A stretch of DNA of 64,000 nt, taken from a virus. The position numbers were made by a program, and so were the translations under genes. Below are positions 1 through 64,000 of this stretch, piece by piece (positions within the stretch are counted from its first letter, which is position 1; every line of letters starts with the position of its first letter). Location of the stretch: IMG/VR virus record IMGVR_UViG_3300046323_000234; one strand, 5' to 3'. The notes below the pieces were generated by a model. It did not search any database. It was not told the origin of the DNA and worked only from the letters and a program-made list of their open reading frames with translations.

Positions 1-1
1 T

Positions 2-682
2 AAATATTTTTTAGAAGATAGAGAATTATATACTAAAGTATTAGAACTTGGTATCTATACCACAAATACTGGTGACGTGGATAAATCGGGTGCATCCTTA
101 AAAATGTGGAGTGAATTTTTTCCAAATGCAGATATTTTTGGATTGGATATTGTTGATTATTCGTATTTGGATAAGATATATCCAAAAATAAAAACATTTA
201 TATGTAATGCTGAATTAAGAGTTGATAGTGATATTAATAAAATCACAAATCCTTGGCTTAAACAGATATACACACAACCACAATATGGTTTAACAGGTGG
301 TCAGATTGGAATGATAAATGCTATTAATAAATTTGGTGGTGATTATGATGTTATAATTGATGATGGGCCACATACTGTATCAAGTCAACAAATTTTTTTT
401 GGATTTATGTTTAAATATCTTAAATCTGGTGGATATTTGGTTATTGAAGACCTACATACAAGTTTTGCAACCCAAACCGATAATACTGGTCAATTACAAT
501 ATAATTCGTTTCCATTTACTGAATGGAATACTGTTAAAATGTTAAATCATTTTATTGAAACTGGAAAGATTGTATCTGATTTTATAACAGAAGAAGAAAA
601 AGAATATATAGAAAATAATACAGAATTTGCAAAGATGGAGCAAGGCAAGAATTCTCCGATTTGCTTTATTAAACATAAATAA
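2..682 (+). CDS. Class I SAM-dependent methyltransferase (sugar O-methyltransferase-like), 5'-truncated
   Basis: Frame is open from base 2 (KYFLEDRELYTKVLELGI); motifs VLELG, GLDI, IIDDGPH and GGYLVIED. Confidence 0.8.
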   Translation, partial: KYFLEDRELYTKVLELGIYTTNTGDVDKSGASLKMWSEFFPNADIFGLDIVDYSYLDKIYPKIKTFICNAELRVDSDINKITNPWLKQIYTQPQYGLTGGQIGMINAINKFGGDYDVIIDDGPHTVSSQQIFFGFMFKYLKSGGYLVIEDLHTSFATQTDNTGQLQYNSFPFTEWNTVKMLNHFIETGKIVSDFITEEEKEYIENNTEFAKMEQGKNSPICFIKHK

Positions 683-1480
683 ATGATTAATATAAACATG
701 GTAGGTGGTGGATTTCAGCATGATATATGTTCTTCCGCACATAATAAAAATAAATATGTAATTTGGTATAAAGATAATAGTGCAAATATATCAATCCATA
801 TAGATAATTCTATATTGGATGATATTGGATTAAATAAAAATAAAAAGAGATATGCTTGGATTGCAGAATCTAGCGCAATTAATGAAAAGGTAATTAATGA
901 TATTAAATCCAATCTAACAAAAGTTTTGGAGAATTATGAATTAATATTCACACATGATAAAAGATTATTATCATTGGATGATAAATTTAAATTCGCAATT
1001 CCAAATGCATTACCTTGGGTTAAGGATAGACGAATATTTAATAAAACCAAACGAGTATCAATGGTTGCTTCATCAAAAGTTATGTGTGAAGGACATAAAT
1101 ATAGACATACTTGGATTAGTAGATTAAAAGGCAAAGTAGATCATTATGGTTGGGGATTTAATACCTTACCAAGTAAAGATTATGCTATGAATGATTATAT
1201 GTTTTCAATAGCAATGGAAAATGATAATTATCCAGATATTTTTACTGAAAAAATAACAGATTGTTTTGCAACTGGTACTATTCCAGTATTTTGGGGAACA
1301 CCCGATATAGACAAAAGATTTAACATGGATGGTATTATATTATTAACTGAAGAGTTTAATATTAATACATTAACGGCAGAATTATACTTTTCAAAAAATG
1401 AAGCTATGTTAGATAATTTCGAAAGAACTAAATTATTGGAATCTGCTGAAGATTATATATATCTAAATTATTTAAAATAA
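683..1480 (+). CDS. GT10 (alpha-1,3-fucosyltransferase-like) glycosyltransferase
   Basis: GT10-type motif YMFSIAMEN...FTEKITDCFATGTIPVFWG. Confidence 0.75.
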   Translation: MININMVGGGFQHDICSSAHNKNKYVIWYKDNSANISIHIDNSILDDIGLNKNKKRYAWIAESSAINEKVINDIKSNLTKVLENYELIFTHDKRLLSLDDKFKFAIPNALPWVKDRRIFNKTKRVSMVASSKVMCEGHKYRHTWISRLKGKVDHYGWGFNTLPSKDYAMNDYMFSIAMENDNYPDIFTEKITDCFATGTIPVFWGTPDIDKRFNMDGIILLTEEFNINTLTAELYFSKNEAMLDNFERTKLLESAEDYIYLNYLK

Positions 1481-1482
1481 GA

Positions 1483-2577
1483 ATGGATTTCTTTTCAACA
1501 ACAATATCACCACAAGCAATAAATAATGTTAATCAAGTATTAACAACAACACATGTTTCTGCTGGAAAACAAGCCAAGAAATTTGAACAAGCCCTATTTG
1601 ATAAGTTTGGTTTTCCAAATCCAATAACGTTAAATAGTGGCACAGTTACGATGAGATTGGCATTGATTGCTGCTGGTGTTAAAGAAGGTGATGAGGTTAT
1701 ACTACCAGCACAAACATTTATTGCAACTGGACACGTTATATTGCAGTGTGGTGCTAAACCGATATTCGCTGACATTAATCTTGATGGAAATATATCTGTT
1801 GAATCAATCAAGGAAAAGATTACAGAGAGAACGAAAGCAATAATTCCAGTTCATTGGGGTGGATATCCTTGCGATATGGATGAAATAAAAAAACTAGCCA
1901 AGAAACATAATATAATTGTTATTGAAGATGCTGCACATGCAATTGGTGCGAAATATAAAAATCAATATATTGGAAGTATATCTGATTTTACATCATTTTC
2001 ATTTCAAGCAATAAAACATTTAACAACTGGTGATGGTGGTTTATTAACTTGTCAAAATCCAGAACATGCTAAACTAATCCGAAGACTTGCTTGGTTTGAT
2101 ATTGATAGAGAAGATTCGAAAGTTGGAATATTAGGAGAAAGAGAATATGATGCAACAAATATTGGATATAAATATCATATGAACGATATTGCAGCCTCTA
2201 TTGGATTGGGAAATCTTGAAGCATTAGATAATAAATTAAAAAGGATTAAAGATATTGCCAATATTTATAACAATGAATTAAAAAATGTTGGTGGAATTAG
2301 ATTAATGAATTATAAATCAGATCGAGAGTCATCATATTGGTTGTATCCAATATTTGTAGAAAATAGAATTGATTTTATTAATAAATTAAAACGAAATAAT
2401 ATACCAACATCGGTTGTACATTTGGGTATTGATAAAAATACAATATTTGGTGGAAAAGATTATTCATTGGTTAATCAAAGATATTTCGATGATAATCAAA
2501 TACATCTACCGATAAATGATTCATTGACTGATGATGATATAAATAATATAATTAAAACAATTAAACAAGGTTGGTAG
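1483..2577 (+). CDS. DegT/DnrJ/EryC1/StrS PLP-dependent sugar aminotransferase
   Basis: IEDAAHA; FSFQAIKHLTTGDGG retains the PLP lysine. Confidence 0.92.
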   Translation: MDFFSTTISPQAINNVNQVLTTTHVSAGKQAKKFEQALFDKFGFPNPITLNSGTVTMRLALIAAGVKEGDEVILPAQTFIATGHVILQCGAKPIFADINLDGNISVESIKEKITERTKAIIPVHWGGYPCDMDEIKKLAKKHNIIVIEDAAHAIGAKYKNQYIGSISDFTSFSFQAIKHLTTGDGGLLTCQNPEHAKLIRRLAWFDIDREDSKVGILGEREYDATNIGYKYHMNDIAASIGLGNLEALDNKLKRIKDIANIYNNELKNVGGIRLMNYKSDRESSYWLYPIFVENRIDFINKLKRNNIPTSVVHLGIDKNTIFGGKDYSLVNQRYFDDNQIHLPINDSLTDDDINNIIKTIKQGW

Positions 2578-2596
2578 TAGTCTATTTATATATAAT

Positions 2597-3970
2597 ATGA
2601 TAAAAACAATAATTTTCGATTTAGATGGTGTTTTAGCTGATCTAAAAGATTGTCACTATAATTCACTAAATAAAGCATTATCTGAAATAGATGATAAATT
2701 TATAATAACACAAGAGGAACATTTATCATTATATGATGGTCTGCCCACCAAAGATAAGTTAAAATTATTAACAATAAATAATGGTTTATTATTAAGTGAT
2801 TATGAATTCATTTCAGAAAGGAAACAGTATTATACTATAAATTATATTCAAAATAATATTAATATAGATAATAATTTAATAGAAGTATTATCCAATCTAA
2901 AAAAAGAAAATTATAAAATAATCGTTGCATCAAACTCAATAAAAAATACAATATACACATTTTTAGTTAAAGCTGATATTATACATTATATTGATGTGGT
3001 TTATTCAAATCAAGATGTAATATATTCAAAACCAAATTCAGAAATATATTTAAAAGCTATACAAAAATTTGGAAATACACCCCAAGAATGTTTAATTATT
3101 GAAGATTCACCACATGGTATAACTGCTGCATTGAATAGTGGTGCAAATGTTTTAAGAGTATCAAATCCAAATGGGTTAACATTAACTAAAATAATCAGTA
3201 AAATAGATGAAATTAATAATAATAAATTAAAAAATATGTGGGATGGTAGTGAATATAATATATTAATCCCAATGGCTGGTGCTGGAAGTAGATTTCAAAG
3301 GGCTGGATTTGATTTACCAAAACCATTAATAAATGTTAATGGTAAACCAATGATTCAATTGGTTGTTGAAAATTTAAATATAAAAGCTAATTTTATTTAT
3401 GTTGTACAAAAAGAACATTATAAAAAATATAATTTAGAGTATATTTTAAATTTATTAACACCAAACTGTAAAATTATACAGGTGGATAGTTTAACAGAGG
3501 GTGCTGCATGTACAACATTACTAGCAAAGGATTATATAAATAATGATAAACATTTAATAATTGCAAATTTGGATCAATTTATTGAATGGGATTCTAATTG
3601 GTTTTATTACAATTGTGAAAATAATAATATTGATGGTTCAATAGTAACGTTTCATGATAATAATCCTAAATGGAGTTATGCAAAGGTAGATGATCATACA
3701 AATAATGTTATAGAAGTTGCTGAAAAAAACCCAATAAGTAATAACGCCACAGTTGGTATTTACTACTATAAACATGGTTATGATTATGTAAAATATGCTG
3801 AACAAATGATAAATAAAAACATTAGAGTTAATAATGAATTTTATGTGTGTCCAATATATAATGAATTTATATTGGATAATAAAATAATAAAAACTTATAA
3901 CATAAAAAAAATGTGGGGAATTGGTATACCCGAAGATTTAAAATATTATTTAGAAAATTATAAAAATTAA
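2597..3970 (+). CDS. HAD phosphatase fused to nucleotidyltransferase
   Basis: N-terminal FDLDGV, KP and IEDS motifs; C-terminal IPMAGAGSRF, PKPLI and EVAEK motifs. Confidence 0.85.
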   Translation: MIKTIIFDLDGVLADLKDCHYNSLNKALSEIDDKFIITQEEHLSLYDGLPTKDKLKLLTINNGLLLSDYEFISERKQYYTINYIQNNINIDNNLIEVLSNLKKENYKIIVASNSIKNTIYTFLVKADIIHYIDVVYSNQDVIYSKPNSEIYLKAIQKFGNTPQECLIIEDSPHGITAALNSGANVLRVSNPNGLTLTKIISKIDEINNNKLKNMWDGSEYNILIPMAGAGSRFQRAGFDLPKPLINVNGKPMIQLVVENLNIKANFIYVVQKEHYKKYNLEYILNLLTPNCKIIQVDSLTEGAACTTLLAKDYINNDKHLIIANLDQFIEWDSNWFYYNCENNNIDGSIVTFHDNNPKWSYAKVDDHTNNVIEVAEKNPISNNATVGIYYYKHGYDYVKYAEQMINKNIRVNNEFYVCPIYNEFILDNKIIKTYNIKKMWGIGIPEDLKYYLENYKN

Positions 3971-3974
3971 AAAA

Positions 3975-4601
3975 ATGGTTGAAATAGAAACAAATAGTTA
4001 CAATACAAATTGGCAAATATGTAGAATAAAATTTATTCTGAATAAATATCCAGAGGAATTTTGGTCTGGAAAGACAGTTTTAGAATTAGGTTCATATAAT
4101 GGTGTTATTGGCAATCATTTTAGAAAGTTAGGTGCAAATGTTACATCTGTTGAGGGTAGAATTGAAAATGTGAATAATATAAAACAACAGTTTAATCAAT
4201 TAAATGTATTACAATCTAATTTAGATACAAATAAATGGGAATTTGGTAAATTTGATATAATAATTAATTTCGGATTAATATATCATTTAGAATATTATCA
4301 TAAAGAACACATTATTAACTGTATAAATAATGCTAATCTAATATTTATGGAAACTGTTGTATATGATTCAAACGATGATTTTTATTTTCGAAATGAAGAT
4401 GGATTAGATCAATCATTATCTGGACGTGGTGGAATACCAAGTAGAAAATATATTGAAAATATATTTAAAGAATATAATATAAATTATGAACTACACAACA
4501 ATATCGAATTAAATGCAGATGGACACGTATATGATTGGGTTGATGAAAATAATAATACCACAACTGGTGGTAATAGAAGATTTTGGATTTTAAATAAATG
4601 A
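3975..4601 (+). CDS. Class I SAM-dependent methyltransferase
   Basis: VLELGSYNG, VEGR, FDIIINFGLIYHL. Confidence 0.8.
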   Translation: MVEIETNSYNTNWQICRIKFILNKYPEEFWSGKTVLELGSYNGVIGNHFRKLGANVTSVEGRIENVNNIKQQFNQLNVLQSNLDTNKWEFGKFDIIINFGLIYHLEYYHKEHIINCINNANLIFMETVVYDSNDDFYFRNEDGLDQSLSGRGGIPSRKYIENIFKEYNINYELHNNIELNADGHVYDWVDENNNTTTGGNRRFWILNK

Positions 4602-5071
4602 TATTTATTTCGCATAGGGGTAATATAAATGGAATAAATAATATTGATGAAAATAAACCAGAATATATATTAAATACAATAAATAGTGGATATGATGTTG
4701 AGTTTGATTTATGGGTTATAAATAATAAATTAATGCTTGGTCATGATTTTGGTCAATATGAAATTAGTTTGGATTGGTTAAAAAGTATTAATACATATTC
4801 TTGGATACATTGTAAAAATTTGGATGCACTTTCATTATTATCTGAATATAATATGTTTAATTATTTTTTTCATAATACTGATGATTATATACTAACATCA
4901 AAGGGTTATATATGGGCATATCCAAATAAATTAACGAATAATAAATGTATATCAGTAATGCCTGAAATAAATAATACAAACACTAATAATGTATTTGGTA
5001 TTTGTAGTGATAATATATATTTTTACAAAAAAAAATATGAAAATAGCAATACTACTATCGGGATCAATTAG
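4598..5071 (+). CDS. Glycerophosphodiester phosphodiesterase-like protein
   Basis: SHRG, EN, DVEFD, LGHD, HCKN and GICSD motifs. Confidence 0.75.
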   Translation: MIFISHRGNINGINNIDENKPEYILNTINSGYDVEFDLWVINNKLMLGHDFGQYEISLDWLKSINTYSWIHCKNLDALSLLSEYNMFNYFFHNTDDYILTSKGYIWAYPNKLTNNKCISVMPEINNTNTNNVFGICSDNIYFYKKKYENSNTTIGIN

Positions 5072-5792
5072 ATGTTTAGAATATACATTTAATTATTTTC
5101 AAAATAATTTAATAAATAAATTAAAACAAGATGGGCATGAGCCACATATATTCATTAATACATATAATGATAAATATATGTTTAAAATAAGAAAATACAT
5201 AGAAGATTTTTCAAATGATATAAAAAATATAAAAATATTTGAAAATATAAATTATGATGATGAATTTATGAATATGATATCATCAAAAAGAATTGGTGGA
5301 CATTATAATAATTATAAACATTTTCTAGGACAGTTTAAAGGTATTGAAGATACAATTAAATTAATGATTGAATATGAAAAAAATAATTCATTTGAGTATG
5401 ATTTAGTAATTAAAATGAGACATGATATAATAAATTTAGTGCCAATTCAATTGCCTGATATAATAAAATTAAATACAATATATGTTTTACCATATGATAG
5501 ACAGAATGGATATAGTGATAAATTTTATTTCGGAGATAGAAGTTCAATGTGTAAATTATGTTTTTTTATAGAAAACTTAAAACAAAATATGTCTGATCAT
5601 GATTTTCTATCTGGTGAATATTTTTTAAAAAAAAGTATTGAATTAAATAATTTATCTGTGGAAGAGTTTTATAATCTAGTTTGTTTAGTTAGAGATTATG
5701 GTGACGAATTTCCACCATCAGAACGTGGTTGGTATAGTAATCAAATAATTGGTGGTATAACAATTGATAATTTAATTAAAACAGAGATTTAA
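5037..5792 (+). CDS. Glycan-biosynthesis associated protein (probable glycosyltransferase fold)
   Basis: MKIAILLSGSIR start, YDLVIKMRHD; start moved from 4989 to ATG 5037. Confidence 0.55.
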   Translation: MKIAILLSGSIRCLEYTFNYFQNNLINKLKQDGHEPHIFINTYNDKYMFKIRKYIEDFSNDIKNIKIFENINYDDEFMNMISSKRIGGHYNNYKHFLGQFKGIEDTIKLMIEYEKNNSFEYDLVIKMRHDIINLVPIQLPDIIKLNTIYVLPYDRQNGYSDKFYFGDRSSMCKLCFFIENLKQNMSDHDFLSGEYFLKKSIELNNLSVEEFYNLVCLVRDYGDEFPPSERGWYSNQIIGGITIDNLIKTEI

Positions 5793-6383
5793 ATGGACGA
5801 AAATATATTTTTTGATAGATCAAAACTAAAATACTGTGGTGAGAATGTTATAATTGGTAAGACAGTTAGAATAAGAAAGCCCGAAGAATGTAGTATTGGT
5901 GATAATACAATTATTGATGATTTTACATATATATCATGTCCAATCCAAATAGGCAAGAATTGTCATATATCATCAAATATAAATATATCAGGTGGTGCTG
6001 GTTATTTTGAAATGGATGATTATTCAACATTATCATCACATGTATCAATACATACATGTTCATCTGATTACATAAATTTATCATTGGATTTACCATCAGT
6101 ACCAGAAGAAATGAGAACTGGTGGAGAGATTGGATTGGTTAAGATTGGTAAATTTGTAACTGTTGGTTCACATTCTGTTATACTACCAAATGCAATATTG
6201 CAACATGGAACATCATTTGGTGCATTTTCATTAATTAAAGATATAGATTATAAACAATTTACATTATATATTGGAAATCCTGTTAGAATATATGCGACAA
6301 GAAATTATGATGATTTATTAAAAAATAATTTATTTTCGGAAGAATTTTTTGAAAATCTAAAAAATAATATTATATTGCGTTGA
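5793..6383 (+). CDS. Hexapeptide-repeat sugar O-acetyltransferase
   Basis: IGKTVRI, IGDNTII, IGKNCHI repeats; YIGNPVR. Confidence 0.85.
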   Translation: MDENIFFDRSKLKYCGENVIIGKTVRIRKPEECSIGDNTIIDDFTYISCPIQIGKNCHISSNINISGGAGYFEMDDYSTLSSHVSIHTCSSDYINLSLDLPSVPEEMRTGGEIGLVKIGKFVTVGSHSVILPNAILQHGTSFGAFSLIKDIDYKQFTLYIGNPVRIYATRNYDDLLKNNLFSEEFFENLKNNIILR

Positions 6384-6384
6384 G

Positions 6385-7245
6385 ATGAAAATACTTTATA
6401 ATTTTGCACATAACAGATTTATAAATGCACAAGAAAAATGTGCAGTAACTGCTGTTAGTGTCGGTGGTTTTGATAAAACATATAAATATAGAATGTCTGA
6501 TATTGATGCAACATTTTATAATAAAAATAGACATATCTTAGATCAACCTAGAGGTGGTGGATATTGGCTTTGGAAATATTATTTTGCAGTTAAATTATTA
6601 AATGATATTAATATTCCAGAAGATAGTTATATTTTTTATTGTGATAGTGGTGCTCATTTTGTTGAAAACATTGATAAAATGATTGAGGTTATGGAAAAGC
6701 ATAATGAAAGTATTATGACATTCAGACAAACCCATTCAGCATATGTTTGGACAAAAAGAGATACATTTATATTAATGAATGCTGATGAACCTAAATATAC
6801 ACAAACTGGACAAAGAGTTGGTGGATTTTTCTTATTTAAGAAAAATAATTTATCAAGAAAATTCTTTAAAGAATGTTTGGAATATGGTGAAGATTATAGA
6901 ATTATAACTGATGCACCAAACCAATTAGGTGTTCCAAATTATGCTGGATTTAGAGATCATAGGCATGATGAATCATTAATATCCATTATGGCAAAGAAAT
7001 ATGATTTATTTCCATATAGAAACCCATGTCAGTTTGGATTTGAAAACGATGTAAATTATACAAATAATAGATACGATCAAGAGGGATATAATTTAATGAT
7101 TGAGAAATTTGGGCCAATGAGTGATTGGATAAATAAATATGGATGTTATTTTCATGGTGAATCAATTAAACAATATCCAGAAATTAACGTGGATGATAGG
7201 TCAACCTATCCCACTATTATAGATTTAACTAGGGATGGAAGATAA
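6385..7245 (+). CDS. Putative glycosyltransferase
   Basis: RGGGYWLWK, YCDSG and HRHDESLIS motifs; cluster context. Confidence 0.6.
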   Translation: MKILYNFAHNRFINAQEKCAVTAVSVGGFDKTYKYRMSDIDATFYNKNRHILDQPRGGGYWLWKYYFAVKLLNDINIPEDSYIFYCDSGAHFVENIDKMIEVMEKHNESIMTFRQTHSAYVWTKRDTFILMNADEPKYTQTGQRVGGFFLFKKNNLSRKFFKECLEYGEDYRIITDAPNQLGVPNYAGFRDHRHDESLISIMAKKYDLFPYRNPCQFGFENDVNYTNNRYDQEGYNLMIEKFGPMSDWINKYGCYFHGESIKQYPEINVDDRSTYPTIIDLTRDGR

Positions 7246-8173
7246 AAAGAAAATATTAGTATTAGGTGGTAATGGATTTATGGGCATGAATATCCAATCC
7301 TATACAAAAAGAGATGATTCAATATTTTATTTTAAGAGTAGAAGAAATGGTATTGACTTACTGTTTCAGGATGGATTATTTAATTTTATTCAAGCGAATA
7401 ATATTGATATTATAATCAATTGTGCAGCAGTAGTTGGAAGTGTACATTTTGTTTCTTCAAATAAAGAAAAAATTATTCACGACAATACTCAAATATATTT
7501 GAATCTATATGATGTAGTAAAAAAATATACTGACGTATATAAAAGAAAGATTAAGATTATAAATCCAATATCTAACTGTTCATATCCTGGGGATACGAAG
7601 ACACAAATTGAAAGTGAATGGTGGAACGGTAAACCACATGATTCAGTATTTTCATATGCTATGTCAAAAAAGACATTGATTGGACTTGCAGAAACTTATG
7701 AGGGTGAATATATAACATCACATAATTTTATTATGCCGAATGCTTTTGGTGTGTTTGATTATACCGATCCAAATAGAGTACATGCATTAAATGGCCTGAT
7801 TATACGCATGATACAAGCACAAAAAGCTGGTGATAAGCAGTTCACCATCTGGGGTAGTGGAGAGCCTATTAGAGAGTGGATTTTCATGGAAGATGTGGCT
7901 AAGTTCATCAATATATTAATTGATGAAGATAAAAAACATCAGATGTTTAATTTGGGTCAAAATAAAGGATATTCAATACTTGAATCAGCCGAACTAATAA
8001 AAAAACATCTTGACTATGATGTTGAATTTGTTTTTGATAGAACCAAAATAGATGGTGATAAAATAAAAATAATGAATAATGATAAGACCAAAGAATTATA
8101 TCCAGATTTGGTATTTACTAAATATGATGATGGAATAAAAAAAACAATTGACTATTATCTAAGAATTTTATAA
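7235..8173 (+). CDS. GDP-L-fucose synthase-like NAD(P)-dependent epimerase/reductase
   Basis: GGNGFMG, YAMSK, IWGSGEPIREW. Confidence 0.8.
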   Translation: MEDKKKILVLGGNGFMGMNIQSYTKRDDSIFYFKSRRNGIDLLFQDGLFNFIQANNIDIIINCAAVVGSVHFVSSNKEKIIHDNTQIYLNLYDVVKKYTDVYKRKIKIINPISNCSYPGDTKTQIESEWWNGKPHDSVFSYAMSKKTLIGLAETYEGEYITSHNFIMPNAFGVFDYTDPNRVHALNGLIIRMIQAQKAGDKQFTIWGSGEPIREWIFMEDVAKFINILIDEDKKHQMFNLGQNKGYSILESAELIKKHLDYDVEFVFDRTKIDGDKIKIMNNDKTKELYPDLVFTKYDDGIKKTIDYYLRIL

Positions 8174-8174
8174 T

Positions 8175-8846
8175 ATGGATTTAACTTTAATACTCTGCAT
8201 TCACAGCAAAACAAAACTACATGATGATTTATTCATCAGATGTTTAACTGCATTAAGTAATCAAACAAAAAAAGATTTTATATTATTGATTAATTTCGAT
8301 GATTGTCATCCATCAACATTCGAATTGTTTAAAGACAAGATTCAAAACAATGAATTACAGTTCACCAATTATCAAGTTGTAATTTCAAATGAAAAGGCAA
8401 TTGGACATGCAAATGCAAAAAATAAACTTATACCACATATAACAACAAAATATACTGCGTTTCAAGATGCTGATGATTTTTCAGACGTTTTTAGATTGGA
8501 GAAACAATATAATTTTATGTTGGAAAATCAAGATGTTGATTTATTGGGTTGTTTAGGATATAATTTTGTTGATAATAATCTTGATGTATTAAATGAGGTA
8601 TATCCAACAAATAAATATACAACCGATAGCGACATTAAAAATATTATCCATAGAGAAAATTGTATAATTAATGGATCTGTTATGTTAAAAACAGATGTAT
8701 TACATAAATTAAATGGTTATAATATTAATCTAAAATATGGTGAAGATTGGGATTTTTGGCGCAGAGGGGCATATTTGGGACTTAAATTTCATATTTTGCA
8801 AGAAAGATTATATTATTATAGTATTGGCACAACAACAAGTTTTTAA
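8175..8846 (+). CDS. GT2 glycosyltransferase
   Basis: FQDADD (DxD), RLEKQ, EDWDFWRR. Confidence 0.85.
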   Translation: MDLTLILCIHSKTKLHDDLFIRCLTALSNQTKKDFILLINFDDCHPSTFELFKDKIQNNELQFTNYQVVISNEKAIGHANAKNKLIPHITTKYTAFQDADDFSDVFRLEKQYNFMLENQDVDLLGCLGYNFVDNNLDVLNEVYPTNKYTTDSDIKNIIHRENCIINGSVMLKTDVLHKLNGYNINLKYGEDWDFWRRGAYLGLKFHILQERLYYYSIGTTTSF

Positions 8847-8857
8847 ATATTAATAAA

Positions 8858-9778
8858 TTGAAAGAGAAAATAGTAGTAACAGGTGGTAGTGGTTTGATTG
8901 GTAAAGAATTACAAAAAATTGTAGGTAATAAAGATATTTTTTATTTTTTGTCTTCAAAGGATTATAATTTAACCAAAGAATTGGATGTTATTAAATTATA
9001 TTATGAATTAAAACCAACAAAGGTTATTCATTTGGCAGCCAGAGTTGGTGGTATATTGGATAATATGAATAATCAAACATTATATTTTAATGATAATATT
9101 TTGATGAATACATTGCTTGTTAAATATGCACATTTACATAATGTTAAATATTTCTTGGGCATAGCATCAACATGTGCATATCCAGATAAGGTAGAATCAT
9201 ATCCAATGGTTGAATCTGATTTCTTCAATGGAACACCAACCCAAACCAATTTCGCTTATGCATATGCTAAGAGATGTCAAGCTATTCAGATTGAAGCGTA
9301 TAGAGAGCAATTTGGTGTAAACTATGGATACATCATTCCAACAAATCTATATGGTATTGGTGATAAAAATGATGTAAATAAAAGTCATTTTGTAACAGCA
9401 TTAGTAAAGAAAATAATTGATGCCAAAAGAAATAATCAAGATGAAATAACATTGTTTGGTGATGGAACACCAATTAGACAATTTCTATTTGCTGAAGATT
9501 TGGCAAAAATTATATTGCATTATGTAAATAACGATATAACCGAAAGTGTAAATATTTGTAATGATGAAACATATACAATAGATCAAATAGCGAGAATAGC
9601 ATTGTTGGCAACTGATAGCTCCAACATAAAAATAAAATACGACAATACCAAACCAAACGGACAGTATAGAAAAGATGTAAGTAATCAAAAATTTAAAAAT
9701 CTATATCCAGATTTTAAATTTACATCACTATATGATGGTATTGAAAAAACATTTACTGAAGAATGCAAAAACCTATAA
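8858..9778 (+). CDS. GDP-fucose synthase / ColC-like reductase
   Basis: TGGSGLIG, HLAARVGG, STCAYP, YAYAK, PTNLYG, GDGTPIRQF; TTG start. Confidence 0.88.
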   Translation: MKEKIVVTGGSGLIGKELQKIVGNKDIFYFLSSKDYNLTKELDVIKLYYELKPTKVIHLAARVGGILDNMNNQTLYFNDNILMNTLLVKYAHLHNVKYFLGIASTCAYPDKVESYPMVESDFFNGTPTQTNFAYAYAKRCQAIQIEAYREQFGVNYGYIIPTNLYGIGDKNDVNKSHFVTALVKKIIDAKRNNQDEITLFGDGTPIRQFLFAEDLAKIILHYVNNDITESVNICNDETYTIDQIARIALLATDSSNIKIKYDNTKPNGQYRKDVSNQKFKNLYPDFKFTSLYDGIEKTFTEECKNL

Positions 9779-10920
9779 AACTAGTATCCGATACAATTAA
9801 TAGAGATGATATAAACAAATTAATAGATTGGTTAAGTCAAGATCCTATACCAAAACTAAGTAAGGGTATTATAACAATTGAATTTGAAAAAAAGTTTTCA
9901 GATTATATTGGAACAAAATATTCTGTATTTGTAAATTCTGGTTCATCTGCTATATTAATGATGCTTTACGCATTATTAACAAAAAATAGACTAAAAAATA
10001 AAAAGGTAGTAGTTCCAAATATATCTTGGGTAACCGATGTAACTCATCCAATCCATATAGGATTAACACCACTATTATGTGATTGTAATTTAACTGATTT
10101 ATCTGTTGATTTAAATCACTTGGAAGAGTTATTTAAAACTGAACAACCATCAGCATTATTATTGGTATCAGTGTTGGGATTAACACCTGATATGGATAAA
10201 ATTGTTGAATTGTGTAATAAATATGGTGTTATATTATTGGAAGATTTTTGTGAAAGTTTAGGTAGTGAATACAACAATAAAAAAATAGGTACATTTGGAT
10301 TGATGTCTTGCACCTCTACATATTATGGTCATACAATGGCCACAATTGAGGGTGGAATAATATTTACAGATGATTATGAACTGTATAACCAACTTAAAAT
10401 GATTAGGTCACATGGTTGGGATAGAGACTTGGATAAACAAGCCCAAGATGATTTAAGATCGGAATGGAATGTTGATGATTTTAAATCATTATACACCTTC
10501 TATACCACTGGATTTAACCTTAGATCAACTGATTTACAAGCATTTATAGGTATATCACAACTGGATAAATTGGATTCTTTCATTAAAAAAAGAAACAAAA
10601 ACTTTCTATTGTATAATAATTTAATTAAAAATAATGAGATTAAAATTGACATCAGCCAATATATCTCTAATTTTGCATATCCAATAATCAATCCAAACAG
10701 AAAAGCAATTGTTAAAGATTTAATGGATAATAATATTGAAGTTAGGCCATTAATATCTGGCTCTATGGGCAAGCAACCTTTTTGGATTGAATTATATGGT
10801 GAAGAAAGATTTTTTAATTCAGATAAAGTGGATGAATTTGGTTTTTATGTACCAAATCATCAGGATTTAAATGAAGAAGACATTATTAGGATTTGTGAAA
10901 TAATTAATAAAAATATTTAA
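9763..10920 (+). CDS. ColD-like PLP-dependent GDP-4-keto-6-deoxy-mannose 3-dehydratase (DegT fold)
   Basis: EDFCES; STYYGHTMATIEGG has His at the position of the usual PLP lysine; RSHGW. Confidence 0.75.
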   Translation: MQKPIKLVSDTINRDDINKLIDWLSQDPIPKLSKGIITIEFEKKFSDYIGTKYSVFVNSGSSAILMMLYALLTKNRLKNKKVVVPNISWVTDVTHPIHIGLTPLLCDCNLTDLSVDLNHLEELFKTEQPSALLLVSVLGLTPDMDKIVELCNKYGVILLEDFCESLGSEYNNKKIGTFGLMSCTSTYYGHTMATIEGGIIFTDDYELYNQLKMIRSHGWDRDLDKQAQDDLRSEWNVDDFKSLYTFYTTGFNLRSTDLQAFIGISQLDKLDSFIKKRNKNFLLYNNLIKNNEIKIDISQYISNFAYPIINPNRKAIVKDLMDNNIEVRPLISGSMGKQPFWIELYGEERFFNSDKVDEFGFYVPNHQDLNEEDIIRICEIINKNI

Positions 10921-10982
10921 CATTTATTTTGTTTTTTTTTTTTGACTTTTCGATAATCTTTACATATTTATGTTAAAAGATT

Positions 10983-12083
10983 ATGAAATTTAACGGAGTA
11001 GTTAGGAGTGCTGTTCAGCAAAAAAGCAGCGAATTTATATGTGTTGGTGATTTCACCACATATAGTTCAGATGCATCTAGCGGTGAAACCAAAAATAGAA
11101 TTGTTAGATTATATAGTGGTGGCACTATTGATTCAACTTTTAAGACTGGCACTGGATTTAATGTCGCAGTACATACAGTATTGTTGCAACCAAATAATAA
11201 AATAATTGTTTCTGGTAATTTTACACAATATAGTGGACTTACCAAAAATAGAATTGTTAGATTGGAAGCAAATGGAACTGTTGATGAAACATTAAATATT
11301 GGTACTGGTTTTAATAATTTAGTTAATAGTACGGCATTACAATCTGATGGTAAATTAGTGTGTGGTGGTGCTTTCACAACATATGATGTTTTTTCTAGAA
11401 ATAGAATTATTAGATTATCATCTGGTGGTACTGTTGATAGTACATTCCAAATAGGGAGTGGATTTAATAGTACTGTACGAGGGATTACTATTCAAAAAAA
11501 TGGTAAAATACTTGTTGGTGGTGATTTTACATCATACAGTGGTGTAACTAGAAATAAGATGGTTAGATTAAATTCAGATGGTTCAATAGATGGAAATTTT
11601 CTAATGGGTACTGGAATATCTGGTGGATTAAATTATGTTTATAATTTCTATGAACAAACAGATGGAAAAATATTGGTTGCTGGTAGTTTTACATCATATA
11701 ATGGAGTTTCTAGAAATAAACTTGTTAGATTAACATCTGGTGGTACTGTTGATAATACATTCCAAATAGGAACTGGATTTAACACTGGTGCAACACATAT
11801 TAATTGTGTACAATCAAATGGAAAGATATTAATTGGTGGTAGCTTCACATCATACAGTGGCGTAACCAAAAATAGAATTGTTAGATTAGACTTTACTGGT
11901 GCAACTGATAATTCATTTGGCGTAACAAGTGGAACAACTGGATTTAACACTGGAGCACCATTTGCTGGATTAATAACGTTAAATAATAAAATTTTAATTG
12001 CTGGTAATTTTACAACATATAATGGTGTACCAGCAGGTGGTTTAATTATATTAAACGATGATGGTTCGATTTATTTAAGTTAA
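10983..12083 (+). CDS. Delta-60 (DUF5122-like) repeat beta-propeller protein
   Basis: About 7 repeats of Q-x-DGKILVGGxFTxY...NRIVRL...GTVDxTF. Confidence 0.85.
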   Translation: MKFNGVVRSAVQQKSSEFICVGDFTTYSSDASSGETKNRIVRLYSGGTIDSTFKTGTGFNVAVHTVLLQPNNKIIVSGNFTQYSGLTKNRIVRLEANGTVDETLNIGTGFNNLVNSTALQSDGKLVCGGAFTTYDVFSRNRIIRLSSGGTVDSTFQIGSGFNSTVRGITIQKNGKILVGGDFTSYSGVTRNKMVRLNSDGSIDGNFLMGTGISGGLNYVYNFYEQTDGKILVAGSFTSYNGVSRNKLVRLTSGGTVDNTFQIGTGFNTGATHINCVQSNGKILIGGSFTSYSGVTKNRIVRLDFTGATDNSFGVTSGTTGFNTGAPFAGLITLNNKILIAGNFTTYNGVPAGGLIILNDDGSIYLS

Positions 12084-12102
12084 ATATTTAATTATTTTAA
12101 TG

Positions 12103-12139
12103 AAAAGCCCCATATAAAATTTGTTATATGGGGTTTTTT
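12103..12139 (+). terminator. Rho-independent terminator
   Basis: GCCCCATATAA...TTATATGGGGT stem followed by a T-run. Confidence 0.8.
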
Positions 12140-12175
12140 ATTTTAATTTGTATTTCTAATAATAGAACACATACA

Positions 12176-12376
12176 ATGAAAAACAATATAATAAATTTCT
12201 TTAAAAGAATTTGGAACTTCATATTAATAACAATTGATCCAGATGATGTAAAACCTAGATCAAAAAAGAGAATAAAATCCAATCCAAAAAAATCAACCAA
12301 TAAAGTTGTTAAATCTAAAAAGCCAAAGGTTAATTCAGCATCACAAAAATCTAAAAGAAAGAATCAAAACCTGTAA
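12176..12376 (+). CDS. Small Lys-rich hypothetical protein
   Basis: Start reassigned to ATG 12176, downstream of the terminator. Confidence 0.55.
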   Translation: MKNNIINFFKRIWNFILITIDPDDVKPRSKKRIKSNPKKSTNKVVKSKKPKVNSASQKSKRKNQNL

Positions 12377-12384
12377 TATTTTAA

Positions 12385-12711
12385 ATGATAAAACTAATTA
12401 CAAAAACGGATATTATAAAAAATGTTCCAGTAAAATATAGGAAAGCATATCCAACAAATTATGAATTTTTTGATGGTACATTCAGTGATGATGTTTATAA
12501 TCAATTAATTAATAATATGGTGTCAACAGAAGATGAAATTACTAAAATAATTGGTAATGATAGTTGGACAAGAAATGCTTGTGACGAATGCAATCAAGAT
12601 GTGTTTACAGCAATTCAATTAGGCGAAGAAACTGATTGGGAATCGAACACATTTAAGATTTGTCCAGATTGCTTAAATAAAACTAAAACGTTATTTGATA
12701 ATAATATATGA
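12385..12711 (+). CDS. Hypothetical protein with CxxC...CxxC zinc motif
   Basis: CDEC and CPDC. Confidence 0.6.
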   Translation: MIKLITKTDIIKNVPVKYRKAYPTNYEFFDGTFSDDVYNQLINNMVSTEDEITKIIGNDSWTRNACDECNQDVFTAIQLGEETDWESNTFKICPDCLNKTKTLFDNNI

Positions 12712-13367
12712 ATATAAACGAACAATTTAAAAACAAAATATGTATCAATCTTGATAGAAGATTGGATAGGTGGGAGACTGTACAAGCAGAATTTCAAAAA
12801 CATGATATACAAGATGTTGAACGTTTTTCAGCAACAGATGGATCATTATTAACTGATATTCAACAATTCGGGAAATCATATCAAGCTGAATTTGGTGGAA
12901 CATTAAGCCATTATAATGCAATTAAATATGCAAAACAAAATAAGTTTAAGAATATTGTTATATTTGAAGATGATGTTATTTTTATAGAAAATTTTAATAG
13001 TTTATTTGATTGGTTTATAGAAAACCCACCAGCAAAATGGGATGTTATATTTTTTGGTGGAAATCATACAGGTGGATTTACAAAATATAATGATTTCTAT
13101 AATAAGATATTTAGAACATATGCAATACATGCTTATATAGTCAATTCAACTGCATATGATAAAATACTTGCACATTTGGAAAAATCTATTGAACTTGTGA
13201 AGAATTCAACAGAAAAATTAATGCCATCTGTAGCTGCTGATTATTTTCTAGCACAAATCCAACCAGATATGAATTTTTATTCATTTAGCAAACACTTGGC
13301 TTGGCAATCTGAATCATTTTCAGATATCCAACAAACAGTTGTTAATTATGATTTTTTGAAGAATTAA
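12708..13367 (+). CDS. GT25 family glycosyltransferase
   Basis: INLDRRLDRW, RFSATDG, SH, IFEDD. Confidence 0.85.
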   Translation: MNINEQFKNKICINLDRRLDRWETVQAEFQKHDIQDVERFSATDGSLLTDIQQFGKSYQAEFGGTLSHYNAIKYAKQNKFKNIVIFEDDVIFIENFNSLFDWFIENPPAKWDVIFFGGNHTGGFTKYNDFYNKIFRTYAIHAYIVNSTAYDKILAHLEKSIELVKNSTEKLMPSVAADYFLAQIQPDMNFYSFSKHLAWQSESFSDIQQTVVNYDFLKN

Positions 13368-13378
13368 ATATTATAATC

Positions 13379-14668
13379 ATGGAAAAAGAAATAGTAAATG
13401 AAATTATTGATTTTTTAAATAATAGAAAAGGATTTGATGATTGGTGGGGTGATATTGATGATGATATTAAAAACGAAATTAAACAAGAATTAGAGAATAT
13501 TGTCAAATCTAAACAAATTAAGGTATTAAATAATTTAGATGATAAAATTAAATCATGGGATGATGGTGGTTGTTCAACAGGTTTAAATGAAGATTAATAT
13601 AATTATGGATAATAAACAAAAAGATAAAATATCTCTTGTTAGGGGAGAGTTGAAGTTAAAAGTATTATCAACAATTTTTACATTCGAATCTAAAGAAGTG
13701 TCTGAATATGGTAATATAACTGATGAGGATATTATAAATGTACTATCATCAATAATAGCTAAAAGAACTGAGAAATAATACTATGTTTAACATATTCAAA
13801 TCCAAAGAAGATAAATTAAAATTGAAAATAAAACAAGAAAATCTTGATTTATTGGATATTGACGAAGTAAATGATAAATATTATTTACAAAAATTATTGG
13901 ATTGGCAAGAAGAATATGATTATTTGGATTGGATAGAATTTAAAGATTATTGCAACAGTTATGATAATAATTTTTGTATTTGTTATGCTCGAAATTAAAA
14001 TATAATATATATGGACGATAGAGATTATGAAGCGATGAACAAAAGAGCCAATTTTGATTGGGATAAATTTGCCATTGCATTAAGAGATAAATTTGGTAAA
14101 TCTTTAATTAGTGAATCATTAATTAATGAAGATGGTGATGAAGATAACCCATATAATTGGTGGCTCGAAGATGTAAAAGTTTCCGATATTGTTGACTTTG
14201 TAATGAATCATCGACAAGATGGTAATTAATATGGAAGATAAAAACATAAAAATAAAATTAACAGAATATGGTCATCATTGTGGTGATGGCTGTTGTTACA
14301 ATTATGGAACTATTACATCTGTTAATGGTGTAGAATTACCCTCCCATAATCAAGATGCTGAAACAATAGTTAAACAAATATTGGAACATTTAGGTTATAG
14401 TGTTGAGATTGAATACGATGAAGATATTGATTAAATGAAAACAAAACTAGAAATATTTATTAATAGGTTAGAAAAAATCAATATTAGATTGGATTTGTTC
14501 TCAAACTATCCTTGGATTTATATTAATAAAATAAATGATAAGGTAGTAAAAGAAAAATATCAATCCGAACATGGATTTACAATAGCATATTATCCAATCC
14601 AAAAAGATCAAGAATTTAAGTTTACTGACTTAAAACAAATATTTGAATTAATAAAAAAATATAAATAA
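13379..14668 (+). CDS. Six tightly packed small hypothetical ORFs (13379, 13587, 13783, 14011, 14219, 14435)
   Basis: Abutting 63-77 aa ORFs typical of phage accessory regions. Confidence 0.65.
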
Positions 14669-14671
14669 CAT

Positions 14672-15445
14672 ATGAAATTAGGTATATCCTACAATCTATT
14701 TGATTGTGAAGAATTATTAGAGCCATCGATATTGGCAATTAGAAATAATGTTGATTATATCTCTGTGGTATATCAAACAGTATCCAATTTTGGAAATCCA
14801 GCATCGGAAGATTTGGAAGAGATATTGGAATCATTAAAATATGATAAAATAATTGATGACTATATTAAATACACACCAAAGTCATATGGTGGACATTTTA
14901 ATGAATTAACAAAAAGAAATCTAGGTCTTGAATTATCCAAGAAGAAAAAATGTACACATCATTTATCATTAGATTCTGATGAATTTTATTTATCAGAGCA
15001 ATTTGATAATGCAAAGAAGTATATTGAGCAAAACAATATAGATACGTCATTCTTGCAGATGAGAACCTACTATAAAGACCAGATATATCAATTAGATCCA
15101 CCAGAAGATTATTATGTATCGTTTATACATAAATTAGAAAAAGATACACAATATGTATTTAATGGTCAATCACCAGTATTGGTAGATCCAACCAGAAGAC
15201 CAAGTGGTGTATTTAACTATAAAATATTTTCAAGAGAAGATATTGAAATGCACCATATGTCAGGCATAAGGGATGACTATAGAAAAAAATTGGAAAATTC
15301 ATCAGCAAATGTTAACTTTATGCAACATATAGATTCACTTGTTGAATATTATGAAAAATGGCAATATCCAAATGCAGCCTTATGGCCAGGATTGCCACCA
15401 AAACTGCAAAATATTATTAAAGTGGATAAATTATTTGATTTTTAA
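14672..15445 (+). CDS. GT-A fold glycosyltransferase-like protein
   Basis: KRNLGL, SLDSDEFY (DxD), MHHMS. Confidence 0.65.
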   Translation: MKLGISYNLFDCEELLEPSILAIRNNVDYISVVYQTVSNFGNPASEDLEEILESLKYDKIIDDYIKYTPKSYGGHFNELTKRNLGLELSKKKKCTHHLSLDSDEFYLSEQFDNAKKYIEQNNIDTSFLQMRTYYKDQIYQLDPPEDYYVSFIHKLEKDTQYVFNGQSPVLVDPTRRPSGVFNYKIFSREDIEMHHMSGIRDDYRKKLENSSANVNFMQHIDSLVEYYEKWQYPNAALWPGLPPKLQNIIKVDKLFDF

Positions 15446-15448
15446 ATT

Positions 15449-15574
15449 ATGGAAAAATTTATAATACCTATTGGAATATTTATAATATTATTAACAAATC
15501 TAATAAGTTTATATCTATGTATTGGATTGACTATTGGTAGTTTAGGACAAAAATTGGATTGGTGGAATAAATAA
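15449..15574 (+). CDS. 41-aa hydrophobic (membrane) peptide, not in ORF track
   Basis: MEKFIIPIGIFIILLTNLISLYLCIGLTIGSLGQKLDWWNK. Confidence 0.5.
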   Translation: MEKFIIPIGIFIILLTNLISLYLCIGLTIGSLGQKLDWWNK

Positions 15575-15612
15575 CAAAACATACATACTTCTTTATAAAC
15601 AGTTTATTTGAT

Positions 15613-16089
15613 ATGGAAATAAGAGAAATGATTAATAAGATGAAGAACTTTGGTACAACAAAAGTATACACATGTGTTGATGGTATTTACGATAAAAATA
15701 AAAAAACTTTTGATTATTTTGCTGTTAATTTAGAATATGCAAAACACTTTGGCGATAATTGTTATATGGTGACTTTAAATACATCAAAGTTTAAAGTATT
15801 AGAATTTGGGATGTGGAATATAATGTATACAGAAAAAACTGGTTTAAATGGTAATAAATATAATCGAAATCAAGGTATTTTTGTAGTTGGAGAACAAAAT
15901 TTATTAACCAATTATGAAGAGCCTGTCACTAGATTCAAAGAAGCGTTAGGTGATGAAATTACTAATAAGTTTTTAGATGAACTAAATAATTGTGACGCTG
16001 TTTATGGTGAAGATGCTGGATATGTTGATGAATTTGTTTTTGCAGTAAAAAATAAAGATATGGTGATTAAAATCGAAGCACTATCGTAG
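15613..16089 (+). CDS. Hypothetical protein
   Basis: 158-aa ORF with phage-like codon usage. Confidence 0.65.
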   Translation: MEIREMINKMKNFGTTKVYTCVDGIYDKNKKTFDYFAVNLEYAKHFGDNCYMVTLNTSKFKVLEFGMWNIMYTEKTGLNGNKYNRNQGIFVVGEQNLLTNYEEPVTRFKEALGDEITNKFLDELNNCDAVYGEDAGYVDEFVFAVKNKDMVIKIEALS

Positions 16090-16153
16090 TATTGTACGAT
16101 GAACCAATCCAAAAGTTAGTAAAATTATAATTAAAAAAATTGAAATGTAGAAA

Positions 16154-16327
16154 ATGGAAATATATTTAGGTGAAAAAGTAAGACACAAAGAAATTTACAA
16201 TGGTAAAGAAATAGTTGAAGTTATTGGATTGAAAAGGGGTGAAGTGTTGCTTAAAGGTGATTTTTCTGGTGGAACTCACGCTGTTGAACAGGAAAGTTGG
16301 ATGCCGATTAAGGGATTAATTAGATAA
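16154..16327 (+). CDS. 57-aa hypothetical protein, not in ORF track
   Basis: MEIYLGEKVRHKEIYNGKE...GDFSGGTH...KGLIR. Confidence 0.6.
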   Translation: MEIYLGEKVRHKEIYNGKEIVEVIGLKRGEVLLKGDFSGGTHAVEQESWMPIKGLIR

Positions 16328-16430
16328 AATATGTGGGGAGCATGGATTGACCCTGATGATAATTTCTTTGAAAGGATTACTAAAAATGCTGGCCCACGTG
16401 ATTAAATAAATTATATAAAATTTATACAAT

Positions 16431-18121
16431 ATGGAGAAAACAACAAAAGATGAACTTATTAAAAAGTGGGAGGATAGTGGAATATTAGATGGACTTACTA
16501 AAATGGATGAAAATAGTAAAATTGTTAAATTATTTGAACCTAATTTAACACAAAAGATTTTTGAGAAAACAATACCCAATGATGATAAAAAAATCGAATT
16601 AACAACTGATGAGTTACTTAATTTACTAAAGGAGGCATATAGAAACGGCTATTCAACATATGAAATGGTGGATGCTGGATTAGAGCATTACGATGCTGAT
16701 GGTTATGCAAGGTGGGTGCTTTTTGGATTGAAACAGTAATTAAAATACAATGGCAGATCAGAAACTAATTGATAAATATCTTAAAGAATTTTATGAGGTA
16801 CAAAGATTGAAAGTACCAATAGAATTAAATAGTTATCTTCATAGAATGATAGATGAAGCTTTACATATACATGGTGTTAACATTTTGATTTGTGAAAAGT
16901 GTAATAAAAATGAACAATACGTAGAAGAAAATCCACTATGTTTAACATGTTTATTAGAAATTTATGATAAACAAAATAATAGTTAATAGATATATAAAAA
17001 TTAGTTTATACCTATGAAATACGAAGCACTTAGAAAAGAATATTATGCGGTTTATGAAAAAGAACCAGCACATCAAAACGAGAAAAATGGTGTGATATTA
17101 GCACCATATAATACAAAAGAAGAAGCTGAAAAAGCGAGAGTTAAATATGGATATGGTAATAATAACTATTATGTAGATAAACTCATAAATTAATTTTTAT
17201 TTAAAACGAAAATATTATGAATAACGAAAAAGTTGAAAATTTAGATATTAGCAGTAATAAATTACTTTTATCTGGCGTTAGTAGTACACTTACATTAAGT
17301 GGTGTGTTAAATATTAATGCAACTTCAAATGTAACAACTAAAATAAGTGGATGGTTTAGTGATAATTACAAGACTTATTATGTTGATGAAAGTGGTAAAA
17401 AGCATTACAATTAATGTTTACAAATATATAAAACTTAATTATTATGGATGAATTAAAATTTGACAAAGAAACAGCAGTAGCACTTTATCGTATATTCTGT
17501 GGATTAAGTACAAGTTGTTATCAAAATGCAGAAGTATATGATAAAGCAAAACCTAATATGAAAACTGCATACGATAAAGTGATTGAATGGGGTAGGAAAA
17601 ATTGTGATAATATTCATGGAAATTAAATTTATTGAAAGCCATAGCTTTGTGGGTGAATCTATGTATATGGTGGTAAACGAAAATTCACATAGTTTAGAAA
17701 TGGATAAAAACCAAACATATGCACAACATGCGATAAAGCTGCTAAAAGATATTTATAATATTGATAAGAAAATAGAAGATATTGAATTTGTGTGGGATGG
17801 TACTCTTTAATGGAGCAAACTTTAAATAAATACAAAATGAACTGGACAACAATTTTTAAAAGGGAAAAACCAACTGCGATAATGCCTGAACCAAAATTTG
17901 AAGATAATTGGAGGCAAGAACGTTATGAACAAAATGTAAAAGATGGTGTTTTATCTTTACAGAAAGGTAAAAGTATAAAAATAATGGATGATGGTAGAGG
18001 ATATGAATTAGCATTGGAAATAAAACACCGCTTTATGTTAGAATACCAAAAGCAATTGTCAGAAAAAATAAAAATTAATGGTAGAGATACAATTACAGTG
18101 TCGTTCCAAAATGGCATATAA
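16431..18121 (+). CDS. Run of small hypothetical ORFs (16431, 16750, 17014, 17217, 17444, about 17616, about 17810)
   Basis: Co-oriented short ORFs; 17014-17193 translated by hand. Confidence 0.6.
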
Positions 18122-18189
18122 CGGCTGCGTGTATGAAACGTAATGGATTATAACCACGAAACTTAATACGAAGTAGAAACGTAGCATTT

Positions 18190-18280
18190 GATATAACGGT
18201 TGTGGATATGAGAAAAGAAAAAATACCAAATTCAAAAATAGAAAAAGATTTTTTACTTTCTTATATCCGTTGTTATCGGT
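18190..18280 (+). repeat. attC-like imperfect inverted repeat
   Basis: ATAAC-GGTTG-TGGATATGAGAAA ... TTTCTTATATCCG-TT-GTTAT. Confidence 0.65.
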
Positions 18281-18353
18281 CTGTAAAATTTCAATAATTA
18301 TTTTTTTTGAGGGGAGGAATTAATCAATTTAATGTTTTAATAAAAACAACAAA

Positions 18354-18443
18354 ATGGAAAATATATTTGTGAATTACGAAATAGCAAAACAACTAATGAA
18401 ATACGGATTTGCTGAAAAATGTGTGGCTTTGCACATACTTTAA
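18354..18443 (+). pseudogene. Truncated ORF fused to the right half of an attC-like site
   Basis: MENIFVNYEIAKQLMKYGFAEKC runs into TGTGGCT...AGCCACA and then GTTATAGG at 18486. Confidence 0.4.
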
Positions 18444-18516
18444 AATTATAGATAAATTTATTTAGCCACATTACTTATACACTTTGTTATAGGTATGTAA
18501 AATAAAACGGATTAAT

Positions 18517-18729
18517 ATGAACAATAAAATAAATAACAAAATGAATAAGGAAACAAGAAGTTTTATTTGGGGCTTAATTTTAGTCCTAATCTGTGGAAGC
18601 GGATTTGTTGTTCACATAATCGAAATTAAAATCGGGAAGCCAAGAGATTGGTATGATTGGACATTAATGGTATTAACTCTTTACGGATTAATCTCTGGTG
18701 GATGGCGTGTCTTTCGTGCTATCGATTAG
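18517..18729 (+). CDS. Small two-TM membrane protein (cassette-like)
   Basis: Two hydrophobic segments; flanked by attC-like sites. Confidence 0.65.
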   Translation: MNNKINNKMNKETRSFIWGLILVLICGSGFVVHIIEIKIGKPRDWYDWTLMVLTLYGLISGGWRVFRAID

Positions 18730-18733
18730 GGTT

Positions 18734-18832
18734 GCCGATAACGTTTTGCGTATATACGAGGTACGCCTTAACGAAATTTTACATTATAAACAAATGCTTG
18801 TAGGCGTATCTTGTATATACGCTGTTATAAGC
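18734..18832 (+). repeat. attC-like imperfect inverted repeat
   Basis: GATAAC-GTTTT-GCGTATATACGAGGTACGCCT ... AGGCGTATCTTGTATATACGC-T-GTTATAA. Confidence 0.75.
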
Positions 18833-18848
18833 TGTAAAAATTACGATT

Positions 18849-18995
18849 ATGGCAACAGTTTACAAAGTAGAAGTAGTATCTCATTGGATTAGCTACTCAA
18901 AGGAAGAACTCGAAAAGATACTGACAGAAGCAGTAAAGGAGATTGAACGTGAAAAAGGAAATGAGATACAGATTAGAGTGGAAGAACGTAAGTAA
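18849..18995 (+). CDS. 48-aa cassette-like ORF, not in ORF track
   Basis: MATVYKVEVVSHWISYSKEELEKILTEAVKEIEREKGNEIQIRVEERK; bounded by 19/21-nt inverted repeats. Confidence 0.7.
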   Translation: MATVYKVEVVSHWISYSKEELEKILTEAVKEIEREKGNEIQIRVEERK

Positions 18996-19118
18996 TTTTT
19001 ATTGCTTATAACGATTATATATAAGCAATAAAATATAAAGTATTGAAAATTAATATTTTACAACACGAAAACTACTGACTATTACGAAATTTGTAAACAA
19101 AAATTGAAATATTAACAC

Positions 19119-19730
19119 ATGTTATCAAACCTAGCAAATATCATCTCAGATGATTCATTATTTAATTATAGTAATATCCCCTATATAAACTATTATAGTT
19201 CAACAGACACAATAATAGATACTAAATTACCAACACTAATAATTGGTTATAAACTAGCAAAACAAATATACAATTCTGGGATTGATATATTAAATAAGGT
19301 TGTTGCACCAAACCAAAAATATTGGACTTTTACAGCTGAGGAAAGAAATTTAGATTATATAAAAGATACCAAGCATTTTGTTGATAATGTAATAGGATAT
19401 TATCAATCCAATCAGAAATATATCAATTATGATCCATTATTTGCAAACAGTAAATCAATATATGATTTTATTGATTATATAAAAAATAAAGAGATAAAAT
19501 CATATAAGAATAAATATTCATTATATATAAAAACTGAAGATACAATTTTTGGATTTGATATGAGAATAATAGATAAATACTATCCAAATAACAATTTAAT
19601 AAATATTATATCAAACAAATCCAATTATTATCTTGATGATAATAATCTTATATTAAGCAGTTGTATAAAAAAATATGGAAATGAAATAAGTAATTGTAAA
19701 AAAATAATTGTTAATCTAATATCTGAATGA
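19119..19730 (+). CDS. Hypothetical protein
   Basis: LPTLIIGY and YWTF motifs; 203 aa. Confidence 0.7.
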   Translation: MLSNLANIISDDSLFNYSNIPYINYYSSTDTIIDTKLPTLIIGYKLAKQIYNSGIDILNKVVAPNQKYWTFTAEERNLDYIKDTKHFVDNVIGYYQSNQKYINYDPLFANSKSIYDFIDYIKNKEIKSYKNKYSLYIKTEDTIFGFDMRIIDKYYPNNNLINIISNKSNYYLDDNNLILSSCIKKYGNEISNCKKIIVNLISE

Positions 19731-19974
19731 AACAACATATTATAAAAGACTATAAACTAAAAGTCCAACATGATTTTCTCGTACTAGAGGCGGTATTTAT
19801 ATCATCACAAATTCAAAATATTTGGATTCAATATTAAATGAAATTGTTTTTAATAATTTCACAAAAGAAGAATATATTGAGATGTTATCAAATATGCGTG
19901 AAAATCCAAATGAACAGACTTCAAGTTATAAAACGGCTATTAATGGTTTATTCGTTAACGTTTTAAAATTATAA
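19727..19974 (+). pseudogene. Frameshifted member of the small paralog family
   Basis: One T missing at GATTTTCTC (about 19772); restoring it gives MKQHII...HDFSRTRGGIYIITNSKYLDSILNEIVFNNFTKEEY...LKL. Confidence 0.45.
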
Positions 19975-19975
19975 T

Positions 19976-20680
19976 ATGGTACTTAGAATTATTAAATGTA
20001 ATAATATATTGTTAAAATCAATATCTGGGATTATTCCTAGTGATATTTTAAGTCCAAATGGTAAATTTATTTATATTCAGTTATCAACTAATAGTTTATA
20101 TTTAGATGAGATTTTACGGATGATTTTAAATAATTTAACCAACGAAGAAAATTCGGATTTGATGGGGTGTATAAAAACATATAAGTTTATTAGCGAAAAT
20201 AATCATTATCAAAAGAGATTACTACATGGTTATTATTGTAAAATAATTGAATTGTAATATATTACCAGATGATAAAAATAGTTAATAATTGCTCAAGTTA
20301 TTTAAATCCAATCCTAAATCAGATTCAAGATTCGTTATTACCAATTGAAATATTTGATTATATTGGTTATGAAATTTATATGAAAATTGGAAAACAGTTG
20401 TTAAATGTAAATGGTGGTAAAATATATTTAGAAACAGCTAGATATTATATAATAAATGATTTGATATATGTTAAATGCGTTTTAAATGAATAGTTTAAAT
20501 GTTGATATTAAATTTAAGTGCTGTAAACATGTTCAAGATATTATTATATTGATAGATAAAAACCTTTTAATAGATGAAAGATCAGATTGGTTTGATGTTA
20601 CCAGAATCTATTATCGTGAAAAATTAGAAAATAAATTCAATGTGATTGGAGATTTAATTTATTTGGAAATAACCGATTAA
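19976..20680 (+). CDS. Three small ORFs, divergent members of the paralog family at 27.9-30.9 kb
   Basis: SLYLDEILRMILNNLTNEE; CSSYLNPILNQIQDSLLPIE; CCKHVQDIIILIDKNLLIDE. Confidence 0.6.
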
Positions 20681-20701
20681 ATAATATTTTCTAACTAATT
20701 A

Positions 20702-20710
20702 CTATTTATA
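20702..20710 (+). promoter_or_regulatory. Putative late promoter CTATTTATA (other copies at 2582, 22133, 23569, 32586, 39196, 43211, 48516, 51794, 57718, 59716, 60784, 61426)
   Basis: Exact 9-mer, essentially intergenic, mostly 12-24 nt before starts of structural-type genes. Confidence 0.75.
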
Positions 20711-20727
20711 TAAAATATATTAGTAAT

Positions 20728-20910
20728 ATGGAAAATATAAATGACAAACTAAGTGCATTTTTGGGAAAAAAAGATGTAAAGAAATCCAGAAAGAATATTA
20801 ATAACGATAATGGTACAAAGATAATTCAAGAAAAGGATGGCTTGCTTGAGCGTATTGATGTAAAATTCATTACAGAAGATGGTAAACAATTACTTACCGA
20901 AGTTTATTAA
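20728..20910 (+). CDS. Small putative late protein
   Basis: Follows the late motif; DGLLERID...TEDGKQLLTE. Confidence 0.65.
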   Translation: MENINDKLSAFLGKKDVKKSRKNINNDNGTKIIQEKDGLLERIDVKFITEDGKQLLTEVY

Positions 20911-20936
20911 TATTTAACATAAATCCAAAAAACATT

Positions 20937-21623
20937 ATGAAAAAAAGAAACGAATTATCGGATTTCAAAAAGAAATTTGGATATATATTAGAATATAAAA
21001 TCAACAACGAATCCAATCTAATGAGAGAGGATTTCGATGATGATACTATTGCTGGCCAAATGAATAGTATTGAAGAAGCTGATGAAACACCAGCAGAACC
21101 AAAACCTGATGCGTCTGGTGGTGATGTTAAACCAGCACCAACCGTTCCAGCACCAGAAAAGCCAAAACAAGAGATTAAACCAGATCCAATGGCTGAACCA
21201 CCAACATCTGTTGGAAATGAACCACCACAAGGGCCACAAGGCGAAGTTATGGGTAATGGTGAACCAGTTGAAAATCCACAAAATGATTTAATGAGAGATC
21301 AAGTATCATTTATGGAGAAGTTTGTAACAACATTGCAATCAATTGACAGTAACATGTCTCTAATGAATCAAAAAATGGATAAATATCAACAAGAACTCAA
21401 TAAGATGAGATTGGATGTTGAAGAAGTTAGAGAACCATCTGATGAAGAGAAACTTGAGATGCAAAGCTTAAAAGCTTATCCATATAATCAAAAATTAAGT
21501 GATGTGTTTGGTGATAAATTTAGAAATGATGATCAAAGCGTAAAGAAAGAATTTTCAACGGAATTTATTCCAAATGTAAATATTCAAGATAAAACAGTTT
21601 CAGATAGTTTTAACGATTTTTAA
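20937..21623 (+). CDS. Acidic, Pro-rich coiled-coil protein (possible head/scaffold-associated)
   Basis: P/E-rich linker, coiled coil, LEMQSLKAYPYNQKL. Confidence 0.6.
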   Translation: MKKRNELSDFKKKFGYILEYKINNESNLMREDFDDDTIAGQMNSIEEADETPAEPKPDASGGDVKPAPTVPAPEKPKQEIKPDPMAEPPTSVGNEPPQGPQGEVMGNGEPVENPQNDLMRDQVSFMEKFVTTLQSIDSNMSLMNQKMDKYQQELNKMRLDVEEVREPSDEEKLEMQSLKAYPYNQKLSDVFGDKFRNDDQSVKKEFSTEFIPNVNIQDKTVSDSFNDF

Positions 21624-21624
21624 T

Positions 21625-22077
21625 ATGTCTAAGAATAAACAAAAATTATTTGAAATGATGAGTAAGATTGATTCATCATTTAAAAGACCAATTAATGAAG
21701 CTGTTGATTTAAACGTTGTTAGAAAACAAATCGAACAATATTATTCCAAATTTAAAGAATTGGAGAATAAGTTAAATCAACATTCAACAGATGAATTAAT
21801 AAATAATTATATATTCAGTGAGGTTTTTGATGAAGTGACAAAATTAAAAGAGTCTTTCAATAATATAGATACTGCATTTTATAACGATTTTAATCAGATT
21901 GGTGATGATACACCAGAAGAATCAACTATATATGATGAATATTCAGAAGTTGATAATGAATTAGGTAAATTTAAAAATCTGGTTGATAATTTTTATGATG
22001 ATTTGGAAACGATGAAAAGTGCATTTGATATGCTTGGTGATTTATCTAGAGGAACAAGATATTTTAATCCGAGATAA
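21625..22077 (+). CDS. Helical hypothetical protein
   Basis: KQKLFEMMSKID...INE N-terminus; acidic helices. Confidence 0.65.
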   Translation: MSKNKQKLFEMMSKIDSSFKRPINEAVDLNVVRKQIEQYYSKFKELENKLNQHSTDELINNYIFSEVFDEVTKLKESFNNIDTAFYNDFNQIGDDTPEESTIYDEYSEVDNELGKFKNLVDNFYDDLETMKSAFDMLGDLSRGTRYFNPR

Positions 22078-22102
22078 ATAACAACATTAAATAATAATAT
22101 TT

Positions 22103-22132
22103 AAGGCTACACATTAATTTATGTAGCCTTTT
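22103..22132 (+). terminator. Rho-independent terminator
   Basis: AAGGCTACA...TGTAGCCTTTT. Confidence 0.75.
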
Positions 22133-22158
22133 CTATTTATATATAAAGAAAATATAAT

Positions 22159-23535
22159 ATGTCATTCCACAGATCCTATTTTGAGAAAAATAATACATTA
22201 ATTTACCGAAATGTAACTAATAATGGAAAAAATCCAGTAACCGAAATATTTTATGGTGGAAGAGTGGATGATATTAATTTCAGTAGGTTTATATTTAAAC
22301 CCAATCTAACAGATTTAACACATAAAGTAACTGGTGATACATTATTGCAAACAAATATAACATCACATAAGTTAAAAATATTCAATACAATATCCTATAG
22401 ACCAGATTTGATTGGTGGATTATTTTCAGACCAAATAACAAAAAGAGCATCAAGCTTTAAATTAATACTGTTCAAGATAAACCAAGAATGGGATGAAGGT
22501 AATGGATTTGAATTCTATTATGATACAACAACATTACAAGGAATAATTTATAGTGGACATTCAAACTGGTTCTATGCAAAAAACTATATTGCTTGGAGTG
22601 GTGAAGGTGTATATAATTTTACACCAGAGATTATAACCACATTGGATTATGATAATGGTGATGAAAATATCGATGTAGACATATCAAATTATGTTAATAA
22701 TGTATTATACTCTGGTGCTACAAATTATGGCATTGGAATAGCGTTTTCATCATCCACTGAGCAAATTATAACCACACAAAGATATGCCGTTGGCTTTCAT
22801 ACAAAATATACAAATACATTCTTTGAACCATATGTTGAAACAACATTCAATGATAATGTAACTGACGATAGAAACTTCTTTTATTTAGATAAAGCAAATA
22901 AACTGTATCTAATACCAAGATTCGGTAATTCATTATCAGATGTAACAGTTAATTCAGTAACTATATACGATTTTAATGATTTAGTTATTGATACATTAAC
23001 TGGTAATTCAATTAATAGATTATCAAAAGGAATCTATAATATAGATTATTCAGTATTATCAGCAGACTATCCAGATGCTGTTATATTCAGAGATGTGTGG
23101 AATGTTACATATAATAATATAACAAAAGACATAGAACAAGAGTTTTATTTGATAGATCAATTTAATTATTATAAATTTAATGATAATAAAATATCTAACG
23201 AAAGAAATTATTCAGTATCGTATTCTGGAATCGCAGATGATGAATCAATAAGGCCAAATGGTGTTAGAAAAATAAAATTATATATAAAACAATTCTATCA
23301 ACATAATAATCTACCTTTTGAAATAGATTATAGAATATATGTTAAACAAGGTGATAATATACATATTGATGTAATCCCCTTTACAAATGTTAATAGATTG
23401 GGAAACGATTATTGGTTTGACCTAGATACTAACTGGCTAATCCAAAATACATACTTTATCGAACTTAGATTAAAATTGGATGGACAATATTTTATAAAAT
23501 CACCAATCAAATTTAAAATAGTCGGCAATAAATAA
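22159..23535 (+). CDS. Putative virion structural protein (beta-rich)
   Basis: Late motif upstream; WDEGNG and FFEPYVET motifs. Confidence 0.6.
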   Translation: MSFHRSYFEKNNTLIYRNVTNNGKNPVTEIFYGGRVDDINFSRFIFKPNLTDLTHKVTGDTLLQTNITSHKLKIFNTISYRPDLIGGLFSDQITKRASSFKLILFKINQEWDEGNGFEFYYDTTTLQGIIYSGHSNWFYAKNYIAWSGEGVYNFTPEIITTLDYDNGDENIDVDISNYVNNVLYSGATNYGIGIAFSSSTEQIITTQRYAVGFHTKYTNTFFEPYVETTFNDNVTDDRNFFYLDKANKLYLIPRFGNSLSDVTVNSVTIYDFNDLVIDTLTGNSINRLSKGIYNIDYSVLSADYPDAVIFRDVWNVTYNNITKDIEQEFYLIDQFNYYKFNDNKISNERNYSVSYSGIADDESIRPNGVRKIKLYIKQFYQHNNLPFEIDYRIYVKQGDNIHIDVIPFTNVNRLGNDYWFDLDTNWLIQNTYFIELRLKLDGQYFIKSPIKFKIVGNK

Positions 23536-23596
23536 TTTATTATATTTAATAATAAAATATTTTTCTAACTATTTATATTAGAATAAACGTGAATGT

Positions 23597-23682
23597 AATA
23601 AATCTAAAAATATTATAAGAAAAATATTTTTAGATTTATTCAAAATAAAATTGACAACTGAATTAATATAGATGATATTTGT
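23597..23682 (+). promoter_or_regulatory. AT-rich inverted repeat plus putative early/middle promoter of the replication operon
   Basis: AATAAATCTAAAAATATT...AATATTTTTAGATTTATT, then TTGACA at 23651 and GATATTTG. Confidence 0.45.
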
Positions 23683-23763
23683 GTCATCAAGTAATGAAAA
23701 ACATTCGAATGTAACAAACTTGAAAATTAAAATAAACAATTATAAACAAAACGTGCTAAACAA

Positions 23764-24876
23764 ATGGAAAACGAATTTGAAGACTCATTGGATGAATTAT
23801 TAGATCATTATAATTCAACACATGAAAAAAAGGGATCAGGTGTAATCCCAAGAGAAGAACTAATGAAAAAGTTCTTTGTACCACAAAATGCCACAGAAGA
23901 ATTTAGAGTGGTTAAACAACCATCTAAAGACGGTGATAAACTTTCATACACCGAGACTGCTCACTTTCACGAAATCAAAGTAGGTGAAAAATATAGAAAA
24001 GCTTATTGCTTTAAACACAATGATGACACCAGATGTCCAATGTGTGAAATGGAAGGATTTCTTTTAGGTAAACAATTGAAAAAGAAGTTTGCTGACATGA
24101 CTCCAGAAGAAAAAGAAAAAAATGATAAGATTTATAAATTGTCATTAAAATTCAAAGCAAAAAAATTCTATATCATCAAAGGTCTTGATAGAGGTCAAGA
24201 AAAAGATGGTGTTAAATTCTGGAGATTTAAACACAATTATAAAATGCAAGGTGTTTATGATAAACTGGTAGCAGCAGTTAAATTTTCAAAACAAGAAAAT
24301 AATATCATTTATACTGATGTACTTAATGGTGTCGATCTACAAATTAATGTAGCTGATGATAAAATGCCAAACGGCAAAAAATTCAAAACAGTTACATCAA
24401 TCATGGCCAAATCCAAAACATCTCCTTTAAGTTTGGATGATGCAAAACAAAAAGCATGGTCAACAGACACACTAAAGTGGACAGATGTATTTAAACCATT
24501 GAAAGCACCACATGTGGATGAAATTAAGTTCCTAGAACTTGCAGCTAAAGGTGTAGCACCATTCTATGATGAAAAAGTTAAAAGATGGTATGCACCAGAA
24601 AATCCAGATTTGGAAGCTAAAATGAACGAAAGAACTCAAAATCTTGAAGCCAAAGAAGAAGAATCATCTTTTGGTGGTGATAATGAGTTTGAGGATGAAA
24701 TTAGTCAATTAATGAACGATAAAAAAGCTGCATCAAAAACTGCTGATATTGAATCAATGCCAACATCACAAGTCGCAACCAAAAAAGCATCAACCAAAGA
24801 AGCAGTTAAAGAAACTGTTAAAACTCTGGATGATAATGATGGTCTAGGCTTTGATGATGATGACCTACCGTTCTAA
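23764..24876 (+). CDS. T4 gp32-like single-stranded DNA-binding protein
   Basis: H...C-x8-CPMC Zn site, GVKFWRF, acidic tail ending DDDDLPF; upstream of recombinase. Confidence 0.8.
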   Translation: MENEFEDSLDELLDHYNSTHEKKGSGVIPREELMKKFFVPQNATEEFRVVKQPSKDGDKLSYTETAHFHEIKVGEKYRKAYCFKHNDDTRCPMCEMEGFLLGKQLKKKFADMTPEEKEKNDKIYKLSLKFKAKKFYIIKGLDRGQEKDGVKFWRFKHNYKMQGVYDKLVAAVKFSKQENNIIYTDVLNGVDLQINVADDKMPNGKKFKTVTSIMAKSKTSPLSLDDAKQKAWSTDTLKWTDVFKPLKAPHVDEIKFLELAAKGVAPFYDEKVKRWYAPENPDLEAKMNERTQNLEAKEEESSFGGDNEFEDEISQLMNDKKAASKTADIESMPTSQVATKKASTKEAVKETVKTLDDNDGLGFDDDDLPF

Positions 24877-24891
24877 TCCAAAATAACCCCT

Positions 24892-24954
24892 AATCCATCT
24901 ATTTCATAATTTAGTTATATTATATAATTAGAGAGTGAAGTAGATGGATTTTTT
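24892..24954 (+). terminator. Hairpin/terminator after SSB
   Basis: AATCCATCTA...TAGATGGATT followed by a T-run. Confidence 0.55.
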
Positions 24955-24969
24955 ATCCCTATTAAAAAA

Positions 24970-25497
24970 ATGAAAACTTTTAAAAATAAAGATGATTTTA
25001 AAACCAATATAATCAAATATATTTTGATTGGTATTGAAAATAATACTTTTAAAGTAGAATTTGATTATCCAAGTGGTAACCTATTAAATTTATCAAATGA
25101 TTATATATTCAGTTGTAACTTTTATGAATATGATGATCATTCATTTAACATTCAATATACTTTTTCAAATATTGCAGATTGTTTAAATCTAACAAAAGAT
25201 GAATATAATTTAATCATGTATGCTTGCTATGAACATACCTATAGTAACGATATAATGAATGGATTATTGGATTTGATTAAAGAAAATGAAGATAATTCAC
25301 ATTTTGATGATTCATTGAATAATGATGATGACTTATTAAAAATGGTTGATCTTATTGATAATAAATGGAATGAATATAGAAATATTACTAATAATAATGA
25401 TGCTTGGACTTTTAAAGAGTGGTTAAAAAGTAAATACGATAATAGGAATGACGTTTTTGGATTGGATGAAGCAAAGGATGATGACTTGCCCTTTTAA
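24970..25497 (+). CDS. Acidic hypothetical protein ending in an SSB-like tail
   Basis: C-terminus DDDLPF. Confidence 0.7.
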   Translation: MKTFKNKDDFKTNIIKYILIGIENNTFKVEFDYPSGNLLNLSNDYIFSCNFYEYDDHSFNIQYTFSNIADCLNLTKDEYNLIMYACYEHTYSNDIMNGLLDLIKENEDNSHFDDSLNNDDDLLKMVDLIDNKWNEYRNITNNNDAWTFKEWLKSKYDNRNDVFGLDEAKDDDLPF

Positions 25498-25527
25498 AAT
25501 AATAAAAAATATAAACAAATAAATACA

Positions 25528-26586
25528 ATGACAACAGTACGTGGAGCAGTAAAAAAGAAAGAGTTTTCCCTTGGTGATTATAAGAAAACAAAGGGAATTG
25601 ATAAAACAATGAGAAATAAGCCAGATAGGTGGATACCAGCATCAAAGGCATTTAAAGAGATAACTGGCTTACCAGGAGCGATTTATATGTCTGGATCGCA
25701 CTTTATATTCGGCTATGAAAATTCTGGGAAAACGACTTTAATCCTAGAAGCGGCTATATCAGCCCAGAAAATGAATATACTCCCAGTATTCTTAATGACC
25801 GAACAAAAACATAAATGGGATCATGCAAAGACGATGGGTTTTGAAGTTAATGAGATTGTTGATGCAGATGGTGTTGTAAGCTATGATGGATTTTTTTTAT
25901 ATTATGATAGACATAATTTTAGTACAGTTGAAGAACTTGCTAAAGTTATTCATGGTTTAATTGATGACCAAGAAGCTGGTAAATTACCATATGATTTATT
26001 GTTTCTCATTGATAGTTTTGGAAAATTAAACTGCGATAAGGGGGTAAAAAATAAGAACCAATTCAACCCTCAATGGATCAGTTCTTCCATTGCACACGAA
26101 TTTGGAGCTAGTGTAATTCCAAGAATTAATATGAGTATTAGTGAAAAATCTCAATATACAAACACACTTGTTCAAATTATTCAACCTTGGACTGAACTAC
26201 CAGATGTATATGGTGCTTTACCAAAGTTAACGCCAAAGGGTGGTAAATCATTACCACAAGATTCATCAATTGGATATAAATTTGGATCTAATACAAATAG
26301 TGGCACTTCAAGTATGAAGTTGAAAAAGAAGGGTCGTGAAATTGTTTGGGGTACTAGAACCAAAGTTGAGGTTGTGAAAAATCACATCACAATGTTATCG
26401 ACTAAAGGTAAATTAATCGCAACACCACATGGTTTTATTCTTGAAGATGAAGAAAAGGAGTATCTAGCAAAACATGCTGAATATTTTCTAGCACAATTAA
26501 ATACAGATAGTTTTGATGATGTGGAATTTTTTGAAGAAGATAATTCAGATGATGAACCAACCACAATAGAAGATATACTTGATTAA
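25528..26586 (+). CDS. uvsX: RecA/UvsX-like recombinase
   Basis: Walker A GYENSGKTT, LFLIDS, PKGG, TKVEVVKNH. Confidence 0.85.
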   Translation: MTTVRGAVKKKEFSLGDYKKTKGIDKTMRNKPDRWIPASKAFKEITGLPGAIYMSGSHFIFGYENSGKTTLILEAAISAQKMNILPVFLMTEQKHKWDHAKTMGFEVNEIVDADGVVSYDGFFLYYDRHNFSTVEELAKVIHGLIDDQEAGKLPYDLLFLIDSFGKLNCDKGVKNKNQFNPQWISSSIAHEFGASVIPRINMSISEKSQYTNTLVQIIQPWTELPDVYGALPKLTPKGGKSLPQDSSIGYKFGSNTNSGTSSMKLKKKGREIVWGTRTKVEVVKNHITMLSTKGKLIATPHGFILEDEEKEYLAKHAEYFLAQLNTDSFDDVEFFEEDNSDDEPTTIEDILD

Positions 26587-26590
26587 AATT

Positions 26591-26634
26591 AATATATTGG
26601 ATTTGACCAAACCAATCAAATCCAATATATTTTT
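26591..26634 (+). terminator. Rho-independent terminator
   Basis: AATATATTGGATTTGA...TCAAATCCAATATATT followed by T. Confidence 0.7.
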
Positions 26635-26644
26635 CACAATTTAA

Positions 26645-27865
26645 ATGGAAGATAATATAATATACAAAATTTATGGATTATATGCTTTAGATGATGAATC
26701 TAAAATAATTAGATATGTTGGATATACAAAAAGAACGATTAAAAAAAGATTATCATCACATATTCACCAATCCAAAGAACGTGATACACATAAAGATCGA
26801 TGGATAAGAAAAAATAATCGTAATATTGATGTTATATTAATTGAAGATAATATAAATACGTATGAATTGGTTTTAGAACGTGAAATATATTGGATTGATT
26901 ATTATAAGAAAATTGGGAATGATTTAGTAAATAGTACTGCTGGTGGTGATGGCACTAAAGGTAGATCACCATCAATGGCTGAACGTGAGCGTTCTAGAAA
27001 GTTAAATTTAGGTAAAAAATTATCTGAAGAACATAAAGCTAAAATAGGTAAGTCACATAAAGGTAAAATACTATCATTAGAACATAAGCAAAAATTAAAA
27101 GATAAAAAACAAAATGTTAGTGATGAAACCAAACAGAAAATGTCGATTATGGCCGTTAGGAGATTTTTGAGAGAGAAAAATATATTTGTTGATGATTTAT
27201 TAAATGATGAAATAGTTCACATAAAACAATTAATAATTGAATATGATAATTTAATAAAACAATTGGTAAAAACCCCAAATGATGATATCGAGTTTTATAA
27301 AAATAAGAATTTTGAAAATAAATTAAATTATGAATTAAAAAAATCCGAAGAGTATAAATTAGGAATTTTAACAAATAATGCAATAGCAATAAAAATAAAA
27401 GAAGATAAATTAAATATAATCAGAGAGAGAGAATTAAAAAAGAATTTTTTAATTCAAGAAAAAATTAATAAACAGCAATTAATTAAAACCGAAAGAGAAT
27501 TAAAGAAACAAAAAGAATATGAATCCAGACAAAAATTAATTGATTCGGGTGATCTATATCAAATGGTTAATTCACTTGGTAAATTGATTTGGGTTAGAAA
27601 AACGTCTGAACAAACCAAACAAAAACTTAGAGAAGCTAATCTTGGTAAGAAATATAGTGAAGAAACAAAAAGAAAACATTCTGAAACCAATTTTAGGATT
27701 AGAAATGGTAAAAAGGGTGTAAAATTAACCGAAGGTGATATTAGAGAAATTAGAAGATTATGCGATAATGAGAAAACAACTAAAGAATTGACAGAAATAT
27801 ATAATATGGATTATTCAACAATCAGAAAAATAGTCCTAAGAAAATTATGGTCAGACATTAAATAA
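26645..27865 (+). CDS. Free-standing GIY-YIG homing endonuclease with NUMOD3 repeats and C-terminal HTH
   Basis: KIYGL...YVGYT, R-x3-H, REIYWI, N-STAGGDG; GKKLSEEHKAKIG repeats. Confidence 0.85.
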   Translation: MEDNIIYKIYGLYALDDESKIIRYVGYTKRTIKKRLSSHIHQSKERDTHKDRWIRKNNRNIDVILIEDNINTYELVLEREIYWIDYYKKIGNDLVNSTAGGDGTKGRSPSMAERERSRKLNLGKKLSEEHKAKIGKSHKGKILSLEHKQKLKDKKQNVSDETKQKMSIMAVRRFLREKNIFVDDLLNDEIVHIKQLIIEYDNLIKQLVKTPNDDIEFYKNKNFENKLNYELKKSEEYKLGILTNNAIAIKIKEDKLNIIRERELKKNFLIQEKINKQQLIKTERELKKQKEYESRQKLIDSGDLYQMVNSLGKLIWVRKTSEQTKQKLREANLGKKYSEETKRKHSETNFRIRNGKKGVKLTEGDIREIRRLCDNEKTTKELTEIYNMDYSTIRKIVLRKLWSDIK

Positions 27866-27866
27866 C

Positions 27867-30862
27867 ATGCAATCAAATATAATTTGGCTCAACACAATAC
27901 ATTATGAATGGTATTCACAGCTTGTTCCAACAAACATTGAATCATGTGATTATGTGAAAGATATTTTAACTGTAATTATAAATGATAACTTTGAATATAA
28001 AGAACTCCAACAATTATCTTATTTTGAAAAGATTAATTATTCTAGGGGGTGTAGATTTATAAATAAATCATTAAATTTCTATATAAATGCAATATAACAT
28101 AGCTTGTAAATATATATTGGATATACATCAATTAATAATTAATAATCTAACAGTTGAAGAAATTGATTTGTTTGAAGATGATTATCAACCCGATGGTAAA
28201 TATAAATATTATCCATTTTTTACAATTTCTAAAATATTGTATAGTGAACATACCTATTATGCTGGAATGCAGACAACATATATATTTAAATTATATGATA
28301 TAGAATGAAGAAGCCTTGTAAATATATATTAGAAATTCATCAATTAATTGTTGATAATCTAATAGATATTGAAATATTTGGATTGGATGAAACACTGGAT
28401 AAATATTATTTATCCTCAAGTGAATTACCATCAATCCATATAAGCAATATTGAATATATATGGAAATTTAATAATGGCATCTATTTAGGTGTTAAACAAA
28501 AATAAGAACATGAAGCCTTGTAAATACATAATAGACATACATTCAAATATCGTTACTAATCATTTCATTGATGAAGAATTTATTGGCATTAAAAATAAAT
28601 ATCATTGGGTAGAAGATCAAATTATTTGCGATTATATTTTTGATTGTGGAATAATATATAGATATAATTGGACAACGAATGAATTAACATTAACAACATA
28701 TGAATAAAGTTTGTAATCACATATTAATAATACACTCTACAATTGTAAAAACATTTTTGCAAGATGATTTTAAGGAATTAAAATGCAACAGTGAAACATA
28801 TTACGATATGAACATAAAATCAATTGTCGTTAATTATTGGTTTAAATCATTGGATATAAGATATAAATATTATTACAACAGCGAATTAGTTTCACTAAGA
28901 TCACCAGATATTATAAAATGATAAACAACATAGAGAAAACAATATATATGAAACATTCTCATAATTCAAATCTAAGATTGCACATGGAATCTGAATGTTG
29001 TTTTTATGTAAATGAAATTTTGCCAAATATATTAAAAAATATTACATTTATGGAATTGTCTGATTTTACATATTATAAAAATCATGCATATAAAAGATAT
29101 ATGAATAAATTAATTTATATTTATTAGTTATGAAACTTAAACCATCTTGTGATTATATATTAGAAATTCATGGTATTATTGTTAAAAATATAACAACAGA
29201 GGAATTATTTGATTTTGTTGACATAATATCACCAATCCTATATAGTCCAAATGATTTTGGATTAATTAAAAAATATTATTTTATGAAAATTGGATTAGTT
29301 TATGATAGAGAATTTGATTATGGTTAAACCATGTAATCATATATTAGAAATACATCAGTTAATTATTAATACATTATTAGATGATGAAATAAATGAATTA
29401 GCGGATGCACATTCACCAATCATAAATAATCCATATTTAAAAATGAATTATTGTTATTTCTTTTTCACAAAGTTTTATATCAAATACAGTAGAGAATTTA
29501 TATTTTAACAATGCAATATCAGGATAGACCATCGCAATATATTAAAGAAATTCATGATATGATTTATGGAAATCTAACCAAAGATGAATTATATGATTGG
29601 ATAAAATTATTAGAAACTGATCCAAGTTATTATGTACTGCCAATGTTTCAAAATGCAATTGATATTTATATTTTAAAATGTGATCATTTAGTATAACCAA
29701 TGAAACCAGCTTGTAAATATATATTAGAAATTCATCAATTGATTGTTGATAATTTATTGATTATTGATGAAGTATTACCACTATTTGATGGTAATTATAT
29801 TGGCGACTATAAATATTTAACATCAATTAGTTCAATCAAATATATAATATTAATTATTCCTTCAAGGAAATATATAATATACCAAACGAATGAATATTAA
29901 ATCAGCTTGTAATTATATATTAGAAATACATCAACAAATTATTGATAATATAACTATTGATGAGGTTAAGGAGATATGTACGATATTGAATGATGATATT
30001 CAGGTTACTAATTTTATATTAAAAGCCTATTACATCGAGATTTATCCAATCCAATATAGATTTAGTTGGAGAACGTTTAACTATAAACAACAATAAAATA
30101 ATGAGTAAATCTAGATTAATATACAAGTATTATTATTATGAGCATGAAACATGTTGTAATTATATAATTAAAATTGTTGATACTATTTTTGATAATATGA
30201 ATTATGCTGAAGTTAATGAACTTGTTCAAGAACGTAGATTATTAATGGATTGGGACATAACAAAAGAGAATGTATTTTTGATTTGTTATTTGCGTTATAT
30301 AGAAACAACATATCCGTTTTAATATGAAAGTTGCTTGTGACTACATATTGGAAATACATCAATTAATTGTCGATAATTTAACATCTGGCGAGATAGTATT
30401 ATTTATGTCAAGATTGGAAAAGATAAATGCTATTCAAAATCGGATATTATTATATCCAATCCAATATAAATATTTTTCACTAATTTCAGTGACAAATCAA
30501 AAAATTAAGATTGAATATGTTAAGACATTAATATATTAAACAAAATGCAATATAACATACCTTGTAAACATATATTAGAAATTCATCAATTAATTGTTGA
30601 TAATTTAACTGGTGATGAAATTTATAAAATAGCTGATGATGGTATTGAAATTCGTTTAGGGCAAAAACATTCATCAATATCATTAACAATAAATAATATA
30701 TATTATATTCCAGATAGTGTGTTTTGTAATTATGCAAAACAATTTAATATTAAAACCATAACAAATGAAGAAGAACAAAACAAAAACATTGCTGGTGGAT
30801 GCCACATATTTATTAAAAAGGTCATTAACTGGTTCAAAAAACACATACGTTGGTGGAGATAA
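27867..30862 (+). CDS. Tandem array of 14 small paralogous ORFs (27867, 28087, 28305, 28510, 28700, 28918, 29130, 29320, 29511, 29700, 29890, 30101, 30324, 30545)
   Basis: Shared motif C-x-[YH]-I-L-E-I-H-x-x-I-[VI]-x-N-L-x-x-x-E followed by unrelated C-termini. Confidence 0.85.
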
Positions 30863-31826
30863 TAATGTTGGTATTTATACATTCATAACTACATTAAGAA
30901 AATTAATTAATGAAACCAAAGTAAATAGGGTTGTATTATGTTGGGATGGTGAGAATTCTGGGAAGCGCAGATATTTGATTTCTAGCGACTACAAAGCCAA
31001 TCGAAAGGGAAAGAGTTGGTATAATAAAATTCAGTTAACTGAGGCTGAAATTAAGTACCTAGAAAGGGATAAACAATCAGAGCTATATCAAAAAGTTAGA
31101 ATACAAAACTATTGTGAGGAATTATTCATTAGACAAGTTGAGATTGACGAAGTTGAAGCTGATGATATGATTGCACAATACGTAATAAATTTTTCAGAGA
31201 TAGAAGATATTATTGTATACACAAATGATAAAGATTATATTCAATTATTAGATTATAACATATCTGTATATCTTAATTTTATTGGTTTAATAATTGATAA
31301 AAATGATTTCTTCATGCATTTTCCATATCATTATAAAAATTCATTAACCATTAAAATAATGTGTGGTGATAGTGGTGATAATGTAAAGGGAATTAAAGGA
31401 TTTGCTGAACCAACATTCATGTCTTTATTTCCAGATGCAAAAGATAAGCATTTAATGGTAAAGGATGTTATTAGATTGGCCAAACAAATCCAAAAAGATA
31501 GAATTGATAATAAGCAAAAACCATTAAAGGTTATTGAGAATATAATAAACGGAAAAGATATTTATATTTTAAATAAACAATTGGTGGATCTATCATCACC
31601 ATTATTAAATGAAGATGAGAAGAATATTATATTAGATTTAGCATTGCCATTAGATTCTGAAAATAGAGGTTCAAAAAATTTAATTAGATTAATGAATGAA
31701 GATAAATTTTTATCAAATTACAATGGAAATAGATCTGATTTCGCTTCATATGTTGAGCCATTTTATATTATAATCTCAAGTGAGAAAAAATTATTTGAAG
31801 AATATTCAAAAAATATAAAATATTAA
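30765..31826 (+). CDS. 5'-3' exonuclease (T4 RNase H / Pol I 5' domain family)
   Basis: LLVDA, WDG, YKANR, EADD, DKD, GDSGDNVKGI. Confidence 0.92.
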   Translation: MKKNKTKTLLVDATYLLKRSLTGSKNTYVGGDNNVGIYTFITTLRKLINETKVNRVVLCWDGENSGKRRYLISSDYKANRKGKSWYNKIQLTEAEIKYLERDKQSELYQKVRIQNYCEELFIRQVEIDEVEADDMIAQYVINFSEIEDIIVYTNDKDYIQLLDYNISVYLNFIGLIIDKNDFFMHFPYHYKNSLTIKIMCGDSGDNVKGIKGFAEPTFMSLFPDAKDKHLMVKDVIRLAKQIQKDRIDNKQKPLKVIENIINGKDIYILNKQLVDLSSPLLNEDEKNIILDLALPLDSENRGSKNLIRLMNEDKFLSNYNGNRSDFASYVEPFYIIISSEKKLFEEYSKNIKY

Positions 31827-31850
31827 ATTGCGAGTTATATTAAAGTAGAT

Positions 31851-31858
31851 TAGATTTG
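31851..31858 (+). promoter_or_regulatory. Bacteroidota-type -7 promoter element TAnnTTTG
   Basis: TAGATTTG about 32 nt before ATG 31891, with TTG upstream at about 31828. Confidence 0.45.
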
Positions 31859-31890
31859 TATTATTAATTAAACCTATAAACAAAACAACA

Positions 31891-32544
31891 ATGTTACCAT
31901 TAACAAAAAGAGTAGAAAATAATTTTAAATTAGGAATTTATCTAGTAAACGAATCTGATTCTAACATTTCATCGGAAACAATTACGGAAAGAATTTTTTG
32001 TGCTGACCAGTATTCACCAGCAGTTAGATCCAATGTGGATATTAAGAGTTATTATACCACAATTCTAAAGGGTATTAATAAAGTATTTGGTAGAGATTCA
32101 TATAATCATAATATTAATGGTTATAATGTATTATCTAGGTATGAGAAAGCTGAAGCATTATATGGTAACGAATATAATTATGGAAATTCTAAATTATATA
32201 GACCAAGTATTAAAAATATTTTTATTGATGATAAAATGAATGTGGGTTCTAAAATAGAAATATCTGGAACACCTATTAAGATTGGTCTTTATCTAAATGA
32301 TGCACCAATCATTGAAAGAATTATTTACACAAGAAAATATAACCCATCTGTTAGATTCTCAAAAGAATTATACGATTTCGTATTGGATACCGTATCCGAT
32401 ATTTCGGAAGACCTTAGAGCAAAGGATATTATATATCAGTTCAATGAACAATATAACCAATCCAATAAAGGTACATTAATCCCCACACAGATTGGTGAAT
32501 TTAGCAGAGAGAAAAGATTAGAATTATTGAACAAAGTTTATTAA
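31891..32544 (+). CDS. Hypothetical protein in replication block
   Basis: Internally duplicated IERI...Y(S/N)P-x-VR motif. Confidence 0.7.
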   Translation: MLPLTKRVENNFKLGIYLVNESDSNISSETITERIFCADQYSPAVRSNVDIKSYYTTILKGINKVFGRDSYNHNINGYNVLSRYEKAEALYGNEYNYGNSKLYRPSIKNIFIDDKMNVGSKIEISGTPIKIGLYLNDAPIIERIIYTRKYNPSVRFSKELYDFVLDTVSDISEDLRAKDIIYQFNEQYNQSNKGTLIPTQIGEFSREKRLELLNKVY

Positions 32545-32616
32545 AATTTATTTTTAATAAATCAATAATTTTTTAAAACATCTTCCTATTTATATTCACC
32601 CTCTAACAAAAAAAAC

Positions 32617-34098
32617 GTGGACAACAAAAAAGACATCGGATATTTAGGCTCGTCATTTCAATTAAAATCAATATGGCAATTGCTTACAAACAATAAGTTT
32701 GCATCAAAAGTTATTGATTTATTGGAATCGAGCTATTATGATGACTCTAATTACAAACAACTGGTTATCTTTATTAAAGACTATTATCAAAAACATGAAG
32801 TATTTGCTTCGATTAAAAATGATTCAATAGTTGAATACATTAATCATAAGTTTGGACAAAGAGATTTAAGCGAATCCGAAAAAATTCAAAAGGAAACATT
32901 ATTAAAGATAATCGATAAGATTAGAGTTTATGACGAAAGAGTTTCCAGTGGTGATCTAAATGATGATAGTACAGTTGTTATAAAACAGATATTAGAATTT
33001 GTTAAACAACAAGTATATTATAATTTAGGTATTAAGATTATATCTGATGTGGAATTAGGTTCGTTCGGTGAAAAAACGATTGATTCTATTGATGACATGT
33101 CAAAAACTATCACCAAACTATCAGATAATTATGATGAAGGTGAGAATGTATTTGATGATATCGATAGTGTGCTTGATGATGATTTTAGAGAACCAGTAGC
33201 AACTGGAATAGGTAAATTGGATTTGCTAATGGGTGGTGGTTTAGGTAAGGGTGAGATTGGAATGATATTAGCACCATTAGGATCTGGAAAGACAACATTA
33301 TTAACAATGTTTGCTCAACATGCCCATAGAATGGGTAAAAACGTGTTGCAAATCTTCTTTGAAGACACCACTAAACAAATCAAAAGAAAGCATTTTACCA
33401 AAATATCTGGAATAAAGTTATCTGAAATCGAGCACAATAAAGAGTTTGTTAAAGAAACTGTTCAAAACTATTACAAAAATTGTGAATCTAAATTAGTGCT
33501 TAAAAAATTCTCTCAAGATGGAACAACAATTCCAAAAATGAGAAGATGGATATTGGATTATCAAAAAACAAATAACATTAAATTCGATATTATATTATTG
33601 GATTATATAGATGTTGTTGAATCACATAGAAAAAATGTCAATGGTGATACATTATCGGATGAACTACACGTATTTAGATGTTTCGAAGATTTGATTAGTG
33701 AGTTAGATATTCCAGGTTGGTCAGCTATTCAAGGCAATAGAGGCTCAATTGCTGCTGAAATCGTTGATACTGACAAGATGGGTGGAAACATCAAAAAAGC
33801 ACAAAAAACACACTTCTTGATGTCGGTTGCAAGACCATTAGCCCTAAAGAAATTAAAAAAGGCAAAGTTCTCAATACTTAAATCAAGATTTGGTGGTGAT
33901 GGTGAAATATTTGATGACTCAACATTTGACCATGATAAAATGTTTGTTGAATTCGATAAAAAACCAGAAGAACCAGAAGAAGATAGACGTACTTATAATA
34001 AAAAAAGTACAATAAAAAATCTGGAAAAAATGGTCAATGATAATAATGACGAAAATCCATTTGATGTTAAATTAATTGCTGAATTGTTGGGTGAATAA
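32617..34098 (+). CDS. DnaB/gp41-like replicative helicase
   Basis: TGIGKLD, APLGSGKTT, FFED, LLDYID, QGNR, LKSRFG; GTG start. Confidence 0.9.
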   Translation: MDNKKDIGYLGSSFQLKSIWQLLTNNKFASKVIDLLESSYYDDSNYKQLVIFIKDYYQKHEVFASIKNDSIVEYINHKFGQRDLSESEKIQKETLLKIIDKIRVYDERVSSGDLNDDSTVVIKQILEFVKQQVYYNLGIKIISDVELGSFGEKTIDSIDDMSKTITKLSDNYDEGENVFDDIDSVLDDDFREPVATGIGKLDLLMGGGLGKGEIGMILAPLGSGKTTLLTMFAQHAHRMGKNVLQIFFEDTTKQIKRKHFTKISGIKLSEIEHNKEFVKETVQNYYKNCESKLVLKKFSQDGTTIPKMRRWILDYQKTNNIKFDIILLDYIDVVESHRKNVNGDTLSDELHVFRCFEDLISELDIPGWSAIQGNRGSIAAEIVDTDKMGGNIKKAQKTHFLMSVARPLALKKLKKAKFSILKSRFGGDGEIFDDSTFDHDKMFVEFDKKPEEPEEDRRTYNKKSTIKNLEKMVNDNNDENPFDVKLIAELLGE

Positions 34099-34159
34099 TA
34101 AACGTTTTTGGATTGGGGTAAAATAAATAAGGTTTTAAAAAGTAATAAGTATATAATAT

Positions 34160-36466
34160 ATGGGTAATAATATATTCGTAAAAAAAAGATCAGACGAAAG
34201 GGAATTATTGAATTTTGAAAAAATAAATAAAGTTTTATTGTGGGCAACTGAAAATATTGCAGGTGTTTCAGCATCGGATGTGGCAATGAATGCACATTTA
34301 CAAATATTTGATGGGATAACAACAAAACAAATTCATGAAATATTAGTAAGATCAGCATCGGATTTGATTAGTGAAAAAACACCAAATTATCAATATGTTG
34401 CTGGTAATCTATTAAATTATTTAATAAGAAAGGATATATTTGATGCATCAAATAATCTACCATCACTATATGATGTTATAGTAAATAATGTTGATTTGGG
34501 TGTTTATGATAAATTAGTTTTAGAAAAATATAGTAAAAACGATATTGATGATTTGGATAAATTAATTAAACACGATAGAGATTATAATTTTACATATGCT
34601 GGTATTCAACAATTAGTTGATAAATATCTATTAAAAGATAGAAAAACTAATAGACTGTATGAAACACCACAATATGCATATATGCTAATCGCAATGACCG
34701 TGTTTGCTGATTCAACTGATAGGTTTAGATTGGTTAAAGAAGCATATAATCAATTTTCAACACATAAAATTTCATTACCAACACCAATTATGTCTGGTGT
34801 GAGAACACCGAATAGACAATGGTCATCATGCACATTAATTGATGTTGGTGACTCATTAGATTCAATATTTCATAGTAATAGTGCTGTTGGGTATTATACA
34901 TCTAAAAGAGCTGGTATTGGATTAAATATGGGTAGAGTTAGAGCAATGGGTGATACTATTAGGGGTGGTGAGGTTGTTCACACTGGTGTTATACCATTTC
35001 TTAGAATGTTTCAATCAACAACTAAATCATGTACGCAAAATGGAATCAGGGGTGGGCATTCCACCACGCATTTTCCATTTTGGCATAGAGAAATTGAAGA
35101 TATTCTAGTGTTAAAAAATAATAAGGGAACTGACGATAATAGGGTTAGGCATATGGATTACTCAATCCAAATGAATAGACTTTTTTATAGAAGATTTATG
35201 CAAGGTGGTGATATCTCATTATTCTCACCAAATGATGTTCCAGATATGTATGAAGCATTTTTTCAATCCAATAATAAATTTGAAGAATTGTATGAAAAAT
35301 ATGAGAAAAATAAAAAAATAAAAAAACAAGTTGTTAAAGCTAGTGATTTATTTAATCAATTAGTGCAAGAACGAATTGGTACTGGTAGAATATATATAAT
35401 GAATGTTGATCATGCAAATGAACATAGTGCATTCAATGATAGTGTATATATGTCCAACCTTTGTCAGGAGGTTTGTCTTCCAACTTCCCCAATAAATAAT
35501 GTTAATGAGGGTATTGATGGTAATGGTGAAATTGCATTATGTGTATTAGGTGCTGTTAATTTAGGTGTACTAAAAGATATTAAAGATTTAGAACTGACTA
35601 TGAATATTTTAGTTAGATGTTTAGATTTTATTATTGAAAATCAAGATTATCCAGTTGAAACAGCAAAAAAAATGTTATATAGAAGATCACTTGGTATCGG
35701 TATAACAAATTTTGCATATTGGCTTGCAAAAAATAATGTTAATTATGATACACCAGAGACATTACCATTGGTGGATGAATTAATGGAACATATTCAATAC
35801 TATGGTCTAAAAGCTTCTGTTGAATTGGCAAAAGAGTTTGGAAAGTGTGAATATTTTAATAAAACAAAATATAGTCTTGGAGTATTACCTATTGATACAT
35901 ATAATAAAAATGTTGATTCTATTGTTAATAGAGAACATTCATTAGATTGGGAAGAACTGCGTGATGAAATTAAAATTTTTGGACTAAGAAATAGTTGTAT
36001 ATCTGCTGTAATGCCATGTGAATCAAGTAGTTTAATAACTAATTCTACCAATGGTATTGAACCAATACGTGATTTTGTAACAACAAAAAAATCGAAACAA
36101 GGTTTAATAAGAATGGTTGTCCCAGAAATTGGAAAATTAAAAAATAAGTATCAACTTGCATTTGATTTGAATGATAATAGAGGTATAACAAATATTCAAG
36201 CTGTGATAACAAAATGGATTGATCAAGCAATATCTGGAAATCATTATTACGATATTACAAAATTTGAAAATAATGAAATACCTATGAGTACTGTGGTTAA
36301 AGATATTATGTATGCATATAAGATGGGTGTGAAAACACTATACTATGCTAATACAAATGATGATAAAAATGATGAATTTACACAAAAAAATAATGAAAAA
36401 AATAAACAATCAGAATTAATTGAAGAAACTATTGATGGTTGTATAGATGGCGCATGTACAATTTAA
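34160..36466 (+). CDS. nrdA: Class Ia ribonucleotide reductase alpha subunit with ATP cone
   Basis: PTP, SSC, SNLCQE, LGIG, TLYY; C-terminal CIDGAC. Confidence 0.97.
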   Translation: MGNNIFVKKRSDERELLNFEKINKVLLWATENIAGVSASDVAMNAHLQIFDGITTKQIHEILVRSASDLISEKTPNYQYVAGNLLNYLIRKDIFDASNNLPSLYDVIVNNVDLGVYDKLVLEKYSKNDIDDLDKLIKHDRDYNFTYAGIQQLVDKYLLKDRKTNRLYETPQYAYMLIAMTVFADSTDRFRLVKEAYNQFSTHKISLPTPIMSGVRTPNRQWSSCTLIDVGDSLDSIFHSNSAVGYYTSKRAGIGLNMGRVRAMGDTIRGGEVVHTGVIPFLRMFQSTTKSCTQNGIRGGHSTTHFPFWHREIEDILVLKNNKGTDDNRVRHMDYSIQMNRLFYRRFMQGGDISLFSPNDVPDMYEAFFQSNNKFEELYEKYEKNKKIKKQVVKASDLFNQLVQERIGTGRIYIMNVDHANEHSAFNDSVYMSNLCQEVCLPTSPINNVNEGIDGNGEIALCVLGAVNLGVLKDIKDLELTMNILVRCLDFIIENQDYPVETAKKMLYRRSLGIGITNFAYWLAKNNVNYDTPETLPLVDELMEHIQYYGLKASVELAKEFGKCEYFNKTKYSLGVLPIDTYNKNVDSIVNREHSLDWEELRDEIKIFGLRNSCISAVMPCESSSLITNSTNGIEPIRDFVTTKKSKQGLIRMVVPEIGKLKNKYQLAFDLNDNRGITNIQAVITKWIDQAISGNHYYDITKFENNEIPMSTVVKDIMYAYKMGVKTLYYANTNDDKNDEFTQKNNEKNKQSELIEETIDGCIDGACTI

Positions 36467-36478
36467 TTTTAAATAAAA

Positions 36479-37555
36479 ATGGAAAATAAAACAATTATTA
36501 ATTTAGATTTGGTTGACTATAAAAAAGAACCAATATTTTTCGGTAAAGGATTAAATATTCAAAGATATGATGATCCAAAATATCCAGTATTTTTTGAATT
36601 TTTTAAAAAACAACTTGGATTTTTTTGGAGGCCAGAAGAAGTAGATGTTTCTAAAGATAGAAATGATTTTAACATATTAACTGAACAAGAAAAATTTATT
36701 TTTACACAAAATTTATCTTATCAAATTTTATTAGATAGTGTTCAATCCAGAGGTATTGGATATTTATTGAATGATGTATCATCACCAGAGGTTGAAGCAT
36801 TTGCAAAATCATGGGAATTTTTTGAAACATTACATAGTTATTCATATACTTACATTATAAAAAATGTGTATTCAAATCCAACAATAGTTTTTGATAATAT
36901 TTTATTAGATAAAGAGGTTTTAAAAAGAACATCATCGGTAACACATTATTATGATAGTTTAATTAATTCCATACCTGAAGATAGTATAGATGAAAAAAAG
37001 AAAAAATTATACCTAACAATAATGTCTATTAATATATTAGAAGGTATTAGATTTTATGTTTCATTTGCTTGTTCATTTGCGTTTGCTGAAAATAAAAAAA
37101 TGGAGGGGAATGCTAAAATTATTGCTTTAATTGCTAGAGACGAAAATCTACATCTTGGTTTTACACAAACAATATTGAATTTATTTAGAAATGAATCCTC
37201 CGAAGGATTTCAACATATTGTTAAAGAATGTGAACCAATCGTAAAAAAAATGTTTGAAGATGCAGCAAAAGAAGAAATGGCATGGGCTGATTATCTTTTT
37301 GAAAATGGATCAATGCTTGGTTTAAATTCAGAAATTCTAAAAAAGTATATGAAATGGTTAACCAATAGAAGAATGAAAGATATTGGATTAGAACCAATTT
37401 TTGAAAAAACAATCAATCCAATAACATGGATTAACAATTGGATTTCATCAAAAGGCGTTCAGAACGCACCAATGGAAACTGCCATAGAGAGTTACATTAT
37501 TGGTTCATTTAAACAAGATTTAGATACTGCTGATTATAGTGAATTTGATTTTTAA
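36479..37555 (+). CDS. nrdB: Class Ia ribonucleotide reductase beta subunit
   Basis: FFWRPEE, LLDSVQ, ETLHSYSY, LEGIRFYVSF, RDENLH. Confidence 0.97.
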   Translation: MENKTIINLDLVDYKKEPIFFGKGLNIQRYDDPKYPVFFEFFKKQLGFFWRPEEVDVSKDRNDFNILTEQEKFIFTQNLSYQILLDSVQSRGIGYLLNDVSSPEVEAFAKSWEFFETLHSYSYTYIIKNVYSNPTIVFDNILLDKEVLKRTSSVTHYYDSLINSIPEDSIDEKKKKLYLTIMSINILEGIRFYVSFACSFAFAENKKMEGNAKIIALIARDENLHLGFTQTILNLFRNESSEGFQHIVKECEPIVKKMFEDAAKEEMAWADYLFENGSMLGLNSEILKKYMKWLTNRRMKDIGLEPIFEKTINPITWINNWISSKGVQNAPMETAIESYIIGSFKQDLDTADYSEFDF

Positions 37556-37570
37556 AAAATAAAATAAATT

Positions 37571-37601
37571 AAAAGACCAGTTTAAAAGATTGGTCTTTTT
37601 T
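37571..37601 (+). terminator. Rho-independent terminator
   Basis: AAAGACCAG...TTGGTCTTTTTT. Confidence 0.75.
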
Positions 37602-37733
37602 ATTTTACTCGGCATTATTGTAATTAATAGTCAATAAAAATTTAGAAATTTACAAAAATTATAACAATAATAATGGGCATAATGCTATGAAATAATTTTT
37701 TCATAACTAATTATAATAAAAATATATTTAGTT

Positions 37734-39023
37734 ATGGAAAATAATAAAACATTTAAAATTAATAATCATGAAATTAGGACAACTAGAGGAATTAAAGATT
37801 TTTTTAGAAGAAATAATCCAGACAAGGTAACATTGAATATAGAAAATCATGAAATATGTTGCATATTTATGGGATATTATAATATTGTTGAATACAATAA
37901 AATGTATGAAACATTACTATTATATGCCGATGATATTAAAGGATCTAACATAAGAAAAACAATCCAAGAATTGGGTGATGATATCTTTTGTCCTAAAAGA
38001 TATTTACAATATATTGAATATAAGAAAATAAATCCACAGGATGTTAATTCTGATACATGTTATAAATTGAAATTTGGTGATAATTGGGAAGAAATTAAAA
38101 AATGTAATTTTAATAATAGAAAATCACCATACGACCCTGAATATATTTCAAAAAAATATAATATTTGTTTAGATGAGGCTATTAAATATGTTGAAAAATA
38201 TAAAAGTGATAAATCAACTTCGAAAGAAAATTTTATAAAAAAACATGGTGAAGATATTGGTGGTGAAATGTTCGATAAATTTCAAAAAACATCAAAACAT
38301 ACAAAAGAAAAATATATAGAAAAATATGGTGAATTAGATGGTATAGATAAATGGAATGAATATGTTAGAATTAAGAAAGTAACTAGTAAAAGATCAATTG
38401 ATTATTGGCTAAAGTTAACCAATAATGATTTTGAATATGCTGAAAAATTAAGATATGATCATCATATTAAAAATTTCAATACAGCATCAGTTAATTTTTG
38501 GATTAATAAAGGATTATCTGATGATGATGCAATAAAAAAAGTTAAAGAAATATATAATAAAAAACAATTATTTTTTGCGAGAGCCTCTAAAGAAAGTTTG
38601 AAATACTTAAATCCGTTAAAAGATATCTTCGAAAATTTAAATTATAGGGTATATCTAGGTATTGATAATTATCATGAATTTACCTTATATGATAAGCCTA
38701 ATAAAAAACTAAAATTTTATGATTTCACAGTACCAGAAATTAAATTAATAATTGAATATCATGGCGAAAAGTATCACCCTAATCCAAATAAATTAACAAA
38801 AGAAGAATGGGATAATTGGCAATGTTACAATTTTGATAGAAATAATAAAAATTATAGTAAAATAAATGCTAACGATAAATATGAAATTGATCAATATAAA
38901 AAAAATTTAGCAATTAATAATGATTATACATATATTGAACTTTGGAGTTCTGATTCATATGATATTAATATGGATAAGATTAATACATATCTAAAATCAA
39001 TCCAATCCAATATCCGTAATTAA
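37734..39023 (+). CDS. Putative homing endonuclease with repeated N-terminal helices and a C-terminal Vsr/PD-(D/E)XK-like domain
   Basis: KENFIKKHG and KEKYIEKYG repeats; YDFTVPEIKLIIEYHGEKYH. Confidence 0.7.
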   Translation: MENNKTFKINNHEIRTTRGIKDFFRRNNPDKVTLNIENHEICCIFMGYYNIVEYNKMYETLLLYADDIKGSNIRKTIQELGDDIFCPKRYLQYIEYKKINPQDVNSDTCYKLKFGDNWEEIKKCNFNNRKSPYDPEYISKKYNICLDEAIKYVEKYKSDKSTSKENFIKKHGEDIGGEMFDKFQKTSKHTKEKYIEKYGELDGIDKWNEYVRIKKVTSKRSIDYWLKLTNNDFEYAEKLRYDHHIKNFNTASVNFWINKGLSDDDAIKKVKEIYNKKQLFFARASKESLKYLNPLKDIFENLNYRVYLGIDNYHEFTLYDKPNKKLKFYDFTVPEIKLIIEYHGEKYHPNPNKLTKEEWDNWQCYNFDRNNKNYSKINANDKYEIDQYKKNLAINNDYTYIELWSSDSYDINMDKINTYLKSIQSNIRN

Positions 39024-39111
39024 AAATTTTGATATTGAGAATATTAAAACCGATGAGGGAATCACATGTTCATTGGATAATCCAGATGAATGTTTAATGT
39101 GTGGTTCATAA
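38995..39111 (+). pseudogene. Orphan C-terminal remnant of a different nrdA
   Basis: Start-less frame ...KTDEGITCSLDNPDECLMCGS*. Confidence 0.7.
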
Positions 39112-39128
39112 TTCATACAACATAACAT

Positions 39129-39160
39129 AAAAAGCCAATCCAATCGGGTTGGCTTTTTTT
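39129..39160 (+). terminator. Rho-independent terminator
   Basis: AAAAGCCAATCC...GGGTTGGCTTTTTTT. Confidence 0.8.
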
Positions 39161-39224
39161 ATTTATATGCACATCACCACAACATTTTGTAATAACTATT
39201 TATACTATATAAACAATATTATAA

Positions 39225-42200
39225 ATGGGTGGTAGAAAAATAACCATTAAGCAAATTGATGCGACATTAATTCCAGATGGAAAAATTGTAAAGGCTAGTG
39301 GTGGTACATTGGTATTTACAAGTGAAACAACTGGTGTTGTTGATGGTGACAAAGGTGATATAATAATATCAAATACTGGTCAGACTTATGTTATTGATCA
39401 AAAAGCTGTTACTTATGATAAGATTCAAGATACATTAAACACTAATATTCTAATAGGTAGATATGACCCTGCTGGTGGTGTATTACAAGAAATTATGATT
39501 GGTACTGGTTTGTTAATAACTGGTGACACATTGGTGTCAACTGCTGCATTTTTTGGTAGTGGTGGAACATCTGGTGAAATAAATACCGCAAGTAATTTAG
39601 GAACTGGTATTGGTTTATATAGTACAAAAGTTGGAAGTGATTTAAGATTTAAATCAATAATGGCTGGCCCAAATATAATTATATCTGGTAATAGCTCAAT
39701 GATTATAATTTCTGGCTCACCTAGTGGAGAAATTAATACTGCATCAAATGTTGGTACTGGTGTTGAATTGTTTAAACAAAAAAATGGATTTGATTTAGAA
39801 TTTAAAACAATATCAGGTACTCCAAATCAAATAACTGTTATAAGCGGAAGTAATTTGATTAGATTGGCTTTGCCACAGGATATTGCTATTACATCAAGTC
39901 CAACGTTTTTAAATGTAAATGCTGATAATATAGTTACCACAGGAAGTAATCAAACAATAAGTGGTGTAAAAACATTTGTTAATAATATTATTGCCAGTGC
40001 ATTAACATTAACAGTAACAACTGGAAAGCCACCGTTAGTAGTAAGTTCATCAACAATGGTTGTGAATCTAAATGCGGATTTAATTGATAGTATTCAAGGC
40101 GTGGATTTAGTTACTGGTGGTACAAATTTTGGTGGAGGTATAAGTCCTTTTACAACTAAAGTTGCAAAAGATTTATTATTTAGAGGTCTAACTGGTAGAA
40201 CGAATCAAATAATCATATCGGCTAGTACTTCGTTAATTACATTTAGTTTACCACAAGATATTGGTGGTACATCTGTACCACAATTTGGTGGATTAAATAT
40301 TTCAAATAATATAGTATCAAGTGCAATAACAGTAACGAATAGTGCTAGGTTGTTATATATAACTGGTACAACGAATCAAACATTAGTATTAACACCGAAT
40401 GGTGTTATATCAGCAACGACAATTGCCATTATTGCAAATACGAATATAATAACTGGTGGTACAAATTTTGGTGGAGGTATTGCTGTATATTCAGGTAATA
40501 ATGTTAATAATTTATTCTTTAGAACATTAACAGGTAGAACGAATCAAATAATTATTTCAGCTAGTACTAATTTGATTACATTTGCTTTACCACAAGATAT
40601 TGGTGGCACATCTGTACCACAATTTGGTGGATTAAATATAACAAATAATATAACAACTAGTGCAATAACAATTACAAATAGTGCAAGGTTATTATATATT
40701 ACTGGTACAACGAATCAAACATTAGTCATAACACCGAATGGTATCATATCGGCAACGACAATTATTGATAATGGTGAAGTAAATACTGCTAGTAATATAG
40801 GTGGTGGTGTTGGCGTGTTTTCTGATAAATCAGGTGTTGATTTAAGATTTAAAACTTTCAGCGGAACATCAAATCAAGTAATTATATCAGCTAGTACTGA
40901 TATGGTTATATTTAGATTACCACAAGATATAGCAACTACATCAAGTCCTACATTTAGGAATATAACAACAAGTGCTATAACAGTAACAAATAGTGCAAGA
41001 TTATTACACATTACTGGCACAACTGATCAAATACTGACTTTAACACCAAATGGCGTAGTATCAGCAACAACAATTGCCAATTATTATAATGAAATATTTC
41101 CAGAAGATGGTGCATCATCGAATGTAACAGTAACTGGTTGGACAAGGGTAGCAATGCGAACATCATCAAGTGGTAGAGGTCAATCTATTGTAACAATCTA
41201 TTCTAGGGGTGGTAATTCAGCAACAGCATCAGTTCAATTATATTGGGGAACTAGTAGTAGTTCATCATCTGCTGAATTAAGAATTGTTGGAGGGCATTTA
41301 AGAGTACAAGGTCTTGAAGATGATGGTGTAACACCAGTATTTAGAAGTGTACTAGAAAATACAGTTACATATCTAGAAATGGAAGTAATTTCAGTACCAA
41401 GAAGTTATTGGGCAAGAGTTAATAATGTTGGTTCAACATTATATCCAACAACACCACTAAACTTTGAATTATCACCATTAACTGGTACAACAGTTGCAGA
41501 GATACCATATACTGCATTATATGTAAAAGACTTTCAAGTTAATTTAGATGGTTCAGTATCATCAAGGAATTTTATTACAGCTAGTGGATTTACATCAACA
41601 GTACCAATTGGTACTGCACCTTTAGTTGTAAATTCATCTACATTGGTAAATAATTTAAATGTTCAATATTTTGATGGATTAGAAAGTAGTGATTATGTTA
41701 ACGTTAGTAGTCCACAATCAATAACAGGTGTTAAAACATTTAATAATGATATTATTGTAAATAAAAATATTATAACAAGTGCTATAACAGTAACGAATAG
41801 TGCAAGGTTATTATACATTACTGGTAATACCAATTTAGCATTAATATTAACACCGAATGGTGTTATATCGGCAACGACAATAAATACAAATAATAATATT
41901 GGTACAATCACTGGTGGAACTAATTTAGGTAGTAATTTTAACATATTTAGCGGTAATAGTGGTAATAATCTATTTTTTAGAACAATTATTGGCGGTGGTA
42001 ATATATCAATATCGGGTAATAATACAACAATTATTATATCTGGTTCATCTGGTGCTAGTGGTGAAGTAAATACAGCTAGTAATATAGGTAATGGTGTTGA
42101 TATATTTGCAAATAAATCAGGTGATGATTTAAGATTTAGAACATTAAGTGGAACACCTAATCAAATAAATATATTTAGTGGTACATCATTATTAACTTTT

Positions 42201-43187
42201 GGTTTACCACAAGACATTGCAACAACATCAAGCCCAACATTTAATAATTTAAATATTACAAATAATATTGTATCAAGTGCAATAACGATAACAAATAGTG
42301 CAAGGTTATTATATATTACTGGTACAACGAATCAAACATTGGTATTAACACCGAATGGTGTTATATCAGCAACTACAATTGCCATTATTGCGAATACGAA
42401 TATAATAACTGGTGGTACAAATTTTGGTGGAGGTATTGCTGTATATTCAGGTAATAATGTTAATAATTTATTCTTTAGAACATTAACTGGTAGAACAAAT
42501 CAAATAATCATATCAGCTAGTACTGATTTGATTACATTTAGCTTACCACAAGATATTGGTGGTACTTCATCGGTCAATTTTTCAAATTTAAATATTAGTA
42601 ATAATATTATAACAAATAATATTATTAGTGGTGGCTCTTTAAGTATAAATAGATTAGTTGTTGCATCAGCATTTACATCAACAGTTAGTACTGGAACACA
42701 ACCAATAAGTGTACAATCAAGAACATTGGTTACGAATCTAAATGCTAGTTTATTAGTTGGTCAGAGTGACACATTTTATGTTAACACAGGTACAAGTCAG
42801 ACAATAACTGGTATAAAGACATTTGTTTCGGATGTTGTTGCAATTAGAATGATAACAGCAAGTGCATTAACACTTACAGTAAGAACTGGAATGCCACCAT
42901 TGGTAGTGAGTTCATCAACAATGGTTGTGAATCTAAATGCTGATATGATTGATAATATTCAAGGTAATCAATTAATAACAGGTGGAACTAATCTAGGTGG
43001 TGGTGTACAAATATTTTCTGGAAATACACCATATAATTTAAATTTTAGAACGGTATTTGGTGATCCAACAATACAAATAAGTGCTAATACAACAACAGCA
43101 ACAATAATGTATAAACCAATCATTATCGTAACTGGCGATTCACCGACTGGCGTATATCCAGATGGGGCGATTTGGATACAAATCTAA
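39225..43187 (+). CDS. Long repetitive tail fibre protein
   Basis: GE(I/V)NTASN, TGGTNFGGG, LPQDI, NSARLL and QTISGVKTF repeats; late motif upstream. Confidence 0.8.
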   Translation: MGGRKITIKQIDATLIPDGKIVKASGGTLVFTSETTGVVDGDKGDIIISNTGQTYVIDQKAVTYDKIQDTLNTNILIGRYDPAGGVLQEIMIGTGLLITGDTLVSTAAFFGSGGTSGEINTASNLGTGIGLYSTKVGSDLRFKSIMAGPNIIISGNSSMIIISGSPSGEINTASNVGTGVELFKQKNGFDLEFKTISGTPNQITVISGSNLIRLALPQDIAITSSPTFLNVNADNIVTTGSNQTISGVKTFVNNIIASALTLTVTTGKPPLVVSSSTMVVNLNADLIDSIQGVDLVTGGTNFGGGISPFTTKVAKDLLFRGLTGRTNQIIISASTSLITFSLPQDIGGTSVPQFGGLNISNNIVSSAITVTNSARLLYITGTTNQTLVLTPNGVISATTIAIIANTNIITGGTNFGGGIAVYSGNNVNNLFFRTLTGRTNQIIISASTNLITFALPQDIGGTSVPQFGGLNITNNITTSAITITNSARLLYITGTTNQTLVITPNGIISATTIIDNGEVNTASNIGGGVGVFSDKSGVDLRFKTFSGTSNQVIISASTDMVIFRLPQDIATTSSPTFRNITTSAITVTNSARLLHITGTTDQILTLTPNGVVSATTIANYYNEIFPEDGASSNVTVTGWTRVAMRTSSSGRGQSIVTIYSRGGNSATASVQLYWGTSSSSSSAELRIVGGHLRVQGLEDDGVTPVFRSVLENTVTYLEMEVISVPRSYWARVNNVGSTLYPTTPLNFELSPLTGTTVAEIPYTALYVKDFQVNLDGSVSSRNFITASGFTSTVPIGTAPLVVNSSTLVNNLNVQYFDGLESSDYVNVSSPQSITGVKTFNNDIIVNKNIITSAITVTNSARLLYITGNTNLALILTPNGVISATTINTNNNIGTITGGTNLGSNFNIFSGNSGNNLFFRTIIGGGNISISGNNTTIIISGSSGASGEVNTASNIGNGVDIFANKSGDDLRFRTLSGTPNQINIFSGTSLLTFGLPQDIATTSSPTFNNLNITNNIVSSAITITNSARLLYITGTTNQTLVLTPNGVISATTIAIIANTNIITGGTNFGGGIAVYSGNNVNNLFFRTLTGRTNQIIISASTDLITFSLPQDIGGTSSVNFSNLNISNNIITNNIISGGSLSINRLVVASAFTSTVSTGTQPISVQSRTLVTNLNASLLVGQSDTFYVNTGTSQTITGIKTFVSDVVAIRMITASALTLTVRTGMPPLVVSSSTMVVNLNADMIDNIQGNQLITGGTNLGGGVQIFSGNTPYNLNFRTVFGDPTIQISANTTTATIMYKPIIIVTGDSPTGVYPDGAIWIQI

Positions 43188-43237
43188 TTATGATATCTAA
43201 ACAAAATAAACTATTTATAAGAGATTAAATATAGTAA

Positions 43238-44872
43238 ATGTCCAATTTTACAACACGTCCAAATTTAGATAACAGAGATTTTACACAAACAAGTGGTTCA
43301 TCATTAAGTTTATATGGTGTAACTACTGTTGTTAATGATGGTGAATTAAATATTGATGGTATATTAAGGTCAAAGGGTATAATAATTGATGCAACAACAG
43401 GTGGAACTGGTTCAACAATTGGATATGGTTTAATATTTAATGGCGAAAGGATTTTATTACAACCAACCCTATCTAATGTTTCTTGGGGTAGTATTAATGG
43501 TGTATTATCTGGGCAAACTGATTTATGGAGGGTTATTAGTGGGACAACATCAAATGTTGGTGATATAACAGGTGCAACCAATGGTTTAACAAAGGTTGAT
43601 AAGGATATTAGATTAGGTGGTAGATTAAGTGGTACAACCACAATTATATTTGAGCAAACTGGTTCAACATATGGAAATATATCATATGTTTTAACAATTG
43701 GTGAAGAGGAAAATGCGTTTAATATAAGAACGACAAGCAATCAAGCAACAAATCCAATAACTGAGATAAAATCAAATGCATCAGAAATACAGTTATCACA
43801 TTCTGATGATATAACAGTTAGTACGGTTAATGTTGGCGATTCTGGTAATGAAATGTTAACGCTTGATGTTACTGGTGGTAGTTATAGTAAACAATCAACT
43901 GGCATTGATCCACAAATCAATTTACCATTTGCAAAAATGGAAACTGTTAGGAGTGATAATTCAGCAGTTAATCAAATAAGGGTTATAAGAACTGGTATTA
44001 CAATAACATTACAGAATTTTAATAATTCGGATTTAGTTAAATTAGAATTTTCAAATGATGGTGGAACTAAATATACCGATAATAGAATAATTAATACTGG
44101 TATTGAATATGCTGGTAATTATAGAACTGGTTTTACACAATTTACATTAGTTGATAAGGGATTTGTTGAACAATTAGTTAGTAATACATCTGGTTCAACA
44201 GTAGTATTACCATCAGCAATAACAAGAACTGAATTATTTACATATATATCATCAGCTAGTACATATACTGTAAGTACACCAGCTATTGATGTTTTATTTT
44301 TAGATGTTAATGGTATTGTACAAAGAAAAAATATTGATTATAGTGTTAGTGGAAATGTAATTACATTATTATCAACATATGATAACGGTGATATCATTCA
44401 AGTCGTATATTATCAAGATTATAATCACACAATAACTGTTGAAGCTTTTTGGGGTGATATATATGGTACATTGACTGCACAAACTGATTTGGTTAATTAT
44501 ATTGACCAACAAATATTAGCATCAACACCACCCTCTCCATTACCAACAATATCTGGTTATACCAATATATCAGCAGTTACATCAATAAATTTTAGTAATT
44601 ATAATATATTTAAAGCAAACGTAATTGGTGATTTATCACCATTATTAACTGGTGGAACAGAAGGTTTAACATATGTTTTAAGATTGAGAAATGAATCCAC
44701 TGGAACAACATATAATTTGTTTTGGTCTGGAAATACTTATTATAGAACCGATTCAATTCCATTGTTAAATATAATAGAACCTAGTACAACTAATGATTAT
44801 TATATTTTTAGACTTGATAATTATTATAAAATAAACGTAGATTATTCGATAGCCATAGTTACAACATCATGA
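43238..44872 (+). CDS. Putative tail fibre/appendage protein
   Basis: WGSINGVLSGQTDL and WGDIYGTLTAQTDL repeats; VNGIVQ..DYSVSG; late motif upstream. Confidence 0.7.
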   Translation: MSNFTTRPNLDNRDFTQTSGSSLSLYGVTTVVNDGELNIDGILRSKGIIIDATTGGTGSTIGYGLIFNGERILLQPTLSNVSWGSINGVLSGQTDLWRVISGTTSNVGDITGATNGLTKVDKDIRLGGRLSGTTTIIFEQTGSTYGNISYVLTIGEEENAFNIRTTSNQATNPITEIKSNASEIQLSHSDDITVSTVNVGDSGNEMLTLDVTGGSYSKQSTGIDPQINLPFAKMETVRSDNSAVNQIRVIRTGITITLQNFNNSDLVKLEFSNDGGTKYTDNRIINTGIEYAGNYRTGFTQFTLVDKGFVEQLVSNTSGSTVVLPSAITRTELFTYISSASTYTVSTPAIDVLFLDVNGIVQRKNIDYSVSGNVITLLSTYDNGDIIQVVYYQDYNHTITVEAFWGDIYGTLTAQTDLVNYIDQQILASTPPSPLPTISGYTNISAVTSINFSNYNIFKANVIGDLSPLLTGGTEGLTYVLRLRNESTGTTYNLFWSGNTYYRTDSIPLLNIIEPSTTNDYYIFRLDNYYKINVDYSIAIVTTS

Positions 44873-45420
44873 GCATATTAGATTCATCAGGTAATAATCT
44901 ACCACCAGAAATTGGATTGGAAGGTCATTGGTTGACTAAATATGGTAAACCAATAACTAACACTGGTTTAATACCTAGTAGAGTAGGTAAAACTGACAGA
45001 TTTCCTGTTAGTGGGTCGTGTATTGCTCTCGATAAAACGGACGATTATGTTAATGTTGGTAATTTAAATACATCAGCTTCAACGATATGTGTTTGGGTTA
45101 AACCAAATAGTGTAACAGCAGTTGTAAATTATTTAATACAATTCACAACAAGACAATCAATTAATTTTATTAATGCTGTTGTAGCCCCAAGCGGTATTAC
45201 AAATACAATAATATATGTTAATGGTAATTCTGGTTCAACGTTAACAACAAACTGGAATCATTTAGTGGTAACTACACCAAATCCAATAAATTTAACAGAT
45301 GTTACTATTGGAAGATTTGAGGGAAATAAATATTATGGTGGACAATTATTTGATTTGATATTATATTCAGATGTAAAAACATTATCATTTATTAACGAAT
45401 TATATAATAGTTATTTGTAA
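44869..45420 (+). CDS. LamG/concanavalin-like domain protein
   Basis: DDYV, TICVWVK, WNHLVV, IGR. Confidence 0.7.
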   Translation: MSILDSSGNNLPPEIGLEGHWLTKYGKPITNTGLIPSRVGKTDRFPVSGSCIALDKTDDYVNVGNLNTSASTICVWVKPNSVTAVVNYLIQFTTRQSINFINAVVAPSGITNTIIYVNGNSGSTLTTNWNHLVVTTPNPINLTDVTIGRFEGNKYYGGQLFDLILYSDVKTLSFINELYNSYL

Positions 45421-47543
45421 TGGCAGATTTAACACAAAATACTATATTAAGATTTAAATGTGATGAATCAACTGGAACGACAGTTTATGATTCATCTGGT
45501 AATGCAATACATAAAGCATTAATTGGTAACATACCAAGAACATCACAAAACATATATTCATTTGCAAATGAAGAAGGATATACATTAAGTGGTTCAACAA
45601 GAATACCAAAACTAAATAATTCAAATACATTGGATGTATTTGGAAATCAATTAACATATAAAGGTAAGGTAAGTTATCCAGCAGAGTTTGTTGAAAGTAA
45701 TGCTCTATCATTCGACACAATCGATGATTATGCTGAATTTCCAAATCCATATTCTTTTTTAAGAACAAATGGATTTACAACAGATTTACCTGTTAGTATT
45801 TTTGCGAGAGTTATGTTTAAGGAAAATGGATCTGATGTTATTGTATTGGGTGCTTCTGAGAATGTCGCATCAAGTGCTGATAGTGATTTTGTTGTATATA
45901 CTGATTCTGCAACAAATAAACTCAGATTCTCTATATATAGTGCAAAAGCAAGTTCATCAAATCCAAATAGAATAAGTGTTTATCAAGCTAGTTTAATACC
46001 AACATTAAATAGATATTATAATATTGTAATAACATATAATGGAAATCGTGATTCAACATCTGTAACATATTATGTTGATGGTATTTCAACATCTGTGGAT
46101 TTATATACATTTATTGGTGTTGGTCATTATACTGGAAAAACACAAGCATTAAGAAGTACTTGGCAAGTATCTAAATTTGGAAGTATAAACTTCAGTTCAA
46201 AAGAAATATCTGCACTTAGTATTTATAATTCAGTATTAACTGCACAAGAGGCTTTAAATTTACATAATGGTATATTTACAAAACCAGCAGTAGTATTTTT
46301 TCCATTTTCAGAAGGTATTGGAAATAATACATATACGACAAGTGGAAGTATAATTACTGGCGCAACATTATTCGGTGGTGTTACAAGATCAAAACAGGAT
46401 ATATATCCATATAACCAATTAAATAATCATTGGCAGTATGTATCAGGAAACACAAGTGGACAAACTGTAACATTATATAGTCCAATAGATTTAACTAATA
46501 GTGTACCAACTGGATTTACATTTAGTAGATTTGTACAAGGTTCGAGATATTATTTAAATGGAAGTGAATCCAAAGTAAATTTTAATTATTATAATGCACC
46601 CAAGACAAATTTATTGCCAACTGGATATACGCAACAAACATCACCTAGTTCATTTCTTTTTTATAGAAATATTTTGGTTAGTAGTGGTACATCCGAATTT
46701 TTATTATATCCAGTAATTAACAATGTGAAAATAGTTAATAAAATTGCTAATTATTCTAGGTTAACAAATATCACCGATAGTGATGTTTTAAATGTTATAT
46801 CTATTATGACTGGATTAACAAAAAATGAACAATATGGTTTAAATTATTTAATAACATATTTAAAATTAACTAATTTATGGAATAAGTTAAAAGCTATTTA
46901 TCCATTTATTGGGCGAACGTCAGCGAATCATAAGTTTAATATCAAAAATCCTTTAGATACTAATGGTGCTTTTAGATTAACATTTTCTGGTGGTGTAACA
47001 CATAACGAAAATGGTGTAACATTTGATGGAATAAATGGATATGCAAATACTTATTTTACACCAACTGCACAACTTACTCAAAATAGTGAATCAATAATTT
47101 ACTATTCTAGGTCTTCTGGTGTTGGTGCAGCAGGTGTACAAGATGACATTGGTACTGCAACGTCAATAATAATTCGAAGTGGTATGATTGTTCGTAATGA
47201 TGTTGGTAATTTTGTATCACAAATGAATAGCGTAACAAATGGACTTACAAGTGTATCGAATCCAGATGGTAAAGGTATTTATGTTTCTAGTAGAATTTCT
47301 TCAACATCTGGGAAATTATTCAAAAATAAAAAAGAAGTTGCATCTAATATAAATGCAAATAATGGTACATTAGGAAATTCAAATCATTATATAGGTTGTA
47401 GAAACGTCAGTAATGTTGCCCAAAGTTTTACACCAAGAAATACAGGATTTGTTGCACTTGGTGATGGGTTAAGTGATATTGAAGCTATTAATTTAAGTAA
47501 TATAATAGAAATAACACAAGTAATTTTAAATAGAAACGTATAA
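45420..47543 (+). CDS. LamG-domain virion/receptor-binding protein
   Basis: DESTGTTVYDSSGN, FDTIDDY, YVDG, LWNKLKAIYPF. Confidence 0.7.
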   Translation: MADLTQNTILRFKCDESTGTTVYDSSGNAIHKALIGNIPRTSQNIYSFANEEGYTLSGSTRIPKLNNSNTLDVFGNQLTYKGKVSYPAEFVESNALSFDTIDDYAEFPNPYSFLRTNGFTTDLPVSIFARVMFKENGSDVIVLGASENVASSADSDFVVYTDSATNKLRFSIYSAKASSSNPNRISVYQASLIPTLNRYYNIVITYNGNRDSTSVTYYVDGISTSVDLYTFIGVGHYTGKTQALRSTWQVSKFGSINFSSKEISALSIYNSVLTAQEALNLHNGIFTKPAVVFFPFSEGIGNNTYTTSGSIITGATLFGGVTRSKQDIYPYNQLNNHWQYVSGNTSGQTVTLYSPIDLTNSVPTGFTFSRFVQGSRYYLNGSESKVNFNYYNAPKTNLLPTGYTQQTSPSSFLFYRNILVSSGTSEFLLYPVINNVKIVNKIANYSRLTNITDSDVLNVISIMTGLTKNEQYGLNYLITYLKLTNLWNKLKAIYPFIGRTSANHKFNIKNPLDTNGAFRLTFSGGVTHNENGVTFDGINGYANTYFTPTAQLTQNSESIIYYSRSSGVGAAGVQDDIGTATSIIIRSGMIVRNDVGNFVSQMNSVTNGLTSVSNPDGKGIYVSSRISSTSGKLFKNKKEVASNINANNGTLGNSNHYIGCRNVSNVAQSFTPRNTGFVALGDGLSDIEAINLSNIIEITQVILNRNV

Positions 47544-47544
47544 T

Positions 47545-48063
47545 ATGAAAATAATTTTCCCATTAAACACGGCATTACAGAGTGGTAAATATGCAAATCT
47601 AATATTGGATTTACTAATATTTCCATCAGCACAACAGCATTACATAAATGAGAATGCTAAATCATTAGAGATTTCGGATAGAGATTTTGGTGTATGGTGT
47701 CAATTCAATGCAACAACACCGATTACAAAAATTAAAGAAATTGCTGATGATATTATATCAGCAAATCAAACATATGGATTTACAACACCAGATATATTAG
47801 AAATACCATTATGGATAAAAGGTGATATTGGAATATTGGATAGTGAATATATAACTGGAACAACGTATAGACAATTACATGAATCTGATTATCCAAATGC
47901 GCCATTTGCTACCAATGGAAGTGAATGTATAATTAGAATTCCTAATTGGGAGAATTGTGATATGGATTTCTTTTTGGAATTATATAATAAGCAAGGTGGA
48001 TTATACAATATGTCTTTATTAACAGTAACACAAATGCAAACATTAACAACAAGTTGGATATAA
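47545..48063 (+). CDS. Hypothetical protein (possible fibre chaperone)
   Basis: Directly follows the fibre gene. Confidence 0.55.
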   Translation: MKIIFPLNTALQSGKYANLILDLLIFPSAQQHYINENAKSLEISDRDFGVWCQFNATTPITKIKEIADDIISANQTYGFTTPDILEIPLWIKGDIGILDSEYITGTTYRQLHESDYPNAPFATNGSECIIRIPNWENCDMDFFLELYNKQGGLYNMSLLTVTQMQTLTTSWI

Positions 48064-48074
48064 ATTATAAAAAA

Positions 48075-48515
48075 ATGAAAAATAAAACAACAAAAACACA
48101 AGAAGATAAACTATTACATTATTTTGATGAGGAAAAGAACAAAAGAATGTTCTCTTACGATAAGGATGAATATTTTATTATTGATGGTGTAAAATATCTA
48201 GTTCCATCTCATTTAAATAATGAACGTTTCTATTTCGATGGGGCAACTGTACCAAGAATATTTTGGTGGATATTTCCACCTACAGGTAAAGCATTTAAGG
48301 CAGCATCATTGCATGATGTATTTTATGTTAGTGGATTTATAGATCAAATAACAAAAGGTAAGGTGACTAGAAGATTTGCTGATAAACTGTTTTTAAAACA
48401 TATGTTACAAGATAAAGTTCCAGCAATTCAATCCCATACTTTTTATATTATGGTTAGAGCATTTGGTGGCATCAAATTTTGGTTAGATGAGAGAAAAAGA
48501 AATAAATCCAAATAA
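48075..48515 (+). CDS. DUF1353-like protein
   Basis: FDGATVPRIFW, AASLHD, ADKLF, VRAFG. Confidence 0.75.
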   Translation: MKNKTTKTQEDKLLHYFDEEKNKRMFSYDKDEYFIIDGVKYLVPSHLNNERFYFDGATVPRIFWWIFPPTGKAFKAASLHDVFYVSGFIDQITKGKVTRRFADKLFLKHMLQDKVPAIQSHTFYIMVRAFGGIKFWLDERKRNKSK

Positions 48516-48541
48516 CTATTTATATATAAATATCATATTTC

Positions 48542-49372
48542 GTGAGCAACTTTACCACAAGGCCAAATTTAGACAATAGAGACTTCACACAAACCAGTGG
48601 ATCAACATTAAATTTATATGGTAACATCATTTTTGATAAATCTATCATATTAAATGGTGTTAATATAAATGCATCGACTGGTTCATCACTATTTGGATAT
48701 GTTTTAACACATACAGCTAATGGTATTGAATTAAAAGCACCATCTGGATTCACATCGGGTGGTGGAAGCGGTGGTGTTGGTGATATAACTGGTGCTACGA
48801 ATATTGGTGGTGGTGTTGGAGTATTTGCACAAAAGAATAATAAAGATTTTGAATTTAAATCATTTATTCCATTAAGTGCCATGACAATATCTGGCAATTC
48901 AGATCTAATATACTTTGGAGTAAATATTGATGAAACTAGAACACAAAACAGAAATACAGTTCCCAATAGTAAATTATTGGATGATCAATTAATAATTATT
49001 AATACTGGTGCAACATTTAATAGATCATATCAATTACCAGTTGCATTAATTAGTGGAATATCCAGCACATATATAATAGATTTATCACAGGGTGAATTAC
49101 ATACATTGTTATTGTCAGGAAATACTACATTAAATTATACTGGTCATACGATTGGTAAGACATATACGTTAATAATAAAAAAAGAAACAACAAATAAAAC
49201 ATTATCATTTACAACTGGTAGATATATGTTTCCGTTTGGAACAGAACCAGTTACAACCGATCCAACAGCGAATGGTAGTTCACCAGCAAAGAGTGATGAT
49301 ATATTAACATTATTATGTGTTGAATCAGCAAGAATGGCAGTTGTTTCAACACCAAATCTAATAAACAATTAA
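48542..49372 (+). CDS. Putative tail appendage protein; N-terminus paralogous to 43238
   Basis: MSNFTTRPNLDNRDFTQTSGS identical to 43238; GTG start; late motif upstream. Confidence 0.7.
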   Translation: MSNFTTRPNLDNRDFTQTSGSTLNLYGNIIFDKSIILNGVNINASTGSSLFGYVLTHTANGIELKAPSGFTSGGGSGGVGDITGATNIGGGVGVFAQKNNKDFEFKSFIPLSAMTISGNSDLIYFGVNIDETRTQNRNTVPNSKLLDDQLIIINTGATFNRSYQLPVALISGISSTYIIDLSQGELHTLLLSGNTTLNYTGHTIGKTYTLIIKKETTNKTLSFTTGRYMFPFGTEPVTTDPTANGSSPAKSDDILTLLCVESARMAVVSTPNLINN

Positions 49373-49376
49373 TAAA

Positions 49377-51614
49377 ATGTTATTTGGATTTAGAGGACAT
49401 TGGAATGGGGTTATAGATACCACCGCAAATGGTGAGGTGAGTGTTGGATTGATACAAATGAGAGTTTCAATAGCATCACCTGATATATTTAGTGGTGTGG
49501 TTGATATTGTTCCATTTTATTATGAAGCAGATGTTAATAGTGGTGGAACACCATTGAATATTTCATTAAATGGTACATTTGTATCAGCAGCAACCACAAC
49601 AAATAGAAGTGGATTTATTAGAGAAGGAACATATTCTTTACCAACTGATGGATATGGTGCAGCAACTCTTAGTGGCAGTAGAACGTTCGGATCACAATAC
49701 GTAGAACCAATTTCACCATTAACTAGAAGAAATAGATTTAATATATCTAGACCTGATTTGATTGAAGCAATAGATATTACAACATTATCAAATAATGGTG
49801 GTAAATCAAATACATCAAATCAACAGAGGAATATTAATTTTGACGATTATTCTAGATTTACGAATCTAAAATATATATCATTTAATGAAGGATATATTTC
49901 AGGAATGACTGGTAATTTACCAAATAGTTTAGAATATTTAAGAATTGGTGAACAACCAGTATTAAGAAATATTCCTAAAATTAATAATGGATTAAAACAT
50001 TTTATTCTAAATGAAACAGCAATCCCAACATCAGCAATAACATACACACTATCAGGTGTTTCAACATTAGAAACATTAAATTTTATAAATTTTTCGCCAT
50101 ATCCAAGTGTTAATGCTAATATACAACAATTATCTAATAATCTTGATTTAATAACTAATACATCGTTAAAAAATTTATATATAATTAATAAATCAAGTGG
50201 TGATATTTTTTTACACAATAATCATAATCAATGGGTTGATTTTTATGTGAGAAATTCAATGTACACCAATATTGGATATATAAATAGTTTATTTACAGGT
50301 TCAACCGTTAGAGATTTATTTATTGATGGAAATGGTTTATCATGGAATAGAAATATCGATAGTGATGATATAAATAATAATATGAGATATTGTTATTTAT
50401 ATAGTACCAATATTAGTGGTAATTGTATTATTACAGATAATAAACCCAATCTAATCGATTTTAGATTAGGTAATAATACATTAAGAAGTGGTGTACAACT
50501 AAATTCACATCCAATAGTAAATATTAGTGGTTTAACTGCTTGTGAAACGATTGATTTGAGTGGATGTAATGTTGAAGAATTAGAGCTACCTGTTAATACT
50601 GTTTGTACTTCTTTAATTTTGCTTGATAATAGGTTAGATATCGGTATTAATCCAAATTTAGTGGCTAAGATTAATGCGATGACCGCATTGGTTACATTGC
50701 AATTATCGAACAGCACCAATTTTTCTGGAGGCGCAGCAACGGGGCAGAATTCTACAAATGGATTGGGCGCAAACCCCGATTTATCAAGTCTTGTAAATGC
50801 AACCACTATTTTTATAGGCTCTTGTAAAATTACAGGAATATTAACTCTTCCAAATGTTAATAAATTAACTCAATTAACAGTTAGCGAAAATACAGGACTG
50901 ACAAGTATCGCTAATATTGCACCCCATGTTTCTTTGCTTTTATTTAGAGCAATAAACTGCCCTGCATTAGTCATTGCAAATCTTGCAACGTTTCCTGTGG
51001 CTACAACATTTCAAGCAGGAAAATGCACATTTACGTTATCTGATTACTCAACAAGGACTTCTGCAACAGAAATTAACCTTGATTTAAGAGAATGTGTATT
51101 TTCTAGTGGAGACTTTATATTTCCTTCTGTTGCTGGAAGGTTTCAAATACCGAACAATGGAAATCTATTAATAACAGATTCGCCCACATTAACCGCTTTG
51201 ACGAATTCTGAATTTATAACAGTTCAATCTTTAACTAATTCAACAACATTTAATGTGTCTAATTGTGCTATAAATCAAATCATACCTTTTGGTCAAAATT
51301 CATTCCTGCCGAGAACAATGTTAGTACAAGGAAATGGAATGAATGTTACAAATGTTGACGGCACAATAGATTCAATTTATCAAAATAGTGCAAAATGGGA
51401 TAGAACAGTTGTTCACATATTAAACATCGCTGGCACAAACGCCACACCAAGTGGTTCATATGCTGCACCATCTGGTTATATACAAGCTGATGGCGTTACA
51501 AATGGTAATGATGGATCACCAGTAAGTGCCAAAGAACAAATGTATGTTTTAGTAAATCAAAACGTAGATTTAACAACAACAAAGAAATATAATTGGACGA
51601 TAACAACAAGTTAA
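49377..51614 (+). CDS. Leucine-rich-repeat-like virion/receptor-binding protein
   Basis: LPNSLEYLRI, LTACETIDLSGC, KLTQLTVSEN repeats. Confidence 0.65.
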   Translation: MLFGFRGHWNGVIDTTANGEVSVGLIQMRVSIASPDIFSGVVDIVPFYYEADVNSGGTPLNISLNGTFVSAATTTNRSGFIREGTYSLPTDGYGAATLSGSRTFGSQYVEPISPLTRRNRFNISRPDLIEAIDITTLSNNGGKSNTSNQQRNINFDDYSRFTNLKYISFNEGYISGMTGNLPNSLEYLRIGEQPVLRNIPKINNGLKHFILNETAIPTSAITYTLSGVSTLETLNFINFSPYPSVNANIQQLSNNLDLITNTSLKNLYIINKSSGDIFLHNNHNQWVDFYVRNSMYTNIGYINSLFTGSTVRDLFIDGNGLSWNRNIDSDDINNNMRYCYLYSTNISGNCIITDNKPNLIDFRLGNNTLRSGVQLNSHPIVNISGLTACETIDLSGCNVEELELPVNTVCTSLILLDNRLDIGINPNLVAKINAMTALVTLQLSNSTNFSGGAATGQNSTNGLGANPDLSSLVNATTIFIGSCKITGILTLPNVNKLTQLTVSENTGLTSIANIAPHVSLLLFRAINCPALVIANLATFPVATTFQAGKCTFTLSDYSTRTSATEINLDLRECVFSSGDFIFPSVAGRFQIPNNGNLLITDSPTLTALTNSEFITVQSLTNSTTFNVSNCAINQIIPFGQNSFLPRTMLVQGNGMNVTNVDGTIDSIYQNSAKWDRTVVHILNIAGTNATPSGSYAAPSGYIQADGVTNGNDGSPVSAKEQMYVLVNQNVDLTTTKKYNWTITTS

Positions 51615-51615
51615 T

Positions 51616-51789
51616 ATGCAATATGCTTTTTTTCATAAGGATAAAATATTAGTAGATGTATATGAATATACTGGTGGAACAATATATACGGCAAATAGTT
51701 TATATATCGGCACTATTCAAGAAGCTATTAAAATATTTAAATTACAAAAGATAGATTATTCCTTATTAACGGAATTAAATCTAATCTAA
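51616..51789 (+). CDS. 57-aa hypothetical protein, not in ORF track
   Basis: MQYAFFHKDKILVDVYEYTGG...ELNLI. Confidence 0.55.
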   Translation: MQYAFFHKDKILVDVYEYTGGTIYTANSLYIGTIQEAIKIFKLQKIDYSLLTELNLI

Positions 51790-51814
51790 TAATCTATTTA
51801 TAATAAAGAATTAA

Positions 51815-52213
51815 ATGAAAAAATTTTTCATAAAAAAAGATTCAACATTTCCATCATTGGAAATACCATTAACTGATATATCTGAAAGATTTGATATAAC
51901 TGATGATATGTGGGAGAATTGTGCTGTTACATTTTCAATGTATGATACTGAAAAGAAAGTATATAGAATAGCAAATAAAGAAGGTCAATTAATAGTTAGA
52001 GATAGAATACAACAAATTATAAAACCATATAATTATTTTGTTGGATATACGTTTGAAACAAAAGATACAAAATATTCTGGAATATATCATGGTGAGTTTA
52101 AAATAGACTTCTTTGATCAATATGGAAACAATTGTTTAAAACTAACAATACCAAATGAAGATATGTTATATATCATAATTGAAGATTCTATTACAAAAAC
52201 AACAGTTATTTAA
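51815..52213 (+). CDS. BppU-N-like baseplate protein
   Basis: FIKKDSTFPSL, VTFSM, DTKYSGIYHGEF. Confidence 0.6.
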   Translation: MKKFFIKKDSTFPSLEIPLTDISERFDITDDMWENCAVTFSMYDTEKKVYRIANKEGQLIVRDRIQQIIKPYNYFVGYTFETKDTKYSGIYHGEFKIDFFDQYGNNCLKLTIPNEDMLYIIIEDSITKTTVI

Positions 52214-52250
52214 GATTTTTCCGTTAGGACTGTTTGCGTTACTGCAAACC

Positions 52251-52287
52251 AAACCAATCCAATTCGCTACTGGATTGGTTTTTTTTT
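52251..52287 (+). terminator. Rho-independent terminator
   Basis: AAACCAATCCA...TGGATTGGTTTTTTTTT. Confidence 0.8.
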
Positions 52288-52332
52288 GTTAATTATATTT
52301 TTTTGGATTAGATTTACATTTTATATTAAAAA

Positions 52333-54099
52333 ATGTTTACAGTAGAAGTGGAACGTATCCCAAAAAAACAGTCATTCATATTAAAATTTAATTATAATAT
52401 TGGATTGGTTGAAACCATAAAGGCTACCAAGAAAGAAGGTAGAAAATATAATGATGTCCAAAAAAATTGGATATTAACTGTAAGTAATTTATATGATGTT
52501 ATATCTCACTATATAAAATCTGATAAAATATTTTTTAATTTTATTAATGAAGATGATAGGGCATTCTTTAAGAAACAGTTTTTAAGATTAAGAGCAAAAG
52601 AGGTTGAATTATTGGATAAAAAGAGAATAATTGAAGAAAGAAAAATAAAAGCTATTCAATTTAAGAAAACAATTGAGGTGAATTATTTACAATATTATGA
52701 TGAAGTCACAAAACACATAAAAGATAAATCATTTATACCATATCCACATCAGATTGCTGGTGTTAAGTTTCTTGAAGTTATAAAAAGTGGTGCATTATTG
52801 TTTGAAATGGGTTTGGGCAAGTCAATAGTGTCAATAATTCACACATTATCAATGGATTATAAAAAGATATTGGTTATAGTTCCAAACAATTTAAAGTTTA
52901 ATTATTTAAATGAAATTGAGAAATTCACCAATGAAAAGGCATATATAATAGGCATTAAATCTAATAAATATGATATTAGTGAGTGTAGATATATAATTGT
53001 TAACTATGATTTTTATTCAAGGTCTAGTGGATTAGAAACCAAACTAAAGAAATATGATTTATTAAATGGTGTAGAATGTTTAATATGTGATGAGGCACAT
53101 TATTTAAAGAATAGTGATTCAAATAGATATAGAAATGTAAAAAAGTATCATAAAGGTATTGAAAATAAGGTATTCTTAACTGGAACACCAGCACCATCTA
53201 GAATTAGAGAAATATATAATATGATGAATCTAATATCCGATATTGAATTTTCAAGTAAAGAAAAATTTTATACAGAATATTTGGATTTAGTGTATAATCC
53301 AGAAGAATATGGATGGGTTAGTAAATATAATGTTTTAGATAGTGTAGAAAGTGGTGAATTTGTAAATGAGTATGCTAAAGTATATGAGAAATTACAACCA
53401 TTTGTTTATAGAAAAACCAAAGAAGAGGTTTTAAAAGATTTACCAGATAAAGTATTTAATGATGTTATTATTGAATTATCTGATAAAGATTATAGGGAAT
53501 ATTCTAGTATAGCAAGACAAATAATGGCTGAAGGTAAACCAGAAATAGCTGTCAGAGTGGCACAAAAACAGTTTACTGCTAATTTCAAATCCAATCCAAT
53601 AATAGATTTGATTGAAATAATTGTAATGGAGAATGATAAAAAATTGGTTATTGTTGATCAATTTAAAGAACCATTACGGAATTTATATAATCAATATAAA
53701 GACATATCTGCATATTTTACTGGTGATAGTACATTAGAAGAAAGAAATGCTATTGTAAAAGACTTTCAAAATCCAAATGGTAAAATAAAAATTATATTTG
53801 GAATTGAAACTGTTATAAAAGAAGGATTAACTTTAACAGAAGCATCTGATATAGTGGTTTGTACATTATCAGATGTTCCAGGTACTTATGACCAAGTTGT
53901 AGATAGACTTCATAGGATTGGACAAAAATCATCGGTGAATGTTTATAATATTATATGTAGAGATACTGTTGATGAGAAAATAAATGATATGTTAAAAATG
54001 AAAAGAAAAGAAATTTCACTTGGAATCGATAATAAAATTAGCGACTATAAATCCAATGATATATCTTTGTCGGAAGTTATAACAATTAATAAAAAATAA
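52333..54099 (+). CDS. SNF2-family helicase/ATPase (HARP-like N-terminus)
   Basis: PYPHQ, EMGLGKS, DEAH, LTGTP, EGLTLT, DRLHRIGQ. Confidence 0.9.
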   Translation: MFTVEVERIPKKQSFILKFNYNIGLVETIKATKKEGRKYNDVQKNWILTVSNLYDVISHYIKSDKIFFNFINEDDRAFFKKQFLRLRAKEVELLDKKRIIEERKIKAIQFKKTIEVNYLQYYDEVTKHIKDKSFIPYPHQIAGVKFLEVIKSGALLFEMGLGKSIVSIIHTLSMDYKKILVIVPNNLKFNYLNEIEKFTNEKAYIIGIKSNKYDISECRYIIVNYDFYSRSSGLETKLKKYDLLNGVECLICDEAHYLKNSDSNRYRNVKKYHKGIENKVFLTGTPAPSRIREIYNMMNLISDIEFSSKEKFYTEYLDLVYNPEEYGWVSKYNVLDSVESGEFVNEYAKVYEKLQPFVYRKTKEEVLKDLPDKVFNDVIIELSDKDYREYSSIARQIMAEGKPEIAVRVAQKQFTANFKSNPIIDLIEIIVMENDKKLVIVDQFKEPLRNLYNQYKDISAYFTGDSTLEERNAIVKDFQNPNGKIKIIFGIETVIKEGLTLTEASDIVVCTLSDVPGTYDQVVDRLHRIGQKSSVNVYNIICRDTVDEKINDMLKMKRKEISLGIDNKISDYKSNDISLSEVITINKK

Positions 54100-54100
54100 A

Positions 54101-57100
54101 ATGATTAGAAAAGAAGAACTAGCAGATGTACAAAAGTTTTTGGAAGGATCTTCTGATAAAAAATATATTGTTGCCATTGAAGGGTATTCATATTATAATT
54201 ATGTTGAATGTGTAATACATGATCCAGAGAAAGGTAAGTACATCGAGAAGATGGAATATAAACCATTTATATGGTTAAAAGATTTACCATCCAATGGTAT
54301 TAATATATATAAGGATAAGGAGAAAAGGCAAGAAGCTTTGGATAAGTATGGTTTAACTATAAAGAAGTTAAAGACTGGTACACAAAGAAGACTTGAACAA
54401 GGTTATAAATTTATTATACATAGCACCAAATCATTTAATGCAATAGTTTCATTCTTTAAAGATGAGAATATTGACATATATAGTGAACAATATAGAGATT
54501 TATTCTTTGCAGTAAAGCCAGAAGAACAATTCATGATTCAAAATGGAATTAGATTGTTTAAAGGTTATGAAAAATATAATGAAGTATATAAATTAACATT
54601 CGATATTGAAACCACTGGTCTTTTACCAGAGAACAGTAGGGTTTTTATGATTGGTATTAAAGATAATAAAGGATTTGAACACGTTTGTAAAATAAAAAAA
54701 CCAAACGATGATGATGAAGAGAGAAAGATTATAAAACAATTCTTTTATGTATATAATAAATTAAAACCAGCCATTATAACCACTTATAATGGTGAAAACT
54801 TTGATTTTGAATTTATATTTAAAAGATGTGAACTTTTAGGATTGGATTATATTAATGATATAACAACCACGTTAAATCCAAACAAATCCATTAGGAGAAA
54901 AGAGAATGCAACTGTTAAATATGGTAATGAAACTGGACATTATACCCAAACAATTGCTTGGGGGTATAATATCATTGATACAATACATGCCGCAAAGAAA
55001 ACAGCAGCCATTAACAAAGAGATTAAAAATGTTAAATTAAAATATTTATGTCAATTTGAAGATATTGCCAAACCAAACCGAATGTATATCAATGATGGTG
55101 GTAATATCTTTAAATATTGGATTAATAATAAATATTTTTTGATTAATACATCGAATAATAATTATCTACAAATACCAGATGATTTACAAGATATTGTTAA
55201 AGAATGTATAAATAATGGCACAAATCCATTAGAACATATTGATATTAAATCAATAATTGATAATAGTGAAGAAAAATATAATTCAATAATAACAGGTTCT
55301 GAAATTGTTGATAGATATTTATTGGACGATTTGTGGGAAACTGAAATGTTGGATAACCAATATAATGAATCATCTTTTCTATTGGCCAAACTAATACCAA
55401 CAACCTTTTCCAGAGTATGTACAATGGGAACTGCTGCTGTATGGAATTTAATTATGTCGGAATGGTCATATATTAACGATATAGCGATTCCAATACCTGA
55501 CGTGGGTGGTAAGAGCAAGAATGAAAAATACGTTGCCATAAGCGAAGAAAGTGGGCAAGAAGATGGTGAAGAAGTTGAGGTTGATGAATTTGCTGTACCA
55601 GCTAGAGAAGAAAGTGATAGTTTTGATAAAATATCGGGTGGATTGGCAAGGGCTTATAGGATTGGATATGCTGAATCAATCCTAAAACTTGACTTTGCAT
55701 CTCTATATCCATCAATCCAATTAACACATGGTGTATTTCCAAATATCGATATAACCAATCAATTAAAGAAGATTCTTTTATATTTGAAAATAACCAGAGA
55801 TGAATATAAATATTTATCAAATGATACTTCATTGGATGACATTTCAAGACAGTTTTATAAAACAAAACAGTTACCAATTAAAATATTAAACAACTCACTA
55901 TTTGGTGCGTTGGGTTCTGGTGTGGCATTTAGATGGTCAGATAATGATGTTGCATATAGAATTACAACTACTGGTAGAGTTTATTTAAGACAATTAATAG
56001 ATTGGTTTTATAAAAGACAATTCTTGCCTTTACTTGCAGTAACCGATGGTGTTAACTTTTCAATTCCATCAATGGTGGATATTGATATAAATCTAAACAA
56101 ATTGGATAAAATGATACCAATCAATGATATTATTTATATTGATAAAAATGGTAAAGAACATAAAGGTGTTAATGCATATGTTGAAAAATATAACACTGAA
56201 GTTATGAATGGTGATTTCATGAAAATTGATCACGATGGTGAATGGAAGTCAACACTAATCCTATCAAGAATTAACTATGCCAATTTAACATATGAAAGTA
56301 TCGATAAGAAAAGTGGAAAAGTAAAACCACCAAAGATTAAGCTTACTGGTAATACAATCAAATCCAATACCATGCCTGAATATATTGAAGATTATATTAA
56401 TGTGGCTATGAAGCATATTTTGGAAAATAAGCCAGATTTATTTATTGAGCATTATTATGAATATCTTGCAAAGATATATTACATGCAAATCCCATTAAAA
56501 AAGATTGCAAATAAGGGTAGGGTTAAGATGAGTATTAAATCTTATAAGAATAGAGGTTTAAATAAAAACGGTAAAGAGAAGGGAAAACAAGCCCATATGG
56601 AATTATTAATAAATGCTAATATACCATATGAAGTTGGTGATTTAATATATTATGTTAATACTGGAACTGTAAAATCACACGGAGATTCGAAAATCATCAA
56701 AGATAAAGTAACCAAAGAACTTAGAATGGCATCTGAAATGATTGATGGTAAACAATTGGAGCAAAATCCAACTATGTTAGGTAAATACAATATTGCAAAA
56801 TATATTGATAATTTTAATAAGAGGGTTGAAAAGATTTTGGTTGGATTTAGTGAAAATGTTAGAAATACACTATTAAAATCAGATCCTACATTAAGAGAAT
56901 ATTATACCGATTTGGATTTGAAGTTATATTGCCATGAAAAGGATAATATTGAAGAATCTATGTTCTTGGAACAAAAAGAAATTGAATTTTGGCAAAAAAC
57001 TGGATTTAATCCATATCTAATAACCGATGTCTTTAAATTACCAGAGGGTGTTGATTTGATGTATAATGAATATGCTAAAGTAATTAATTATATTAATAAT

Positions 57101-57265
57101 AAACTTCAACCAATGGGTAAAGTGGCTGTGGATGTAAATTCAGATCCAATAGAAGATAATTTTATGGTTATAAAAAAAGGAAATGATTATGAAATCCATT
57201 TATATAAAGAAGGATATCTTAGAAAAGTAAAACAAATTAATACTGAACCAATATTTGCAGACTAA
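54101..57265 (+). CDS. Family B DNA polymerase with 3'-5' exonuclease
   Basis: FDIETTG, YNGENFD, YLLDD, DFASLYPS, KILNNSLFG, VTDG. Confidence 0.93.
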   Translation: MIRKEELADVQKFLEGSSDKKYIVAIEGYSYYNYVECVIHDPEKGKYIEKMEYKPFIWLKDLPSNGINIYKDKEKRQEALDKYGLTIKKLKTGTQRRLEQGYKFIIHSTKSFNAIVSFFKDENIDIYSEQYRDLFFAVKPEEQFMIQNGIRLFKGYEKYNEVYKLTFDIETTGLLPENSRVFMIGIKDNKGFEHVCKIKKPNDDDEERKIIKQFFYVYNKLKPAIITTYNGENFDFEFIFKRCELLGLDYINDITTTLNPNKSIRRKENATVKYGNETGHYTQTIAWGYNIIDTIHAAKKTAAINKEIKNVKLKYLCQFEDIAKPNRMYINDGGNIFKYWINNKYFLINTSNNNYLQIPDDLQDIVKECINNGTNPLEHIDIKSIIDNSEEKYNSIITGSEIVDRYLLDDLWETEMLDNQYNESSFLLAKLIPTTFSRVCTMGTAAVWNLIMSEWSYINDIAIPIPDVGGKSKNEKYVAISEESGQEDGEEVEVDEFAVPAREESDSFDKISGGLARAYRIGYAESILKLDFASLYPSIQLTHGVFPNIDITNQLKKILLYLKITRDEYKYLSNDTSLDDISRQFYKTKQLPIKILNNSLFGALGSGVAFRWSDNDVAYRITTTGRVYLRQLIDWFYKRQFLPLLAVTDGVNFSIPSMVDIDINLNKLDKMIPINDIIYIDKNGKEHKGVNAYVEKYNTEVMNGDFMKIDHDGEWKSTLILSRINYANLTYESIDKKSGKVKPPKIKLTGNTIKSNTMPEYIEDYINVAMKHILENKPDLFIEHYYEYLAKIYYMQIPLKKIANKGRVKMSIKSYKNRGLNKNGKEKGKQAHMELLINANIPYEVGDLIYYVNTGTVKSHGDSKIIKDKVTKELRMASEMIDGKQLEQNPTMLGKYNIAKYIDNFNKRVEKILVGFSENVRNTLLKSDPTLREYYTDLDLKLYCHEKDNIEESMFLEQKEIEFWQKTGFNPYLITDVFKLPEGVDLMYNEYAKVINYINNKLQPMGKVAVDVNSDPIEDNFMVIKKGNDYEIHLYKEGYLRKVKQINTEPIFAD

Positions 57266-57708
57266 TGCTTTGTGGTTATATAAATCAAATATATGATATA
57301 ATTCACCAATCATTAATTGATGATGAATTTTCATATTCAGAAAAAATAAAATCGGATATGGATGATTTATTAAACTCACTTAAAGTTGTTGTAGTTCCAG
57401 AATATCCGAGTTCAATATTTTACGTAAACGATAAAGATGTTGTTTTTGAATATGAACATAAAATTAATTTCAATTTTAGATCAGTTTGGGGCAATGATAT
57501 TATATTATTTAATTCACCAGACAGTCCATTAGGCTTTTTATTAGATAATAATAAATCCAATTCTGTTATATATAGAGTTTTGGAAAAAATTATTCGGAGA
57601 ATGGAATTCCAAGAATTTGATATGCTAGTTGTTAATAGGATTGATTATATTGAAATGGATAGATCATGGGAATTTATTAAATCAAAATTAGCAAACAATT
57701 CACTTTAA
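57265..57708 (+). CDS. Hypothetical protein with the paralog-array N-terminal motif
   Basis: MLCGYINQIYDIIHQSLIDDEF. Confidence 0.6.
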   Translation: MLCGYINQIYDIIHQSLIDDEFSYSEKIKSDMDDLLNSLKVVVVPEYPSSIFYVNDKDVVFEYEHKINFNFRSVWGNDIILFNSPDSPLGFLLDNNKSNSVIYRVLEKIIRRMEFQEFDMLVVNRIDYIEMDRSWEFIKSKLANNSL

Positions 57709-57741
57709 CAATATAAACTATTTATAAGTAAAGTTATAAAA

Positions 57742-58392
57742 ATGCGAATCAAAGAAGTTTTAGATAAGAATTTAAATTTGTCAGTTGACAACGATAAACC
57801 AGTAGCTGGTGATAATTTGGAGACAATGGCTGATAAAACAACTGATTATAATGTTGGTGTTGGTAGACAAAATTATAATGATAATTTTATTGGTCAGTTT
57901 GGATCATATTTCTTTGAAGATGATAGTGATAAACATTCCACAAAACTAATAGACGTTTTTGCAAAGCAACAATTTGAAAGATATAAAGAAATATTAAACT
58001 ATTTTATTAAAAATATTTCAAAAGAAAATATATTGGAGTGGAAGAAAACAGCATCTAAATCATTTGATAGTTTATCCGATAAAGAAAAAGAATCTGATTA
58101 TAAATGGGCAAATAAAAATGTTGAAGCTTTAATGAAATATCTTAAAGAACAACATGATGGGATTGAAGAGAAGAAAATGAATGAGGATATTGTCACTAAA
58201 AATGATAATGATTTAATCTTAAAAGATAAAATAAAATTAACATTATCTGATATAAAAAATGATAAGGTTAGAGACTCTGTTAAAAAGCTTATTAATACAA
58301 TCAGAAAAGAAGGTAATGGTATCGATGTTAACCAAATCAAAGATATTATTGCCAATATAAATGATGTTGTTGAATCCAAAATGAACAAATAA
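57742..58392 (+). CDS. Putative late hypothetical protein
   Basis: Late motif upstream. Confidence 0.65.
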   Translation: MRIKEVLDKNLNLSVDNDKPVAGDNLETMADKTTDYNVGVGRQNYNDNFIGQFGSYFFEDDSDKHSTKLIDVFAKQQFERYKEILNYFIKNISKENILEWKKTASKSFDSLSDKEKESDYKWANKNVEALMKYLKEQHDGIEEKKMNEDIVTKNDNDLILKDKIKLTLSDIKNDKVRDSVKKLINTIRKEGNGIDVNQIKDIIANINDVVESKMNK

Positions 58393-58394
58393 TA

Positions 58395-59198
58395 ATGAAC
58401 AAGGATCTTTATAACAATACATATTCAGTGCCAGATCATGTTCTAAAGAATATTGAATTGGCAATAAATCATCATAAACCATCTGAAGACCATGCTGGAT
58501 ATGAGAGGGGAAGTAATACACTAAAAGAAAAAACTTTAACATATCAAAACCTAAAGAGATTAAAAAATTATTTTGATAATATAGATAAAGAGGGTTTTGA
58601 TCAAATAGAATTTGATTTGAATGGCGGTGAGAATATGAAGAATTTTATAAATGATACATTATCAACAGAAAGAAATAAAGTTAAAACAAGTAAAGAGAAT
58701 AAATCCGATTATGCTCAAATGGATAATCAGTTTAGAAAAACACACACTAAAGATGGTGTGAATGAAGATTTTAATATTGGTAAAATTGTTGAAAAAATTG
58801 TAATGGAAAAAATGGATGAGGTTAAAAGGGTATCTATTGCTATTATTATTGATAATAACGATAAATATTTTTTGGCGCAAAGAGAACCAAACGATGACTG
58901 GATGCCAAGTAAGTGGGCTTTTGTCGGTGGAACTGGTGAACCAAATGAAACACCAGAACAAACACTATATAGAGAACTTAAAGAAGAAATATCTGTCACA
59001 CCTAAATGGTTTGAAAAGAAAGATGCATTCCATAATCGAGAAACCAATACAATCGAAACGTTGTTCTTGGTTAAACTAAATGAAGGATATATTAAACTTG
59101 ATTATGAACATACAAATTTCGGTTGGTTTACAATAAAAGAAATACACCAATTAGATACTGTACCAAAGATTTTGGATTATATTTTAAAAACTAAGTAA
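58395..59198 (+). CDS. Hypothetical N-domain fused to a Nudix hydrolase
   Basis: Nudix box GGTGEPNETPEQTLYRELKEE. Confidence 0.85.
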   Translation: MNKDLYNNTYSVPDHVLKNIELAINHHKPSEDHAGYERGSNTLKEKTLTYQNLKRLKNYFDNIDKEGFDQIEFDLNGGENMKNFINDTLSTERNKVKTSKENKSDYAQMDNQFRKTHTKDGVNEDFNIGKIVEKIVMEKMDEVKRVSIAIIIDNNDKYFLAQREPNDDWMPSKWAFVGGTGEPNETPEQTLYRELKEEISVTPKWFEKKDAFHNRETNTIETLFLVKLNEGYIKLDYEHTNFGWFTIKEIHQLDTVPKILDYILKTK

Positions 59199-59205
59199 TA
59201 CCATT

Positions 59206-59715
59206 ATGAATATTAAAAATATTATTAATGAAGAACTTGGTAAGTTAAATATTGAATGCCCACTATTTGATTTAAATGATGAAGTTATTAATTATATTAA
59301 AAAGTTTAAATCAGATGAGGATTTATTAAGATCTGGTGGTTTACCAATCCAAATATTGGATAGATTGGCTTATGGTTTTTCAAGCGATGATATTAAAACA
59401 TTAAATCCAAACCAATTATCAATTAAATGGAAAGAGGATTGGAGTGGTATTAAGTATGAACAACAAAAATCTGGATTATCGCCATTGGATTGGTCAAAGA
59501 AAATAAATCTATCAGAACCAATCCAAGTATCATATCAAAACGGAAAATTTTATGTTGAAGATGGTCACCATAGAACATACGCTGCAAAAATATTGAAGAA
59601 ACCATTAAATGTGGAATTGGAAATTAAAGATAATCCAATAAATAAATTAACTAATGAAAAACTTGGTTACGATGAATTTCATAGGTGCTTATTCAAACAA
59701 GTTATAAATAATTAA
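59206..59715 (+). CDS. ParB/sulfiredoxin-like domain protein
   Basis: PIQV...VEDGHHRTYAA. Confidence 0.7.
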   Translation: MNIKNIINEELGKLNIECPLFDLNDEVINYIKKFKSDEDLLRSGGLPIQILDRLAYGFSSDDIKTLNPNQLSIKWKEDWSGIKYEQQKSGLSPLDWSKKINLSEPIQVSYQNGKFYVEDGHHRTYAAKILKKPLNVELEIKDNPINKLTNEKLGYDEFHRCLFKQVINN

Positions 59716-59737
59716 CTATTTATAATAAATAACTAAT

Positions 59738-59977
59738 ATGGCAGGTTTACAAACAACACAAAAACAATTTAGAGATGCATTAGTGGCAAAAAATACATAT
59801 TCAACATCTGATGAATATAATGTAGGCCATGAAAATGCACTATCAACTGGTGATGAACTAGGTAAAGGCGAAACTAATTCGATTGGTTCAGCAACAGATA
59901 TTGCAAAAAGAAATACTCTAATTTCAAAAAATAAGTTCTCAAAATCTAGAGAATACGGAATTCAAGATACTTTATAA
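59738..59977 (+). CDS. Small putative late protein
   Basis: Late motif upstream; ALSTGDELGKG. Confidence 0.65.
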   Translation: MAGLQTTQKQFRDALVAKNTYSTSDEYNVGHENALSTGDELGKGETNSIGSATDIAKRNTLISKNKFSKSREYGIQDTL

Positions 59978-59982
59978 TATTA

Positions 59983-60762
59983 ATGGATTTAAATGTTGAC
60001 TCAATTTATAAAGTTTTATTAACTGAGGCAATAGAAAAGGGTAAGGTAATTGACGCTATAAAGACAAATACCGAAGTTACTATTTTCTATGCTGGTGATA
60101 GAACTATTAATAAAGGTTATAGAGTTATACAACCATTCTGTTTTGGTGTAAACCAAAATGGTAATCCATGCATTAGAGCTTGGCAAAGAACTGGTACGTC
60201 TGATACACCAAATGGGAAACCAAATGATGATTTAAGTAGAATGCCAGGATGGAGAATGTTTAGATTGGATGGTATTTCAACATTCAATAAAACATCTAAT
60301 AAGTTTGATATATCAAAAAGTAGATTGGATTCAATAAGTTATAATCCAGATGATAAAGATATGGCAACGATTTACGCTGCTGTAAGTGCATCAATTGGCG
60401 GTAATGAGCCATCTGCACAGCAACCAACAAATAAGCCAGTAGCACCACAGAATAAGCCTAATCAGCCATCATTTAAACCATTGTTTAATAAAGATGGTAA
60501 TAACGCTAATCAACCAGCTACACAGCAAGGAGATAACCAATCCAATAATACCAATCCAAATACAGCTAATAAGGTTGATAATAATCCAAAAGCTGATTCA
60601 TCAAATAATACTGGTCAATCAAATATGGATAATAAAGTGGATAATAAACCAAATAATAATCAGTCAAATCCAGATAGTAATCAGACTAGTCCAAATACTG
60701 GTATTGGTGGTGGATTTTTCAAGAATTTAAAAGATACTTGGAAAAGATTCTTCAAAGAATAA
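59983..60762 (+). CDS. WYL-like domain protein with an N/Q/P-rich disordered tail
   Basis: Y...RVIQP..G...GWRMFRLDGI. Confidence 0.65.
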   Translation: MDLNVDSIYKVLLTEAIEKGKVIDAIKTNTEVTIFYAGDRTINKGYRVIQPFCFGVNQNGNPCIRAWQRTGTSDTPNGKPNDDLSRMPGWRMFRLDGISTFNKTSNKFDISKSRLDSISYNPDDKDMATIYAAVSASIGGNEPSAQQPTNKPVAPQNKPNQPSFKPLFNKDGNNANQPATQQGDNQSNNTNPNTANKVDNNPKADSSNNTGQSNMDNKVDNKPNNNQSNPDSNQTSPNTGIGGGFFKNLKDTWKRFFKE

Positions 60763-60816
60763 TTTTTTTTTCTATAAAAACAACTATTTATAAAAAACAA
60801 TAAAATTTTATAAATT

Positions 60817-61422
60817 ATGGATTTATCACAATATATGGATCAGAGAAAAAGGGAATTGGCCGAAAACCCTGTACCAACACAAGGTGCGATGAATGAAATG
60901 GTTAGTGGAGCATATGTTCCAGATGATATTAAAATAAAGGCAATGGCTGCATTAGCAAATAAGGTTAAATCAGTTATGATTGCCGTTGATGAAAAGAAAG
61001 GTGTAGCACCATCAGCAACACCAATGCAAGCACCATCATCCGAATCAACATTTGGCGCACCATTAAATAGACCAATAGGAAAACAGTTATTAACTGAAAT
61101 GCCAGAACGTGAGGATGCGTTTGAAGCTGCAATGATGAAAAGAACCAATGCTGCTGTAAATGCTAAACAAACACAACAATATTCTGCACCAGTTAATCCA
61201 ATCCAAGAATATGCTAATCAAATAATGCAAAAACAAAGTCCTTCACTTGATCATAATATGATAAATGAGATAATTGATAAGAGATTTTTAAACATGTCGG
61301 ATTTGATTAAAGAAGTTGCTAAAGAAACATTGAAAGATGTGATAGTTGATATGTATGTAGAAGAAAAAATCAGAAGTGTGGTAAAAGATTATCTAATTAC
61401 ATTGCAGAAATCAAAAAAATAA
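60817..61422 (+). CDS. Putative late hypothetical protein
   Basis: Late motif upstream. Confidence 0.65.
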   Translation: MDLSQYMDQRKRELAENPVPTQGAMNEMVSGAYVPDDIKIKAMAALANKVKSVMIAVDEKKGVAPSATPMQAPSSESTFGAPLNRPIGKQLLTEMPEREDAFEAAMMKRTNAAVNAKQTQQYSAPVNPIQEYANQIMQKQSPSLDHNMINEIIDKRFLNMSDLIKEVAKETLKDVIVDMYVEEKIRSVVKDYLITLQKSKK

Positions 61423-61451
61423 AAACTATTTATATTTATAAAATAGTATAG

Positions 61452-63407
61452 ATGAATAATATTAGTGATTTAGTAACAAATGGTGATTTTTCAGCATTTT
61501 ACGATATTTTCAAAGGAAATCAATCCAAAGATAGTCTTTTAGCTACGTTTAATAAACATAGAAATATGTTTGGATTAGCACCATTGGAGGTATTATCAGA
61601 TTCCAATAATATTATTGGTGGTAAGGCTGATAATAAATCTGTCGAAGATTTAATTAATACCTATGTTGATAAATTGAATAAACCACATGATGTTGTATAT
61701 AAATTAATTAATAAACAAATCCAATTGGGTATTGAAACTGAATTGGAGCATACTAATTCAGAAGAATTGGCTAAAGAAATAGCAATTGATCATATTAGTG
61801 AAAATCCATTATATTATACCAAATTAAAAAAATTTGGATTGGCTGATGAATTAAAAGAAACTAGTGATATTAATAAAAGAGAAATAAATCCAATCGAATA
61901 TGGGTGTTTAATGCTTAATCTTAAAGTTAAGAATTGGAATGAATTATTGGATAGGGTTAAACAAGAAGATGTATATGATGAGATTGGATTTGGTAAAGAA
62001 GATGAACCACATATAACAGTATTATATGGCTTCCATGATAATATCGATGTAGATCTTCTATTGGAAGATGTTAAATCAATAAAAGAACCAATCCAATATA
62101 AATTAACATCTGTTTCATTATTTGAAAATGAATTATATGATGTATTGAAATTCGATGTGGAAAGTGAAGATTTGATTAGATTGAATAAACACTTCAAGGA
62201 GAATTACGAAAATACATCAACATTTCCCAATTATCATCCACATTTAACAATTGCCTATATAAAATCAGGACTTGGAAAGAAATATGTTTTTGATTTAAAA
62301 AAATCAATTGAAGGTAAATCTAGCGATTTAACATATTCAACAGTTAATAAGAAAAAACATCATATTAAATTGGATAAAAAAATTGATGAAATGATTGGCA
62401 TAATGCCCAATTCATCACAAGTTGAAATAAAAAAACAATGCAAACTTGGTGGTAAGTCCGACGGAACTAGTGATGCTTGCAATCAAGGTGATATTAACAA
62501 TATTGAATTAACCAAGATCGATGAAACAAATCCAATAATTGAAAAGAAAAAGAATAAAAAATATAAATCAATTCGCAGACCAATAATGGGATTATATTAT
62601 GGTGCTGGTGCTGCTTATAATAATATAAATAATTATGATGGTGTAAGTGATGGTGGTGGAATGGAAGAATCATATGAGTATAATTTAAATAATAATATTG
62701 AAGATTCGGATATTGGATATGATTTTAAATCTAAAGATGGTTTAGAATATATGGTTAAATTTAGTAAAAAACATAATTTTGGTAAGTCTGGTGATAATAC
62801 ATATCTAGTATCATTTTTTACAGTAAAAAATAATGTAAAAAATTATTCAAGATTAGAAAATATTACTGATAGTATGGCAGTGATGTCAACCATAAAAAAT
62901 GTAATTAATGATTTTATTAATAAAAATGATAATCCATCATTAGTGTATTCACCAGATGCTAGTAGAAGCAAACATAGAATGGCCAAAACAAGAATCTATA
63001 ATGAATTATTTAATAGATTGAACTATACTACACAAGATATTGATAATGGTTACTATATAGCATCACCAAAAAATACATCACATCAAAAAACAATTGATGA
63101 AAATGAAACAAATAATAGATTTGATTTGGAATATGGATTTTTTGAAATATCTCCAAAATTTTCAACAAATGGTTCATTGTTTGTAACACATTTGGAATTA
63201 AATCAAGAAAGTAGAAATAGAGGTTTGTTTAAATCATTATTAAATGATATTATATCATATGCCAAAGAAAATGAATATACTAATATCGTTCTAGAACCAG
63301 ATATTACAAAAGGTAAAGACTATTATAATAAATTGGTAACATTATATAAAAAATATGGATTTAATGAGATTGAAGATGATCCATCATTATTAAAGTTAGA
63401 TTTTTAA
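61452..63407 (+). CDS. Multidomain protein: DUF5661-like, 2H phosphoesterase (Acb1-like fold), unknown domain, GNAT acetyltransferase
   Basis: GIETELEHT...AIDHISENPLYYTKL; PHITVLYG and HPHLTIAY; RNRGLF...LYKKYGF. Confidence 0.75.
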   Translation: MNNISDLVTNGDFSAFYDIFKGNQSKDSLLATFNKHRNMFGLAPLEVLSDSNNIIGGKADNKSVEDLINTYVDKLNKPHDVVYKLINKQIQLGIETELEHTNSEELAKEIAIDHISENPLYYTKLKKFGLADELKETSDINKREINPIEYGCLMLNLKVKNWNELLDRVKQEDVYDEIGFGKEDEPHITVLYGFHDNIDVDLLLEDVKSIKEPIQYKLTSVSLFENELYDVLKFDVESEDLIRLNKHFKENYENTSTFPNYHPHLTIAYIKSGLGKKYVFDLKKSIEGKSSDLTYSTVNKKKHHIKLDKKIDEMIGIMPNSSQVEIKKQCKLGGKSDGTSDACNQGDINNIELTKIDETNPIIEKKKNKKYKSIRRPIMGLYYGAGAAYNNINNYDGVSDGGGMEESYEYNLNNNIEDSDIGYDFKSKDGLEYMVKFSKKHNFGKSGDNTYLVSFFTVKNNVKNYSRLENITDSMAVMSTIKNVINDFINKNDNPSLVYSPDASRSKHRMAKTRIYNELFNRLNYTTQDIDNGYYIASPKNTSHQKTIDENETNNRFDLEYGFFEISPKFSTNGSLFVTHLELNQESRNRGLFKSLLNDIISYAKENEYTNIVLEPDITKGKDYYNKLVTLYKKYGFNEIEDDPSLLKLDF

Positions 63408-63411
63408 ATAA

Positions 63412-64000
63412 ATGGCTAATATATATTTCAGTAAAAACGGCACATGGTATGATGCTTGCGATAGTTCAATATCCAAGAGTGGTACTTGGTATGATTTATC
63501 ATCCGTAGGTGGTTTTTCTGTATGTAAAAATGGTGTTTGGTATACTAATGAGTGTACATTCATTATACCAGCATTAGGTGGTTTTGATAATTTAATTAGA
63601 GAAATTACATATAAAAATAATAAATATTATATTGGTGGTGATTTTACAACATATAGTGGTACTACCACACCAACAGGAATAACTAAAAATAGGTTTATTG
63701 TATTAAATTCGGATGGTAGTATTGATAATACTGTTGAAATTGGGGATGGATTTAATAATACAATTAGAACAATATCATTTGATAATACAAAAATTTTAAT
63801 CGGTGGACAATTTACTACATACAGTGGTGTAACGTATAATAGAATCATTAAATTAAATTCTAATGGTTCAATTGATAATACGTTTCAGATTGGAAATGGA
63901 ATACAAGCTGGTGCAAATGCTGTTTTAAATTTTTTAAAAACTGCTGATAATGGTTATATTGTTACTGGTGACTTTGAAACATATAGCGGCATTACTAAAG
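63412..64000 (+). CDS. Second delta-60 repeat beta-propeller protein, 3'-truncated and absent from the ORF track
   Basis: MANIYFSKNGTWY...IIGGDFTTYSG...NRFIVLNSDGSIDNT; frame open to the window end. Confidence 0.8.
   Translation, partial: MANIYFSKNGTWYDACDSSISKSGTWYDLSSVGGFSVCKNGVWYTNECTFIIPALGGFDNLIREITYKNNKYYIGGDFTTYSGTTTPTGITKNRFIVLNSDGSIDNTVEIGDGFNNTIRTISFDNTKILIGGQFTTYSGVTYNRIIKLNSNGSIDNTFQIGNGIQAGANAVLNFLKTADNGYIVTGDFETYSGITK

Follow-up and report, generated by a model that had tools for sequence, protein, structure and literature searches.

A probable small array of integron-like cassettes with attC-like hairpins in a phage genome

Short ORFs and attC-like hairpins at the locus

In this study, we analysed a 64-kb stretch of DNA from a large uncultured phage, referred to as the window, at the region of 18.1-19.0 kb. 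The initial annotation had described short ORFs alternating with imperfect inverted repeats that begin with ATAAC and end with GTTAT. Two such repeats, designated as H2 and H3, were found at 18193-18276 (84 nt from core to core) and 18738-18828 (91 nt). The left halves that it placed at 18118 and 19008 were also present, and the right half expected to end near 18490 was located there. The stop codon that it reported within a TAAC core belongs to the ORF at 17810-18121. The features are listed below.

17810..18121, + strand: 103-aa resident phage ORF located 5' of the array and ending in a TAA stop codon (18119-18121) within the first core, ATAAC 18118-18122
18111..18152, + strand: half-site 1, with 5' core ATATAAC (TAAC 18119-18122) and a left-arm remnant; the adjacent right arm is absent
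18185..18284, + strand: H2, a complete but degenerate attC-like site (covariance model and single-stranded DNA fold)
18355..18441, + strand: gene remnant of 28 codons (MENIFVNYEIAKQLMKYGFAEK...), truncated just 5' of the right-arm remnant
18455..18503, + strand: half-site 2, a right-arm remnant with 3' core GTTAT 18486-18490 and a TGTAAAAT tail
18517..18729, + strand: cassette ORF of 70 aa, a predicted membrane micro-protein
18730..18836, + strand: H3, a complete attC-like site with 5' core TTGCCGATAAC and 3' core TGTTATAAGC
18824-18844 and 18992-19012, no strand: arms of a 21-nt inverted repeat enclosing ORF48, 90% complementary
18849..18995, + strand: ORF48, a cassette ORF of 48 aa with 69% aa identity to a cassette ORF in another locus (L122)
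18996..19035, + strand: terminal half-site and end of the array, with 5' core TTGCTTATAAC (left core 19008; TAAC 19009-19012) in a short AT-rich hairpin

H3 consists of a GTTTT bulge, a 21-bp stem including two G.T pairs, and a 33-nt loop. Folded as single-stranded DNA, its + strand reached -20.9 kcal/mol (z -4.8, 0 of 200 shuffles as good) and its - strand -16.7 kcal/mol. For H2, the values were -10.5 kcal/mol on the + strand (z -2.5, 2 of 200 shuffles as good) and -7.5 kcal/mol on the - strand (z -0.8). The covariance-model search that the initial annotation had proposed was performed with a model, R1, made of 98 copies from other phages with the window sequence excluded. R1 detected H3 at 77.4 bits on the + strand (E 2e-14) and 15.4 bits on the - strand, and H2 at 44.7 bits on the + strand only (E 7e-8). 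H2 is a weak, degenerate member of the hairpin family. H2 and H3 were the only intergenic ATAAC...GTTAT hairpins of such strength in the 64-kb window. With default filters, R1 missed the shorter sites of the window, which were recovered with the filters off. The filters-off search, a poor test for half-sites, gave nothing significant inside the ORFs at 16750-17414 and no site downstream of the terminal half-site.

A repeat comparison showed that half-site 1 resembles the left end of H2 (81% identity over 21 nt) and half-site 2 its right end (82% over 33 nt). Pairing of the half-site at 18118 with that at 18471-18490 (18455-18492) gave -17.1 kcal/mol, with 12 of 1000 shuffles as good. This pairing is not unique, because the left arm pairs equally well or better with the right arm of H3, and the two half-sites are unproven as one split hairpin. 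ORF48 is enclosed by an inverted repeat whose first arm is the 3' core and tail of H3 and whose second arm is the lead-in and the next 5' core. The duplex of these arms was -23.1 kcal/mol versus -4.7 +/- 2.0 for shuffled sequences, none of 1000 being as good. Both arms were kept in three other loci (L005, L006 and L007), although the enclosed ORF was not the same, and the homology of the terminal half-site to these loci ended at TAAC(G).

Searching GenBank phages with the locus by blastn gave zero matches, and a search for related loci with the ORF at 19119-19730 gave zero relatives. The 70-aa ORF had no family match. Relatives of the ORF at 17810-18121 were found in three IMG/VR phages (L001-L003) at 62-77% aa identity, and no hairpin was present 3' of them. 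This indicates that the array of the window is an insertion relative to these phages, which were too divergent for indel mapping and were discarded for that purpose. The 28-codon remnant resembled, when compared by eye, the N-terminus of a full-length ORF at 7737 in L003.

Structure and strand of the hairpin family

The hairpin family is very common among Bacteroidota phages and their hosts, comprising ~250 copies in ~120 IMG/VR contigs, and more in Bacteroidota genomes. Its members follow the order TTGCnnATAAC, 4-5-nt bulge, ~20-bp stem, loop and T-GTTATnnGC, with peaks in length at 70-99 and about 125 nt. The bulge beside the left core, which the initial annotation had called non-canonical, proved to be a trait of the family, with 5 nt including a G in 196 of 273 copies and 1 nt opposite in 201 of 273. 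In an alignment of 98 copies, paired cells amounted to 95.1%, compared to 67.3% in shuffles. The covariation score was 0.662 versus 0.159 in shuffled alignments, with none of 500 shuffles reaching it and slid controls at 0.07-0.12, and 17 of the 23 pairs showed compensatory changes. The conserved feature of the family is structure rather than sequence. Within this structure, TAAC/GTTA was invariant (98 of 98 copies), and G.T was nearly invariant at two stem positions (95 of 98 each). Of the RYYYAAC and GTTRRRY cores that the initial annotation had named as a hallmark of integron cassettes, AAC and GTT are present, but the positions beyond AAC/GTT follow a consensus of their own, TTGCnnATAAC, and not RYYY and RRRY. 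A candidate conserved peptide encoded by the right arms was rejected, as the reading frames vary among copies.

Under symmetric scoring, G.T outnumbered A.C by 363 to 122, which indicates that one strand is favoured. Together with the excess of pairing, this agrees with the earlier description of the sites as single-strand hairpins. In phages, including the window, the ORFs lie on the favoured strand; in bacterial arrays they lie on the other one. In phage contigs, 189 sites were sense to genes and 5 antisense, whereas in bacterial contigs 63 were antisense and 7 sense, lying 13-60 nt past the ORF stops as attC sites do. Phage hairpins have the stop codon of the preceding ORF directly against their 5' core, and each hairpin comes before its own ORF. 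The start codons of some downstream ORFs sit in the hairpin loop, and some loops contain a whole ORF. About one quarter of the phage cassette ORFs encode DNA methyltransferases.

Since the folding strand of phage arrays is the mRNA strand, an additional role as RNA is possible. Such a role would be the main one if the hairpins were regulatory stem-loops of the PeSL type, serving as transcript punctuation (attenuators, processing or stabilising stems), with their repeats letting homologous recombination shuffle genes. The intergenic position of the sites in a hyperplastic region of small ORFs, their sense orientation in phages, the G.U-compatible stems, and the start codons found in some loops are all in line with this explanation. 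However, the antisense orientation of bacterial copies is left unexplained by roles at the transcript level, and the opposite orientation in the two groups argues against a purely RNA role. RNA processing or translational stems were dropped as the main reading once the bacterial copies proved to be antisense. Signals of transcription are also missing. Promoter-like sites at the locus numbered 10, compared to 10.6 +/- 3.1 expected, which is no excess, and there were zero terminator-like sites and no T-tract 3' of the stems. Inspection of the locus revealed no Bacteroidota -33/-7 promoter motif. A search of Rfam 15 with the window and seven array-rich loci gave no match at gathering score, only sub-threshold matches to generic microRNA hairpins.

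Cassette junctions and the linked recombinase

As the initial annotation had predicted for cassettes, replacement boundaries between relatives fall at the cores. Base-by-base reading of eight junctions between near-identical phages showed that in seven of them the switch of homology was confined to (A)TAAC. The switch point inside ATAAC corresponds to G|TTAT on the complement, at a resolution of 4-5 nt rather than of the exact bond. Internal ends of homology blocks lay within 25 nt of a 5' core in 37 of 110 cases. The block boundaries showed that a hairpin moves with its downstream ORF and that whole two-core units recur at 98-99.9% identity. For example, positions 1776-2571 of locus L066 match 7122-7916 of L129 at 99.9% identity, and 949-1422 of L066 match 8086-8559 of L067 at 98% identity, in each case in different contexts. 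In the window, the unit of H3 and ORF48 matches the L122 cassette from the core onward. The ORF of that cassette sits 3' of an H3-type site in a 9-site phage array ending at a recombinase gene. H3 itself was 92-97% identical in five other phage contigs with unrelated flanks. There were exceptions to breakpoints in the core, in that, of H3, L004 has just the left arm and the loop, and the left junction of one cassette lies past the bulge. In different phages, H3 was joined to three unrelated ORFs of 48-52 aa with both cassette ends conserved, which means that other routes of exchange must exist.

Breakpoints outside the core would suit the PeSL explanation, and PeSLs of T4-type phages do mediate modular shuffling and form mini-circles (PMC2839356, PMC4122927). 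On the other hand, junctions confined to 5 nt, as in seven of the eight, are too short for homologous recombination, and the fixed geometry of the recombinase gene described below is also at odds with it. We consider the PeSL explanation unlikely.

The hairpin alone could also be the mobile unit, a selfish miniature palindrome of the MITE or REP kind that spreads into spacers with the ORFs as bystanders. The copies are many and dispersed, H3 occurs in six phages beside different ORFs and between flanks without DNA similarity, and one Bacteroidota chromosome has same-strand core matches over about 0.5 Mb, although these concern a short pattern only. Against this, hairpins travel along with their ORFs in units that have a core at each end, the arrays are ordered with one ORF per site, no target-site duplications were seen, and the polarity relative to the recombinase is fixed. 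Selfish palindromes are accordingly a very doubtful explanation.

The initial annotation had found no integrase in the window and had suggested that a recombinase is supplied from elsewhere. In agreement with the first point, tblastn with array-linked recombinases detected zero homologues across the 64 kb of the window with E relaxed to 10. Arrays in other genomes were linked to a tyrosine recombinase, as the second would lead one to expect. One recombinase family had homologues in 10 bacterial and 6 phage loci holding sites, and, with the folding strand as reference, its gene lay 3' of the array in all 15 loci having both. The recombinase gene and the cassette ORFs point the same way. Six units, each of one ORF and one site, follow the recombinase in Pedobacter glucosidilyticus, and housekeeping genes occupy its other side.

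The features of the recombinase were read from these homologues in other genomes. The 277-aa enzyme of one phage (G001) aligned to VchIntIA (2a3v) at 10-179 and 245-318, with 23 residues between the aligned parts where VchIntIA has 65, and its best match among solved structures was XerA (4a8e). Array-linked recombinases scored 167.6 and 191.7 bits with TIGR02249, below the cut-off of 265. The IntI-specific insertion (the I2 helix, around patch III) was absent in every recombinase beside arrays. The arrays linked to these enzymes in other genomes are thus outside the definition of a complete integron, which includes an integrase with the I2 helix. In a published account, this helix is held to be necessary for hairpin recombination (PMC7790495). 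The linked XerA-like recombinase would be the catalyst of hairpin exchange. In temperate phages, it could instead be the lysogeny integrase beside an accessory region. A true CALIN, in which the phage carries canonical bacterial cassettes served by an I2-bearing IntI of the host, would account for the AAC/GTT cores, hairpin size and array layout, and IntI1 can use phage attC sites (PMC9892861), but it is the least credible explanation, as the IntI insertion is missing in all array-adjacent recombinases, Bacteroidetes are almost without integrons according to IntegronFinder 2.0 (PMC9024848), and the ORF polarity of phage arrays is the reverse of that of bacterial cassettes, so that simple borrowing from bacteria does not explain the phage cassettes.

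Interpretation and comparison with known systems

The explanation that we favour, and consider likely, is that the region at 18.1-19.0 kb of the window is a small, recombinase-less and partly eroded array of integron-like cassettes, with the hairpins as structure-specific recombination sites. The hairpins would fold in single-stranded DNA, here the + strand, which we infer to be the substrate. TTGCnnATAAC would pair with GTTATnnGC in a conserved basal helix, above which come an asymmetric bulge of 4-5 nt, a stem of ~20 bp whose sequence is free apart from fixed G.T pairs, and a loop that varies. The folded site may be bound by a XerA/XerD-type tyrosine recombinase, with strand exchange within the ATAAC core, at G|TTAT on the complement, the position also used in attC. 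Units of a hairpin and the following ORF would then be excised, inserted and swapped between co-infecting phages. The phage would probably gain swappable accessory genes, the commonest recognisable kind being orphan DNA methyltransferases, which would protect from host restriction. We term the array integron-like and not a canonical integron because of the XerA-like enzyme without IntI insertion, the ORFs on the folding strand with the hairpin first, and the small eroded array. The array may still be active, and it may also be a fossil, as H2 and the half-sites are degenerate. The yield of the window itself is modest, as this is a small array that is probably partly fossil.

A broader proposal, on which we are evenly divided, is that these arrays represent a second integron-like lineage of gene capture without IntI, based on XerA-like recombinases devoid of the I2 helix and widespread throughout Bacteroidota and their phages. 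The arrays of phages would mirror bacterial ones, the two pools sharing sites while being insulated for expression, and the phage pool would be largely an exchangeable anti-restriction repertoire of orphan methyltransferases. In the prevailing view, integrons are nearly absent from Bacteroidota and rare in phages, and recombination of hairpin sites is currently ascribed to a domain found only in IntI. If true, an abundant attC-like family with a recombinase lacking that domain would broaden the range of single-strand-hairpin cassette systems. It would also offer a concrete mechanism behind the mosaic accessory regions of Bacteroidota phages and a natural toolbox of exchangeable anti-restriction genes. 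The reversed gene polarity between phage and bacterial arrays is a clear-cut anomaly that lends itself to testing.

Two systems using Xer recombinases resemble the present one in part. The pdif modules of Acinetobacter plasmids are Xer-dependent and have 28-bp double-stranded sites, with long hairpins absent. In CTX phage, XerCD uses an attP that exists only in folded single-stranded DNA, and the whole genome integrates at dif. Shared with these systems are an Xer-type tyrosine recombinase without the IntI insertion, short core sites, and gene modules bounded by core sites, but neither forms ordered arrays of ORFs and hairpins. The TGCnnATAA of the present core may resemble the XerC arm of dif.

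Like the PeSLs of T4-type phages, the present sites are stem-loops repeated between genes in the hyperplastic regions of large phages, with small ORFan genes beside them, and they delimit insertions, deletions or replacements between close relatives. A PeSL is a sigma-70 promoter plus terminator and is shuffled via homologous recombination (PMC2839356, PMC4122927). Unlike PeSLs, the sites of the window have no promoter or terminator signal, and the present family crosses over within a 5-nt core, has a recombinase partner and occurs antisense to genes in bacteria.

Compared to attC sites and integrons, the differences concern polarity, enzyme and core. In attC cassettes the ORF is followed by attC, whereas the phage hairpin precedes its ORF, which lies on the folding strand. 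The enzyme linked to the arrays resembles XerA/XerD, lacks the I2 insertion, and is encoded in the same direction as the cassette ORFs. A start codon or an entire ORF is found in some loops, the extended core TTGCnnATAAC misfits RYYYAAC, and the helix has two nearly invariant G.T pairs. The likenesses to attC and CALINs are nevertheless extensive. The sites are imperfect hairpins of ~60-130 nt with invariant inverse cores AAC...GTT and an unpaired spacer beside the core, and the lengths at which family copies cluster, like those of the window sites, lie within the attC range of about 57-141 nt. As in attC, the stem is kept by structure, one strand is favoured, and the crossover is at the AAC/GTT core; in bacterial copies only, the folding strand is also opposite to the ORFs. 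As in integrons, arrays have one ORF per site, with a tyrosine recombinase at the array end corresponding to attI. A CALIN is defined by at least two nearby sites with no integron integrase nearby, and the window array, with H2 and H3 446 nt apart plus three half-sites, falls under this definition. Phage CALINs have been published, including one in a Polaribacter phage, and of six phage attC sites put to the test, five were recombined by IntI1 (Qi et al. 2023, PMC9892861). The present arrays share methyltransferase cassettes with phage CALINs, and in that Polaribacter phage, related hairpins adjoin methyltransferase genes.

Hairpin sites of the window and their family

With 27% G+C, the window is AT-rich; it derives from a large phage and has every gene on the + strand. 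Its genes include a DnaB-like helicase, a class I ribonucleotide reductase, sugar-modifying enzymes and a homing endonuclease. Small ORFs are tightly packed between 12 and 31 kb, and within that run long hairpins between ORFs were found only at 18.1-19.0 kb. The free-standing homing endonuclease gene (26645-27865; PHROG 314 with an HNH C-terminus) also lies inside the small-ORF region. The hairpins, half-sites and stop codon within a core that the initial annotation described at 18.1-19.0 kb were confirmed in the window sequence, as follows.

18118: left-core half-site, containing the stop codon of ORF 17810-18121
18193-18276, + strand: H2, complete attC-like site, starts ATAAC and ends GTTAT
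End at 18490: right-arm remnant
18738-18828, + strand: H3, complete attC-like site, starts ATAAC and ends GTTAT
19008: terminal left core
ORFs among the sites: a 28-codon gene remnant, a 70-aa membrane micro-protein ORF and a 48-aa ORF (ORF48, 18849-18995, + strand)

As single-stranded DNA, H3 folded at -20.9 kcal/mol on the + strand versus -16.7 kcal/mol on the - strand, far beyond shuffled sequences. H2 gave -10.5 versus -7.5 kcal/mol and beat its shuffles just modestly. H2 and the half-sites look decayed.

The exact H3 left arm is present in five IMG/VR contigs; identity to the window is 92-97% over some 120 nt spanning the hairpin, and the flanks lack DNA similarity. These contigs carry additional hairpins with other stems and the same ends. 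The pattern TTGCNNATAACGKTTTGC matched more than 119 viral contigs and also many genome contigs, of which roughly half belong to Bacteroidota (Flavobacterium, Chryseobacterium, Kaistella, Pedobacter, Chitinophaga and others). Our own scanner recovered about 250 distinct family copies in about 120 viral loci. From 5' to 3', the preceding ORF ends with its stop codon and the motif TTGCnn(A/C)TAAC follows; next come the bulge G(G/T)TTT, roughly 20 bp of stem, the loop, the returning stem, one T and GTTA(T/G)nnGCTG, and then an A-rich leader and the next ATG. Site lengths cluster at 70-99 nt, with a second, very tight cluster at about 125 nt.

In the 125-nt form, the loop of about 65 nt is A-rich and holds three repeats of about 20 nt, each with ACAAA and then TTnAA (alignment A2, columns 47-141). 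In many such copies the loop contains an ATG and a few codons, and the right arm is coding (for example in methyltransferase genes of the complete phage genome G001 and the phage contig L129). One site at L129:6844-7105 encloses a complete 64-aa ORF between its arms, so that its loop measures about 215 nt, and the window may be arranged likewise at 18118...18490. In a Bacteroidota MAG chromosome (CP058707; G009:C1:3.47-4.04 Mb), about 45 same-strand matches to TAACG(G/T)TTT(G/C) fall within 0.5 Mb, and genome-wide there are 59 forward versus 19 reverse matches; three were verified as full sites (L239). This cluster may represent one array that is very large or scattered.

RNAalifold, applied to 98 aligned long copies, predicted 23 pairs, and compensatory changes were present in 17 of these. 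By our own count of the same copies, 95.1% of cells were paired versus 67.3% in shuffles. The covariation score was 0.662 versus 0.159, matched by none of 500 shuffles, and slid controls gave 0.07-0.12. TAAC/GTTA was invariant among the 98 copies. Two G.T (G.U) pairs were retained in 95 of them, while adjacent pairs covaried freely. With both transition mismatches scored equally, G.T pairs numbered 363 and A.C pairs 122, and this excess identifies one of the two strands as the one that folds. A covariance model was built from these copies, all from other phages, the window sequence being absent from its training set. On the + strand, H3 scored 77.4 bits (E 2e-14) and H2 scored 44.7 bits (E 7e-8); on the - strand, H3 reached only 15.4 bits. 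An Rfam search gave no family match to the sites.

Cassette boundaries and cargo

A homologue of ORF48 (69% identical) lies in the phage contig L122, whose nine-site array ends at a recombinase gene. Similarity to the window runs from the ATAAC of H3 through the hairpin, ORF and terminal core; DNA further upstream is unrelated. In relatives, the resident gene that precedes the array (17810-18121) is not followed by hairpins, which indicates that the window block is an acquisition. Three unrelated ORFs of 48-52 aa adjoin H3 (in viral loci L005, L006/L007 and the window), with both cassette ends conserved, and L004 retains just the H3 left arm and loop. These results speak against a simple unit model and show that other routes of exchange exist. 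The 48-52-aa ORFs lie between the arms of a 21-nt inverted repeat.

We compared L067 with L129, phage contigs at 99.8% identity, and found a replacement (726 versus 1757 bp) whose left edge follows TTGCTTATAACGTTTTGCA and whose right edge lies in another core, at ...TAAC|TCCCC. Of 110 internal homology-block ends counted over all viral loci, 37 lay within 25 nt of a 5' core. The initial annotation had named a lack of boundaries at the GTT cores of relatives as a refutation, and the comparison came out in its favour: read base by base, the switch was confined to (A)TAAC in seven of eight junctions, the remaining one lying just past the bulge. Written for the complementary strand, this crossover is G|TTAT at the site's 3' end and matches that of attC. 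Two whole units bounded by two cores reappear in different contexts: a 796-bp hairpin and methyltransferase unit (99.9% identity) and a 474-bp unit (98%). Elsewhere these phages, there 97-99% identical, differ by a 236-bp insertion with a small ORF (L067:4940-5175 versus L129:4215) at a position that lacks a hairpin site, an ordinary gene indel external to the array.

DNA methyltransferases account for about 31 of 136 distinct ORFs following sites in viral loci (N6_N4 20, D12 4, C5 3, MT-A70 2, and others). Most of the remaining ORFs lack a family match; the median length is 106 aa. Bacterial cassettes include HepT-like toxins and hydrolases.

A tyrosine recombinase at the array end

In Pedobacter glucosidilyticus DSM 23534, six consecutive ORF and site units are separated from housekeeping genes (ccmF, maf) by a gene for a tyrosine recombinase of 473 aa, and four of the six sites have near-identical stems. 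The locus (L266:9069-18372; G006:C10) is chromosomal and integron-like, with the housekeeping genes upstream. The protein is XerA-like and is extended at its N-terminus by about 200 aa that have no family match. One cassette protein carries PLD-like and HA domains. The last ~50 nt of the recombinase gene and ~100 nt downstream are repeated at 91-96% identity in at least five other places in the genome (L189:439-585 and contigs C21, C1, C44 and C26 of G006), as a separate repeat.

A tblastn search with this recombinase found homologues in nine further site-bearing bacterial loci and six viral loci, including G001, a complete 62.9-kb phage with terminal repeats. The initial annotation had proposed a recombinase supplied in trans; a tyrosine recombinase gene was found at the array end in these related loci, and the window array itself is recombinase-less. 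In all 15 loci with both sites and a recombinase gene, this gene is positioned 3' of the array along the folding strand, the same array side as intI and attI in classical integrons. Relative to the folding strand, the bacterial-type gene is antisense and the phage-type gene is sense. Viral (L004-L145) and genome (L146-L265) loci are mirror arrangements, in which the recombinase gene flips with the ORFs and the array end is unchanged.

The array-linked recombinase fell below the TIGR02249 cut-off, with XerA as top match. In the alignment with VchIntIA, 23 residues stand in place of the 65 of IntI, indicating that the IntI-specific insertion I2 is absent. Judged by sequence, this recombinase is not an IntI. 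In G001, a core TTGCACCTAAC lies immediately 5' of the recombinase gene with no hairpin following (L004:4115-4225), and may be the attI counterpart. The start codon of the G001 recombinase lies within GTTATG.

Site polarity and comparison with known systems

A transcript-level role was initially preferred, given the sense orientation in viral contigs and the start codon of the next ORF in some loops, and was abandoned on the bacterial polarity. Relative to genes, sites in viral contigs were 189 sense and 5 antisense, whereas those in bacterial contigs were 63 antisense and 7 sense, located 13-60 nt past ORF stop codons. Since orientation to transcription flips between the two settings and the strand asymmetry of the sites stays constant, the device appears to act at the DNA level. 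In a locus scan, promoter-like sites were not in excess and there were no terminator-like sites. Together with the antisense bacterial copies, this argues against a role purely as terminators or RNA-processing stems. The nearest purely regulatory analogue is the promoter-early stem-loops (PeSLs) of T4-type phages.

The family fold, the core crossovers and the recombinase-linked arrays in relatives support the integron-like cassette reading of the initial annotation, with 18.1-19.0 kb of the window as a recombinase-less array of such a system. For the window array, we infer catalysis, a single-stranded substrate and present-day activity.

In Bacteroidetes, IntegronFinder 2.0 reported just In0 and one Salinibacter integron (PMC9024848). 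Among 10,705 phage genomes, Qi et al. (2023) found three complete integrons, one In0 and 17 CALINs (attC arrays without an integron integrase), and five of six phage attC sites tested were recombined by IntI1 (PMC9892861). One of these CALINs, with methyltransferase genes, is in Polaribacter phage P12002L (Qi et al. 2023, PMC9892861). In this study, we found related hairpins next to the methyltransferase and Mom genes of P12002L. Phage CALINs were already known; new here are the recombinase type, the polarity and the abundance in Bacteroidota phages.

Follow-up and report, generated by a model that had tools for sequence, protein, structure and literature searches.

Introduction

Integrons are the textbook device for gene capture and shuffling, and they are considered to be bacterial and tied to the IntI lineage with its extra helix, an insertion thought to be necessary for recombining folded single strands. 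Their cassette genes read away from attI, from the promoter Pc, and intI is divergent. The term CALIN denotes at least two attC sites that lie close together, as recognized by the attC covariance model, with no integrase nearby. Complementary ends around a small gene are also known at the RNA level from hok/sok, in which the ends of the hok mRNA pair (fold-back, fbi/tac), giving a gene of about 50 codons with complementary 5' and 3' ends.

Two further systems are known from phages. Clusters of attC sites without an integrase occur in virulent phages, and phage-borne sites of this kind can be recombined by IntI1 (Qi et al., 2023, PMC9892861). The PeSLs of T4-type phages are intergenic stem-loop elements of ~100 bp, for which gene shuffling and mini-circles have been proposed (Arbiol et al., 2010, PMC2839356).

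The window considered here is the whole 64,000-nt (64-kb) stretch of viral DNA from IMG/VR record IMGVR_UViG_3300046323_000234. It has ~27% G+C, all of its long ORFs are on the + strand, and its phage-type genes include a ribonucleotide reductase and a DnaB-like helicase.

A 21-nt inverted repeat in this window encloses a small gene. We read the repeat as the two ends of one gene cassette in an integron-like system of a freshwater phage, and put the probability of this reading at about 0.7. It draws on the anatomy of the cassette, the covariation of its ends, the strand bias of their pairing, the association of cassette rows with a recombinase gene, and unit-sized insertions at AAC in relatives.

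Anatomy of the Proposed Cassette

The repeat consists of two arms, at 18824-18844 and 18992-19012, which are inverted with respect to each other. Of their 21 base pairs, 19 are complementary, and one of the other two is a G·T wobble on the + strand. A single ORF of 48 aa lies between them (18849-18995, + strand); its ATG begins 4 nt past the end of the left arm, and its stop codon (18993-18995) is inside the right arm. The preliminary description had reported this 19/21 repeat around one 48-aa ORF, and both the repeat and its position are confirmed. The arrangement also exceeds chance, as the window holds 3 inverted pairs of at least 19/21 within 400 nt, two of them adjacent here, against a mean of 0.125 per window in 40 Markov-1 simulated windows with the same dinucleotide statistics. 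Elsewhere in the 64 kb the arm sequence does not recur, even when up to 3 mismatches are allowed.

The left arm (+ strand) is composed of a GTTA core, a variable hexamer and a constant A/T-rich part, and is preceded by T; in a set of 57 bracketed units, T precedes GTT in 51. The right arm (+ strand) ends in a TAAC core (19009-19012), and homology to other contexts stops at its last base. The base that follows AAC is G in 38 and T in 13 of those units, that is, G or T in 51. Another AAC core, at 18740-18742 (+ strand), closes the preceding unit, and the crossover would fall between this AAC and the following G. A direct repeat, TTGCCGATAACG and TTGCTTATAACG, is present at 18732 and 19002.

Two more features escaped the preliminary description. 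Directly upstream of the left arm there is a second 19/21 hairpin with 21-nt stems (18748-18768 and 18802-18822) and a 33-nt loop that contains CAAATGCTTGT. Together with a 5-nt spacer, GTTTT, in front and a single T behind, it makes up what we call the spacer hairpin (18743-18823, + strand), which was delimited by folding and by comparison with relatives. The window thus has an attC-type layout at 18738-18828, which reads ATAAC, GTTTT, the 21-bp stem with its 33-nt loop, T and GTTAT. In relatives, the hairpin between units likewise has covarying stems and a spacer of 5 nt on one side and 1 nt on the other. It is nearly identical to that of the window in loci L010 and L065 and covaries in L015-L020, L016 and L028, and the attC-type layout with covarying stems was also found in L010, L015-L020, L028, L038 and L046. 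A depth peak over the spacer hairpin in four freshwater runs indicates that many other contigs carry it.

On the other side of the gene, the right arm and 19020-19033 form a perfect local hairpin of 14 bp (-10.4 kcal/mol, z -5.5). The stretch 19013-19033 (+ strand) that supplies this partner belongs to a look-alike of the array-terminal site described below, TAACGATTATATATAAGCAA with the cut mark after TAAC; the look-alike is the sole match to that motif in the window at no more than 1 mismatch (19009-19023). A loop motif that recurs in the hairpins of L010, TCGTTTTAATG, is absent from the window. A tRNA scan returned none, and Rfam gave no family at the gathering score; weak miRNA-precursor look-alikes over the hairpin reflect its generic hairpin shape. 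The hairpin loop contains a MotA-box-like TGCTT and, after it, TATATA, but we do not read these as a promoter, because the spacing is lost in the other hairpin type and the loop is inverted in L020.

The Cargo Protein

The 48-aa protein (gene 18849-18995) has 138 relatives at E <= 0.01 (alignment A1), and the best 120 of these 138 are 66-98% identical to it and mostly 48 aa long; some relatives are encoded on contigs of up to 425 kb. Judging from this conservation, the cargo is a real gene that is very widespread and highly conserved. A protein search against 50,697 phage records returned no match, and Pfam, PHROGs and the protein atlas had no match for the 48-aa, 70-aa, 109-aa and 203-aa proteins of the window. 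The AlphaFold model is of moderate confidence (pLDDT 77) and contains one helix (residues 18-33) flanked by extended segments. The protein is hydrophilic.

Homologues do not all have the arms. It had been expected that they would keep the flanking repeats, and this is the case in ~30 loci, in arrays; outside arrays, homologues lack the repeat. The armless genes, which are 72-87% identical, lie for example between tRNA genes (L006/L007) or tightly packed among other genes (L001-L005). Therefore, the gene needs no arms for its own expression.

Pairing Is Kept While Sequence Varies

We fetched 62 loci that encode relatives of the 48-aa protein, and flanking arms are present in ~30 of them. The arm pairs were counted by script, as longer left arms were misaligned in the MAFFT alignment (A2). 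The inner parts of the arms are constant, with TAAAAATTAC before the start codon and GTAATTTTTA over the stop codon, whereas the outer hexamers vary from locus to locus and are always complementary: ATAAGC/GCTTAT, AGGCA/TGCC, AGCAGA/TCTGCT, GTACGC/GCGTAC, AAACGC/GCGTTT and ACCTGC/GCAGGT. Among 25 distinct pairs, an average of 4.84 of the 6 variable bases match between the two ends of one cassette, compared with 2.40 of 6 between mismatched partners, and at least 5 of 6 match in 18 of the 25 own pairs versus 30 of the 594 cross pairs.

The bracket is not specific to this gene. Unrelated ORFs of ~50 to 211 aa are enclosed in the same way, with T-GTTA, hexamer and A/T-rich part in front of the ATG and A/T-rich part, hexamer and TAAC-G after the stop, and the 99th percentile of the flank-pairing score is 17.2 for bracketed ORFs compared with 10.6 for mispaired controls. 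Identical 21-nt arms surround three unrelated ORFs, namely that of the window and two more in L065 and L071, and these arms follow the window's type of hairpin in L065 and the other type in L071. Among contigs from other freshwater samples, some share the hairpin and enter other units straight after GTTA, and others share the left arm and enter other genes, with divergence in the other runs' contigs starting right after GTTA (18827) or after TTAC (18843/18845).

Overall, a row reads head to tail as TAAC, then, across the unit border, G with the spacer hairpin, T, GTTA, hexamer, A/T-rich part, ATG, gene, stop, A/T-rich part, hexamer and TAAC, followed by the next border. The basal halves that meet at a junction belong to different units, and they match at the core alone. 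This pattern is what would be expected of hybrid products of recombination between hairpin sites that were once continuous.

Folding and Strand Bias

In 68 of 76 units the sense strand gives the more stable duplex between the arms (Wilcoxon p = 4e-11), and G·T pairs account for 155 of 1680 pairs on the sense strand versus 35 of 1517 on the antisense strand. This bias excludes a repeat that binds a protein as double-stranded DNA, and a folded single strand fits it. The spacer hairpin folded as single-stranded DNA shows the same preference, at -20.9 kcal/mol on the + strand versus -16.7 kcal/mol on the - strand (z -4.9). Its stem (18748-18768/18802-18822) has two mismatches and no obvious flipped-out base, and its asymmetry consists of the G·T wobbles and the 5-versus-1-nt internal loop. 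The bias in folding strand resembles that of attC sites and would fit recombination of a folded single strand. However, an mRNA structure would be equally expected to show G·T pairs biased to the sense strand and arms placed at the stop codon and just upstream of the start, which counts against our reading.

When the two ends of the unit are joined in a model (junction 19012/18743), the sense strand folds into one continuous hairpin of 123 nt at -33.3 kcal/mol with DNA parameters; the antisense strand reaches -26.0, the form found in the array -22.2, and shuffled sequences a mean of -7.9 kcal/mol. The preliminary description had predicted that the recombination hairpin of a circular intermediate would extend far beyond 7 bp. 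The covariation of the ends and the modelled junction argue for this, but neither a circle nor a recombination event was observed for this cassette.

Probable Limits of the Mobile Unit

Evidence on unit borders comes from cultured relatives. Ten isolates of Polaribacter phage Freya vary in how much DNA precedes the integrase, and Freya_10 differs from Freya_9 by exactly one unit of 307 nt, running from GTT through a gene to AAC and inserted directly after an AAC located 52 nt before the integrase ATG; the insertion point is ambiguous by 3 nt. Freya_1 and Freya_10 have different last units, and everything from the AAC of the insertion site onward is common to them. The Freya cassette has only the inner A/T-rich complementarity, so that long matching ends are not universal, which counts against our reading. 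Among the other relatives, L136 and L089 differ by a block of 5.7 kb bounded by CTAAC and G.

For the unit type in the window, at least nine different sequences follow straight after TAAC. Only two types of upstream hairpin occur with this unit, hairpin type is linked to arm type, and the block of homology with L010 spans 18732-19025. These observations, together with the Freya_9/10 insertion and the TAAC boundaries, suggest that units are cut between AAC and G and that the mobile unit is probably 18743-19012 (+ strand), with borders at 18742/18743 and 19012/19013, and so includes the 81-nt upstream hairpin. It had been proposed that the repeat alone defines the mobile unit. This is not borne out, as the hairpin at 18743-18823 appears to travel with the left arm. 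The related expectation that homology ends exactly at the repeats is supported at the right end, where it stops at TAAC in at least nine different neighbourhoods.

There is one feature that a single crossover at AAC does not predict, namely that hairpin and arms also reassort between T and GTTA, and this counts against our reading. No clean empty site or circle junction for the window's unit was found among contigs from four freshwater runs, in which three short-sided joints spanning 18845-18989 were not counted as evidence. Overall, the preliminary interpretation is partly supported: it was right in substance and drew the unit too short, and its circle and chemistry are still conjectural.

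A Recombinase Linked to the Rows

The richest row of units is on the L010 contig, and directly downstream of it, in the same direction, is the gene of a 267-aa tyrosine recombinase. This protein has Phage_integrase and SAM_4 domains, and its top scores are on Xer and integron-integrase models, all below their cut-offs (TIGR02249, 154 bits with a cut-off of 265; NF011946, 105 bits with a cut-off of 435). Its best matches are of the XerA/XerC/XerD type (PDB 4a8e, 1a0p and 5hxy), and the catalytic motifs R..K..HxxR..H..Y are visible. Against VchIntIA (2a3v) it aligns in two blocks that skip ~48 chain residues, query residues 171-213 being matched to chain residues 173-263. Because these ~48 residues are absent where VchIntIA has its extra domain, and because the scores are below the cut-offs, the enzyme is not an IntI. 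It had been suggested that the repeats point to a distinct class of site, and since the associated enzyme is not an IntI, this suggestion is a fair one. A recombinase that lacks the insertion thought necessary for folded single strands nevertheless counts against the mechanism proposed below.

A search of IMG/VR returned 226 relatives of this recombinase, many of them on contigs of 100-360 kb. In 80 recombinase-centred loci, 88 bracketed ORFs were found, of which 83 are upstream on the same strand, 3 are downstream and 2 are on the opposite strand, the sequence available in these loci being 404 kb upstream and 543 kb downstream. The last unit ends less than 100 nt from the recombinase gene in 16 cases, at a conserved site that reads TAAC followed, across the border, by TATTATATATA; this site is located ~60 nt before the recombinase ATG in most of the 80 loci. 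The extra unit of Freya_10 relative to Freya_9 sits exactly at this site. A fixed site beside the recombinase, comparable to attI, is therefore present in the relatives, and the window has only the look-alike at 19009-19023.

The association is not without exceptions. No tyrosine recombinase was found in three complete or near-complete related phage genomes that have the 48-aa gene, which counts against our reading; among these three, the gene is clearly bracketed in G002 and not in G004 and G005. Five related records contain no Y1 transposase.

The Short Row in the Window

The cassette does not stand alone in the window. Upstream of it, 18123-18742 (+ strand) can be read, from the sequence and from its resemblance to relatives, as the partly decayed units of a small array. 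The first, 18123-18197, is a unit with no ORF that ends in ATATAAC; within it, 18123-18160 is similar to the element that follows the cassette in L017, and 18150-18197 to the element that comes last before the recombinase in L072 and L134. The second, 18198-18742, has the ends GTTATCGG (18272-18279) and CCGATAAC (18735-18742), a 70-aa ORF (18517-18729), and in its interior the remnants of another site (18466-18502), near which 18464-18491 matches 3254-3281 of L010. Two sites, 18195-18275 and 18740-18827, were recognized by eye and by folding, as was a terminal core at 19010. On this reading, the 48-aa cassette is the intact last unit of a short, partly decayed row that extends over 18123-19033.

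A scan for elements of the form AAC, hairpin, TGTTA gave no other convincing site in the 64 kb, and the window contains no homologue of the recombinase. Any activity of this row, which has no recombinase gene beside it, would therefore need an enzyme supplied in trans. A DNA search of 16001-24000 against the 50,697 phage records gave no match, and no relatives were returned for the downstream 203-aa gene, which was used to look for an empty site.

Alternative Explanations

The most serious alternative, which is still unlikely, involves no dedicated enzyme. Regulatory hairpins of the terminator or promoter type would shuffle genes by homologous recombination, and template switching would keep the arms matched. 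Such a route would have material to work on, since spacer hairpins fall into families whose members share long, similar stretches on which homologous exchange could act, and shuffling mediated by PeSLs and mini-circles is documented (PMC2839356). The reassortment of hairpin and arms at both cores is in keeping with it, as is the inverted loop in L020, which is expected from exchange between a hairpin's own arms, and several phages with bracketed genes have no recombinase. However, the breakpoints are at cores of 3-4 nt and not in the long similar stretches, and the rows terminate next to a recombinase gene, at a conserved site, with a strong orientation bias of 83:3:2. Nor are sigma-70-type promoters enriched: a consensus scan of 15000-23000, which may not represent the host's promoter type, gave 71 promoter-like sites versus 66 expected, none in register with the hairpin. 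Strand-biased wobbles are likewise not expected of double-stranded exchange.

Another possibility, which we consider quite unlikely, is a role of the arms in RNA: the 3' end of each small mRNA would pair with its 5' leader and loop the gene, and any DNA shuffling would be secondary. Variants of this idea would have the pairing mask the start region, form a 21-bp RNase III target that releases or stabilises single-gene mRNAs, or couple termination to re-initiation. In its favour are the location of the arms at the borders of translation (4-5 nt separate the left one from the ATG, and the stop codon lies in the right one), the wobble bias on the transcribed sense strand, and the good folding of 18725-19120 as RNA (z -6.5). 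In the minimum-energy RNA fold, however, each arm takes a local partner and not the other arm, and the same gene, at 72-87% identity, works without arms in other contexts. Bracketed ORFs range up to 211 aa, for which a 640-nt loop on an A/U-rich stem is implausible; unrelated genes are found within identical arms; and bracketed genes cluster upstream of the recombinase gene and are otherwise absent from the 64-kb window.

It is very improbable that the arms are terminal inverted repeats belonging to a miniature transposon, whose transposase would be encoded at another locus and would bind them in double-stranded form. A 19/21 inverted repeat around a short unit has the classical look of such an element, but there is no target-site duplication (the flanks are CGCT on the left and GATT on the right), the arms differ completely between copies and are complementary all the same, which a shared transposase site would forbid, the mismatches are strand-biased, and the five related records lack a Y1 transposase. 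Finally, chance complementarity in A+T-rich DNA, which might be invoked for a window of 27% G+C with many weaker inverted repeats, is negligible given 3 pairs observed, two of them adjacent, against 0.125 expected per window, and given that compensatory changes keep the pairing in dozens of loci.

Proposed Mechanism and Its Implications

If the repeat marks the two ends of a cassette, the following mechanism may be envisaged. The Xer-like tyrosine recombinase encoded beside the rows in related phages would cut the AAC core of a folded single strand, and this strand would be the sense strand of the gene, which in its geometry corresponds to the bottom strand of a classical attC. Units would be released as circles, and circles would be integrated by the enzyme at the fixed site next to the gene that encodes it. 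In the circle, right arm and left arm would pair into a stem of 21 bp at the base of one long hairpin, topped by the hairpin of 18743-18823, and this basal stem would correspond to the 7-bp R box of attC at three times the length. In the row, each folded site would be a hybrid whose basal halves come from neighbouring cassettes and match at the core only. Such hybrid sites would explain why the long complementarity spans the gene and not the spacer. We infer the circle, the position of the cut, the single-strand chemistry and any present-day mobility of the window's unit from these comparisons.

A broader proposal can be made only tentatively, as we rate it somewhat short of an even chance. 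Large phages, probably of Bacteroidota, might run an integron-type capture system of their own, with a short Xer-like recombinase without the domain thought to be indispensable, hairpin sites with a long basal stem made from the cassette's own two ends, and an enzyme that serves satellite mini-arrays far from its gene. If this is true, the recombination of single-strand hairpins would have arisen, or survived, in enzymes other than the IntI lineage, and lytic phages would exchange small accessory genes in the form of circles. Confirmation of the chemistry would mean that the IntI insertion is not the sole route to recombining folded single strands, and would provide a mechanism for the turnover of small orphan genes in the plastic regions of phages. 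In addition, the combination of T-GTTA, TAAC-G and unit-specific matching ends would become a signature for delimiting mobile phage genes in metagenomes.

Comparison With Known Systems

As with hok, a gene of ~50 codons has complementary ends that could close its mRNA, but the 48-aa protein is hydrophilic and not a membrane toxin, and the pairing surrounds many unrelated genes and tracks a recombinase-linked array. The features of a MITE, a target-site duplication and shared strand-symmetric ends, were not found at the window's unit. Xer recombinases (XerC/D and archaeal XerA) are the best matches of the phage enzyme and share its catalytic motifs; they act on double-stranded dif-like sites, however, whereas the sites here are strand-biased hairpins in cassette rows.

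PeSLs, like the elements described here, flank small orphan genes in plastic regions of large lytic phages (PMC2839356). They differ in being direct repeats around a strong sigma-70 promoter that recombine by homology (PMC2839356), whereas the elements described here show no promoter signal, breakpoints at 3-4-nt cores, inverted cassette-specific ends and a recombinase gene that ends the rows. As in a CALIN, cassette-type sites form a short row in the window, which is phage DNA, and no recombinase gene adjoins them. The phage-borne attC clusters were found with attC models and tested with IntI1 (PMC9892861); those in the window were placed by eye and by folding. A Xer-type enzyme, an array-terminal site and long complementarity between a cassette's own ends are not described in that study (PMC9892861), and we found no description of a Xer-type enzyme, a terminal site or long own-end pairing in the literature.

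Integrons and the phage system have much in common. Both systems have rows of co-oriented, mostly single-gene units, and in both the junction is an imperfect hairpin of ~60-130 nt with an invariant AAC/GTT base, an unpaired spacer and a second stem, whose structure is kept while the sequence varies and of which one strand alone folds well. In both, relatives differ by insertions cut at the AAC/GTT core beside a tyrosine recombinase gene with a conserved adjacent site, and in a circle the base of the hairpin would be made by the two ends of the cassette itself.

There are also significant differences. The enzyme of the phage system is Xer-like, has 267 aa and is ~48 residues short relative to the extra domain of VchIntIA (I2 helix). 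The cassette genes of the phages point towards the recombinase and are co-directional with it, so that the folding strand is the sense strand, and the greater part of the site precedes its gene on the 5' side. The basal stem formed by a cassette's own ends is 13-22 bp long instead of 7, the internal loop is one-sided (5 versus 1 nt), and the choice of strand seems to rest on G·T wobbles. The host of the cassettes here is a lytic-looking large phage. Because the defining feature of the enzyme and the polarity of the genes are not those of integrons, the system is integron-like in its working and is not a member of the integron family. It would thus represent the logic of the integron in large lytic-type phages, with three differences: a shorter recombinase, an inverted gene polarity, and cassette ends that pair over ~21 bp.

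A Cassette Pair, a Possible Fusion and Other Settings of the 48-aa Gene

The contig loci that encode relatives of the 48-aa gene include several arrangements other than a single gene between two inverted-repeat arms. At L040 (1327-1780), two 48-codon cassettes lie side by side, each with its own pair of arms, one of the GTACGC type and the other of the ACCTGC type, these hexamers being the variable outer part of the arm. The second ORF at this locus shows no kinship to the 48-aa family, and yet the two units have the constant inner arm sequence in common. In two further contigs (L032:1501-1824 and L033:233-556), the stop codon of the 48-aa gene has been lost, and the reading frame of this copy extends to 107 codons; the left arm of this copy is of the GTACGC type and its right end, ..TTGCTAAC, comes from another unit. 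This 107-codon ORF looks like two cassettes that have been fused.

The gene is also found between tRNA genes in two viral contigs (L006:400-480 and L007:2900-3260), where the tRNA genes were recognised from GGTTCGAATCC T-arm sequences on either side of it, and where both copies are without flanking arms.

Comparison of L020 (1225-1345) with L019 (290-410) shows that the loop of the spacer hairpin, the stem-loop directly upstream of the left arm of the cassette, is flipped in L020, with the orientation of the stem unchanged. An inversion of this kind is the expected outcome of an exchange between the two arms of the hairpin itself; an assembly artefact could be an alternative source.

Other Repeated and Mobile Elements of the Window

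Of the strong inverted repeats in the window, the third (23594-23643) is an A/T-rich, near-perfect palindrome (19/21 and better), placed just 3' of the ORF at 22159-23535 and ahead of an SSB-like gene at 23764, and it looks like a terminator. A repeat search gave nine copies of a tandem family of mini-genes of ~200 nt with a conserved 5' core (28000-30700). Two genes 52 kb apart (10983-12083 and 63412-63999) have 153-nt DNA repeats in common, which code for DUF5122 beta-propeller blades. The window also contains a mobile gene of a second kind, a 406-aa ORF (26645-27865) that matches phage homing-endonuclease families (phrog_314, with an HNH family at the C-terminus).

Elements Near the Recombinase Gene

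An ORF-less motif of ~40 nt, ..AACTTAATACGAAG...AAACGTAGCATTG..ATAAC, is often the final element ahead of the recombinase-proximal site. At nine loci centred on relatives of the Xer-like tyrosine recombinase (L072, L073, L078, L093, L101, L103, L111, L113, and L134) it lies ~50 nt upstream of the terminal TAAC; it is also present in the window's small row (18150-18197). The Freya phages have a gene annotated as an HNH endonuclease directly after the integrase (Polaribacter phage Freya_10, L144:4969-5200; Polaribacter phage Freya_1, L145:872-1100).

What the first reader, a model, noticed from the sequence alone, without database searches (positions are those of the whole stretch)
27867..30862. 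Tandem array of 14 micro-proteins with a constant motif and hypervariable C-termini
Seen: 14 abutting or overlapping ORFs of about 60-105 aa at about 200-bp periodicity. They share C-x-[YH]-I-L-E-I-H-Q-L-I-V-D-N-L-x3-E, and in the best copies this is a near-identical ~50-nt DNA unit (CTTGTAAATATATATTAGAAATTCATCAATTAATTGTTGATAAT at about 28315, 29710, 30561; variants at about 28103, 29907, 30335). The ~40 aa downstream are Tyr/Ile/Lys-rich and not alignable by eye. The array is inserted into the core replication operon between a GIY-YIG endonuclease and the 5'-3' exonuclease. Inference: a diversified adaptor or inhibitor library in which the constant helix docks on one partner and the variable part recognises different targets such as host defence proteins. 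The DNA repeat could also act as a recombination handle for gain, loss and shuffling.
Basis: partly seen in the sequence, partly recalled or inferred. Interest (0 to 1): 0.9.

Follow-up and report, generated by a model that had tools for sequence, protein, structure and literature searches.

The report
Expanded orphan micro-protein family in phage
An uncultured phage with T4-type replication genes carries at least 24 copies of a ~65-residue protein found nowhere else: the first ~25 residues are kept constant, the rest changes about as fast as silent sites yet stays translatable, which suggests a fast-evolving host-interaction gene family of unknown function.

Summary
At 27867-30862, 14 head-to-tail ORFs (61-105 aa) cover 99% of the + strand; shuffled sequence gives 0.08 such ORFs. 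All begin with a C-x-Y-I-L-E-I-H-x-x-I-V-x-N-L-T-x-x-E module (mean 43% identity, up to 76%). Their tails are no more alike than shuffled tails.

The family is larger than reported. Four more copies lie at 19774-20680, and seven sit in another part of the same 171-kb genome (L015). A 147-aa ORF at 57265 may carry the module too.

No homologue appeared in 1.8 billion representative proteins, IMG/VR, JGI contigs, Pfam, PHROGs or PDB. The closest relative genome keeps the flanking genes but lacks the family.

In the youngest paralogue pair the module has dN/dS 0.10 and the tail 1.5, with equal synonymous divergence. So the tails diverge in place after tandem duplication.

AlphaFold gives two helices plus a four-stranded sheet, with no fold match.

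The module's DNA similarity is mostly protein conservation plus codon bias, so the "recombination handle" idea is weak.

Function is unproven. My best guess is a diversifying binder family made with the replication genes. Other readers of this scan noted the family on this genome only.

The parts
27867..28097 (+). family member 1 (76 aa; long N-terminal extension, most divergent)
   Evidence: ORF; HMM E 5e-10
28087..28308 (+). family member 2 (73 aa)
28305..28505 (+). family member 3 (66 aa; reference copy of the 44-nt DNA unit)
28510..28707 (+). family member 4 (65 aa from the ATG; a GTG at 28489 would give 72 aa)
28700..28921 (+). family member 5 (73 aa)
28918..29127 (+). family member 6 (69 aa; N-terminal extension, Cys-Cys, no His)
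29130..29327 (+). family member 7 (65 aa)
   Evidence: tail weakly similar to member 8 (z 4.1)
29302..29508 (+). family member 8 (68 aa; an internal Met at codon 7 would give 62 aa)
29511..29696 (+). family member 9 (61 aa; Ser replaces the Cys)
29700..29900 (+). family member 10 (66 aa)
29890..30096 (+). family member 11 (68 aa; folded in model 1)
30101..30322 (+). family member 12 (73 aa; N-terminal extension)
30324..30539 (+). family member 13 (71 aa)
30545..30862 (+). family member 14 (105 aa; its last 32 codons overlap the exonuclease gene out of frame)
19774..20680 (+). second mini-array: three intact divergent members (19976-20257, 20269-20493, 20486-20680) and one copy at 19774-19974 with no canonical start before its module
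   Evidence: HMM E 1e-13 to 9e-5; sequences
57265..57708 (+). probable longer carrier of the module: 147-aa orphan ORF just after the family-B DNA polymerase, with N-terminus C-G-Y-I-N-Q-I-Y-D-I-I-H-Q-S-L-I-D-D-E-F
   Evidence: module-only HMM E 0.006 among 764 window ORFs; no homologues
26645..27865 (+). upstream flank: free-standing GIY-YIG/NUMOD3 homing endonuclease, absent from the relative L004
30765..31826 (+). downstream flank: 5'-3' exonuclease (FEN/RNase H type), 55% identical to its counterpart in L004
23569..23577 (+). nearest upstream copy of the promoter-like motif CTATTTATA; the next copy is at 32586, with none in between

Best explanation
Shown. This is a lineage-specific multigene family of small soluble proteins (about 61-76 aa). 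It was built by repeated tandem duplication, with at least 24 copies in three arrays of one 171-kb phage genome. Each copy is probably one mini-domain: an N-terminal two-helix hairpin (C-x-Y-I-L-E-I-H-x-x-I-V-x-N-L-T-x-x-E) followed by a beta-sheet tail. After duplication the hairpin stays under purifying selection. The tail takes amino-acid changes and indels at about the silent-site rate or faster, and selection keeps every tail open and of similar length.

Inferred. The 14-gene array has no internal gaps or promoter-like motif. It sits between the UvsX-like recombinase and the flap exonuclease, so it is most likely transcribed and translationally coupled with the replication and recombination genes during infection. 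By analogy with other fast-evolving viral gene families, the members are binders whose constant hairpin gives the fold, and perhaps a common contact. Their variable sheet surfaces would engage different, changing host proteins in takeover or anti-defence.

Confidence by layer. That this is a real, duplicating, diversifying coding family: about 0.9. The host-interaction role: about 0.4.
For: - Coding: 14 ORFs tile 99.3% of the region, against 0.08 expected.
- Family: profile hits of E 1e-8 to 1e-23 for the 14 copies, plus 4 more in the window and 7 in L015. An L015 protein is listed on the same 171,483-bp contig.
- Orphan: profile search of 1.84 billion representatives found only this genome's copies and two repetitive false positives. 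Nothing turned up in IMG/VR or JGI contigs, Pfam or PHROGs, or PDB sequences.
- Lineage-specific insertion: the relative L004 keeps gp32-like, UvsX-like, exonuclease and helicase in order. It has a 67-aa and a 230-aa gene where the array sits, and nothing where the mini-array sits.
- Selection: for the pair L015 3937/4152 the module has dN 0.05, dS 0.48 and the tail dN 0.43, dS 0.28. The non-synonymous difference between tail and module has p=1.3e-5; the synonymous difference has p=0.71.
- Fold: the AlphaFold model of an L015 member has pLDDT 79.8 and pTM 0.62, with two helices and four strands. Model 1 gives the same two helices.
- Properties: soluble, pI 4.6-9.8, no long hydrophobic stretch.
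- Co-transcription: no CTATTTATA motif lies between 23569 and 32586, and gene gaps are -26 to +5 nt.
Against: - No functional evidence of any kind exists: no homologue, no fold match (best Z 4.2), no expression data.
- A tail dN/dS of 1.5 is not significantly above 1 (p=0.63), so relaxed constraint is not excluded.
- It rests on one reliable pair of 42 codons; tail alignments for window pairs are too poor to trust.
- The conserved residues are mostly hydrophobic, so no common docking surface is demonstrated.
- All assemblies found are 100% identical, so gain and loss of copies between strains was not seen.
- The CTATTTATA motif's timing class is unknown.
Confidence: 0.45

Rival explanations
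1. Neutral or selfish expansion. The helical hairpin alone carries one shared, modest function, or none, and simply folds. Duplicates accumulate because plastic slots of large phage genomes tolerate them. The tails drift under weak constraint that only keeps a beta-rich, open frame. There is no target-specific diversification.
For: - Tail dN/dS is not significantly above 1.
- Tail pairs are indistinguishable from shuffled sequence.
- Conserved positions are core-like hydrophobics and a helix cap.
- One copy (19774-19974) has lost a canonical start.
Against: - All 24 aligned tails (29-78 aa, about 40-47 typically) stay open in DNA where about 1 codon in 10 would be a stop by composition.
- Lengths are similar, and a Tyr strand is kept in >=90% of copies.
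- Twenty-four or more retained copies in a compact genome argue for a benefit.
Confidence: 0.2
2. The constant N-terminus is a targeting propeptide, analogous to the T4 capsid targeting sequence. It would load an arsenal of small proteins into the prohead. The prohead protease would remove it after the I-L-E, and the bodies would be injected with the DNA to meet host defences on entry.
For: - In T-even phages the internal proteins share only a 10-residue N-terminal targeting sequence, cut after L/I-x-E. They are otherwise diverse anti-restriction proteins (PMC3012670, PMC9026906).
- Here three members read M-K-x-x-C-x-Y-I-L-E, with Ile at position 8 and Glu at position 10.
- 12 of 24 members have [LI]-x-E at that place.
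- The module may also head a 147-aa protein.
Against: - The distance of the motif from the N-terminus varies from 9 to more than 30 residues.
- Half the members lack the Glu.
- Conservation continues 15 residues past the would-be cut. It forms helix 1, a turn and the helix 2 cap of a predicted folded domain, unlike a disposable 10-residue tag.
- The array sits inside the replication/recombination gene block and is tightly coupled to it.
- Most members are acidic.
- No prohead protease or virion data are available.
Confidence: 0.12
3. A RiPP-like precursor library: a conserved leader recognised by one modifying enzyme, followed by hypervariable core peptides, as in prochlorosin-type systems (recalled from general knowledge, not tested against a reference).
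For: The conserved N-terminus with hypervariable C-terminus, in many tandem copies, is the pattern of such precursor families. The module-versus-tail selection contrast fits.
Against: - No modifying enzyme, protease or transporter family lies beside any of the three arrays.
- Tails of 40-47 residues are long for core peptides and are not Cys/Ser/Thr-rich.
- No double-Gly type cleavage motif is present.
- The protein is predicted to fold as one domain.
Confidence: 0.04
4. The functional element is the repeated ~50-nt DNA or RNA unit, acting as a recombination handle, protein-binding site or regulatory signal, and the ORFs are secondary.
For: - Three copies share 43 of 44 nt.
- A subset of four copies shows a nominal excess of identical codons.
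- The unit contains the palindrome CAATTAATTG.
Against: - Codon usage alone predicts 60% identical codons, against 72% observed.
- Differences fall at third positions.
- The palindrome is broken by synonymous changes in other copies.
- There is no Rfam hit.
- The ORF tiling is far beyond chance.
Confidence: 0.04

Closest known systems
T-even phage internal proteins (IPI, IPII, IPIII, Alt) with the capsid targeting sequence
   Same: Both are sets of small phage proteins that share only a short conserved N-terminal segment containing an [LI]-x-E. Both have otherwise unrelated, fast-changing bodies that serve the arms race with host defence (PMC3012670, PMC9026906).
   Different: - The conserved part here is about 25 residues and forms a structured helical hairpin.
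- It is not always at the extreme N-terminus, and half the copies lack the Glu.
- There are 14+4+7 tandem copies, against a few genes in T4.
- The location is among replication genes.
- No sequence homology was tested, and packaging is unknown.
Virus multigene families expanded by tandem duplication (poxvirus 'genomic accordions', ASFV MGFs, giant-virus paralogue arrays; recalled from general knowledge)
   Same: Head-to-tail lineage-specific paralogue arrays in variable genome slots, with rapid amino-acid divergence after duplication and a presumed host-interaction role.
   Different: - This one is in a tailed phage.
- The units are only about 200 bp, with no intergenic DNA.
- There is a sharp intragenic split between a constrained module and a free tail.
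- No copy-number polymorphism has been observed so far.
Hyperplastic (plastic) regions of T4-type genomes
   Same: Clusters of small orphan ORFs lie between conserved core replication genes and differ between related phages. A free-standing GIY-YIG homing endonuclease sits next to the cluster.
   Different: Plastic regions usually hold unrelated ORFs. Here one family fills the slot 14 times and recurs at two other loci.
RelE/ParE-type small alpha-alpha-beta toxins
   Same: The predicted order of elements is the same: two N-terminal helices, then an antiparallel sheet.
   Different: The match is only weak (1wmi_C, Z 3.5, rmsd 4.1 over 58 residues, tied with dozens of unrelated hits). There is no sequence similarity, no antitoxin partner and no catalytic residues identified.

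Membership tests
T4-type capsid-targeted internal proteins | targeting sequence occupies the first ~10 residues of the protein | tested here: inconclusive
   The motif Cys is at residues 4-8 in most of the 24 members, but 8 carry N-terminal extensions, up to 43 residues before the module.
T4-type capsid-targeted internal proteins | L/I-x-E protease site ending the propeptide | tested here: inconclusive
   [LI]-x-E is at the equivalent place in 12 of 24 members. Four have Asp, and eight have neither an acidic residue nor the required L/I (listing).
T4-type capsid-targeted internal proteins | no conservation beyond the propeptide | tested here: not met
   Conservation runs about 15 residues past the putative cut, through I-x-x-x-I, N-L-T and x-x-E.
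T4-type capsid-targeted internal proteins | presence in virions and processing by the prohead protease | not testable with these tools
   No virion proteome is available, and no prohead protease gene was seen in the window.
Tandem-duplication multigene family under diversifying evolution | head-to-tail paralogues, lineage-specific | tested here: met
   Three arrays exist. The family is absent from relative L004/G001 and from all databases searched.
Tandem-duplication multigene family under diversifying evolution | elevated non-synonymous rate in part of the gene after duplication | tested here: met
   For the L015 3937/4152 pair, tail dN/dS is 1.53 against 0.10 for the module, and synonymous divergence is equal. 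It is not significantly above 1.
Tandem-duplication multigene family under diversifying evolution | copy-number variation between strains | tested here: inconclusive
   All other contigs recovered are 100% identical over the arrays, so no divergent strains were available.
Integron-type gene cassettes | attC-like imperfect hairpin between cassettes | tested here: not met
   Intergenic gaps are -26 to +5 nt, and no recurrent inverted repeats lie between the genes.
RiPP precursor peptides | adjacent maturation enzyme and a leader cleavage motif | tested here: not met
   The neighbours are a homing endonuclease, an exonuclease, an RlaP nucleotidyltransferase, an AAA ATPase, DUF2201 and orphans. 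No Gly-Gly type site appears in the alignments.
   No F-box or related Pfam family matched at E<=0.1 for any of 24 members. The His of the proposed Cys-x6-His pair is Leu, Val, Ile or Gln in 9 of 24.
RelE/ParE toxin fold | significant structural superposition | tested here: inconclusive
   Z is 3.5, tied with many unrelated chains. Foldseek gives E>2.

The most novel reading that the evidence does not exclude
The phage encodes a germline-like repertoire of adaptors. One constant helical hairpin plugs into a single hub (a phage or host machine, or the prohead core). Some 25 hypervariable beta-sheet tails, renewed by tandem duplication and fast replacement, each capture a different host protein. 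The module is portable and also heads a 147-aa protein. This would be a protein-level counterpart, in a phage, of F-box or adaptor expansions or of the T4 targeting-sequence arsenal.
Probability: 0.2. Interest if true: 0.85.

Novelty: new variant of a known kind. Interest (0 to 1): 0.6.

Why it matters
One orphan family makes up a sizeable share of a phage's genes, with a sharp boundary inside each gene between a frozen module and a free-running tail. That makes it a natural experiment in how viruses generate binding diversity without a dedicated mutator.

If the tails target host defences, the arrays are a ready-made catalogue of about 25 small inhibitors built on one scaffold. If the module is a docking or packaging tag, it could serve as a tool for delivering proteins.

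Even if the function stays unknown, the family is a clean case for studying duplication-divergence dynamics in phage plastic regions.

Tried and rejected
- Nearest sequenced phage: megablast of 27000-32000 against 50,697 phage records gave no match.
- Related loci: the search for related loci with the family alignment failed or confirmed nothing. A degenerate DNA pattern for C-[KNDE]-[YH]-I-L-E-I-H-x-x-I gave 0 hits in IMG/VR. It gave 7 hits in JGI contigs, all chance.
- False positives: the two long hits of the exhaustive search (P0014, P0015) are repetitive proteins, not relatives.
- Fold searches: model 1 (pLDDT 65) and model 2 (pLDDT 79.8) were run against PDB by Foldseek and VIA-align, and model 2 also against BFVD. 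Nothing scored better than Z 4.2 or E 0.5. The PDB sequence profile search gave only a spurious 0.00086 hit to a ParM fusion.
- Homodimer prediction: two copies with alignment A3 gave no verdict (score 0.01). This is reported here only.
- Metal site: a Cys/His site is rejected, because the His position is often hydrophobic and no second ligand pair is conserved.
- Other readings: no sigma-70-like promoter or terminator excess in the region (90 found vs 83 expected). No Rfam family. No attC-like hairpins.
- Adjacency: neighbouring copies do not have more similar tails than distant ones (mean z 0.37 vs 0.29).
- dN/dS for window pairs: computed, but not relied on because the tail alignments are arbitrary.
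- The 147-aa ORF at 57265 has no homologues to show whether its module is ancestral.
Full report
**What is there**

The window is AT-rich (22-31% G+C), and nearly all long ORFs are on the + strand. Between 27867 and 30862 lie 14 ATG-started ORFs of 61-76 aa, with the last at 105 aa. They are packed head to tail with gaps of -26 to +5 nt and use all three frames. They cover 99.3% of the stretch. In 500 shuffles of the same bases the mean number of ORFs of >=60 aa was 0.08, and the opposite strand has none. These are genes, not chance frames.

The last copy owes its extra length to a 98-nt out-of-frame overlap with the exonuclease gene, which starts at 30765.

**The family**

All 14 share C-x-Y-I-L-E-I-H-x-x-I-V-x-N-L-T-x-x-E near the N-terminus. 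Two Ile are invariant, and the Cys and one Tyr in the tail are at least 90% conserved.

Over 21 module residues the mean identity is 43%, with a maximum of 76%. The remaining 29-78 residues average 23.6% identity, the same as shuffled tails at 23.1%. Leave-one-out tail profiles beat shuffled decoys for only 3 of the 14.

Faint traces remain. There is a shared hydrophobic-x-Tyr strand, often S-N-I-x-Y. A few pairs also keep weak similarity, for example the neighbours 29130 and 29302 (z 4.1).

**More copies than reported**

A profile of the 14 also finds four copies at 19774-20680. Three are intact, and one has no canonical start before its module. The module-only profile also matches the N-terminus of a 147-aa orphan ORF at 57265-57708, just after the family-B polymerase (E 0.006 among 764 window ORFs).

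The exhaustive profile search of 1.84 billion representative proteins returned this window's copies, two repetitive false positives and two further small proteins. Those two lie in a 9.2-kb contig, L015, from the same samples. L015 carries seven members, interrupted by a 229-aa orphan gene and followed by an RlaP nucleotidyltransferase, an AAA ATPase and a DUF2201 protein. An L015 member is recorded on the same 171,483-bp contig as the window's proteins. So there are at least 24 aligned members in one genome.

**Orphan status**

- Nothing matched in Pfam or PHROGs for any of the 24 members, or in PDB sequences.
- Nothing matched in IMG/VR or JGI metagenome contigs by peptide or DNA pattern.
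- The locus has no near match among 50,697 phage records.

**Genome context and relatives**

The flanks are a gp32-like single-strand-binding protein (35% identical to its counterpart in L004), a UvsX-like recombinase, a GIY-YIG/NUMOD3 homing endonuclease, then the array. After the array come a 5'-3' exonuclease, a 217-aa gene, a DnaB-type helicase and ribonucleotide reductase.

The closest genome found is L004, a 265-kb IMG/VR contig whose exonuclease is 55% identical. It keeps this order, but between UvsX and the exonuclease it has only a 67-aa and a 230-aa gene. In the same way, the homologues of the 203-aa and 60-aa genes that flank the mini-array are adjacent in L004. The family profile finds nothing in that complete genome.

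So the arrays are lineage-specific fillings of variable slots between core genes. Every other assembly of this phage that I could fetch is 100% identical over the arrays. Copy-number variation between strains therefore could not be assessed.

**How it evolves**

Two adjacent L015 members (3937 and 4152) are still 77% identical in DNA over their whole length.

| Part of the gene | dN | dS | dN/dS |
|---|---|---|---|
| Module | 0.05 | 0.48 | 0.10 |
| Tail | 0.43 | 0.28 | 1.53 |

- Non-synonymous change differs between tail and module at p=1.3e-5.
- Synonymous change does not differ (p=0.71).
- The tail ratio is not significantly above 1 (p=0.63).

This shows that tails diverge in place after tandem duplication, by replacements and small indels. 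They are not imported from elsewhere. It also shows that the module is under strong purifying selection.

The composition would give roughly one stop per ten codons, yet all tails remain open and of similar length. Some selection therefore acts on them. Its nature, diversifying or merely permissive, is not settled.

**The DNA repeat**

At positions where two copies have the same residue, 601 codon pairs are identical, against 501.5 expected from the genome's own codon usage. The best eight copies differ at 45% of synonymous sites. The repeat is therefore mainly a shadow of protein conservation in a strongly biased code.

Four non-adjacent copies (28305, 29130, 29700, 30545) show a nominal excess of identical codons (p 0.002-0.014). 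None survives correction for 91 pairs. Occasional gene conversion or unequal crossing-over inside the module is possible but not shown.

**Structure**

- AlphaFold on member 29890 gave two confident helices (residues 8-19 and 23-32) and a weak hairpin (pLDDT 65).
- On the L015 4152 member it gave pLDDT 79.8 and pTM 0.62, with helices 5-18 and 21-27 and four strands.
- No library gave a meaningful fold match; the best was Z 4.2.
- The proteins are soluble, with pI from 4.6 to 9.8.

The conserved residues form a hydrophobic stripe plus an N-L-T-x-x-E turn and cap, which is what a folding core looks like. The His is replaced by Leu, Val, Ile or Gln in nine members, so a Cys/His metal site is unlikely.

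**Expression context**

A strict motif, CTATTTATA, occurs 13 times in the window. Twelve copies lie in short intergenic gaps 11-25 nt before start codons, including before the helicase and the block that holds the polymerase. None lies between 23569 and 32586.

The array therefore most likely rides on the same transcript as the gp32-like, UvsX-like and exonuclease genes. The overlapping stops and starts suggest translational coupling. The motif's timing class is unknown. No Shine-Dalgarno-like sequence precedes the starts.

**Reading**

Shown: a real, orphan, tandemly expanding family with a constrained helical module and free-running tails.

Inferred: the family consists of binders made during replication whose variable surfaces meet changing host proteins.

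The T4 internal-protein analogy is attractive. Those proteins share only a 10-residue N-terminal targeting sequence cut after L/I-x-E (PMC3012670, PMC9026906), and three members here read M-K-x-x-C-x-Y-I-L-E. Against it:
- the offset from the N-terminus varies;
- half the copies lack the Glu;
- conservation runs well past the would-be cut;
- the genes sit in the replication block.

Drift, RiPP-like and DNA-element readings are weaker, for the reasons given under the rivals.

**Earlier notes of this scan**

Other readers flagged the same family on overlapping windows of this genome only. Their count of about 27 copies agrees with my 14+4+7 plus one possible. Their T4 targeting-sequence comparison gave me the two papers, which I then read.

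Noticed in passing
window 24970-25497 and 24604-24876: A 175-aa orphan ORF between the gp32-like gene and the UvsX-like gene ends in D-D-D-L-P-F. The gp32-like protein itself ends the same way (D-D-D-D-L-P-F), as does its L004 homologue. From memory, this resembles the C-terminal tip of bacterial SSB. The orphan may compete for, or borrow, SSB-tip partners.
   Followed up: partly
window 2582, 20702, 22133, 23569, 32586, 39196, 43211, 48516, 51794, 57718, 59716, 60784, 61426: The strict motif CTATTTATA recurs 13 times, almost always in a short gap 11-25 nt before a start codon. It precedes replication genes as well as large orphan genes. It is a likely phage promoter element of unknown timing class.
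   Followed up: partly
window 26591-26631: A 19-bp-stem inverted repeat sits in the gap between the UvsX-like gene and the homing endonuclease gene, overlapped by two sigma-70-like promoter matches (26603-26631, 26633-26661). It may be a terminator or regulatory hairpin insulating the endonuclease gene.
   Followed up: no
L004 11706-13952: The DnaB-type helicase of the relative is 748 aa, against 493 aa in the window. The extra ~250 residues after the Walker A region look like an intein. This was not tested.
   Followed up: no
window 28342-28351 and 30588-30597: The codons for Q-L-I-V in the best copies spell the perfect palindrome CAATTAATTG, within a longer imperfect palindrome (29-nt arms, 83% complementary). 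Synonymous changes break it in other copies, so it is probably incidental.
   Followed up: partly
L015 3061-3750: A 229-aa orphan gene interrupts the third array, with no Pfam match. On the opposite strand a 281-aa orphan lies upstream, and a KTSC-domain gene precedes the array.
   Followed up: partly
window 19774-19974: The first unit of the mini-array keeps a recognisable module (S-K-Y-L-D-S-I-L-N-E-I-V-F-N-N-F-T-K-E-E) but has no ATG, GTG or TTG before it. It is either a decaying copy or uses an unusual start.
   Followed up: partly
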